From a virus (Duplodnaviria > Caudoviricetes), in the IMG/VR virus record IMGVR_UViG_3300029822_000042, positions 1 to 34,916 of that record: a stretch of DNA of 34,916 bases; one strand, given 5' to 3'. Under the pieces are notes generated by a model. It had not been told where the DNA came from, did not search any database, and saw only the letters and a program-made list of their open reading frames with translations. Of the stretch, positions 1 to 34,916 are shown piece after piece; position 1 is the stretch's first letter; every line of letters starts with the position of its first letter. Made by a program: the position numbers and the translations under genes.

Positions 1-1
1 G

Positions 2-82
2 ACCGCGGAGTACCTGACCGGGTTCCTCGCCGCGCTCGGCGAGGTCCGCGCGCACCTGCCGGCGGAGATGCCGGCGAGCTGA
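2..82 (+). CDS. 3' end of a hypothetical protein truncated by the window edge
   Basis: Open frame TAEYLTGFLAALGEVRAHLPAEMPAS* with GC-rich third positions, TGA at 80-82. Confidence 0.5.
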   Translation, partial: TAEYLTGFLAALGEVRAHLPAEMPAS

Positions 83-130
83 CGCTGTTCACCCGCGGGC
101 ATCGTCCCGCGCTCATCAATGGAGTCCGTC

Positions 131-373
131 ATGAAGTTCGGAGAAGCAATCGAAGCGCTGAAGGAAGGCAGGCGCGTCGCGCGCCAGGGGTGGAACGGCA
201 AGGGGATGTGGCTCGTGCTCATCGAGGCGGGAAACGCGATGCACAAGAGTTCCGCGGGCGCGTTCGCGATGCAGCCCTGCATCGGCATGAAAACGGCTCA
301 GGGAGGGATGCAGCCCGGCTGGCTCGCGTCGCAGCCCGACATGCTCGCCGAGGACTGGACGGTCGCCGAGTAG
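131..373 (+). CDS. tad2: DUF2829 / Thoeris anti-defence 2 (Tad2)-like nucleotide-signal sponge
   Basis: MKFGEAIEALKEGRRVARQGWNGKGMWL...GWLASQPDMLAEDW matches the DUF2829 signature; GGAG at 121-124 favours ATG 131 over ATG 119. Confidence 0.85.
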   Translation: MKFGEAIEALKEGRRVARQGWNGKGMWLVLIEAGNAMHKSSAGAFAMQPCIGMKTAQGGMQPGWLASQPDMLAEDWTVAE

Positions 374-546
374 CGGCCGGCGGATACGCCGTGCTTCGCA
401 AGCTGCTCCCCTCTGGTGCCGACCGCGCGCAGGCCGTGAGCGCAAACGCTGCGGCGGTCGGCGCGGCGGCTGCTCAGTCGGCGGGCAGGTGTGGCAGATG
501 GTAGGGTCGGTAGCCCTTCGTGGAGTGATTTCAGGAGACACAGCTT

Positions 547-2385
547 ATGGCAAGGTTCGACAAACGTCAGCTGGCCACCGCAGAGGCGCTTGTCCACCTC
601 GATGGCTGGAACAACATCCTCACCGGGCTGGGGCAGGCGAAATACGACAAGCGCCTTGCCTCTACCCCGGATAGGCCCATCTTTACATATCCGGAGCTTT
701 TGGAGGTCTACCGTGTTGACGCGATAGCGGCACGGTTCATCGACCTACTGCCCGACGAGATGACGCGCGAATGGTGCGACATCCTCATTGGTAAGGACCA
801 GCAAGCCCAAGACGACCTCAAGGCCCGGACTGAGGAGCTCGCCTTCCAGAGCGAGTTTAACTGGGCCATGAAGATGGCGCGCCTTACAGGCGGCTCGGTC
901 ATACTCCTCGGGGTCAACGACGGGCAGGAGGACCTCACACAGCCACTCAACGAGGACAACATCGTCTCGTTCGATTGGATCAACGTATTCGACATGCGCG
1001 AGGTCTGGCCGGCACGGTATTACGACCACCCGCTTTCGCCGAAGTTTGGGCAGGTTGAAATATATCAGCTTATGCCTCATTCGACGGCATATAATAACCT
1101 GCTGGGGCCGGACGGTAAGGAGCTGAAGTCAATCCCCAACATGCTGTTGATCCACGAGTCGCGCCTCCTCCGCTTCGATGGGGTGCGCCTCGCACGGTGG
1201 CAACAGCTACAGAACCACGGCTGGGGCGACAGTGTCCTCGTGAGGACAATCGAGGCCTTCCGAGACTTCGACACGACCTGGGGTAACGTGAGCGCACTGC
1301 TGCACGACTTCAGCCTCAATGTCTACAAGATCCAAGGTCTGGCCGAGCTCGTAATGAGCAACCAAGACGAGGTTGTCAAGAAGCGCATGGAGCTTATCGA
1401 GCTCCAAAAGAGCGTCCTGCGTGCGGTTCTCATTGACAACGAGGAGGAGTTCGAGCGCAAGCCGACTCCCTTCACTCAGCTGCCAGAGCTCCTGGACAGG
1501 TTCGCCAACCGCCTCGCAGCCATTACCTCAACACCCGTCACCCTCTTGTTTGGACAGGCACCAGCCGGCCTTAACGCGACCGGGGAGCAGGACGGGGCTT
1601 GGTGGAACAACAATGTTAAGGCCCAGCAGACGAACTACCTCCAGCCGAAGCTGGAGAAGGCCGTCCGCCTCCTGTTGAAGACACAGAACGGCCCAGCAGG
1701 CGGTATGGAGCCCGACAACTGGACCATAAAGTTCCGGCCACTCGTCCAGATGACAGAGCAGCAAATTGTCGACCTGCGTGCCAAGCAGGCCCAAACGGAC
1801 AACACTTATGTCACGATAGGCGTACTTGACCCCGACGAGGTGGCTCACAGCCGGTTCGGCCCCAACGGCTACAGCATTGAGACCAACATCGACTGGGAAG
1901 CCCGCGAAGCCATGGAGTTGGCTGCACAGGAGCAGCAGCTCGCACTCCAAGACCCCATGTTCCAGTCGCCAGACGGGTTGCCCCTGGCCGAGGGCGGGGA
2001 GGCACCCCTTACGGACGGTCCGACCGAGGAACTTCCCCCCGAAACCGACCCTGAAATCTCACCGGAGGCGGTGCCGGGACAGGACCCCTTGGTAGTGGAA
2101 CCCCCCGAAAACGAGGAGGGAGACCTGCCGGAAGGGGAGCCAGACGAGGAGCCCTTGCCGGAAGGCGAGGAGCCCCTGCCAGAGGACGACGAAGAGCCAC
2201 AGCCGGGGAACTCGCCGGATGGTGACGCTATGCCGGAAGACGACGACCTGCCATCGACCGACGAGCCCGCCCCCGACGAGCCCCCGCCTGTGGACAACGA
2301 GGAGTCCGGCGATCTTGAGGAGGACGAGGACATCCCCGAGTTCTGGACTCCTGAGGACGAAGACGACGAAGACGAGAGGCCCTAG
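547..2385 (+). CDS. Portal protein (DUF1073 type) with a long acidic, Pro-rich C-terminal tail
   Basis: IHESRLLRFDG, WGDSVL, PVTLLFGQAPAGLNATGE motifs; AGGAG RBS; first gene of the head module. Confidence 0.9.
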   Translation: MARFDKRQLATAEALVHLDGWNNILTGLGQAKYDKRLASTPDRPIFTYPELLEVYRVDAIAARFIDLLPDEMTREWCDILIGKDQQAQDDLKARTEELAFQSEFNWAMKMARLTGGSVILLGVNDGQEDLTQPLNEDNIVSFDWINVFDMREVWPARYYDHPLSPKFGQVEIYQLMPHSTAYNNLLGPDGKELKSIPNMLLIHESRLLRFDGVRLARWQQLQNHGWGDSVLVRTIEAFRDFDTTWGNVSALLHDFSLNVYKIQGLAELVMSNQDEVVKKRMELIELQKSVLRAVLIDNEEEFERKPTPFTQLPELLDRFANRLAAITSTPVTLLFGQAPAGLNATGEQDGAWWNNNVKAQQTNYLQPKLEKAVRLLLKTQNGPAGGMEPDNWTIKFRPLVQMTEQQIVDLRAKQAQTDNTYVTIGVLDPDEVAHSRFGPNGYSIETNIDWEAREAMELAAQEQQLALQDPMFQSPDGLPLAEGGEAPLTDGPTEELPPETDPEISPEAVPGQDPLVVEPPENEEGDLPEGEPDEEPLPEGEEPLPEDDEEPQPGNSPDGDAMPEDDDLPSTDEPAPDEPPPVDNEESGDLEEDEDIPEFWTPEDEDDEDERP

Positions 2386-2387
2386 CC

Positions 2388-3278
2388 ATGAATAACCGGG
2401 CAATTGCAGAAGTACGCTTTGCTCGTACAGTCGGGCTAGTTGAGCGTAATCGTCGCCGTCGCCGTCCACCCCGCATGACCGCCCCAAGGGCCATCGAGCG
2501 CGAATATACTCGGTGGCTCTTGGGGCAAATACGGTTCATGCAAGGCCAAGTATTCGCACTGCTTATGCCCGAGCTGACGTCGCTATGGGCAGGGTCGCCC
2601 CTGGCCGCTTTCGATGCCAAGGACGAACTGAGGCTTGACGGTATCTTCAAGACTGTCTCTAACATCTTCAAAAGGATAGCGGAAACGGTGCTTGCCGCCT
2701 CACCTAACCGCCTCCTTGAAGAGAACTCGAAGAAGGCCGGCAAGAAGGCAAGCGAGCACGCCAGGAAACAGCTCCGGCGCCAGTTTGTGTCGTCCCTGGG
2801 CATTGACCTCTATGCCACCGACGACGAGGATGCCATCGAGGGCTTTGTCGAAAAGAACGTCAAGCTCATAAGGTCGGTCCAGAACCAATACCTTCACGAG
2901 GTAGAGCAAACCATCCTCGAAGGGTTGTCCACAGGCAGCACAGTGGAGGACCTCAAGGACAGACTCACCCCCTTGGTCGACGATGTAGGTAAGAAGGCCG
3001 AGCGGCGTGCCAAGGTCATTGCCAACGACCAAGTGGGCAAGCTAAGCCAACAGATAAACAGGCACCGGCAGCAGAGCGTCGGTGTCAAGAAGTTCATCTG
3101 GCGTACGATGGGCGACAACCGCGTGCGCGACAGCCACGAAGACCTTGACGGCCAGGAGTTCACCTGGGCTGAGGGGGCGAATGGCCTGTACCCCGGCGAC
3201 GACATCATGTGCCGCTGCTACGCCGAGCCTGTCATTGAAATCGATGCTCTTGAGGACAATGACAATGACGAGGACTAA
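2388..3278 (+). CDS. Minor head morphogenesis protein (SPP1 gp7 / Mu gpF family)
   Basis: RAKVIANDQ, FIWRTMGDNRVRDSH, PGDDIMCRCYAEP; follows the portal gene. Confidence 0.9.
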   Translation: MNNRAIAEVRFARTVGLVERNRRRRRPPRMTAPRAIEREYTRWLLGQIRFMQGQVFALLMPELTSLWAGSPLAAFDAKDELRLDGIFKTVSNIFKRIAETVLAASPNRLLEENSKKAGKKASEHARKQLRRQFVSSLGIDLYATDDEDAIEGFVEKNVKLIRSVQNQYLHEVEQTILEGLSTGSTVEDLKDRLTPLVDDVGKKAERRAKVIANDQVGKLSQQINRHRQQSVGVKKFIWRTMGDNRVRDSHEDLDGQEFTWAEGANGLYPGDDIMCRCYAEPVIEIDALEDNDNDED

Positions 3279-3279
3279 C

Positions 3280-4428
3280 ATGCGAATTCGGTACGATTCG
3301 GCCCCGTTGGAGAAGCCCCGAAAGCACCACTCGGGCTACCTGCGGTGCGACGGCTACGTGACGCGCGTCGGCGTGCTGACCTACCACCTCCCCGACGGGT
3401 CTACCCGGCGCGAGTTTCGGCCGCCTGAGGAGGTGTTTCGCACTGACTCCCTCGAGACGCTTAAGATGGTGCCGGTCACTGACGGACACCCTCCCGAGGG
3501 CTTGCTCAAGCCCGAGTTCGCCAAGCTACGCACCGTAGGCTATGCGGGCGAGAACATCCGCGTCGACGGCCAGCGCGTTGCGGCGCCATTGGTGCTCCAC
3601 GACAAGGCTGCCATCGACGCAGTCGAGTCCAAGAAACGCCGCGAGCTGTCCGCCGGCTACCTCTTGGACCTTGAGATGAAATCGGGGGTCTGGAACGGTC
3701 AGCGGTATGACGCAATCCAGCGGAACATCCGCTACAACCATATCGCGCTGACCGACAAGGGCCGGGCAGGGCCGGACGTCGCGATTCGACTCGACGGTGG
3801 GGTTGTGGACATCGGCTTTGAGGTGCGCAACGACTGGGACGAGGACGACACGATGCTTGAGTTCAACACCCCCGAATTCCGTAGTGACGGGCTGGGCGAC
3901 TGGGACGAGTCAAAGCACGGCCGTGCCAGCGACGGCAAGTTTTCCTCCGGCGGAGGAGGCGGCGGAGGGGCCTCCGATTTTGGCAAGGGGATGGAGAAGC
4001 AGCGCCAGAGGTCGGAAGGGGCTGAGAAGGCTCACCCTGTCGGCTCTGTGCGTATGCTGGGAAAGGAGAGAGTGACTGTTGAGGGCCATTCCAACGGCCA
4101 AGTCACTGTCAAGGGAAAGAACGGGCTTTCGGACGTTCACCCGGCCAAGCTGACCCCGTCGCATAAGGAGGCCTCAATTAAGGCCCTTGACCTAAGCGAC
4201 AAGGCCAACAATTCCGGCAAGGTGAGGGACCACGAGGCCGCGCGGGAGGCCCATGGCCAGGCATACGAGGCCTCGCGTAACGCCGGCGAAAGCACGAAGG
4301 CTGCATACCACTCGGCACAAATAAAGTTGCACTCTGAACGCATTAAAGAGGCCAAGCGCATAGACGAGGACGACACAATGCAGGCTGTTGAGGGAGGGCA
4401 ACGAGGCGGCGCCGGCCACGCGGGTTGA
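3280..4428 (+). CDS. DUF2213 prohead protease-like protein with C-terminal accessory modules
   Basis: Start MRIRYDS at 3280 behind a GAGGA RBS; motifs TRVGVLTY, PVTDGHP, ELSAGY, QRNIRYNHIAL, GRAGP. Confidence 0.85.
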   Translation: MRIRYDSAPLEKPRKHHSGYLRCDGYVTRVGVLTYHLPDGSTRREFRPPEEVFRTDSLETLKMVPVTDGHPPEGLLKPEFAKLRTVGYAGENIRVDGQRVAAPLVLHDKAAIDAVESKKRRELSAGYLLDLEMKSGVWNGQRYDAIQRNIRYNHIALTDKGRAGPDVAIRLDGGVVDIGFEVRNDWDEDDTMLEFNTPEFRSDGLGDWDESKHGRASDGKFSSGGGGGGGASDFGKGMEKQRQRSEGAEKAHPVGSVRMLGKERVTVEGHSNGQVTVKGKNGLSDVHPAKLTPSHKEASIKALDLSDKANNSGKVRDHEAAREAHGQAYEASRNAGESTKAAYHSAQIKLHSERIKEAKRIDEDDTMQAVEGGQRGGAGHAG

Positions 4429-4651
4429 GAGCAGCCTCAACAAGTCCTATGCCAAGTGAAGGTCCGATGAAGCGAGGACGGGCAAGAAGAGCGGCGACAT
4501 GATGGGGGATATGGCCCGCGTGAAAGCCCGGCTCCAGGCAGACAAGGAGGGGCGCACGGCCACCCGCACCGGAGCGGGTACAGGGTCCAATGCCGTCGAT
4601 GACATGAACCGCATAAAGGCAGGGCTCGCAGCTAGCCGGAGAGAACGCTAA
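4382..4651 (+). pseudogene. Out-of-frame continuation of the DUF2213 ORF (or a 50-aa ORF at 4499-4651)
   Basis: The +1 frame reads RLLREGNEAA...YAK*RSDEARTGKKSGDMMGDMARVKARLQ...DDMNRIKAGLAASRRER* with coding-like codons and one internal TGA at 4457. Confidence 0.4.
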
Positions 4652-4710
4652 CTGTAGAAGTAGTCCAACCGCTCCGGTTCCGGAGCACAGTCAACAGGAG
4701 CGAAGAAGTT

Positions 4711-5256
4711 ATGAAGATCAAACTCGACAGCAAGGTCCACGAAGTACCCGACGAGGTCGGCGAGTTCCTTCAGGCCCAGCAGAAGCGCCTCGACGGCCTG
4801 GACGTGATTGTCAAGGACGACGCGAACCTCCGAATCCAGAACGCGACCCTTCAGGCTCGCTGCGACGAGCTTAAGGAGGCTTTCGCCTCCCGCCTTGACA
4901 GCGCCCCCAGCAAGGAGGCCATCCAGGCCCGCGTCAAGCTGGAGAGGCAGGCAGCTCGTGTCCTCGGCGACACCGTCAAGCTCGACGAGATGGACGACGT
5001 GTCCGTCAAGAAGGCTGCCATCGCCAAGAAGCGCCCGAACGTGAACCTCGATGGCAAGGACGAGGCTTACGTCAACGCCCGTTTCGACGCCATCATCGAG
5101 GACCTCGGCGCCGAGGCCCTGGGAAACGCTCGCAAGGGCGTGCTCCCGGTCCCCAGCCTCACTCACACCGACGAGCTCGACGAGCGCGTCCGCAAGGCCC
5201 GGGAAGAGCTGGGCAACGCCTGGCAGAAGCCCCTGACCTTCACCGTGCAGAAGTAG
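4711..5256 (+). CDS. Capsid scaffolding protein (corresponds to the C-terminal part of DUF2213 proteins)
   Basis: Helical and charged; LDGKDEAYVNARFD motif; AGGAG RBS; lies between protease and decoration genes. Confidence 0.75.
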   Translation: MKIKLDSKVHEVPDEVGEFLQAQQKRLDGLDVIVKDDANLRIQNATLQARCDELKEAFASRLDSAPSKEAIQARVKLERQAARVLGDTVKLDEMDDVSVKKAAIAKKRPNVNLDGKDEAYVNARFDAIIEDLGAEALGNARKGVLPVPSLTHTDELDERVRKAREELGNAWQKPLTFTVQK

Positions 5257-5293
5257 CAGGGCCGAAGCTCAACCTTAGAAACAGGAGACAACC

Positions 5294-6262
5294 ATGCAGC
5301 TCACGTACAATATGACCCCTCGCACCGCACGCAAGGGGATGATCAACACCATCGGCCCGCACTTCATCCGCACGGCCATCAACAAGCAGGCGGCTTCCAT
5401 CCCCTACGGCGTCGCCGTGTCGAAGAAGGCGGGCGGCGACGACAACGAGTACGCCCTCCCGACCGCGGCCTCCCCGAAGGTCGAGGGCATCACGGTGTTC
5501 GAGCACAACGAGCGGGTGCCCGCCAACGGCGTATTCAACGTCGAGATCGCCGACGGCCAGCCGTTCAACCTGCTTGAGAAGGGGTTCGCGACGGTCGAGG
5601 TCGAGGAGGCTGTCACGCAGGGCGACATCGCCTACGTTCGCCACACGGCAAACGGCCTCAGGACGCAGCTCGGCGCCTTCCGCAAGTCGGATGACGCGGG
5701 CACCGCCGCCATCGTGCGCGGAGCCCGCTACCTCACGAGTGCCGGCGCTGGCGGGCTGGCCCTTGTGGAAATCGACGCCGCGGTCGACGCCGGCCTTGGG
5801 AGCCTTGAGGCCAGCGTTGCGGCTGCAGCCGCTGCCCTCGGAGCCGCCCTGCAGGGTAACATCGCCGACGCCGAAGATGCCTTCGAGCTCAGGACCAAGT
5901 CCGTCGAAATCAATCTCGACCACGCGCAGGCTGCCGACACGGCGGCGATCAAGTTCTTCAAGGCTCCGGCTGCGATGGTCGTCGACAGCGTCGACTACAT
6001 CAACCCGGCCGGCCTCGCCGAGCATGCTGACAATTACTTCACCATCGCCGTGAAGAACGGGGAGCCTGTCGTCGCATCGAAGAACACGAAGGCTGGTGAG
6101 GGAGGTACGTTGGCGGCCGACGAGTTCGTCGCGTTGACCAACGGCGACCTGGCTGCTCGAACGCTCGCCGAGGGCGACGTCCTCGCACTGGCGCTCACCA
6201 TCGCGGGCGTCGGCGTGACGCTGCCCGCGGGCCGCGTCGTTGTCCACGCCCACTACGTCTAA
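5294..6262 (+). CDS. Head decoration/cement protein with an extra C-terminal domain
   Basis: IPYGVAV...V(E)VEEAVTQGD...GARYLTSAGAGGLALVEI; directly upstream of the major capsid gene; strong RBS. Confidence 0.75.
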   Translation: MQLTYNMTPRTARKGMINTIGPHFIRTAINKQAASIPYGVAVSKKAGGDDNEYALPTAASPKVEGITVFEHNERVPANGVFNVEIADGQPFNLLEKGFATVEVEEAVTQGDIAYVRHTANGLRTQLGAFRKSDDAGTAAIVRGARYLTSAGAGGLALVEIDAAVDAGLGSLEASVAAAAAALGAALQGNIADAEDAFELRTKSVEINLDHAQAADTAAIKFFKAPAAMVVDSVDYINPAGLAEHADNYFTIAVKNGEPVVASKNTKAGEGGTLAADEFVALTNGDLAARTLAEGDVLALALTIAGVGVTLPAGRVVVHAHYV

Positions 6263-6286
6263 GATCCACCCCCATCGTCCACCATT

Positions 6287-6321
6287 AGGTTGAGGGGCTA
6301 GGTCGTCTAGCTCCTCAACCT
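6287..6321 (+). promoter_or_regulatory. 15-bp hairpin directly upstream of the major capsid RBS
   Basis: AGGTTGAGGGGCTAG-gtcgt-CTAGCTCCTCAACCT, one G.U pair. Confidence 0.55.
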
Positions 6322-6340
6322 TGAAAGGAACGGAACAACC

Positions 6341-7276
6341 ATGCTTGAGAAGCATTTCAACCTGACGAACCTCGACGCAGACGAGAACGTCTACTTCTAC
6401 GAGGCACTCCGACAGGTTCGCAGCAAGATCCTCGAGGTCAAGTACCCCGAGCTCAAGGCCCGCAGCCTCATTCCGGTCGACCACGAGATCGACCCCGGCA
6501 CCGAGTCCATCGTCTACCGCCAGTTCGACCATATCGGCATGAGCCAGATCATCAGCTCGTACGCTGAGGACCTGCCGATGGTTGAGGTGGACGGGAAGGA
6601 GTTCGTGTCGAAGGTCAAGAGCCACGGCATCGGCTACCAGTATAGCATCATGGATGTCAAGCGGTCGGCCAAGGCCAACATGCCGCTCGAGACCAAGAAG
6701 GCCCAGGCGGCCCGCAAGGGTTTCGAGTTCACGGTCGACGAGATCGCGGCGAACGGAGAAGCCCAGCACGGCCTGCTTGGCCTGCTGAACCAGCCGAACG
6801 CCCTGAGCTTCGTGATCCCGAACAACGCCGCCGAGACGTCCGCCCTGTGGCAAGACAAGACCCCCGACGAGATCCTCCGTGACCTCAATGGGCCGACGCT
6901 ATACATGATCGACCAGACCAACGGGGTCGAGACGCCGGACACCATGCTGTTGACGCCCTACGAGTTGGGCTTCATCAGCACGACCCCGCGCTCGCAGAAC
7001 AGCGACACGACGATTCTCGACTACTTCCTCAAGACGAACGGCTACATCAAGAACGTCGAGCCGTGGCACCGCCTCAAGGGCGCGGGCGCCGACGACACGA
7101 ACCGGATGGTCGTCTACAAGAGGGACCCCGAGAAGCTCCAGCTCGTCATTCCGCAGGAGTTCGAGCAGCTGCCTCCGCAGCCGGTCAACCTGTCGTTCAA
7201 GGTGCCCTGCCACGGTCGCATCGGCGGCGTGGTCGTCTACTACCCCCTGAGCATCTGCTACGCCGACGGCTACTAG
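6341..7276 (+). CDS. Major capsid protein (DUF2184, HK97 fold)
   Basis: 311 aa; YPELKARSLIPV, GYQYSIMD, GLLGLLNQPN, PDTMLL, RIGGVVVYYP; strongly biased codon usage. Confidence 0.92.
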   Translation: MLEKHFNLTNLDADENVYFYEALRQVRSKILEVKYPELKARSLIPVDHEIDPGTESIVYRQFDHIGMSQIISSYAEDLPMVEVDGKEFVSKVKSHGIGYQYSIMDVKRSAKANMPLETKKAQAARKGFEFTVDEIAANGEAQHGLLGLLNQPNALSFVIPNNAAETSALWQDKTPDEILRDLNGPTLYMIDQTNGVETPDTMLLTPYELGFISTTPRSQNSDTTILDYFLKTNGYIKNVEPWHRLKGAGADDTNRMVVYKRDPEKLQLVIPQEFEQLPPQPVNLSFKVPCHGRIGGVVVYYPLSICYADGY

Positions 7277-7284
7277 CCCCGGCA

Positions 7285-7330
7285 CCAAGGCCCCTTGGAG
7301 CGCGTCATCCAAGGGGCCTTGGCTTCTCCT
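7285..7330 (+). terminator. Hairpin/terminator after the major capsid gene
   Basis: Perfect 15-bp stem CCAAGGCCCCTTGGA/TCCAAGGGGCCTTGG with an 8-nt loop; weak pyrimidine tail. Confidence 0.7.
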
Positions 7331-7376
7331 CAACGGCGTGGCAGTAGGCGGCGCGGCCTAACTGCAAGAGGCGCAA

Positions 7377-7733
7377 ATGAAGGTTACTTCCAAACTCACC
7401 AGCATTTTCAATGCCGGTGGCGTGATACTGTATCCCGGTGTGAATCCCGACGTCGACAAGAAGGCTTTCGACAAGGTCGCCAAGACCCCGGTCATGCAGT
7501 ATTACCTCAAGCAGAAGCAGTTCATCGTCGAGGCCGAGCCCAAGGGCTTCACGACGATGGACGAAGTTGACGCCATCATGATGGTCAGCGACACCGTCCG
7601 CAAGGACGTCCTCGCGGGTTGGCTCCAGGAGGAGAAAGCTTCCAAGGAGCCCCGCAAGGCTGTGTTGTCGACCCTCATGGAGCAGCTCACGAAGATCACG
7701 CCCAAGGGCAGCAAGCAGCCCTGGGACAAGTAG
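7377..7733 (+). CDS. Hypothetical virion-associated protein
   Basis: GAGG RBS, good codon bias, located between capsid and head-tail adaptor genes. Confidence 0.7.
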   Translation: MKVTSKLTSIFNAGGVILYPGVNPDVDKKAFDKVAKTPVMQYYLKQKQFIVEAEPKGFTTMDEVDAIMMVSDTVRKDVLAGWLQEEKASKEPRKAVLSTLMEQLTKITPKGSKQPWDK

Positions 7734-7879
7734 GCCCGGCCAACGGGAGGGACCCTCTTAAATGGGATGTCCCTCCCGTACCCCTACAACGTTGCCATCC
7801 GCGCTATAACGCGCGCAAATGGGAGGGGGTTGGTGTTGGTATTACCCCCTTTGTGAACACCGACAGGCAAAGGATTAAC

Positions 7880-8230
7880 ATGGGAACGCCTACCACAGTG
7901 ACGAAAGCCGATGTAATCCTGGAGGCGCCCGAATTCACCAACGGCGTGTCAGACGCCGAATGGTCACACTTTCTGGCCGCCGCGGGGCGCCGCACAAACT
8001 CCGAGGTGTTCGGCGAGGAAGCCGTGCGTGCCGCCGCCCTGCTGTGTGCCCATATGCTCACAAAGCACAAGCCAGACTTGGCACGTCGGGACGTCACCAG
8101 TGTTACGGTCGGGAAGCTGTCCAAGACATACGTCCTCCCGATGGCCACCTGGAAGGACGAGCTTGACGAAACGAAGTACGGCCGCGAGCGCAAGATGCTT
8201 GGGAAGGCCGGCTTCGCGATGGGGCTGTGA
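7880..8230 (+). CDS. Head-tail adaptor (DUF4054-like)
   Basis: Start MGTPTT behind AAGGA; APEF, LLCAHML, VTSVTVGKLSKTY, TKYG motifs. Confidence 0.8.
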   Translation: MGTPTTVTKADVILEAPEFTNGVSDAEWSHFLAAAGRRTNSEVFGEEAVRAAALLCAHMLTKHKPDLARRDVTSVTVGKLSKTYVLPMATWKDELDETKYGRERKMLGKAGFAMGL

Positions 8231-8817
8231 TGTCCAAGAGCACGGTAACCCTTAATGTCAAGTCGAACGATAGCGTTTGGCGCCGCATTAAGAGTGCTGT
8301 GACCGGACGCACCCTCCGTGGTTCTTACGTCAAGGTCGGCATCGTAGGTGAAGAAAATAAGGTGGTCGACGCAGAGGGCGTTCCCCAAAAGTTCACAGTG
8401 GCCAGATTAGCTGCCGTCCATGAGTTCGGAGCCACCATAAAGGGCAACCGGGGCGTCATTAAGATACCCGAACGTTCCTTTCTCCGGTCTACTTTCGAGG
8501 AGCATGAGGACGAATACATGAAGGACCTCACGGTCCTTGCCCAACAGGTCTACGAGGCCAAAGTCAAGCCCCGGCAGGCTCTTGACCTCGTAGGTATGAA
8601 GATGGTAGCCCATGTCAAGGCGAAAATACGGTCCAACATCCCTCCGCCGAACGCTCCCAGTGTTTACGCCCGCAAGCTACTTGCCGGGGAGTGGAACAAA
8701 CGTGGGAAGGCCCAGGCTCGCGGCGGGACGCCCGTGACCCTCATTGACACCTCCAAGAACCTCCTCAACCGCATCACTCACTTGGTAGTGCTCGCGAAGG
8801 GCACGAAGGACGACTAA
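8230..8817 (+). CDS. Neck / virion morphogenesis protein
   Basis: VKVGI, AAVHEFG, IPERSFLRST, PPNAPS, LIDT motifs; TGATG translational coupling. Confidence 0.8.
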   Translation: MSKSTVTLNVKSNDSVWRRIKSAVTGRTLRGSYVKVGIVGEENKVVDAEGVPQKFTVARLAAVHEFGATIKGNRGVIKIPERSFLRSTFEEHEDEYMKDLTVLAQQVYEAKVKPRQALDLVGMKMVAHVKAKIRSNIPPPNAPSVYARKLLAGEWNKRGKAQARGGTPVTLIDTSKNLLNRITHLVVLAKGTKDD

Positions 8818-9173
8818 TGCTTGACAACATGGCCGACCTCGTCCAGCAGATGCGGACTGGCACCTACTTGGTGAAGCGGTCTCCCGGCGGTGAGTATGTC
8901 AGCGGCCACTATGTCCACAGTGGACCGGACAACGAGTTTCAGGTCGAGGCCAGCATCCAGCCCGCAACAGGCTGGACCTTGGACCACTGGGCGGAAGGCG
9001 ACTACGCTCGCGACGTCCGCGATGTCTACGCCTCCTTCAAATTTGAGGTTGGCGACATTGTCGTCGTTGACGAGTCCGGCTACGAATACAAGGTGATGAG
9101 CGTCGAGGACTATATGGACTCCGGCAACTACTGCTACGCTGTCATCCGCAGAAAGGACGTCGGCTACAGATGA
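8817..9173 (+). CDS. Head closure / head-tail connector protein
   Basis: ASIQP motif, size, synteny, TAATG coupling. Confidence 0.7.
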   Translation: MLDNMADLVQQMRTGTYLVKRSPGGEYVSGHYVHSGPDNEFQVEASIQPATGWTLDHWAEGDYARDVRDVYASFKFEVGDIVVVDESGYEYKVMSVEDYMDSGNYCYAVIRRKDVGYR

Positions 9174-9718
9174 CCCGCAAAGAGCTAGAGGACGCCCTTA
9201 TTGCCATGATTAGCTCGGCGACAGGTGTCCTGACCTACCTCGAGCACCCTAACGCACCGACACCGGACGAGTACCCCTACGCAACCATCAATGTCGGCGG
9301 AGCCAGGCCCTACGGCGGCATCCCTTGGCAGCAAAACAGGCTGCTGCCAAATGGCGGGCCGGGCGCCGACCTCGAGGTCATCCACACTGAGCCTGTGCGC
9401 TGGAACGTGACAGTTCACGTTTACTCGGCCGAGCCGAACGGCAACGGGTGCGCTGTGGCCATCGCCGACACTGCCCGCCGCCAAATGTCGCTCACTTCGG
9501 TATACAAATGCCTGAGTGATGTTGGGTCGACCTTGAGAAACCGCGGGGAGGTTGTAGATGTAGGCGAGGCAGTCGAAGGCGGCTGGCGAGGCCATGCCCA
9601 GTTTGACCTCGAGATTCTCGGCGTTGTGAGTGCATCCGAAGTTACCACTTGGATCGAGAGGACGAGGACACCGCTTATCACCCTGAACCCTGACGGCACC
9701 GTCAGTGGCGAAACCTAG
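9170..9718 (+). CDS. Tail terminator / neck protein
   Basis: PTPDEYPYATI and AQFDL motifs; immediately before the sheath gene; ATGA overlap. Confidence 0.7.
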   Translation: MTRKELEDALIAMISSATGVLTYLEHPNAPTPDEYPYATINVGGARPYGGIPWQQNRLLPNGGPGADLEVIHTEPVRWNVTVHVYSAEPNGNGCAVAIADTARRQMSLTSVYKCLSDVGSTLRNRGEVVDVGEAVEGGWRGHAQFDLEILGVVSASEVTTWIERTRTPLITLNPDGTVSGET

Positions 9719-9729
9719 GAGATGCAAAA

Positions 9730-11052
9730 ATGGCAGATATTCGCGACGTCGTCGACGTCCAGATCACCGCCTCGTCCGACCGCGTGTCGCGGCAGGGGTT
9801 CGGTGTGCCGCTGGTCGTCACTCACAAGCAGCTGTTCCCCGAGCGCACGCGGGTCGTCAAGAAGATCGACGACGTGACGGACCTCGGCTACACCAGCGCA
9901 GACCCCGAGTACAAGGCAATCAGCGCCCTCTTCAGCCAGAAGCCGCGTCCCCCGACGGTGCTGCTGGGGCGTGCCGCGGGCGTTCCCACGCTTTCATGGA
10001 AGCTGGTCCCCACCGTCCTCACTTCGCAGAAGTACGCGGTCGTCATCAACGGTGTCGAGTATTCCTTCACCAGCGACTCTTCCGCGCTGCTTGCTGAGAT
10101 CCTCGCCGGGCTCGAGACCGCCATTAACGCGGCGACTTTGACGCACGGCCTGACCGCCGACGACGCGAGCGGGACGCACCTCGTGCTGACCGCCTCGGAG
10201 GGCGCATGGGCCTCGCTGAAGGTCACCGACACGACCAAGCTCTCCGTCGAGAACACGACGGCCGACCCCGGCATGGCTGCGGACTTGGCTGCTATCAAGC
10301 TGGAGAGCAACGCGTTCTACGCGATTCACACGCTCTTCAACAGCAAGGCTATCATCTCTGCTGTCGCTGCCTGGGCTGAGACGAACTTCAAGCTCTACCT
10401 CGCCACGAGCCAGGACTCCGCCATGGAGAACACGCCTGCGACGGAGGGCGCCACCGACGTTGGCAAGACCCTGAAGGGCCTTGGGTACGACCGCACGTCC
10501 CTCTACTACTCTCGTGACAACGGGAACTTCCAGGCCGAAGGCACTGCAGGCCGCTGCCTTCCGATGGACCCTGGCTCGGAGACGTGGGCGCACAAGACAC
10601 TCCGGGGCGTGGCAGTGGAAACGTTCACGCCGACGCAGGTCGCCAACCTGGAGGCTCGCAATATCAACCGCTACGAAGCCATTGCAGGTGTCAGCGTGAC
10701 CCTGTGGGGCAAGGTCGTGAGCGGCGAGTACATCGACATCATCCGGTTCTGTGACTGGCTCGAGGCCCGAATGGGGGAGCGCATCTTCGGGACCATCAGC
10801 GCTGCGCCCGGCAAGATTCCGTACACCGACGATGGCGTCGAGATGTTGTCGAAGGAGGTGCGGGCAACGCTGCAACAGGGCGTTACCGCGGGCGGGCTGG
10901 CGTCTGATCCTGAGCCCACTGTGACCCCGACGAAGGTGGCCGACGCGGACCCTGCCGACCGCGCGGGTCGCCTCGCCCCTCTCATCTACTTCGAAGGCAC
11001 CTTGGCGGGCGCCATCCACAAGGCCAAGATCCGCGGCGCCGTTTCGGTCTAA
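9730..11052 (+). CDS. Tail sheath protein (DUF3383)
   Basis: VVDVQIT, GFGVPL, FSQKPRP, PGSETWAHKTLRGV, KIPYTDDG, LAGAIH motifs. Confidence 0.92.
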   Translation: MADIRDVVDVQITASSDRVSRQGFGVPLVVTHKQLFPERTRVVKKIDDVTDLGYTSADPEYKAISALFSQKPRPPTVLLGRAAGVPTLSWKLVPTVLTSQKYAVVINGVEYSFTSDSSALLAEILAGLETAINAATLTHGLTADDASGTHLVLTASEGAWASLKVTDTTKLSVENTTADPGMAADLAAIKLESNAFYAIHTLFNSKAIISAVAAWAETNFKLYLATSQDSAMENTPATEGATDVGKTLKGLGYDRTSLYYSRDNGNFQAEGTAGRCLPMDPGSETWAHKTLRGVAVETFTPTQVANLEARNINRYEAIAGVSVTLWGKVVSGEYIDIIRFCDWLEARMGERIFGTISAAPGKIPYTDDGVEMLSKEVRATLQQGVTAGGLASDPEPTVTPTKVADADPADRAGRLAPLIYFEGTLAGAIHKAKIRGAVSV

Positions 11053-11074
11053 CACAAGCAAGGGAGTAAACACA

Positions 11075-11506
11075 ATGCCACAGCGGACCTATGACCCCAA
11101 GGCCGTCACGGCTGCGTTTGGTGAGGTGCTCCTCAGTGGTTTCGCTGAGGGCACGTTCATCAAGGCCAGCCGCGACAAAGATCGCTTTACCAAGAAGGTC
11201 GGAGCTCGCGGCGAGGTGACCCGCATCAAGGTGAACGACCGCAGCGGCCGTGTCGAGGTGACACTCGACCAGTCGTCGCCTGTGAACGACTACCTGCAGG
11301 CCATCGCCTTGCAGGACGAAGCAGCCAACGCTGGCGTGAGGTCGTTCTCCATCGTCGACCACCTTGGGACAACCTACGTCCACGCAGAGAACTCGTGGAT
11401 CGTGAAGGACCCCGATGTCGAGGAGGGCACCGACCTCACGACGAGGACCTGGATCTTCGACCTCGCGGAGATGATCAAGTTCGTCGGTGGCTCATTCGCC
11501 ACCTAA
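11075..11506 (+). CDS. Tail tube protein (DUF3277-like)
   Basis: TYDPKAV, GFAEGTFI, VGARGE, TLDQSSPVN; follows the sheath gene. Confidence 0.88.
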   Translation: MPQRTYDPKAVTAAFGEVLLSGFAEGTFIKASRDKDRFTKKVGARGEVTRIKVNDRSGRVEVTLDQSSPVNDYLQAIALQDEAANAGVRSFSIVDHLGTTYVHAENSWIVKDPDVEEGTDLTTRTWIFDLAEMIKFVGGSFAT

Positions 11507-11516
11507 CCATTCACCA

Positions 11517-11557
11517 GAGCCCGGCCTCGGACCTCCGGGGTCGGGCTCATCTTTTAT
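11517..11557 (+). terminator. Rho-independent terminator after the tail tube gene
   Basis: 14-bp stem with two G.U pairs, 4-nt loop, then ATCTTTTAT. Confidence 0.75.
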
Positions 11558-11570
11558 CTGAGGCGCACAG

Positions 11571-12035
11571 ATGCAAAAGATGAAAACGATTGTCCTCTCC
11601 GACGGCGAGTTCACGGTCCGCCAGCTTGACGGCATGACCGGAGCACTTCTCCTCCCCCAGGTGGTCGCGTTGGTTGGCCCAGCTTTTGAGAAGATGTTGC
11701 CGATGCTACGCAAGTTCATGGCCGCGCCAGACCCCGAGAAAGTGGAGGTCGACATCGGTGAGGCCATCATGGGCTTGACCGAGGCATGCAGGGCGGCTAA
11801 CCCTGACCTCCTGAAGCGCGTGGTCACAGAGCTCCTCAGCACGGCAACCGTCGACGGTGTCGAGCTGAAGGTCAAGCTCCCTGTCTTGTTCCAGGGTAAG
11901 CCGTTCGACTTCTACCGACTCGTGTGGTTTGCCCTGATGTTGAATTACTCGCGTTTTTTCAACGATGCGGTGGCGCAGCTCGGACACCTGTCCGCCGCAA
12001 AGAAGGCAAGCGGGTCCACCTCCCCGACCACCTAA
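11571..12035 (+). CDS. Tail assembly chaperone (G-like)
   Basis: Between tube and tape measure genes; contains the slippery site T TTT TTC at 11954-11960. Confidence 0.85.
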   Translation: MQKMKTIVLSDGEFTVRQLDGMTGALLLPQVVALVGPAFEKMLPMLRKFMAAPDPEKVEVDIGEAIMGLTEACRAANPDLLKRVVTELLSTATVDGVELKVKLPVLFQGKPFDFYRLVWFALMLNYSRFFNDAVAQLGHLSAAKKASGSTSPTT

Positions 12036-12178
12036 AAGACGCCTGGCCAGTGTGGCGCGTTGTCAAGGAGGGGATGGCCACACTCCAAGAGATCGAAGCA
12101 CACTGGTCAGTTGAAGACGTGCTGAACGCCAACGTCGTCCTCGACGCCTGGCACGAGGCTGCTACAAGCGAGGGATGA
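11954..12178 (+). CDS. -1 frameshift extension of the tail assembly chaperone (GT-like)
   Basis: The -1 frame is open from the slippery heptamer to TGA 12178 and encodes WRVVKEGMATLQEIEAHWSVEDVLNAN. Confidence 0.75.
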   Translation, partial: FFQRCGGAARTPVRRKEGKRVHLPDHLKDAWPVWRVVKEGMATLQEIEAHWSVEDVLNANVVLDAWHEAATSEG

Positions 12179-12179
12179 T

Positions 12180-13754
12180 ATGGTTGTCAAGGAATTGTTT
12201 GCCAAGCTGGGCATTAAGGTTGACAAAGCTGGCATTAAGCAAGCCCAAAAGGCATTCGATTCCTTTGACCGAGGGCTGAAGAAGCTGGGGCTCGTGGCTG
12301 TAGGGGCGGCCACAAGCCTCGGCTACCTCGTAGACCGCGTGGCAACAACAGGCAAGCATGTCGCTACCATGTCACGCAATATGGGCATATCCCGGGAGAA
12401 CCTTCAGGGCCTTGGACACGCGGCGGAACTAGCTGGCGCGTCCTCGGAGCACCTTGAGTCGGCCCTTATGGCCCTCAATATGAAGGTCCATGCCGCCTCA
12501 CTGGGGTCAAAAGGCGTTGCCCGCGATTTCGGCATGATAGGCGTGAGCATGTTTCGCGCTGGCGGCGGGCTGAAGAATGGCGAGGAGCTTCTTCGCGACA
12601 TCGCCGACCGCCTGGCTAAAATGCCCGATGGAACGCGTAAGACAGCCCTCGCCATACGTGTCCTCGGAGAAAGCGCCTCCGAGCTAATGCCCTTACTGTC
12701 AAGGGGTAGCGCGGGTCTCGACGAGTACCGGCGGGCAGGCGAACGCTATGGCGCCACGATGACCGACGAGTTGATCGACGCCTCGGTTGCATACGTCAAG
12801 GCGAAGAAGGAGCTTGGCCTCGCAACGCAGGGGCTCAAGCTAGCCATCTTTGAGCCGGGAGTCAAGCTAGTTTCGGACGTTGTCCACTGGCTCACTGAAA
12901 TGGCATTACAAGCCCGTCCTGTCCTCAAGGCCTCCGCTGAGTTCATCCTCCAGTGGAAGGTTATTGAGGTCCTTGTGGGGAACTTTGCCATCCTGCTGGC
13001 CGGACGGGCTGGCTATGCTGTGGTTGCATTCTCGTACAAGCTAGAAAAGCTCATACTCTTTGTGAGGGCTCTTGGCCGCGCCGGAGTCAAGGCAATAGTG
13101 GCTCCCGCCCTTATGGGAGCTGCCTACCTTGCCCTCGCTGGCCTCATTTACGTCGTCTTTGAGGACATCATCAAGTTCTTCAAAGGCACCAATTCACTCA
13201 TTGGCGAAATGACCAAAAGCTTCGACGAGCTTTGGGAGACCATAGACGACGTTGACCCGAACTACGGGGACAACCATCCTGTCCGCCTCTTCCTCCTGTC
13301 CATGCTTTACACTGTGACTCACTTGGAGGAGACTTGGAAGAGATGGAAGGGCCTCCTAAGTACCACGAAGCCCGACACAACCCTTGAGCACCTGCGGGCG
13401 GGCGGCGAAATGCCCGTCGGAGGCAAGCTCAAGACAATGTTCGGAAACAGCGGCTACGCCCCTGTGGACAACCTTGGCTTCCTGGACAGGATGGCCTCTG
13501 TTTGGCATGTCAACCCCGAGGAGCGAGCGAAATACTGGGGTGGAGGGTCAACGCCGGCCGCGTCTGTGTCCTCGAGTAACAGCACGGTTACCACGAACAA
13601 CAGCAGGGTGAATGCGAGTCGTATCCATGTCGAACAGCATATCACCGCTGCCCCTGGCATGAGTGAGACTGAGGTGGCGAAAAAGGCCCGGGAGGAGTTT
13701 GAGCGCCTCTTTGAGGCCGAAATGTCGTATGCCGGGGAGGTGGTCGCACCATGA
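12180..13754 (+). CDS. Tape measure protein
   Basis: MVVKELFAKLGIKVD start; helical and Ala/Gly-rich with a hydrophobic mid-region; synteny. Confidence 0.88.
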   Translation: MVVKELFAKLGIKVDKAGIKQAQKAFDSFDRGLKKLGLVAVGAATSLGYLVDRVATTGKHVATMSRNMGISRENLQGLGHAAELAGASSEHLESALMALNMKVHAASLGSKGVARDFGMIGVSMFRAGGGLKNGEELLRDIADRLAKMPDGTRKTALAIRVLGESASELMPLLSRGSAGLDEYRRAGERYGATMTDELIDASVAYVKAKKELGLATQGLKLAIFEPGVKLVSDVVHWLTEMALQARPVLKASAEFILQWKVIEVLVGNFAILLAGRAGYAVVAFSYKLEKLILFVRALGRAGVKAIVAPALMGAAYLALAGLIYVVFEDIIKFFKGTNSLIGEMTKSFDELWETIDDVDPNYGDNHPVRLFLLSMLYTVTHLEETWKRWKGLLSTTKPDTTLEHLRAGGEMPVGGKLKTMFGNSGYAPVDNLGFLDRMASVWHVNPEERAKYWGGGSTPAASVSSSNSTVTTNNSRVNASRIHVEQHITAAPGMSETEVAKKAREEFERLFEAEMSYAGEVVAP

Positions 13755-14287
13755 CTCGCGTGAACAAGGTTGGGGACATAGCGGTCGACGCTACAATGAG
13801 TGAGTCTCATACTCACGAGTACGAGGTGACGACCAACCCCGTAGAGGGGAGTGCTCCCATCACCGACCATATCATCCGGCAGCCTCGCAAGTTCACAATC
13901 ACAGGTGTCATTACAAATTCGCCTGTCGATCAAGGGCTGGGGCTGGACCTCCGTGAAGGACTGGAGCGGCGTGCTGAGTCGGCTTATGACGACCTGATAG
14001 CACTTGCGGATGCTTGCGGAGTTGTGACTCTGGAGACTACCCTTGGAACTCTCCAGAATATGGCACTCTCCTCAATTGAGGTCACGAGAGACCCCGACAC
14101 AGGCGATGCCATCCAGTTTACACTCTCATGCCAAGAGATCGTAATTGTAGGCATCCAGCTAGTGCAGCTCCCTGTCCAAGACCAAGTCGGAAGGCCACCA
14201 GCTGATCGGGGTAAGCAGCCTGTAAAAGAAGTCAAGGAGGGAAGTATTCTCTACAATGCTTTCTTCGGCCCGAATTTGAGGAGGTAG
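13751..14287 (+). CDS. Dit-like baseplate/tube initiator protein
   Basis: DATMSESH, VTTNPVEGSAPITDH motifs; follows the tape measure gene. Confidence 0.8.
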   Translation: MTRVNKVGDIAVDATMSESHTHEYEVTTNPVEGSAPITDHIIRQPRKFTITGVITNSPVDQGLGLDLREGLERRAESAYDDLIALADACGVVTLETTLGTLQNMALSSIEVTRDPDTGDAIQFTLSCQEIVIVGIQLVQLPVQDQVGRPPADRGKQPVKEVKEGSILYNAFFGPNLRR

Positions 14288-14289
14288 CC

Positions 14290-14604
14290 GTGCTATACGA
14301 GATTCCGGTCGACAGCACTGTGGGGCACCAAACGTTCGAGGTAGAGTTGAGCGGGGCGTCCTACCGTATCGAGCTCCGGTGGAACAACAGGGCACAGGCA
14401 TGGTTCATTTCTCTCTACTCGGGAACAGGCAAGCCTCTCCTCCTTGGAAGGCGCCTCGTTGTCAATACCAACATCCTCAGGCGCCATAGGACACCTGAGT
14501 TTCCGCCCGGTGACCTTGTTGCTGTCGATACCACTGGCTCCAATGCCGACCCTGGGGCAGACGAAATAGGGAAGCGCGTAAAGCTGCTGTATGCAGAGGG
14601 GTAG
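14290..14604 (+). CDS. Baseplate plug-like protein
   Basis: QTFEVELSG.YRIELRWN...W...LLY pattern; GAGGAGG RBS with GTG start. Confidence 0.75.
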   Translation: MLYEIPVDSTVGHQTFEVELSGASYRIELRWNNRAQAWFISLYSGTGKPLLLGRRLVVNTNILRRHRTPEFPPGDLVAVDTTGSNADPGADEIGKRVKLLYAEG

Positions 14605-14607
14605 CCC

Positions 14608-15438
14608 ATGAAGTTGTTCAATCGTACAGCTGCCGTTACAGTGGACGACGTTCGCGCTGAGGACTTGCGCCTTGCTTTCTCTACGCGGAAGACGTGGACG
14701 AGCGAGCCTAACGCCTCCGAGATTACCATCTACAATCCCGGTCCAGACCTAATGAGCGCCGTGAAAAAGGGGGCTCGCGTCGTCTTGGAGGTGGGCTGGA
14801 ACTGGCAGATGTCAATACTCGCTAAGGGCCGCATTCTCTTCCATCAGACAAAGCGCCAAGGTCCGGACAAGACCCTCGTCCTTAATGTATCCGACGGGGG
14901 ACACGAGCTGTCGCGCGCCTTCACGTCCGCAGCCTACAGTGGAACCGTCGAGATCCGGAAAGTCCTTAAGAGCCTAGCGTCAGACCTTCAGGTGGGCGTC
15001 GGCAATGCGCTCAAAAGGGTGGAAGAGGGCGACGTTAAGGGTGCTGTAGACCAGTGGATGAACGGCATGGCCCTACACGGTAAGACCGGGGATGCACTGG
15101 ACCGCGTGCTTGGCTTGGCAGGACTAGACTGGTCTATCCAGGACGGCGAGCTCCTCGTAATGAAGGCAGGCGAATTTACGAATGACCCTGTTGTAATCGT
15201 CAATAGGGAAACCGGACTAATAGGGTCTCCCGAAACGCAGGTTTCTATAGCTGGGAACGTAGTCGTTCCTATGCGCATGACGTCTTTCACATCGCTGCTC
15301 AACCCGCTCATCCGCCCGGGGCGCCGCGTCAGCCTAGATGGTGAGCATATTAAGGGGCTCCTTGCTGTTGCCTTTGTAACTCACACAGGTGACACACGCG
15401 GCGACGAGTGGAGCACGAAAGTCGAGGGATGGCTATGA
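14608..15438 (+). CDS. Baseplate hub protein
   Basis: PNASEITIYN, WSIQDGEL, TGLIGSP, LLNPLIRPG, HTGDTRG motifs. Confidence 0.85.
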   Translation: MKLFNRTAAVTVDDVRAEDLRLAFSTRKTWTSEPNASEITIYNPGPDLMSAVKKGARVVLEVGWNWQMSILAKGRILFHQTKRQGPDKTLVLNVSDGGHELSRAFTSAAYSGTVEIRKVLKSLASDLQVGVGNALKRVEEGDVKGAVDQWMNGMALHGKTGDALDRVLGLAGLDWSIQDGELLVMKAGEFTNDPVVIVNRETGLIGSPETQVSIAGNVVVPMRMTSFTSLLNPLIRPGRRVSLDGEHIKGLLAVAFVTHTGDTRGDEWSTKVEGWL

Positions 15439-16094
15439 CCACAAGGCTTGCTGAGGTCATAGGCCTCGCCCTCAAGGCCCAAGCGATTGACCTTCACGTC
15501 TCGTGCCCCGGACGTATTGTCCGGTTCGACGCGGACACTCAGCTGGCGGACGTGAAGCCAATTATCCGCCAAATACGTCCTCGCGATGGTAAGAAGGTAA
15601 CTCTCCCCTTACCTGTCATTACAGGCGTCCCTGTCCAGTTTGCAGGGGCAGGGGGCTTCCGCCTTACCTTTCCGGTCAAGAAGGGGGAGCCTTGCTGGCT
15701 CATATTCGCCGACGGTTGCATCGACAAGTATGTCCACAAAGGGGGCGAGGATGTCGACCCCCTAGACCCTCGCACGCACGACCTCTCCGACGCTGTCTGC
15801 ATACTGGGGTTGCGGAGCTTACAGGACCGGCTTCGGGATGTATCTACCAATTCTATGAAGATTGGTAAAGATGGAGGGGATGCACAAATCGAGCTCTTTG
15901 ACGACCGAATAGAGCTCGGTGGGAATAGCGACTACGCCGCCCTAGCGTCGAAAGTTGACGACGTGGCCGAGGTGCTAAAGGCGGCCATTAACACTCACAG
16001 CCACGTTGTCACAGGCACAGCCGCAGCGGCCACGACGAACGGTGTCCTCCAATCCTTACCTAGTGTGGCGTCCAGCAAAGTGAGGCTCTCTTGA
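15435..16094 (+). CDS. Baseplate central spike (Gp138-like)
   Basis: PGRIVRFD, VPVQF, FPVKKGEPC, RTHDLSDA and the C-terminal HxH iron-binding motif (THSH). Confidence 0.88.
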   Translation: MTTRLAEVIGLALKAQAIDLHVSCPGRIVRFDADTQLADVKPIIRQIRPRDGKKVTLPLPVITGVPVQFAGAGGFRLTFPVKKGEPCWLIFADGCIDKYVHKGGEDVDPLDPRTHDLSDAVCILGLRSLQDRLRDVSTNSMKIGKDGGDAQIELFDDRIELGGNSDYAALASKVDDVAEVLKAAINTHSHVVTGTAAAATTNGVLQSLPSVASSKVRLS

Positions 16095-16471
16095 GTATTT
16101 ATGACCTGGAGCTCGACGAGGAGACAGGCGACATCATCCTCTCTTCGGGTGACCTCGCTACGATAGCCGATGCTGGGGAGGCGATACGGCAGGACGTTGA
16201 GCAGCACCTGCGGAGCTTCAAGGACGAGTGGTTCTTGGAGAAGGGCCAGGGTAAGGGGGTTGACTACTTTGGCCTCGTCCTAGTCAAGAGTCCAAACCTC
16301 CCAGCCATACGCCGCGAGTTTATCAAGGCCATCAGCTCACGACCGGGCATCGTTGCAGTGAACAGTCTCGAGTTTGCATTCGACCGGGCAAGCCGCGAGC
16401 TCTCAATCACATGGTCCGCCGACACGACTGAGGGGACTAACGTCGGCTCAACAATGAGGGTCACCCTATGA
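16091..16471 (+). CDS. Baseplate wedge protein (gp25/DUF2634-like)
   Basis: AIRQ...L..FKDEWFL...GVDY motif; TTGA overlap start. Confidence 0.8.
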   Translation: MSIYDLELDEETGDIILSSGDLATIADAGEAIRQDVEQHLRSFKDEWFLEKGQGKGVDYFGLVLVKSPNLPAIRREFIKAISSRPGIVAVNSLEFAFDRASRELSITWSADTTEGTNVGSTMRVTL

Positions 16472-17643
16472 CTGACTACGGCCTCACTCCACAAGGGTTT
16501 GTCCCGAAGCCTGTCGACGCTATCAAGGCCGATATGGAGGCGGACCTGCGGGGTCAATTCGGTCCATCTATTAACCTCGAGAGCCATACGGTCTTCGGGC
16601 AGCTGGTCGGCCTTATGTCAGAGAGACACGGCTCCCTTTGGGATGCCCTCCAAGACGTCTATGCGTCGATGTACCCTGACACAGCAACGGGGGCATCTCT
16701 GGTAGACGTTTGTGCCTTAACAGGCACCATTCCTGACCCCGCCCTCAAGACCAAAGTGGTGGCTACGCTGTCTGGTACGCCTGGCACTGTCATCCCAGCG
16801 GGGAAGGTGGTAGGGGTCCCCAACGTCGGCACGCGGTTCGTTACGACGGCGGACGCCACCATAGGTGCCGGAGGTACTGTGGACACGGAGGTCGAGGCCG
16901 AGGAGTATGGGCCGCTGTCGTGCTACGCTGGGACTTTGACCGAAATCGTTACTCCCCTCTTTGGATGGGATGCTGTAACCAACGACGCCGACCACTTTCT
17001 CCTAGGCACAAACGCCCCCACCGACGACGTGATTCGAGCACAGCGTGAGGACGAGTTGGCCGCCGGTGGCAAGTCTACCATCGATGCAATTCGTGCAGAC
17101 GTATTAAAGGTCGATGGGGTCACGTCGTGTGTCGTGTTCGAGAACACGACCGATGTGGCCAACGGCGACGGCATGCCACCCCACTCGGTCGAGGTTTTGG
17201 TCAAGGGTGGAGCTGACGACTCGGTGGCTGCTGCCGTCTGGGCTTCGAAGCCGGGTGGGATTGAGACCTTTGGAACCATCGAGCGCGAAGTTGAGGGAGC
17301 CGACGGCCGCCTTCACATTGTTGCATTCACCCGGCCGACTATCCGCAGCCTCTACGTCTATGCTGCCATACGCGTTACAACGGACTACCCCATCGACGGC
17401 GACTACAAGGTGAAAGAAGCCATCGTTGCATGGGCTGATGCAAATTATGCCATCGGCAGGGACGCCCATGCTAGCCACCTCTACGGACCCGTCTTCAGTG
17501 TGCCGGGGGTCGACTATGTCCAGGCCATCCTATTCGATGCGGTCGCCCCGGTCGACCCGCTGTTGGGGGAGAACTATATAGGCATTAGTTCTCGCCAGCA
17601 GGCCGACCTAGATACCGCCCGCATCCAGGTCGTTCACGTCTAA
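16468..17643 (+). CDS. Baseplate J / gp47 family protein
   Basis: YGLTPQGF, PDTATGASL, GWDAVTN, ENTT...GMPPHSVE, KPGGIETFG motifs. Confidence 0.9.
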   Translation: MTDYGLTPQGFVPKPVDAIKADMEADLRGQFGPSINLESHTVFGQLVGLMSERHGSLWDALQDVYASMYPDTATGASLVDVCALTGTIPDPALKTKVVATLSGTPGTVIPAGKVVGVPNVGTRFVTTADATIGAGGTVDTEVEAEEYGPLSCYAGTLTEIVTPLFGWDAVTNDADHFLLGTNAPTDDVIRAQREDELAAGGKSTIDAIRADVLKVDGVTSCVVFENTTDVANGDGMPPHSVEVLVKGGADDSVAAAVWASKPGGIETFGTIEREVEGADGRLHIVAFTRPTIRSLYVYAAIRVTTDYPIDGDYKVKEAIVAWADANYAIGRDAHASHLYGPVFSVPGVDYVQAILFDAVAPVDPLLGENYIGISSRQQADLDTARIQVVHV

Positions 17644-17655
17644 AGGGGTGACGCG

Positions 17656-18477
17656 GTGAACCTCATTGACAACCACGCAGAGCAGGCCCTCAGCCGTCTA
17701 CTCTACCAGTATAAGAACAAGCCCAACATCGAGAAGCTTATTCGGGCCCTCTGTGGCGAGGTGAAGAGGATTGAAGACGCAATCTACGGTGTGTTCATAG
17801 GGCGGGCGCTGATGAGCGCTGTCGGCGCCCAGCTCGACGGGCTCGGGCGGGTGCTCAAGCTGGAGCGTGGAGCTTTGAGCGACGAGGAGTACCGCATATG
17901 GCTGCGGGGGCGAATCCTTGCACTGCGCTCGAGCGGTACACCAGATGAACTCATCGAGTTGGTAAACACACTCGTAGACTGCGGTTCTCGTTTTCAGGAA
18001 TACTTCCCCGCTGCGGCCTATGTCCGCCTTCTTGATTCAGTAGGCTCTGCCCGTGAGCAGCTGATTGGCCTCATCGCAGAGGCAAAGTCCGCAGGAGTGG
18101 AGGTGGTCGTCCAATGGGCCGAGGCGCCCGAGGCGACAACGTTGCGCTGCTACGGCAACGAGGTGGTCGCGGCTGAGACGACCTTGGCTTCCGCATCGTC
18201 TATTGGAGCGACACTGTTATCACTCGAGATGGATGTATATACCGACTGGCCTGTTGAGAGTGTCGTTGCGGCAGGAGTTGGTCTATGGACTGCTAATCTG
18301 GAATGGTGCCGCTTCGTATCACGGCCAAGTGCTCACGGGCTCCTGATGATGTACCCGCTAAAATACAAGCACGACGCAGGTGACACTGTCGTTCTTGTTA
18401 CTGATGTTGGCCTCGGTGATACCCGCAACGTAGGGGAGGGCGGACTTATTCCGGGTGCTACTAACGCAAGGAAATGA
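17656..18477 (+). CDS. Baseplate wedge protein (DUF2612-like)
   Basis: LLYQYKNKPNI, AVGAQLDGLG, LSDEEYR, KSAGV motifs. Confidence 0.8.
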   Translation: MNLIDNHAEQALSRLLYQYKNKPNIEKLIRALCGEVKRIEDAIYGVFIGRALMSAVGAQLDGLGRVLKLERGALSDEEYRIWLRGRILALRSSGTPDELIELVNTLVDCGSRFQEYFPAAAYVRLLDSVGSAREQLIGLIAEAKSAGVEVVVQWAEAPEATTLRCYGNEVVAAETTLASASSIGATLLSLEMDVYTDWPVESVVAAGVGLWTANLEWCRFVSRPSAHGLLMMYPLKYKHDAGDTVVLVTDVGLGDTRNVGEGGLIPGATNARK

Positions 18478-19415
18478 CTACAATGACAAAGCCTTCCTCA
18501 GTGCCCACTTGGGCGACAGATGCCGCGGCCCAGATTGCAACACCTCCCGCAGGAAAACAAGCTATCGGGTGGCAACCGGCGGAGCCCCTTCCCGCCCAGC
18601 ATCTCAACTGGCTCTTCAAGGCAATCATCGAGTGGCTTCCATGGCTTCGCGATTTCGAGTCAACAGGTCATACTTGGCCGGCACTCCAGCGACTCAACGG
18701 CGAGGCCGGCGACACCAACCCCGCCGTCGTGTTCGACGGGCCCATCACGACGCGCAAGCTCGTCCACGAGTGGCAGTCCCTCAGCCACGCCATCCGCCTC
18801 TACATCACAGCGGCCAGTACGCTCGAGCTTGTCACCAACGCCCGCTGGGACGGCTCGACGTGGATCATGGAGGAGACTAGCTGGGCTGCAGCTTCCCGCC
18901 TGCGTCTTTCTCGCGATGGTCTTCGCCTCTCCGTCTTTGACGGTACAGGGAACTTCCTCGACACAGCCTGGAACGATGTCGTCAGCCTCCCGGATGACGG
19001 ATACCTCAAGATCCTAAACCCGGGGACACTGTCAAATCCGAGCTTTGCAACACCTCAGCGTAACAAGCTCTGCGCTATGAACATCACGAAGGTTTGGGCC
19101 ACCTGCGAGTTCTATGGACAGTCGCCCGTCACGTTCAAGGTGAAGGACGGCTTCAACGTCGATAGCTTGACTTCCTCACCGACCAATGCCAACTGGTTTC
19201 GGCTGGTCTTCGCCTCTCCGATGACTGGCAACAACTACGCTGTGTCTGGATCTTCTGGGATACTGGCTGATGGAAAGAGCGCTTTCATCGTTGTGTGCGC
19301 TAAAGCTGAAGGCTACCTTGACTTCGTTTTGGTTGACACCGATAATGTCCCACGAGGTGCAATGAGCGGTGAAACACTTCTCTTCGACATTCACATCGAC
19401 GGAAAGCAGGCCTAG
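18474..19415 (+). CDS. Tail fibre protein
   Basis: N-terminal P.WA...GW.P.E..PAQHLNWLF fibre anchor motif; beta-rich C-terminus. Confidence 0.8.
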   Translation: MTTMTKPSSVPTWATDAAAQIATPPAGKQAIGWQPAEPLPAQHLNWLFKAIIEWLPWLRDFESTGHTWPALQRLNGEAGDTNPAVVFDGPITTRKLVHEWQSLSHAIRLYITAASTLELVTNARWDGSTWIMEETSWAAASRLRLSRDGLRLSVFDGTGNFLDTAWNDVVSLPDDGYLKILNPGTLSNPSFATPQRNKLCAMNITKVWATCEFYGQSPVTFKVKDGFNVDSLTSSPTNANWFRLVFASPMTGNNYAVSGSSGILADGKSAFIVVCAKAEGYLDFVLVDTDNVPRGAMSGETLLFDIHIDGKQA

Positions 19416-19466
19416 ACGGAATACTTCATCATGGCGTGGCCCTACGTTTCACACTGAAAAGGAGCA

Positions 19467-20135
19467 GTGCAGATGATCAAGACGATTGCAGTTCTCACAG
19501 CGTTGGCGTTCGGACCCTTGGTCCCGGTGGCAGCCCCCGCCGCTACGACGCAGGCCCAACTCGAGGAGCGGGTGGCCCAACCCCCGCCCGTCACCACTGC
19601 GACGGAGGCTGCCGTGTTGGTGGCGCCCGCCCCCGGGTCCGACCTCGCGCCGCTCGGCATTCCGGCCAGCACCTGGATCAAGCTTCTCGGTGTGCTGTTC
19701 ATGGTCGTAATCGCACTGCTGTCGGCCCTCGTCTGGAAGGCCTCGGCTCGCGACAAGAAGCTGCAGATGCTCGGGTGGATGGACTGGGCGTACTACGCGG
19801 GAACGGAGTTCGCGGCTAAGACGCCGAACATCATCGACGACCTCGTCGCCGCGGGCATCGGAGAGTTGCGCGAGGTGTTGGCCCGCGACCTTGGCATCCA
19901 GCTGAACCAGAAGCAGCTGACCGGCCTCGCCCTTCTGAGTCAGAAGGTGAAAGTGACGCAGCAGGTGGCACGCGAGGCAGTCGACCGATGGACGGCAATC
20001 TCGGGTGCTGCCAAGGAGGAGGCCAAGACCCGCGCCTTGGCCGTCGAGCTCGCAACCCCCAAGCCGCAGACCCCTGTGGACAACGGTCCCACTGCCACGC
20101 GGGGCTTGAGTGGGAAGCCCTGGGACCGCCCTTAG
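19467..20135 (+). CDS. Membrane protein, possibly holin-like
   Basis: Signal-like N-terminus, Ala/Pro linker, TM helix WIKLLGVLFMVVIALLSALVW, KTPNIIDD motif; AAGGAG RBS; end of the late operon. Confidence 0.55.
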   Translation: MQMIKTIAVLTALAFGPLVPVAAPAATTQAQLEERVAQPPPVTTATEAAVLVAPAPGSDLAPLGIPASTWIKLLGVLFMVVIALLSALVWKASARDKKLQMLGWMDWAYYAGTEFAAKTPNIIDDLVAAGIGELREVLARDLGIQLNQKQLTGLALLSQKVKVTQQVAREAVDRWTAISGAAKEEAKTRALAVELATPKPQTPVDNGPTATRGLSGKPWDRP

Positions 20136-20362
20136 ATGCCCCTCGCCAAGAGGTGAGTGAGGGGCTTGACAGGGCTATGGCACTTGACCTCCGGAGCGGC
20201 TATGTCGAGGCTGTAATCGGCGTGACCGCACTCGGACCAGCCGCACGCCTCGAGGCTGGCTACCATCCCTTCAACCGTTTGTCAGCCTTTGGCTTCGGTC
20301 AGTGGTCGCAGGCAGGTGGGGCGATGGCAGGTGTCGGTGCCTGCTTGACATTTGACCTATAA
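20129..20362 (+). CDS. Beta-strand-rich ORF, either a -1 frameshift extension of the membrane gene or a 61-aa gene from ATG 20177
   Basis: Open -1 frame fills the gap to the terminator; alternating hydrophobic pattern GYVEAVIGV / ARLEAGYHP / LSAFGFGQW / AGVGACLTF. Confidence 0.55.
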   Translation, partial: PLDAPRQEVSEGLDRAMALDLRSGYVEAVIGVTALGPAARLEAGYHPFNRLSAFGFGQWSQAGGAMAGVGACLTFDL

Positions 20363-20369
20363 CGTAGCT

Positions 20370-20411
20370 GGCCCCGGAGGCAACCCCTCCGGGGCCTTTC
20401 CTTTTGCCTTT
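20370..20411 (+). terminator. Rho-independent terminator ending the structural arm
   Basis: 11-bp stem GGCCCCGGAGG/CCTCCGGGGCC followed by TTTCCTTTTGCCTTT. Confidence 0.85.
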
Positions 20412-20691
20412 ACCCCAAAATACAAATAATGTACGTTGCCATTTGGTGCCTGTCACGTTTCCGGACAGGGGGTAAGGTGTTGGTAAGGGGTAAAAGTGGG
20501 GCACCGAGGGTGAGTTGCCCCGGTGCCCCTAGTCTTATGCCTTTTTCTTACCGAACGACCTACCGACGGCTATACCGGCACTGAATCCGGTGAGGTACGC
20601 GGTACGGAGTGCCCTGCTGCTTTTGTGCTTCACGTCGTTACTCCTGTGAGGGTTGGGCACCCCGGCTGTTGCCAGGGTGCCCGAGGCGGTG

Positions 20692-20904
20692 CTACTTCAG
20701 GGTGCCCTGCTCGTAGGCCAGGGCCTTCTCGAAGAGGTCGCGTGCCACAGCGACACGGTTGAAAACCAGCTGGCGGCGGGCCGCTGCGAGGAGCTTCTTC
20801 GCCTGCTTGTTCTGCAGTGTGGTAACGACCTGAGCCATCTCCCAGTTGAGGAGGCGCCGCTGGCGGGTCGTGAAGTCGAGGTCCTTCCAGTTCTTCGCGT
20901 TCAT
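20692..20904 (-). CDS. Small basic helical hypothetical protein
   Basis: 70 aa, strong codon bias, AAGGG RBS, upstream promoter-like element, downstream hairpin 20655-20682. Confidence 0.7.
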   Translation of the reverse strand: MNAKNWKDLDFTTRQRRLLNWEMAQVVTTLQNKQAKKLLAAARRQLVFNRVAVARDLFEKALAYEQGTLK

Positions 20905-20953
20905 GTTGTGCCCTTGTGTGGTTGGGGTGCTTCAGTGCGCCACCAACAAGAAC

Positions 20954-21007
20954 ACTCTACACGCAGCGACCGGCGTAGCGCAAGGAAAAAGCGCAACGCC
21001 GGTCGCT
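20954..21007 (-). promoter_or_regulatory. Putative sigma70 promoter overlapped by a 17-bp inverted repeat
   Basis: TTGCGC-N18-TAGAGT on the minus strand; inverted repeat 20965-20981 / 20991-21007 with one mismatch. Confidence 0.5.
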
Positions 21008-21137
21008 TTTCTAGTGAGTCGAGGTATGCGATGAAGTCTAGGTCTCCGTGCGACCAATGAGGCGTGAGGTCCTTCCGCAGCCGCGTCGAGACAGGGTAGA
21101 GTGCCGCGCGGGGCTGTATGAGGCACTTGTGCGGCTC

Positions 21138-21413
21138 TCAGCACGATGCACACAGGGGGCACTCGGGGTCATAGGCACTGTCAAGCACTTTCTCACCGCA
21201 CCGCGCACAAACGATACCTTCCGTCATAGCTACCTCCGCCGGCATCCAAGGTTCCCGGTCCGGTGTCAAACACCTTGCCATATCACAGCACCGCTGGCAA
21301 GCAGTTTGTTCGTGGGCACACCTTACCACGTCTCCTCGACCGTCTATCAGGGACACCCTGGACAGCCTCGCCCCGTAGCCGTTCACTGGCCCGCCATCGC
21401 TCCTCAGCCCCAT
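21138..21413 (-). CDS. Small Cys-rich hypothetical protein (a 29-aa zinc-ribbon ORF may start internally at 21227)
   Basis: GAGGAGG RBS before ATG 21413; CxxC pairs (CARC, CPLC); a second GGAGG before MTEGIV. Confidence 0.4.
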   Translation of the reverse strand: MGLRSDGGPVNGYGARLSRVSLIDGRGDVVRCAHEQTACQRCCDMARCLTPDREPWMPAEVAMTEGIVCARCGEKVLDSAYDPECPLCASC

Positions 21414-21681
21414 TTTAGCCTTCCTCCTCTTCGATCTGCTCCCACGACTTGAAGGTGGCGGTCTTCGGGTTCGTCCGACCCTTGGGCGAGGACCAGATGC
21501 CGGCGTCACACTGGATCTCCCGGCAACTGTTATCCTCGGCCCCTCGAGAGGACCGAGCATCTGGGCGCCCGAGCTATCCGCGGATTTGCTCGTCTGCCGC
21601 TACGACGTTGGAGGCCCGCCAAGGCCCCGCGTCGCCAATGCTCGGCCCTACCGAGGAGCCGAGGAGCTCCCGGCATCCTCG

Positions 21682-23685
21682 TCAAGCGACTTCCTTAACG
21701 CCACCCCAGTTCGGCCCTACGTCGAGCCCAGCAAGGACCGGGATGCGGAGGGGGATGGCTGTCTCCATTATATGTCGCATCTCCCTGAAGGCCTCGTCCA
21801 CGACGTGACCGCCAGGGTCGCTAAAGTCAAGCTCGTCGTGAACCATGAGGCGGGGGACCCCTGTCACCGCAAATACGCCTGACTTGTAGCACTTGAGCAT
21901 GGCCATCTTGGCGAGGTCAGCTGCCGACCCCTGGAGTAGACGGTTGAGGGCCTTGTGTTGGTACGCACGCTTGACCTTACCATAGTGGAGGATGGCCTCA
22001 CCATACGGCAGGGCAGGAGCCCGGTCCTCGTCGCCTCGGCCCCACGAGTCGGGCTCCCAAAGGTCGAAGCGGCTGCGCCGGCCGAGGATGGTCTGGATGA
22101 CCCCTGTGGACGACGCTTGGTTCATGGCCCAGCGCATTGTCGGCTTGACAAACGGGACGCCGCGATGGTAGGCCTCGAGGAAGTGCTTTGCGGCCTTCTC
22201 CCCAAGCTTCAAGTCATGGGCAAGCTTCTCTTCCCCCATACCGAACACAAGGCCGAAGTTTACGTTCTTGACCGGGCGGCGGTCAAGCTTTTGGTTAAGC
22301 TCCTTCTCAATGAGTTCCTGTGTGAACGCATGGTAATCAGTCGCGGGGTTGGTGATGTATCGTAGGCGCGCCTCGTCCGACCCCGGTCCGACGGCATAGT
22401 GGACAAGGAAACGGTACTCAATCTGTGAGTAGTCGTATTTCCTCCACCTCTCGTGACCGGGATCGATGGTGAAGGCCCTTCGCACCTTCTTGCCCAGCTC
22501 CGACCGAACGGGGATGTTCTGGAGGTTAGGGTTTGAACTTGAGAAGCGGCCTGACCGCGTGCCACCGTCATCACCCCGCAAGGGGTGGAAGGAGCAGTAA
22601 ATCTTGCCATTGACATTACTGTTGAGTATGTAGCTCTCGAGGAAGGTGCCCCGGATCTTGTGCAGGTGCCTTATCTCTGTGATGAGCTTGGGCACTGGAT
22701 GGTCGAGCTTCTCGAGGTAGTCTTTCTTAAAGCTGGGCTTCCCACCCTTAGTCCGGGGATATGGCAACCCGACCTTGTCAAAGGCCTTGACTATAGAGGC
22801 AGGAGCGTTCACGCTTACCTGTACGCCCGCAAGGTTGTCAAGCTCCCTGTTGAGTCGAGTGGCCTCTCCTTCCAGCTCGTCGCGCAGTTGTGTGGCCTCC
22901 TCAATGTCCACAGTCACGCCAGCGTAGCGCATGTCGACGAGTAATCGTATGAGCTCGCACTCCATACGGAATAGGTCGACAAGCCCCTGGGAGGCGAGTT
23001 TCTCGTGGAGTATGGGGGCGAGGCGGATGGGGAGGTCGGCATCACCTTCACCATACGGTCCGACCAGCCGCGGCGGTGCCCGGTAGAGGTCCTTCCTCCA
23101 GACCTTGTCGGAGGTGCCATAGAAGTCCTTGCACCATTGCTTGACAACCTCGGCGACCTTACCTTCTCCTAGATACTTACGGGACAGCACTTCGAGGTTG
23201 ACAAGCGCCCGTTCATCCAGTAGGGCCTCGGCAAACTGCACGTCCACAAGCTCGCCAGCAACCTCAATCCCCTCACTGCGCAAAGCCCCTACATCATAGA
23301 TAAGGTTCGCCCCGACCTTGGGCTGCAGGGGGTTTGACAAGGTGTCCCGGAGCCACGCAAGGGCGCGGTCAGGGTTGAGGTTCATCTCCGGCTCAACAGT
23401 GTGGCGGATGGGAAAGTAGCCCCGATAACCGTCCCCAGTGCCAACGCTAAAGCCGCAGATGTAACCCTTGCCCCGTGCCCAAAACGGGCCGTTTGTGTCG
23501 AGCTCGGGGTCGTATGCCTCAACGTCGACGGACAACACACGCGCCGCGGAGAGGTTGGGGTAATACGCTGGCGGCCGCCATCCTGTTTCAGGGATTGGCG
23601 GCATCGGCCGGACGGTGGCCGCCCTCTTGCGCCCCTGGGAGGGGAGGTCCTGCCAAAAGAGCCCAACGTTGTCAAAGCGACTCAT
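21682..23685 (-). CDS. polA: DNA polymerase, family A, with 3'-5' exonuclease domain
   Basis: Exo motifs DVE, NLIYD, YGEGD; polymerase motifs SGRFSSSNPNLQNIP, DYSQIEYR, KNVNFG, LLQGSAAD, VHDEL. Confidence 0.95.
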   Translation of the reverse strand: MSRFDNVGLFWQDLPSQGRKRAATVRPMPPIPETGWRPPAYYPNLSAARVLSVDVEAYDPELDTNGPFWARGKGYICGFSVGTGDGYRGYFPIRHTVEPEMNLNPDRALAWLRDTLSNPLQPKVGANLIYDVGALRSEGIEVAGELVDVQFAEALLDERALVNLEVLSRKYLGEGKVAEVVKQWCKDFYGTSDKVWRKDLYRAPPRLVGPYGEGDADLPIRLAPILHEKLASQGLVDLFRMECELIRLLVDMRYAGVTVDIEEATQLRDELEGEATRLNRELDNLAGVQVSVNAPASIVKAFDKVGLPYPRTKGGKPSFKKDYLEKLDHPVPKLITEIRHLHKIRGTFLESYILNSNVNGKIYCSFHPLRGDDGGTRSGRFSSSNPNLQNIPVRSELGKKVRRAFTIDPGHERWRKYDYSQIEYRFLVHYAVGPGSDEARLRYITNPATDYHAFTQELIEKELNQKLDRRPVKNVNFGLVFGMGEEKLAHDLKLGEKAAKHFLEAYHRGVPFVKPTMRWAMNQASSTGVIQTILGRRSRFDLWEPDSWGRGDEDRAPALPYGEAILHYGKVKRAYQHKALNRLLQGSAADLAKMAMLKCYKSGVFAVTGVPRLMVHDELDFSDPGGHVVDEAFREMRHIMETAIPLRIPVLAGLDVGPNWGGVKEVA

Positions 23686-24638
23686 GCATACATCCCGACG
23701 ACGACACCCCGAAGCATGTCACCGAACCAAGGGCACGCCGCAGGGTACGGTTCGAAATCTATGGTCTTGACAACCTTGCGGAGAAGGAGTAGCTGCTCGA
23801 TGTTGAAGCACCCCTTCGATGGCAGGCCCTCGACCTCTACGGAGGCCCCACAGTCTTCCGCTGTACCTGTGGACACACGACTCCCGAGCATGTAGCCCCG
23901 ACAGTCATCGCCGGCGAAGGGTTTTAGTGACTCAAGGGCCTCGAATAGGCCCTCCGGCACAGGCTGGGGCTTGCAGCCTTCACCAGTGTCAAGCACGCGG
24001 TCGACGTCCGGCCATTCCGTCGTCGACAGCTGCGACCGCAGCCAGCGCCCCGACTCGTAGAGGAACGTAATTGACGACTCGCCGACCTGTATCTTGGATG
24101 GCTGTTCGCCAATACGAATGAGCTCGGCGACGGCGTCCTTCGGCACGTTAATCTCGACCGGGAAGGGGACGCCCATCCACCGCTGTGCCAAGATGATGTT
24201 ATTGGTGACGTAAGCCGATTGCCCCCGGAAGAGGATGCCACGAGCCCAAGGGCGGGAGGCATCCTCGGCAATGAAGGGTGCCAACACTGTGAGGACATCT
24301 ACCATCCCAGCAGGTGCTTCGATTATTTGGCCCTCCGGCTCAATCCTTGGGAACTCATCTTGGCAACACTCGACATAGGCGGTGAACTTACCACTCTTAA
24401 CAGCGAGGCGCCCCGACGGGGTCATATGAAGCTGGACGGTATCCTTGCAGGTCTGGATTGCCTTAATGAACGGTGTTGCCCGCGGGTTACAGTCGATATC
24501 GAGAGCTATGGGGCTTGACAGAGCCATCGTCCCGTTGTAGCCGAGGATGGTGCCGCCCTTAATGCGAAAGTGAGTGAGGGCGGGGATAAAGTCTTTACGG
24601 GCGACGGCACCTTGGACGAACTTGAGGTCGTTGATCAC
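23682..24638 (-). CDS. DNA polymerase III beta-subunit-like sliding clamp
   Basis: 318 aa with a repeated-domain pattern (IPALTHF, EFPRI, DASRPWARGILF, WPDVDRVL, RGVVVGM); translationally coupled to the polymerase. Confidence 0.75.
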   Translation of the reverse strand: MINDLKFVQGAVARKDFIPALTHFRIKGGTILGYNGTMALSSPIALDIDCNPRATPFIKAIQTCKDTVQLHMTPSGRLAVKSGKFTAYVECCQDEFPRIEPEGQIIEAPAGMVDVLTVLAPFIAEDASRPWARGILFRGQSAYVTNNIILAQRWMGVPFPVEINVPKDAVAELIRIGEQPSKIQVGESSITFLYESGRWLRSQLSTTEWPDVDRVLDTGEGCKPQPVPEGLFEALESLKPFAGDDCRGYMLGSRVSTGTAEDCGASVEVEGLPSKGCFNIEQLLLLRKVVKTIDFEPYPAACPWFGDMLRGVVVGMYA

Positions 24639-25048
24639 GGCGTAAGCTCCCTTGCATCCCAGCCTGCCAGGAATGCCCTGTCCTTGTCCCGGTCAGCCCA
24701 ACGCTTAAGCTCGATGATGGTGCTCGTTGTAGCCACTGGCACGCCTTGGATGGTGAGAAACGGCTGATTGAGAAAGCCAAGCCGGCTGCTATTGTCCTCA
24801 CAGTTAATATAGTCTACGCGGATACCGTACAGGGTTGCCTCTCCACTTCCAGTGGATGACCCCTCCTTTGGAGTCGCCGACATAGGCACGGACTCTACGA
24901 GGAAGTCAACGTCGTTTACTTTTTCGACGTTGTAGCCAAGCCACCGGAGCCCAGCTGTGCCCACAAGGACATGCCTAATCCCTTCCTGCTTCATTTTGGA
25001 CGACGCTTCAATGACTGCCTGTTTAACGTAATGCTCCCGGCTATGCAC
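24635..25048 (-). CDS. Minimal nucleotidyltransferase-like protein (pol-beta superfamily)
   Basis: VLVGTAGL...NDVDFLV (G-x-x-x...DxD), VDYI, ELKRWADRDKD; AAGGAG RBS with GTG start. Confidence 0.65.
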   Translation of the reverse strand: MHSREHYVKQAVIEASSKMKQEGIRHVLVGTAGLRWLGYNVEKVNDVDFLVESVPMSATPKEGSSTGSGEATLYGIRVDYINCEDNSSRLGFLNQPFLTIQGVPVATTSTIIELKRWADRDKDRAFLAGWDARELTP

Positions 25049-25058
25049 TAGGCGCTCC

Positions 25059-25970
25059 TTAGAACAGGGTTATTTGGTCTGGCTTGAAGGTGTGATTATT
25101 TAGGCTTCTTGCGATGTAGTTGTAGCTCCAGGCATTAAACGCCCAGCGCACAGCGTAGTCGGCTTGCAGCCTGTCAAGCGTAAAGCCGACCGACTCGACC
25201 AGCTTGGCCACGGCTTCCCGTTGCACTGCCGGGATGGTGTCGACGTGTTGGTTCGCAACCTTCCTGCTGGGGTGTTCTTTGGACACGTGAAGGATGCCGT
25301 GGCCAGGGATTTGGATGGCACCGTTGGACCCTATTTGGATCCACGAGGATGAGTCAACAGAGAACCAAGGGTAACGCTCCATGAGGCCAAGCGAGGTGAG
25401 GCCGAAGCCGTGAACCTTAATACGGGGGCGACCGGAACCATCGGTGAGGTAGCGTTCCCAAATCCTGTCAAGCCAAAAGTAGAGTTGGGGGTTAGCGATA
25501 GGCACCATGCCGCCGATCGTGATGTACTCGTAATTCTTGACGTAATGCTCGAGGTAGCGTTCGTCCTCACCATAGTGAAAGCACGGCAGCGGCCGAACAC
25601 CGTGCGCCTCCATCGTCATTTGGTTCTGGTAGGTCTTGAGGGGGTCGCCAATACCGTCGAGGACGGAGGCGAGGAGAGCATTGCCGTCGGTGGCTATGAT
25701 GTCACGATTTTGCTTAATATAGTCACAATATGCAACAATGTCTACCTCGATGCCCTGAGTATAGGCTGAGAAGGCCCCTGAGTCCAGGAACACGCGGGTT
25801 CCGTCGCGGCGAATCTTGTTGACATACTGGTCTTTATGGATGTAATGGTACGACTCGAGGATATGCGGCGCATGGTCCCGATGGTAGCGTTCCGACTCTG
25901 TCAAGCGCATGTAACCTGCGCCGCCCCACTGGAAGCTCGAGGTGTATGCCGCGGCAAGGTACAGGTTCAA
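25059..25970 (-). CDS. dpdA: DpdA-like DNA 7-deazaguanine transglycosylase (TGT fold)
   Basis: FLDSGAFS, VLDGIGD, PCFH, IGGMV, VHGFG, SVDSSSW motifs; adjacent to folE/queD/queC/queE; TTG start at 25970 behind GGAGG. Confidence 0.8.
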   Translation of the reverse strand: MNLYLAAAYTSSFQWGGAGYMRLTESERYHRDHAPHILESYHYIHKDQYVNKIRRDGTRVFLDSGAFSAYTQGIEVDIVAYCDYIKQNRDIIATDGNALLASVLDGIGDPLKTYQNQMTMEAHGVRPLPCFHYGEDERYLEHYVKNYEYITIGGMVPIANPQLYFWLDRIWERYLTDGSGRPRIKVHGFGLTSLGLMERYPWFSVDSSSWIQIGSNGAIQIPGHGILHVSKEHPSRKVANQHVDTIPAVQREAVAKLVESVGFTLDRLQADYAVRWAFNAWSYNYIARSLNNHTFKPDQITLF

Positions 25971-25984
25971 GGTGACCTCCAAAA

Positions 25985-26054
25985 GGGGTGCCCGGGACTC
26001 GAACTCCGGCGACAGGTGGCGGACTATCCCTGTCGGTGTGCCGTTACGCACCCC
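25985..26054 (-). ncRNA. tRNA-like (tmRNA tRNA-like-domain-like) structured RNA element
   Basis: 7-bp acceptor-like stem GGGGTGC/GCACCCC, unpaired GG-containing segment, 7-bp stem CGACAGG/CCTGTCG, T arm with TTCGAGT loop; no CCA. Confidence 0.6.
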
Positions 26055-26060
26055 GAACAA

Positions 26061-26711
26061 CTACTTCACAAGCTCCATGAACTCTGTACGGGCTTTGAGG
26101 CTTTCACGCATCACGCCGCGGAGGGCACTGGTGATGGTGACGTGCCCTTGCTGGCAGATACCGCGCGACTCCATACAGAGATGGCGTGCTTTGACGACGA
26201 CCCCGACCCCTGTGGGCATCAAGTGTTTGTCAAGGGCGTCGGCAATCTGGTTCGTGAGGCGCTCTTGGACCTGAAGACGCCTGGCATAGATGTCGGCAAG
26301 TCTGGATAGTTTAGACAAGCCCACGATCTTGCCGTTGGGAATGTATGCGATAGACACCGTGCCGAAGATGGGGGCGAGGTGATGCTCACAGTGAGAATAG
26401 AGGGGAATGTCCTTGACAAGCACCATCTCGTCGCATCGTTCGGCACCGTCCTCGAATACCTTGAGAACGGCTGCCGGGTCCTTCCCGTAGCCCGCGCACC
26501 AGAACGCCCAGGCCTTCGCCACGCGAGCAGGAGTCTCGAGGAGCCCCTGGCGTGAGGGGTCCTCCCCAACAAGGGCGAGGAGGTCGGCGATGACAGAGTG
26601 AAGCTGCTCCATCTTAGTGCCTGGCGAGCCGCACCCGATGCAGTCGTCAACTCCACCCTGGCCCTCGCATGGCTTTTGGTCTACAGGGCAGATGTAGCTT
26701 GGATTATACAT
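26061..26711 (-). CDS. folE: GTP cyclohydrolase I
   Basis: GEDPSRQGLLETPARV, SHCEHHLAP, GLSKLSR, RRLQVQERLT, HLCMESRG. Confidence 0.96.
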   Translation of the reverse strand: MYNPSYICPVDQKPCEGQGGVDDCIGCGSPGTKMEQLHSVIADLLALVGEDPSRQGLLETPARVAKAWAFWCAGYGKDPAAVLKVFEDGAERCDEMVLVKDIPLYSHCEHHLAPIFGTVSIAYIPNGKIVGLSKLSRLADIYARRLQVQERLTNQIADALDKHLMPTGVGVVVKARHLCMESRGICQQGHVTITSALRGVMRESLKARTEFMELVK

Positions 26712-26716
26712 CTTGG

Positions 26717-27169
26717 CTAGACCTCATAGAAAGCGGAGCACTTGCGGGTTTCCTCGACCACGACACGGTCGAGCGTGATGCCGGTATCCTTCAGTTGCAG
26801 GGGGCCGACAGTAGTTGCGAGGTATTCCGCAATGTTCTCTGCTGTGGGGTTGAAGGGGACAACGACGACACCCCGGCTGTCGGCCGTCTGAAGGATGCCA
26901 CGCAGCGGGTCTTGGTCCCACACGAGGAACTTGTGGTCCCACTTCTCCTCAAGCCAGTCACACAGCAACGTCTTAATGACGGAAAAGTCAATGACCCTCC
27001 CGACGCCGTCGAGCTCGCAGTTGTCCAGCTCGACCCGCAATGACCCCGCCACACAGGCGAAATAAATGCGGTAGTTGTGCCCGTGAAGGTGCTGGCACTT
27101 CCCCTCATGGCCGACAACCCGATGGCCACAGCTTATGTCGTGGTAGCGCACTGCGGTGTGGTTTCTCAT
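26717..27169 (-). CDS. queD: 6-carboxy-5,6,7,8-tetrahydropterin synthase
   Basis: GHR...KCQHLHGHNY, IDFSVIK, WDHKFL, NPTAENIA, EET. Confidence 0.93.
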   Translation of the reverse strand: MRNHTAVRYHDISCGHRVVGHEGKCQHLHGHNYRIYFACVAGSLRVELDNCELDGVGRVIDFSVIKTLLCDWLEEKWDHKFLVWDQDPLRGILQTADSRGVVVVPFNPTAENIAEYLATTVGPLQLKDTGITLDRVVVEETRKCSAFYEV

Positions 27170-28008
27170 ATCAGGTGGGCTTTCTCCAAGTAGTCAACGA
27201 CGTTCACTTCCTTGTAGTTCGGAGTTTTGGGCAGGTGCATTCGTCCTTCGTTCCAAGCCCGGAGCACGAGCGGGTCAGGCACGTTGGCGTCTTCGAAGCC
27301 CTTGGCGCGCAGTAAGCTGGCGTGGTCCTTGCCGGTCGGAGGGTACTTGCCATCATACGCCGTGTGACTCCAGGCGAGGGCGGCGTAACAGCCCGGCAGC
27401 TCAAGGGCCATGAGCACAGACTGTGCCTTGGTGAGCCGCATGAGTGGGGCGAGGATGGTGATGGGCTGGGGAGCCCCTGGCTCGCCGGTGAAGGTGCCAA
27501 GGTTGCATGCTTGGCCGAGGGCTGTGATGAACTTCTGGCGACAGTCAGGGTAGCCACCATAGTCCGCCTCACAAACGCCGGTGACGAGTGCCTTTGCCCC
27601 GTAGTGTGCCGCCCTGTTGGCCGCGATGGTGAGAAACAGCTGATTGCGCATCGGCACAAACGTTTTCTCGATACCCTTGCCGGGGAGGCTGTGGGCATCA
27701 TTGTATTCCTCGAGGCCAACCCCCGACACGAGGGGTGAGGTACTCCTGAGGACCGAAGGCCCGAGACGGATCACCTCGTGGGCTTCTATGCCGATGTCGG
27801 CGGTTTTGTTGTAGCATGCCCTGGCGACACGGAGCACGGCCTCCGCCGCTTTGACCTCTGCGGCGTGGAGCTGGCCATACTCGAACGTTACTGGGAACAC
27901 GCGGTAGCCGTGATGGAGTGCCCAAAAGAGGCACGTCGTCGAGTCCTGGCCGCCAGAAAACACGACAACAGCTGCGGGCCTGTTGAGCGGTAGGTCTGCC
28001 TGTTTCAT
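27166..28008 (-). CDS. queC: 7-cyano-7-deazaguanine synthase (variant lacking zinc ligands)
   Basis: FSGGQDSTTC, YGQLH, TFVPMRN, GYPDCR, APLMRLTK. Confidence 0.93.
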   Translation of the reverse strand: MKQADLPLNRPAAVVVFSGGQDSTTCLFWALHHGYRVFPVTFEYGQLHAAEVKAAEAVLRVARACYNKTADIGIEAHEVIRLGPSVLRSTSPLVSGVGLEEYNDAHSLPGKGIEKTFVPMRNQLFLTIAANRAAHYGAKALVTGVCEADYGGYPDCRQKFITALGQACNLGTFTGEPGAPQPITILAPLMRLTKAQSVLMALELPGCYAALAWSHTAYDGKYPPTGKDHASLLRAKGFEDANVPDPLVLRAWNEGRMHLPKTPNYKEVNVVDYLEKAHLI

Positions 28009-28731
28009 CTATTCGACTCCGATGATTTTGTGGATCTGAAGGGAGAGGCGGTAACCGAACCGGAGGCAGCTATCCATCGCCGCCTTGAGGTTCGCTTGGT
28101 TAAGAGTAGGGTCCTTGGCATCCTCCGGCTGAAGGTAGATGTAACGATTCGGCATCTTGGGCGGTGGTAGGGCTATGCGCTTCTGCACCTTGGGAGGTTG
28201 GCCGCACGGCAACCTCGCTCCGAAACCGAACAGGGGGAGGCCGTCTTCCTCGCTTAGGTCACCAGCCCTCACGACGTACTTAACAGCCTTGGCTAGGCTG
28301 ATGACTGTACGGTCGACCTCCGAGGTCTTGGGGCTACAAACGACGCTAAACTCTGCATCGCCCCATGGCAGCCCCGGTGCAACGATTGTGCCGTTGGTCT
28401 CCACCTGGACTCGGAACCCGCCGTCTATCAGGTCGTAGACCAGCGGCGCGATGTCCTGCCTCATAGGCTCACCCCCAGTAAGCACTACGAGCCGCAGCTC
28501 GCCCGCAAGGGCCTTCACCTCCTTATAGAGTTCGTAGACGTCGACAGTGCGCCGACCGGAGGTGTAGTCTGTGTCACAGCCGGGGCATCGGAGGTTGCAG
28601 CCTGCCAGTCGCACGAACACGCACGGCTCCCCGACGAATGGCCCCTCCCCTTGTATGGACTTGAAGACGCTACGGACACTGAGCGTGTCATTGTTGCTGT
28701 AGTGTGTCTTCTCTGCCTTCTGGTTGTTCAT
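28009..28731 (-). CDS. queE: 7-carboxy-7-deazaguanine synthase (radical SAM)
   Basis: SIQGEG, CNLRCPGCDT (CX3CX2C), TGGEP, ETNG, SPK, LQP, SLQIHK. Confidence 0.95.
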   Translation of the reverse strand: MNNQKAEKTHYSNNDTLSVRSVFKSIQGEGPFVGEPCVFVRLAGCNLRCPGCDTDYTSGRRTVDVYELYKEVKALAGELRLVVLTGGEPMRQDIAPLVYDLIDGGFRVQVETNGTIVAPGLPWGDAEFSVVCSPKTSEVDRTVISLAKAVKYVVRAGDLSEEDGLPLFGFGARLPCGQPPKVQKRIALPPPKMPNRYIYLQPEDAKDPTLNQANLKAAMDSCLRFGYRLSLQIHKIIGVE

Positions 28732-28758
28732 TCGGTCTCCTCCAAGTAGGTCGTGCCC

Positions 28759-28787
28759 ATTTTAGGGTTAGACTGACTGACTGTCAA
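28759..28787 (-). promoter_or_regulatory. Sigma70-type promoter of the que/dpdA/replication operon
   Basis: TTGACA-N17-TAAAAT, followed by a GGAGGAG RBS. Confidence 0.85.
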
Positions 28788-28811
28788 CCGACATTTGGAG
28801 GCTGGGAGCAA

Positions 28812-28845
28812 GAAAAAAGGGCCGGATGCGTGAACATCCGGCCCT
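28812..28845 (-). terminator. Rho-independent terminator
   Basis: AGGGCCGGATG-ttcacg-CATCCGGCCCT followed by a T run on the minus strand. Confidence 0.85.
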
Positions 28846-28877
28846 ACACAAGGGTCACAGGGCAGAGACCGTTGGTG

Positions 28878-29447
28878 TTACTCGACCTTGACGTCGGCGG
28901 CGGCAGGCGCCTCGGCGGCGGGCTTGGCCTCCGGGGCCTTGCGCTCGGCCTTCAGGCCGTGGAACTTGCGCCACTTGCCGTACTGCGTCGCGATGGTGGC
29001 CTCGTTGATGCCCTCGGCCTTGCACTTCTCCATCACGTCCTTGCGGGGCGCCGGCTCACCGCGGGCGGCGCTGATCTCGTCGGCAACCTCCCACACGCGG
29101 CCGGTCTTGGTGCCGCTGCTGGGGCGAGTGACGCCGTTGGCCTTCGGCAGCTCGACGCGCGGGGTCTTCTCGGGCTTGGCCTCGGTGGTCTTGGTTTCGG
29201 TGGTTTCGGTGGTCTTGGTCATGACGTTCCGTCCTTGCTGCTGGGGGTTGGTGTTGCCGATGTCCTGCTTGAACTGAGGGGGAGTGTAATCTGAGGTAGC
29301 CGTGTTGTCAACAACCTTTTTCGATCCCGCTTCCCGACGCCTCCTGAGCCAGGCCTCGGCCTCGCCCTTGTGGTCAACGGCCGCACCGGACAGTCCTACA
29401 AGGTTCTCGTCCTTGTCAACGTCGATGAAACCGAGCTTCGTCTTCAT
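28878..29447 (-). CDS. Putative DNA-binding protein, paralog 1 (long form 189 aa; short form 114 aa from 29222)
   Basis: C-terminal domain VWEVADEI...RKDVMEKC...GINEATIATQYGKWRK; both ATGs have an RBS. Confidence 0.75.
   Translation of the reverse strand: MKTKLGFIDVDKDENLVGLSGAAVDHKGEAEAWLRRRREAGSKKVVDNTATSDYTPPQFKQDIGNTNPQQQGRNVMTKTTETTETKTTEAKPEKTPRVELPKANGVTRPSSGTKTGRVWEVADEISAARGEPAPRKDVMEKCKAEGINEATIATQYGKWRKFHGLKAERKAPEAKPAAEAPAAADVKVE
29283..29311 (-). promoter_or_regulatory. Sigma70-type promoter embedded in coding sequence
   Basis: TTGACA-N17-TACACT with an upstream A-tract, ahead of the in-frame ATG 29222. Confidence 0.8.
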
Positions 29448-29498
29448 GGCGTGCTCCTTGAGGGCCGCAGCGGCCCCTTTGCGGTGGCGGATGGTGTA

Positions 29499-29527
29499 AC
29501 AATAGGCTCACGTTGCCCGGAGGTCAA
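29499..29527 (-). promoter_or_regulatory. Sigma70-type promoter
   Basis: TTGACC-N17-TATTGT ahead of an AAGGAG RBS and ATG 29447. Confidence 0.75.
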
Positions 29528-29529
29528 CC

Positions 29530-29559
29530 AGAAAAGAGCCGTCACTCGCTCTTTTTCTC
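29530..29559. terminator. Bidirectional terminator-like inverted repeat
   Basis: AGAAAAAGAGC-N8-GCTCTTTTTCT; short GC core. Confidence 0.5.
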
Positions 29560-29958
29560 CCAAGGCTTCGGGTAGGGGCCTGGCGTGGTTACAACCAAGG
29601 TACGGGTTACCGCTGGGGGCCGGGGCCGCCGGGCCTTTGTACCCTTGCTGGCAACGTTACAGGGGGTTGCCTGTGGGGTTAGGGGCCGCGGGAAAAGCAC
29701 AGCCGGGACCTTGACATCCGGGCGCGTCTTCAGTATGGCGAGCACGGCCTGGAAGACGGCTGCAAGGTCGTTGCTGTCGATGGTCTGACTTGTAAGGTCG
29801 CGGTAGAGCCGTCGCAAGGAGTGAAGGTCCCGGGGCCCAGGTGCCATCATGCACCCCATAGGGGAGTGTAGGGTGCCCTGCTGAAGGAAGGGGTAGTGGT
29901 AGCCATTCTCTACGTTCCAGTCACCCTGTACCCCCAGGCACATGCAGCGGTCACGCAT
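29542..29958 (-). CDS. Hypothetical protein
   Basis: 138-aa ORF with GGAGG upstream, overlapping the previous stop; low-complexity 3' half. Confidence 0.45.
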   Translation of the reverse strand: MRDRCMCLGVQGDWNVENGYHYPFLQQGTLHSPMGCMMAPGPRDLHSLRRLYRDLTSQTIDSNDLAAVFQAVLAILKTRPDVKVPAVLFPRPLTPQATPCNVASKGTKARRPRPPAVTRTLVVTTPGPYPKPWEKKSE

Positions 29959-30172
29959 TTGTCAACCTCCATGTAAGGTCTGCTCCGCTGGCCACAGGGG
30001 TCACCTTGCCGCTGGCTTCGAGACACTTGACCGCCGACCAAGAGACCCTCACAGGGTTAAGCACACCATCCTTTACGAGGTAGGTCGTCCTCGAGTAGTG
30101 CCGGGCGTTCAACGTGCGGAGGGTCCAACCCTCCTTCATCTTCGATAGCACTTGGCGCTGGCGAAGCATCAT
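29951..30172 (-). CDS. Hypothetical protein (73 aa)
   Basis: GGAGG RBS; lies between neighbouring minus-strand genes. Confidence 0.6.
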   Translation of the reverse strand: MMLRQRQVLSKMKEGWTLRTLNARHYSRTTYLVKDGVLNPVRVSWSAVKCLEASGKVTPVASGADLTWRLTNA

Positions 30173-30187
30173 GACCTCCAGGGATGG

Positions 30188-30225
30188 GAAGGGCCTCCCG
30201 GTCGGCTACCCCCGGGAGGCCCTTC
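30188..30225 (-). terminator. Hairpin after paralog 2
   Basis: 14-bp stem GAAGGGCCTCCCGG/CCGGGAGGCCCTTC; no clear T run. Confidence 0.55.
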
Positions 30226-30237
30226 AAGGTGGCTTAC

Positions 30238-30723
30238 TTAGTCGGCCTCGGTCAGGGTCTCGCCGCGGAGGGCCTTCTTCCACAGCTGGATCTGCGTGCG
30301 GGCGGTGTAGTAGGCGATGCCCTGGCGGTCGCACTCAGCCATGATTTCCTTGCGGCTGACGTTGGGGTTCTTCGCGAGCATCGCGTCGGCGATGTGCCAG
30401 ACCAGCTTGGTCGGCGACATCGGGACGCTGCGGTGCCGCTTGTCGTCGTCGTCCTTGGCCGGCGCGGCGACCTCGTCTTCGGGCAGCACGCTGGGCGAGC
30501 CACCGGCGACCGGGGCGGCATTCAGCTCCATGATGCTCTCGACCGTGGCCTCGGCGACCGGGGCGGCCTCGACCTCGGCGACCGGGGCGGCCTCGACCTC
30601 GACGTACTGGTACGCGAACCCGCCCTTGGCCTTGACGATTTCGTAGGTCTCGATACCGGCGGTCTTGGCGGCGCGACGAACGTTGCTGCGGGAGGAGTAG
30701 GTCTTGCTGGTGATGGTGGTCAT
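30238..30723 (-). CDS. Putative DNA-binding protein, paralog 2
   Basis: Start MTTITSK; C-terminal domain LVWHIADAM...RKEIMAEC...GIAYYTARTQIQLWKK; has its own promoter. Confidence 0.75.
   Translation of the reverse strand: MTTITSKTYSSRSNVRRAAKTAGIETYEIVKAKGGFAYQYVEVEAAPVAEVEAAPVAEATVESIMELNAAPVAGGSPSVLPEDEVAAPAKDDDDKRHRSVPMSPTKLVWHIADAMLAKNPNVSRKEIMAECDRQGIAYYTARTQIQLWKKALRGETLTEAD
30549..30596. repeat. 24-bp tandem duplication encoding VEAAPVAE x2
   Basis: CCTCGGCGACCGGGGCGGCCTCGA twice, with a third partial copy near 30503-30519. Confidence 0.85.
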
Positions 30724-30793
30724 TTGCTTGCCCTGTCTCTCGTGTTTGGTTGTTGCCTCGGTTGGCGGCCCTTTCCGTCCAACCAATGATGTC

Positions 30794-30821
30794 AGTATAG
30801 CTGCACCCTGGACGACGTCAA
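30794..30821 (-). promoter_or_regulatory. Sigma70-type promoter
   Basis: TTGACG-N16-TATACT preceded by GGCTCTTTTTCTG. Confidence 0.75.
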
Positions 30822-30874
30822 CAGAAAAAGAGCCATGCCTGTACGATTTTTTGTTCGCGAGTGTTTTCAAGGGG

Positions 30875-31132
30875 TTACCGCTGCGTGAGGGCACTTCGGC
30901 CGTCGCGGGGCTCGTCGTCGCGTAGCCGCCGGTACAGGTGGGAACCCCGCCTGGCCTCGAGTTCGGTGCCACAAGACCGGCACCCTACCATTATAAGCAC
31001 CTCGCTGACCCTGCGAAGGAGGGACAGGGGGCGCCGACACTTCTCACAAAGCTCCTTGACATGGAGTTGCCGGATAGCCTTAACCGAAGGACCCCGTTCC
31101 TCGAGTTGACTGTACTTACGTCTATTTGGCAT
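30875..31132 (-). CDS. Small zinc-ribbon protein
   Basis: CEKC...CRSC; GGGAG RBS. Confidence 0.55.
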   Translation of the reverse strand: MPNRRKYSQLEERGPSVKAIRQLHVKELCEKCRRPLSLLRRVSEVLIMVGCRSCGTELEARRGSHLYRRLRDDEPRDGRSALTQR

Positions 31133-31223
31133 TTGAGCTCCCTACGATGGTCGAGGCCCAAAGTCAAGCGGGGCCGACCGAATAACGGCCTGCCCCGCTC
31201 ATTACCACCTCACCGCCTACCTG

Positions 31224-31658
31224 TCAATGGATTTGTTGCGCACCCTCCGACGGGGTCGGCTGCTTGTCGCGCTTGTGGAGGATCTGGTACTGTGTAGAGG
31301 CGGTCGCCTTGTTGACGCCGGCCGCGATGCACGCGCTGATCACGTCCTTGCGCGGGTGACCCTTCATGGCGGCATAAATTTGGCGGCACTTGGCAACCGG
31401 ACCATCCTTTTCCCTAGGGACTGGGGCGGGTTTGACCGCATCGGTCTTAACCTCTTCGGGCTGCACGAAGTAGAGGCGAAACAGGGCCTCGGTGACCTTG
31501 CGCCTACCCTCCGCGACCGTCGGGAACTTGGCCAATTTGGATCCCGTCACTTCGCGGTACACCTCGACGAGCTCCTCCATTTGGCTCTTGTCCTGAACCA
31601 CGAAAACAAGGTCAATGACGCGCTTGCCGACAGGGTCAACCACCGCGTAGATTGCCAT
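31224..31658 (-). CDS. Putative DNA-binding protein, paralog 3
   Basis: AAGGAGG RBS before MAIYAV; C-terminal GPVAKCRQIY...RKDVISAC...GVNKATASTQY. Confidence 0.75.
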   Translation of the reverse strand: MAIYAVVDPVGKRVIDLVFVVQDKSQMEELVEVYREVTGSKLAKFPTVAEGRRKVTEALFRLYFVQPEEVKTDAVKPAPVPREKDGPVAKCRQIYAAMKGHPRKDVISACIAAGVNKATASTQYQILHKRDKQPTPSEGAQQIH

Positions 31659-31759
31659 TTGAGCCCTCCTTTGGTTGCCTGGCGGGGCCAGTCCCGCCAA
31701 GGCCAGGAAAACCTAAGCCCAGGCACACCGACGGGACAAGGTTACAAGGTGGAGCACCC

Positions 31760-31948
31760 CTAAAACGGCACGTCCGGGACGAAGTCTTTGCACCCCACGA
31801 TGATCACGTCGGGCGGTGGCACCTCCTTGTAGAGGCTGCACTTGCCGTCTTTCCAAGCGTCGCACACAGTACAGCATGTCCAGGCCCCACTGGCTATGAA
31901 GTGCTTTTGGAGCTCGATGATCTTTTGCCTGTCAGTCTGCATACTCAT
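31760..31948 (-). CDS. Small Cys-rich protein ending in DVPF
   Basis: CxxC...C...PPP.VI.VGC; overlaps the helicase stop. Confidence 0.7.
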   Translation of the reverse strand: MSMQTDRQKIIELQKHFIASGAWTCCTVCDAWKDGKCSLYKEVPPPDVIIVGCKDFVPDVPF

Positions 31949-33587
31949 AGCCCATAACCTCCGGCTGCTTTTTGTTGATCCAGACCCGCACGTGAGTTGG
32001 CGTGCGGAGCTCCTTTAGCCTTGACAATCCTTCCGCTGTGGACTCCGGGGGCTCAACGACACCGGACCGGCGGCGCCACCAGTCGCGAGCACGCTTGCGG
32101 GCGTACCCCTCGTGTTCCAGGCAAATCCACTCTTGGAAGAGCCGTAGTCCACAGTAGTAGCTCACCTTAATAGACGGCGGGCGCCCCTCCTTGCGGTGTT
32201 CGAAGTAGACAACCTTGTCGACCCGGAATACCTCGACTTGAGGCATACTTTGAGCTATGAGCTCTTCTGTACTTGCCCCTGCTGCAATCTTCACCTGCTT
32301 TGGGAACTCCGCCCCGCAGTTGATACAGAAGCGCGCACTGGCGTGATTGTAGACACCGCACGCTTCACAGAGCTTGATAGGGGCAGCCCCACCTGTCCCC
32401 TTGCCCTTGGCCTTCGGGATCACAGGGTCGTTGATGGGGCCAAGGCGGCGCGTGTTACCAGCGAAGTCAAGGACCAGACAGTTCCGCTTAGGGCCAGCTG
32501 ACAGGGCAGAGAGGCGACCGTCGCGAGTGTCCAGGCTGTGACCTTGGGCGTACACCGGGCGGGTGCCACGGCCAAGCATTTGGATCCAGAGGCCAGGGGA
32601 GTTAGTCGGGCGCAGCATACAAATAAGGTCAATGCCCGGAAAGTCGAAGCCTGTTGTCAAGATGCCATTGTTCACCATCGCCCGGAACTTGCCGGCCTTG
32701 AACTCGAGGATGTTCCGGTCGCGCTCTTCGTCCTTCATCTTCGAATGGACACAGGTGGCCATCACTCCCAGGCTGTCAAGCATATCCCTCACGTGAATGG
32801 CGTGCTCGATACCGGAGGCAAACACTAGCCAGTGTGCCCGGTCCGCCCCTAGTTCAATGGACTCCTTTATGGCGGCGTAGGTCACCTCGCTTTTGTCGAC
32901 CGCTTGTTGCAGTTGGTTCTGGACGAACTCACCGCCATGTATCTGGACGTCCGACACGTCCAGCTCTTTGCTTGTCCTCTTCGGGATCAGGGGGGCAAGA
33001 TAGCCTTCCATAAGTAGCCAGTTGAAGGCTTCCATCCCGGTCATGTCAAAACATATATCAGTGAACAGGGCCTGAGACCCCTCTGTCAAAAGACCCTGCC
33101 CAAGTCGGTAGTGCGTTGCTGTGAACCCTATGACCTTGAGGAGAGGATTGACTTCCCGCAGTTTGCCCAGGAAGCGTTGATACATAGTCCCTTCCTTGGG
33201 GCTAACCAAATGGGCCTCGTCAATAAGCACGAGGTCGATACGACCGAACGCCTCCGGGCACTTGACAGCCGACGCAATACCAGCGAAGGTGATGGGATAG
33301 CAGGACTCCTTGCGCCCAAGGCCAGCTGAGAACACGCCAGCCGGGGCGGTCGGCCAGATGTCAAGCAGCTTCTGGTAGTTCTGCTGGATCAGCTCCTTCA
33401 CGTGCGTGAGGAGCATGAACCGCTGCCCTGGATACATGCAGAACGCCTGGCGGGAGAAGTCTCCAATGACGACTGATTTGCCCGTGCCTGTAGGTAAGGC
33501 CACAAGAGGGTTCCCCCTGCCTCCATCCTCGAAGTAGCGGAAGATGGCAGCGACGCTGGCCTCCTGGTAGTCGCGGAGCCTAATCAT
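31932..33587 (-). CDS. SF2 DEAH helicase, RadD/YejH-like, with zinc finger
   Basis: LRDYQ, PTGTGKS, DEAH, TAT, LTTGFD, QMLGRGTR, VLDFAGN, CEAC...CINC. Confidence 0.93.
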   Translation of the reverse strand: MIRLRDYQEASVAAIFRYFEDGGRGNPLVALPTGTGKSVVIGDFSRQAFCMYPGQRFMLLTHVKELIQQNYQKLLDIWPTAPAGVFSAGLGRKESCYPITFAGIASAVKCPEAFGRIDLVLIDEAHLVSPKEGTMYQRFLGKLREVNPLLKVIGFTATHYRLGQGLLTEGSQALFTDICFDMTGMEAFNWLLMEGYLAPLIPKRTSKELDVSDVQIHGGEFVQNQLQQAVDKSEVTYAAIKESIELGADRAHWLVFASGIEHAIHVRDMLDSLGVMATCVHSKMKDEERDRNILEFKAGKFRAMVNNGILTTGFDFPGIDLICMLRPTNSPGLWIQMLGRGTRPVYAQGHSLDTRDGRLSALSAGPKRNCLVLDFAGNTRRLGPINDPVIPKAKGKGTGGAAPIKLCEACGVYNHASARFCINCGAEFPKQVKIAAGASTEELIAQSMPQVEVFRVDKVVYFEHRKEGRPPSIKVSYYCGLRLFQEWICLEHEGYARKRARDWWRRRSGVVEPPESTAEGLSRLKELRTPTHVRVWINKKQPEVMGYEYAD

Positions 33588-33588
33588 G

Positions 33589-34518
33589 CTAGAAGAGCCT
33601 CTCGTAATCCGCACAAGCCTCGAGCTGCGCCTTTTTGTCTACGACAATTTCGTGCTTTAGGCAATACCATGTCCCGGCTGTGGCGACGTTGACATGGCGA
33701 CACGACCGACAGGTGCGGACAGGTGCGGCCCTATAGTGGCAGACCTGCTTGTGGTCGCAGAACCGACAGGCGAACCATCCCGGGCTCTTGCTTATTTGGG
33801 GAGGTGGCTCCTCTGCCTTGACAATGAGCCCGCCCCTGTGGACATGGCGCTCGTACATCTCCCGATCGAAGGGCACAAGCTCCATGTAGAGGTCGTCAGT
33901 GTTCTTGTTCACTGCACAGTACAAAGACCACTCGAGACCATAAGTCCCCATGTAGACCTGTTGCTGGACGAAGTGCTCAAACTTCGCTGCACGCACACCT
34001 TCCCCGCCAGGAACCCGCTTACCGTTCTTTTGCGGTGACCCTGCAAGCTTGGCGAACGACTTCTCTCCGTGCGTCTTAAACTCGGTCAGCAGGGCGTCCA
34101 GAGGCATTTCGGGGATGCCCCGGATGACCCCGTCCAGCGATCCGCCGAAGTGACCTCCGTGAGCACCGACCCGGAACTGGCGCCCCTTCTCGTCGTATTG
34201 CCACACGTCGCATCCAATCATCTTCAGCAACGCAACGAATCGTCCTTCCTCAAGATGTCCTCGGTTGAACAGCCGGAGTATGCGTGGCTCCGGCTTTGAC
34301 TCCGTCGCCCATCGGAAGGTGAACCATAACTCACGAGGACACTCGCGGCCTATGAGCGAGGCCCCCAAGTGTGTCCGGAAGCCGCCGTCGTCCTCCCGGT
34401 AGGCATCCTCACAGGCGGCGATGGCCGCCCGGAGGTGCTTGCGGTAGGACGCACCGCCGTCGGCCTTCATCACGTTGTCAATCTTGTCAAGCGTTTTGTG
34501 GGCTATGATAGGGGGCAT
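33589..34518 (-). CDS. Cas4-like PD-(D/E)XK exonuclease
   Basis: HLGAS...CPR.LW, GSLDG, EFKT, QQQVYM, CRFC..KQVC; start MPPIIA coupled to the upstream TGA. Confidence 0.85.
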   Translation of the reverse strand: MPPIIAHKTLDKIDNVMKADGGASYRKHLRAAIAACEDAYREDDGGFRTHLGASLIGRECPRELWFTFRWATESKPEPRILRLFNRGHLEEGRFVALLKMIGCDVWQYDEKGRQFRVGAHGGHFGGSLDGVIRGIPEMPLDALLTEFKTHGEKSFAKLAGSPQKNGKRVPGGEGVRAAKFEHFVQQQVYMGTYGLEWSLYCAVNKNTDDLYMELVPFDREMYERHVHRGGLIVKAEEPPPQISKSPGWFACRFCDHKQVCHYRAAPVRTCRSCRHVNVATAGTWYCLKHEIVVDKKAQLEACADYERLF

Positions 34519-34730
34519 CAGACGGTCCATTCCGTGCCACAGTCGGCGCAGCGGTAGGTCTCCGAAAGTAGGTTCCCCTCTTCGTCTTCTACAACCTTGA
34601 CAAGTCTGGACCCCTCGTGGTAGGCAGCCTCTTTGTTGGGGCTGCACGGTAGACACAGGGAGAACTCTGTGTCCGCGTATTTGAGGCGGTAAGTGCAGCG
34701 GTCGCGTGCTTTCTCGCAAGGGCAAATCAT
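34518..34730 (-). CDS. Small Cys-rich hypothetical protein
   Basis: GGAG RBS; CPC, CLPC, CADC. Confidence 0.6.
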   Translation of the reverse strand: MICPCEKARDRCTYRLKYADTEFSLCLPCSPNKEAAYHEGSRLVKVVEDEEGNLLSETYRCADCGTEWTV

Positions 34731-34749
34731 AGGTATCTCCAGGTAGAAG

Positions 34750-34781
34750 GAGGGGCTTGTTCCGCGTGGAACAAACCCCTC
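34750..34781 (-). terminator. Hairpin/terminator after the SSB-like gene
   Basis: 14-bp stem with one imperfect pair, GAGGGGCTTGTTCC/GGAACAAACCCCTC. Confidence 0.6.
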
Positions 34782-34801
34782 GGGTTACTTCGTCGAGCTA
34801 G

Positions 34802-34915
34802 CTACTTCTGAGCCCAGGGCGGGACCGCGGCACTGGCAGGCTGCTGCTGGGGCTGCTGCCAAGGGGCAGCGGGCTGGGCGGCCTGCTGCGGCTGACCCTG
34901 CCAGGGGGCCTGCTG
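34802..34915 (-). CDS. C-terminal tail of a probable DUF669-type single-stranded DNA-binding protein (truncated by the window)
   Basis: QQAPWQGQPQQAAQPAAPWQQPQQQPASAAVPPWAQK*; Gln/Pro tail with PW motifs upstream of nuclease and helicase genes. Confidence 0.6.
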   Translation of the reverse strand, partial: QQAPWQGQPQQAAQPAAPWQQPQQQPASAAVPPWAQK

Positions 34916-34916
34916 C

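Follow-up and report, generated by a model that had tools for sequence, protein, structure and literature searches.

The record analysed here in full, referred to below as the window, is a virus sequence of 34,916 bases (about 54% complete, 60% G+C) in which a 70-nt segment that can be drawn as a tRNA without an anticodon lies between folE and dpdA, two genes of a DNA-modification operon. The locus raises the questions of whether this shape is a real RNA structure, what kind of RNA it resembles, and what it might do directly in front of dpdA.

The operon and the start of dpdA

Head and baseplate genes lie on the plus strand of the window and a DNA-metabolism block on the minus strand, in the order queE-queC-queD-folE-gap-dpdA-ORF137-processivity factor-family A polymerase. 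The queE-queC-queD-folE-dpdA cluster is a known 7-deazaguanine DNA-modification set, as described in the accessible parts of PMC6884629, PMC7544227, and PMC10484667. A second assembly, which may come from the same sample, is identical at every base between 24600 and 28800 (depth 63.8). Profile matches agreed with the gene identities first assigned to folE (PF01227) and dpdA (PHROG 887). The following features of the block are used below:

28759..28787, minus strand: σ70-like promoter ahead of queE, 11/12 (consensus match only)
26717..28731, minus strand: queE-queC-queD, the remaining preQ0 pathway (Pfam Radical_SAM, QueC, and PTPS)
26061..26711, minus strand: folE, GTP cyclohydrolase I, stop at 26063-26061 (PF01227, E 2.1e-69)
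25968..25980, minus strand: dpdA ribosome-binding site GGAGG, 5-nt spacer, and TTG start (homologs begin at the same residue)
25059..25970, minus strand: dpdA, 303 aa, 7-deazaguanine DNA transglycosylase (PHROG 887, E 3.5e-74)
21682..25048, minus strand: 137-aa ORF (24635-25048), polymerase processivity factor, and family A DNA polymerase, downstream of dpdA

The queE-queC-queD order is identical in Pseudomonas phage PSASB_03, and DpdA is 62.7% identical to a protein of that phage; the nearest DpdA (71% identity, P0003) is on a 2.3-kb contig, and three members of the DpdA cluster are one protein with differing starts. The promoter ahead of queE, just before which lies a terminator-like hairpin (28845-28818), is the likely source of the transcript crossing the gap. 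The 137-aa ORF between dpdA and the processivity factor gave no Pfam or PHROG match; by eye, it contains what we take to be a nucleotidyltransferase-like G..G...D.D pattern.

The reading frame of dpdA is open upstream from a TTG at 26060, and database copies of DpdA with 330-333 aa exist, so that the gap could in principle be coding and lengthen DpdA by 27-30 residues at the N-terminus, in keeping with gene-caller annotations. We consider such an extension highly improbable. The best DpdA homologs are mostly 303-306 aa long and align from TTG 25970; 28 of the 29 aligned homologs have three or fewer extra N-terminal residues, and the sole longer extension is unrelated. GGAGG stands 5 nt before TTG 25970, and no GGAGG-like site precedes the upstream starts. 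Because homologs align from a start that is preceded by this site, the 90-nt folE-dpdA gap is most likely untranslated despite its open frame, and the start at 25970 proposed in the initial annotation holds.

The tRNA-shaped element and its probability by chance

A 6-nt spacer separates the folE stop from the element, which ends 4 nt before GGAGG. Its parts are as follows:

25985..26054, minus strand: whole element, 70-nt tRNA-shaped fold without anticodon (sequence and folding)
26048..26054, minus strand: acceptor-like stem, 5' strand; G3 pairs with C70, not with U70
26036..26047, minus strand: D-like loop, stemless, 12 nt, containing GG
26010..26035, minus strand: central 7-bp stem (26035-26029/26016-26010) with a 12-nt loop (pair probability 0.97-1.00)
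25992..26009, minus strand: T arm of 5 bp with one bulged A and a canonical TTCGA loop (sequence and folding)
25985..25991, minus strand: acceptor-like stem, 3' strand, whose ACCCC can alternatively pair with the dpdA Shine-Dalgarno sequence (folding)
25981..25984, minus strand: U4 run, with U at the discriminator position and no CCA

Every segment, stem, and position reported earlier (26054-25985, minus strand) was found as described, as were the absence of a 7-nt anticodon loop, of CCA, and of G3.U70; A73 is absent as well. All 19 pairs are Watson-Crick, and G1-G2 are present. ARAGORN and Rfam, which the initial annotation had proposed as checks, returned nothing significant: ARAGORN made no tRNA or tmRNA call on the window, and Rfam gave nothing at gathering threshold and no RF00005 or RF00023 match at E ≤10. 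The element falls outside the tRNA family (RF00005), having no D stem and no 5-bp anticodon stem with a 7-nt loop. There is no second copy in the record, and a blastn search of 50,697 phage records with the gap sequence produced nothing beyond matches of 22-34 nt, which are at chance level.

The best weak Rfam matches were to mascRNA (RF01684; 17.8 bits of the 42.5 required, E 0.55) and sRNA-Xcc1 (RF02221; 18 bits of 53, E 1.9). mascRNA/menRNA, the best by E value, resembles the element in being a tRNA-like shape within a longer transcript. The same is true of the P1/P7 C4 RNA precursor, described as an RNase P substrate in the accessible part of PMC11143913; unlike it, the element has neither a C4 match nor a convincing antisense target within the window. 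Its best complement on the minus strand, a 10-nt stretch of queC (27568-27559) facing the central loop, was scored without a control and is probably due to chance, and an antisense role of the C4 kind was rejected. YrlA Y RNA is likewise a tRNA mimic without an anticodon, as far as the available text of bioRxiv 10.1101/312249 describes it. It differs from the element, whose free ends are closed by the acceptor-like stem and which carries no extension for Ro60; no Ro60 gene was found among 28 ORFs scanned in this partial record, and there was no Rfam match.

Folded in isolation, the 70-mer has the drawn structure as its minimum free energy fold (−29.1 kcal/mol). Its stability is not unusual (z −0.91; 36 of 200 shuffles were as good). 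Its architecture was scored as a T arm with an abutting 7-bp acceptor and an inner stem of 6 bp, by criteria that were fixed after the element had been seen. The full architecture occurs once in the window and in none of 400 dinucleotide shuffles of it, while the T arm and acceptor alone occurred in three of the 400. A Markov simulation of 710 Mb produced the full architecture 14 times, or 0.0014 per window, and the T arm with acceptor at 0.023 per window. The shape is thus unlikely to have arisen by chance in a single window. About 250,000 windows were read in the scan, over which ~350 such shapes would be expected at 0.0014 before an intergenic fit is required; because of this number and of the post hoc criteria, chance keeps some weight at the level of the scan, and the evidence against it is good without being conclusive. 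An acquired and rebuilt tRNA-like or mini-tmRNA gene appears a more likely origin than pure chance.

Message-less tmRNAs and other anticodon-less shapes

The closest known RNA is the message-less (CDS-less) tmRNA of mycobacteriophage DS6A, a kind of RNA that inhibits host tmRNA according to the accessible parts of PMC4131195 and PMC11915505. The element and this TLD-only tmRNA (RF00023) share a 7-bp acceptor starting with GG, a stemless D loop with GG, one central stem, a TTCRA T loop, the 62-94 nt size class, the lack of an anticodon and a message, and an intergenic position in a phage. The element differs in having no G3.U70, U at position 73, a fully paired CGAC, no GAC linker, and a bulged T stem.

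A search pattern taken from the 5' part of the element found four loci, with two distinct canonical mini-tmRNAs among them. A pattern taken from canonical mini-tmRNAs found at least 120 loci (~460 stretches estimated), with 85 distinct rows having an acceptor. Message-less mini-tmRNAs of 61-94 nt (pattern scans; loci L180-L299, L176-L179, L313, L323, and L369) are common in the uncultured phages of IMG/VR. ARAGORN missed all four of those on which it was run, and supplements of tmRNA databases could list further CDS-less phage genes.

Two covariance models were built. R1 was made from 24 mini-tmRNAs with the window element left out, and its structure covaries: two-sided changes were present in 16 of 22 pairs, with a score of 0.64 versus 0.06-0.16 in slid controls. 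R1 gave 43-95 bits for 78 chosen loci and 8-31 bits for tRNA-rich control loci. The element scored 10.3 bits (E 1.6), fifth of 29 matches in the window. R2 was made from 78 sequences, four of which had been found by patterns taken from the element; with R2, the element was the best match of the window (14.2 bits, E 0.15), the next being a plain hairpin at 11.6.

G3.U70, A73, TCGAC, and the GAC linker were present in all 78 members, the last two largely by virtue of the search pattern. A stemless D loop with GG was present in 77 of the 78 and is present in the element, which also has the 7-bp acceptor stacked on a T arm with a TTCRA loop; the bulged A does not occur in members. An encoded ACCA was found in only 26 of the 78 members, so CCA does not define mini-tmRNAs, and a ribosome-binding site was present 15 nt or less downstream in seven. 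The element departs from the members in having G3-C70 instead of G3.U70 and U73 instead of A73, and it scores 10-14 bits versus at least 43 for members. When a true mini-tmRNA is aligned in Rfam, its CGAC lies opposite GGAC, with G.A pairs between them. The CGAC of the element instead forms Watson-Crick pairs with GUCG, and its alignment to the model shows GAC as a deletion. The G.A elbow formed by TCGAC and the GAC linker has a role in SmpB binding. Of the tmRNA-like layout seen initially, the likeness to the head of a message-less tmRNA stands, while the CGAC match is superficial. Judged from its sequence, the element has the layout of the class yet fails membership: the kind is known (a phage tRNA-like RNA without message or anticodon), and this copy differs from it at each of the identity elements.

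These differences bear on the proposal that an off-type mini-tmRNA is cut from the operon message and serves in trans as an uncharged decoy for SmpB, for tRNA-cleaving defence nucleases, or for tRNA-binding enzymes. The order of the parts and their similar spacing are those of message-less tmRNAs, the class is frequent in phages, a near downstream ribosome-binding site has precedent in it, and the shape is favoured when the RNA ends at the U4 run (see below). Nevertheless, we consider the proposal unlikely. Elements shared by all 78 members are absent and the score is low, which weakens the SmpB-decoy idea in particular; even other off-type elements score 25-35 bits. The element has no promoter of its own and no anticodon loop for an anticodon nuclease, and R2 found no full mini-tmRNA in 50 dpdA-phage records (its matches there, at 20-25 bits, were two tRNAs, an off-type element, and a fourth that is likely due to chance).

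Among the matches listed in five viral pattern scans and one genome scan, there was no homolog of the element. One scan gave 10 loci, two of them tRNA genes and the remainder without an acceptor. Another gave mostly ordinary tRNAs among the best 120 of ~620 matches (89 distinct rows). A scan for closer look-alikes gave 119 of ~200 matches, 15 with a loose T-loop-like word within 25 nt; by eye, none of these 119 had a T arm with an acceptor. The bulged T-arm word was found 45 times in bacterial genomes, mostly in coding sequence by eye, and the upstream part of the element accompanied it in none of the 45.

A scan for the paired CGAC/GTCG elbow gave 61 loci. Five of them (L452, L480, L448, L470, and L469), picked by a pattern drawn from the window element, combine 6-7 acceptor pairs with a perfect T stem, score 25-35 bits, and receive no ARAGORN call. 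L452:560-630 (minus strand) is a mini-tmRNA variant that has G3.U70 and ACCA together with an elbow paired throughout; a promoter-like site immediately precedes it, and against Rfam tmRNA it scores 39.8 bits, below threshold. In L470:1185-1254 (plus strand) and L480:1197-1271 (minus strand), an ATG 2 nt after the acceptor stem opens a DNA polymerase gene and an endonuclease gene, respectively, and 3' processing of these elements would leave a nearly leaderless message. L448:1197-1278 and L469:1197-1266 (both minus strand) are irregular tRNA-shaped elements; the central stem of the latter has a 7-nt loop, but there is no D stem. A sixth shape, L647:1501-1572 (minus strand, record G024), was not selected by motifs of the window element; it is a 68-nt anticodon-less tRNA shape without G3.U70 (20.6 bits), missed by ARAGORN, in a dpdA-carrying phage (one in 50 dpdA records) and far from dpdA.

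All six share with the window element the acceptor, short stemless loop, central stem, and T arm. L448, L470, and L647 also have no G3.U70, and L470 and L480 abut a start codon. They differ from it in the T stem, which is perfect in six of six, and in having A73 in five of six; they are heterogeneous and have no clear sequence homology to it. The element may belong to a loose class of anticodon-less phage tRNA shapes, and the existence of irregular tRNA shapes in phages would raise the odds of such an origin.

The element could also be inert, either as a decayed relic of a mini-tmRNA or tRNA or as a look-alike that arose by chance in a GC-rich spacer, of which no part beyond the central hairpin would matter. 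The missing homologs, the model scores close to those of plain hairpins in the same window, the recurrence of the bulged T-arm word mostly within coding sequence, the ~350 shapes expected over the scan, and a central stem that alone is stable in context are all in line with this explanation. Set against it are the 19 Watson-Crick pairs, the exact fit to the gap, the location on the sense strand, G1-G2, the GG of the D loop, the canonical T loop, the failure of all 400 shuffles to reproduce the shape, and the real odd tRNA-shaped RNA of L647 in such a phage. On balance, inertness seems less likely than not, and the complete Watson-Crick pairing would speak against decay.

Upstream regions of dpdA, folding in context, and a possible role in cis

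We compared dpdA loci from viral and metagenome contigs (160), plus one, plus three annotated phage regions; 158 had at least 120 nt upstream, of which 124 were distinct by their last 60 nt. A T arm with an acceptor was found upstream of dpdA in none of the 124 distinct regions and a T-loop-like word within 200 nt in two; the mini-tmRNA model found only one tRNA in 100 dpdA loci. Structural conservation in relatives, whose absence had been named in advance as counting against the proposal, was thus not seen in any of the 124 regions, and the link to DpdA drawn in the initial annotation did not survive: the element is not tied to DpdA. Instead of interacting with DpdA, it is likely to serve as a local signal for cutting or stopping the message, or to be a leftover.

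The link had taken the form of an autoregulatory operator, in which DpdA, a paralog of tRNA-guanine transglycosylase (TGT), would bind a tRNA mimic carried by the dpdA message and so occlude the ribosome-binding site. The 4-nt distance to GGAGG and the homology of DpdA to TGT (stated in the accessible part of PMC10164549) are compatible with an operator. Apart from the comparative result, the same source describes the bacterial DpdA surface as shaped for double-stranded DNA and TGT as reading a GUN anticodon loop, which is absent here, the only UGU being inside the central stem. We regard the operator as very unlikely.

folE and dpdA lie within 20 nt of each other in 28 of the 124 regions, so no element is needed in general. 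The distance exceeds 140 nt in 61, no folE was found in five, and the remaining 30 distinct relatives have a short gap (21-140 nt). ORFs lie directly upstream of dpdA in L001:2500-3000 and several other loci; by eye, they have what we presume to be an HNH-like motif. These ORFs and the many long distances suggest that the folE-dpdA junction is a frequent insertion site.

Among the 30 short gaps, a hairpin of at least 7 bp was found in 22, a σ70-like promoter of at least 8/12 in 20, and both in 15, as counted without a shuffled control and with several of the 30 being close kin. A recurrent unit was seen in L005 (Microcystis phage Me-ZS1), L059, L060, L064, L066, L084, L109, L122, L138, L146, L148, and L153. 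It combines a σ70-like promoter, whose −35 box mostly falls within the final codons of folE, with a hairpin that is not conserved in sequence and starts around the −10 box or shortly after it, and with the ribosome-binding site of dpdA. The hairpin in relatives usually ends 1-10 nt before the Shine-Dalgarno sequence, and the outer stem in the window ends 4 nt before GGAGG. The window element thus occupies the same slot with a GC-rich stem near the Shine-Dalgarno sequence; it differs in folding into three stems instead of the simple hairpin of 7-14 bp seen in relatives, and in lacking a good promoter match (best inside the gap, 6/12), whereas their hairpin is usually accompanied by a promoter. 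In L056 and L115, a multi-stem fold after a promoter-like site replaces the simple hairpin in a 126-nt gap, with no Rfam match at E 0.1. No description of an RNA element in the folE-dpdA gap was found in the literature covered, which was mostly open-access main text.

The predicted fold depends on where the RNA ends. The central stem is the only part predicted in all contexts (0.97-1.00). The pair probability of the acceptor was 0.90 in RNA 26060-25981 and 0.63 with 40 more nt of folE, and it fell to 0.02-0.35 once GGAGG was added, because alternative pairings then compete: the 3' strand can bind the Shine-Dalgarno sequence, and the 5' strand can bind the start codon or the T-arm region. Folded as part of the full mRNA, the element took the tRNA shape in only a minority of predicted structures (acceptor 0.00-0.23); mini-tmRNA members in flanking context had a median of 0.81, with values <0.25 in 22 of 78. 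In a 109-nt piece, the tRNA-like and start-codon-pairing folds were within 0.2 kcal/mol of each other. These models, which leave out tertiary contacts and kinetics that would both favour the tRNA shape, predict it as the dominant fold only for RNA whose 3' end is the U4 run.

The Shine-Dalgarno sequence had an unpaired probability of 0.10-0.25 in six contexts. When the element was removed, the energy for opening the ribosome-binding site changed from 12.1 to 5.5, from 9.0 to 5.2, and from 8.5 to 8.2 kcal/mol, so that opening was eased in only two of three settings. An on/off switch driven by the folE ribosome was rejected, as the Shine-Dalgarno sequence stayed paired in the model when the RNA was blocked as far as +6 or +10 past the stop. 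The U4 site was absent from the 18 sites listed by a consensus terminator scan, and U4 follows a multibranch fold, not the GC hairpin with at least five U in 8 nt of an intrinsic terminator. A weak stop at U4 is possible.

The processing-signal and attenuator readings of the initial annotation appear the likeliest working roles, and our preferred reading, which we put forward tentatively, is that the element acts in cis to cut or stop the message between the preQ0-synthesis genes and the dpdA-clamp-polymerase genes. Beyond the folding prediction, we infer that one transcript from the promoter at 28787 would run across the gap, and that the nascent tRNA shape would cause a partial stop at U4 or be cut by host tRNA-processing nucleases, the candidate enzymes being RNase P for a cut at G1 and either RNase Z or RNase E for one at the U run. 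Either event would provide the 3' end of the queE-folE message and set the amount of dpdA message with a free ribosome-binding site. The released RNA of 70-74 nt would be unchargeable, and once GGAGG is made, the tRNA shape would yield to folds that pair the Shine-Dalgarno sequence. RNase Z acts on CCA-less precursors. RNase P cuts phage RNAs and mRNAs besides tRNA, and bacterial RNase P prefers a 3' CCA, as far as the accessible part of PMC11143913 goes.

The reading in cis is favoured by the position of the element in the promoter-hairpin slot of relatives, by the acceptor probability at the U4 end, by the low chance frequency per window, and by similar shapes in other phages. As the gap promoter is poor, transcription of the dpdA, clamp, and polymerase genes probably relies on read-through from 28787-28759; an efficient terminator would then be harmful here, and the short U4 run is consistent with that. 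The reading is weakened by the occurrence of the element in one genome only, so that covariation is not measurable, by its ordinary stability, its minority share in full mRNA, and a short U4 run unlisted as a terminator, and also by the lack of CCA, the uneven effect on opening energy, and the relatives that need no element.

If the element is a working signal, the phage has swapped the promoter-hairpin unit of a DNA-modification operon for a tRNA-shaped module read by the host, which would be a simple way to balance preQ0 supply against the inserting enzyme and would give a function to anticodon-less tRNA shapes that gene finders miss in phages. At present it is a single unconserved example, and the comparative evidence is against self-control of DpdA via a tRNA mimic. 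A more speculative and improbable generalisation is that the loose class consists of anticodon-less, non-alanine tRNA-shaped modules rebuilt from mini-tmRNAs as nuclease cut sites before DNA-metabolism genes (here dpdA, the polymerase in L470, and the endonuclease in L480), so that host tRNA maturation would switch on the next gene and free an uncharged decoy.

Elsewhere in the window, three diverged 69-nt repeats (28980-29048, 30289-30357, and 31287-31355) lie within minus-strand ORFs of 189, 244, and 158 aa with no assigned function; they apparently encode a common small domain, and two of the ORFs match PHROG 7864.
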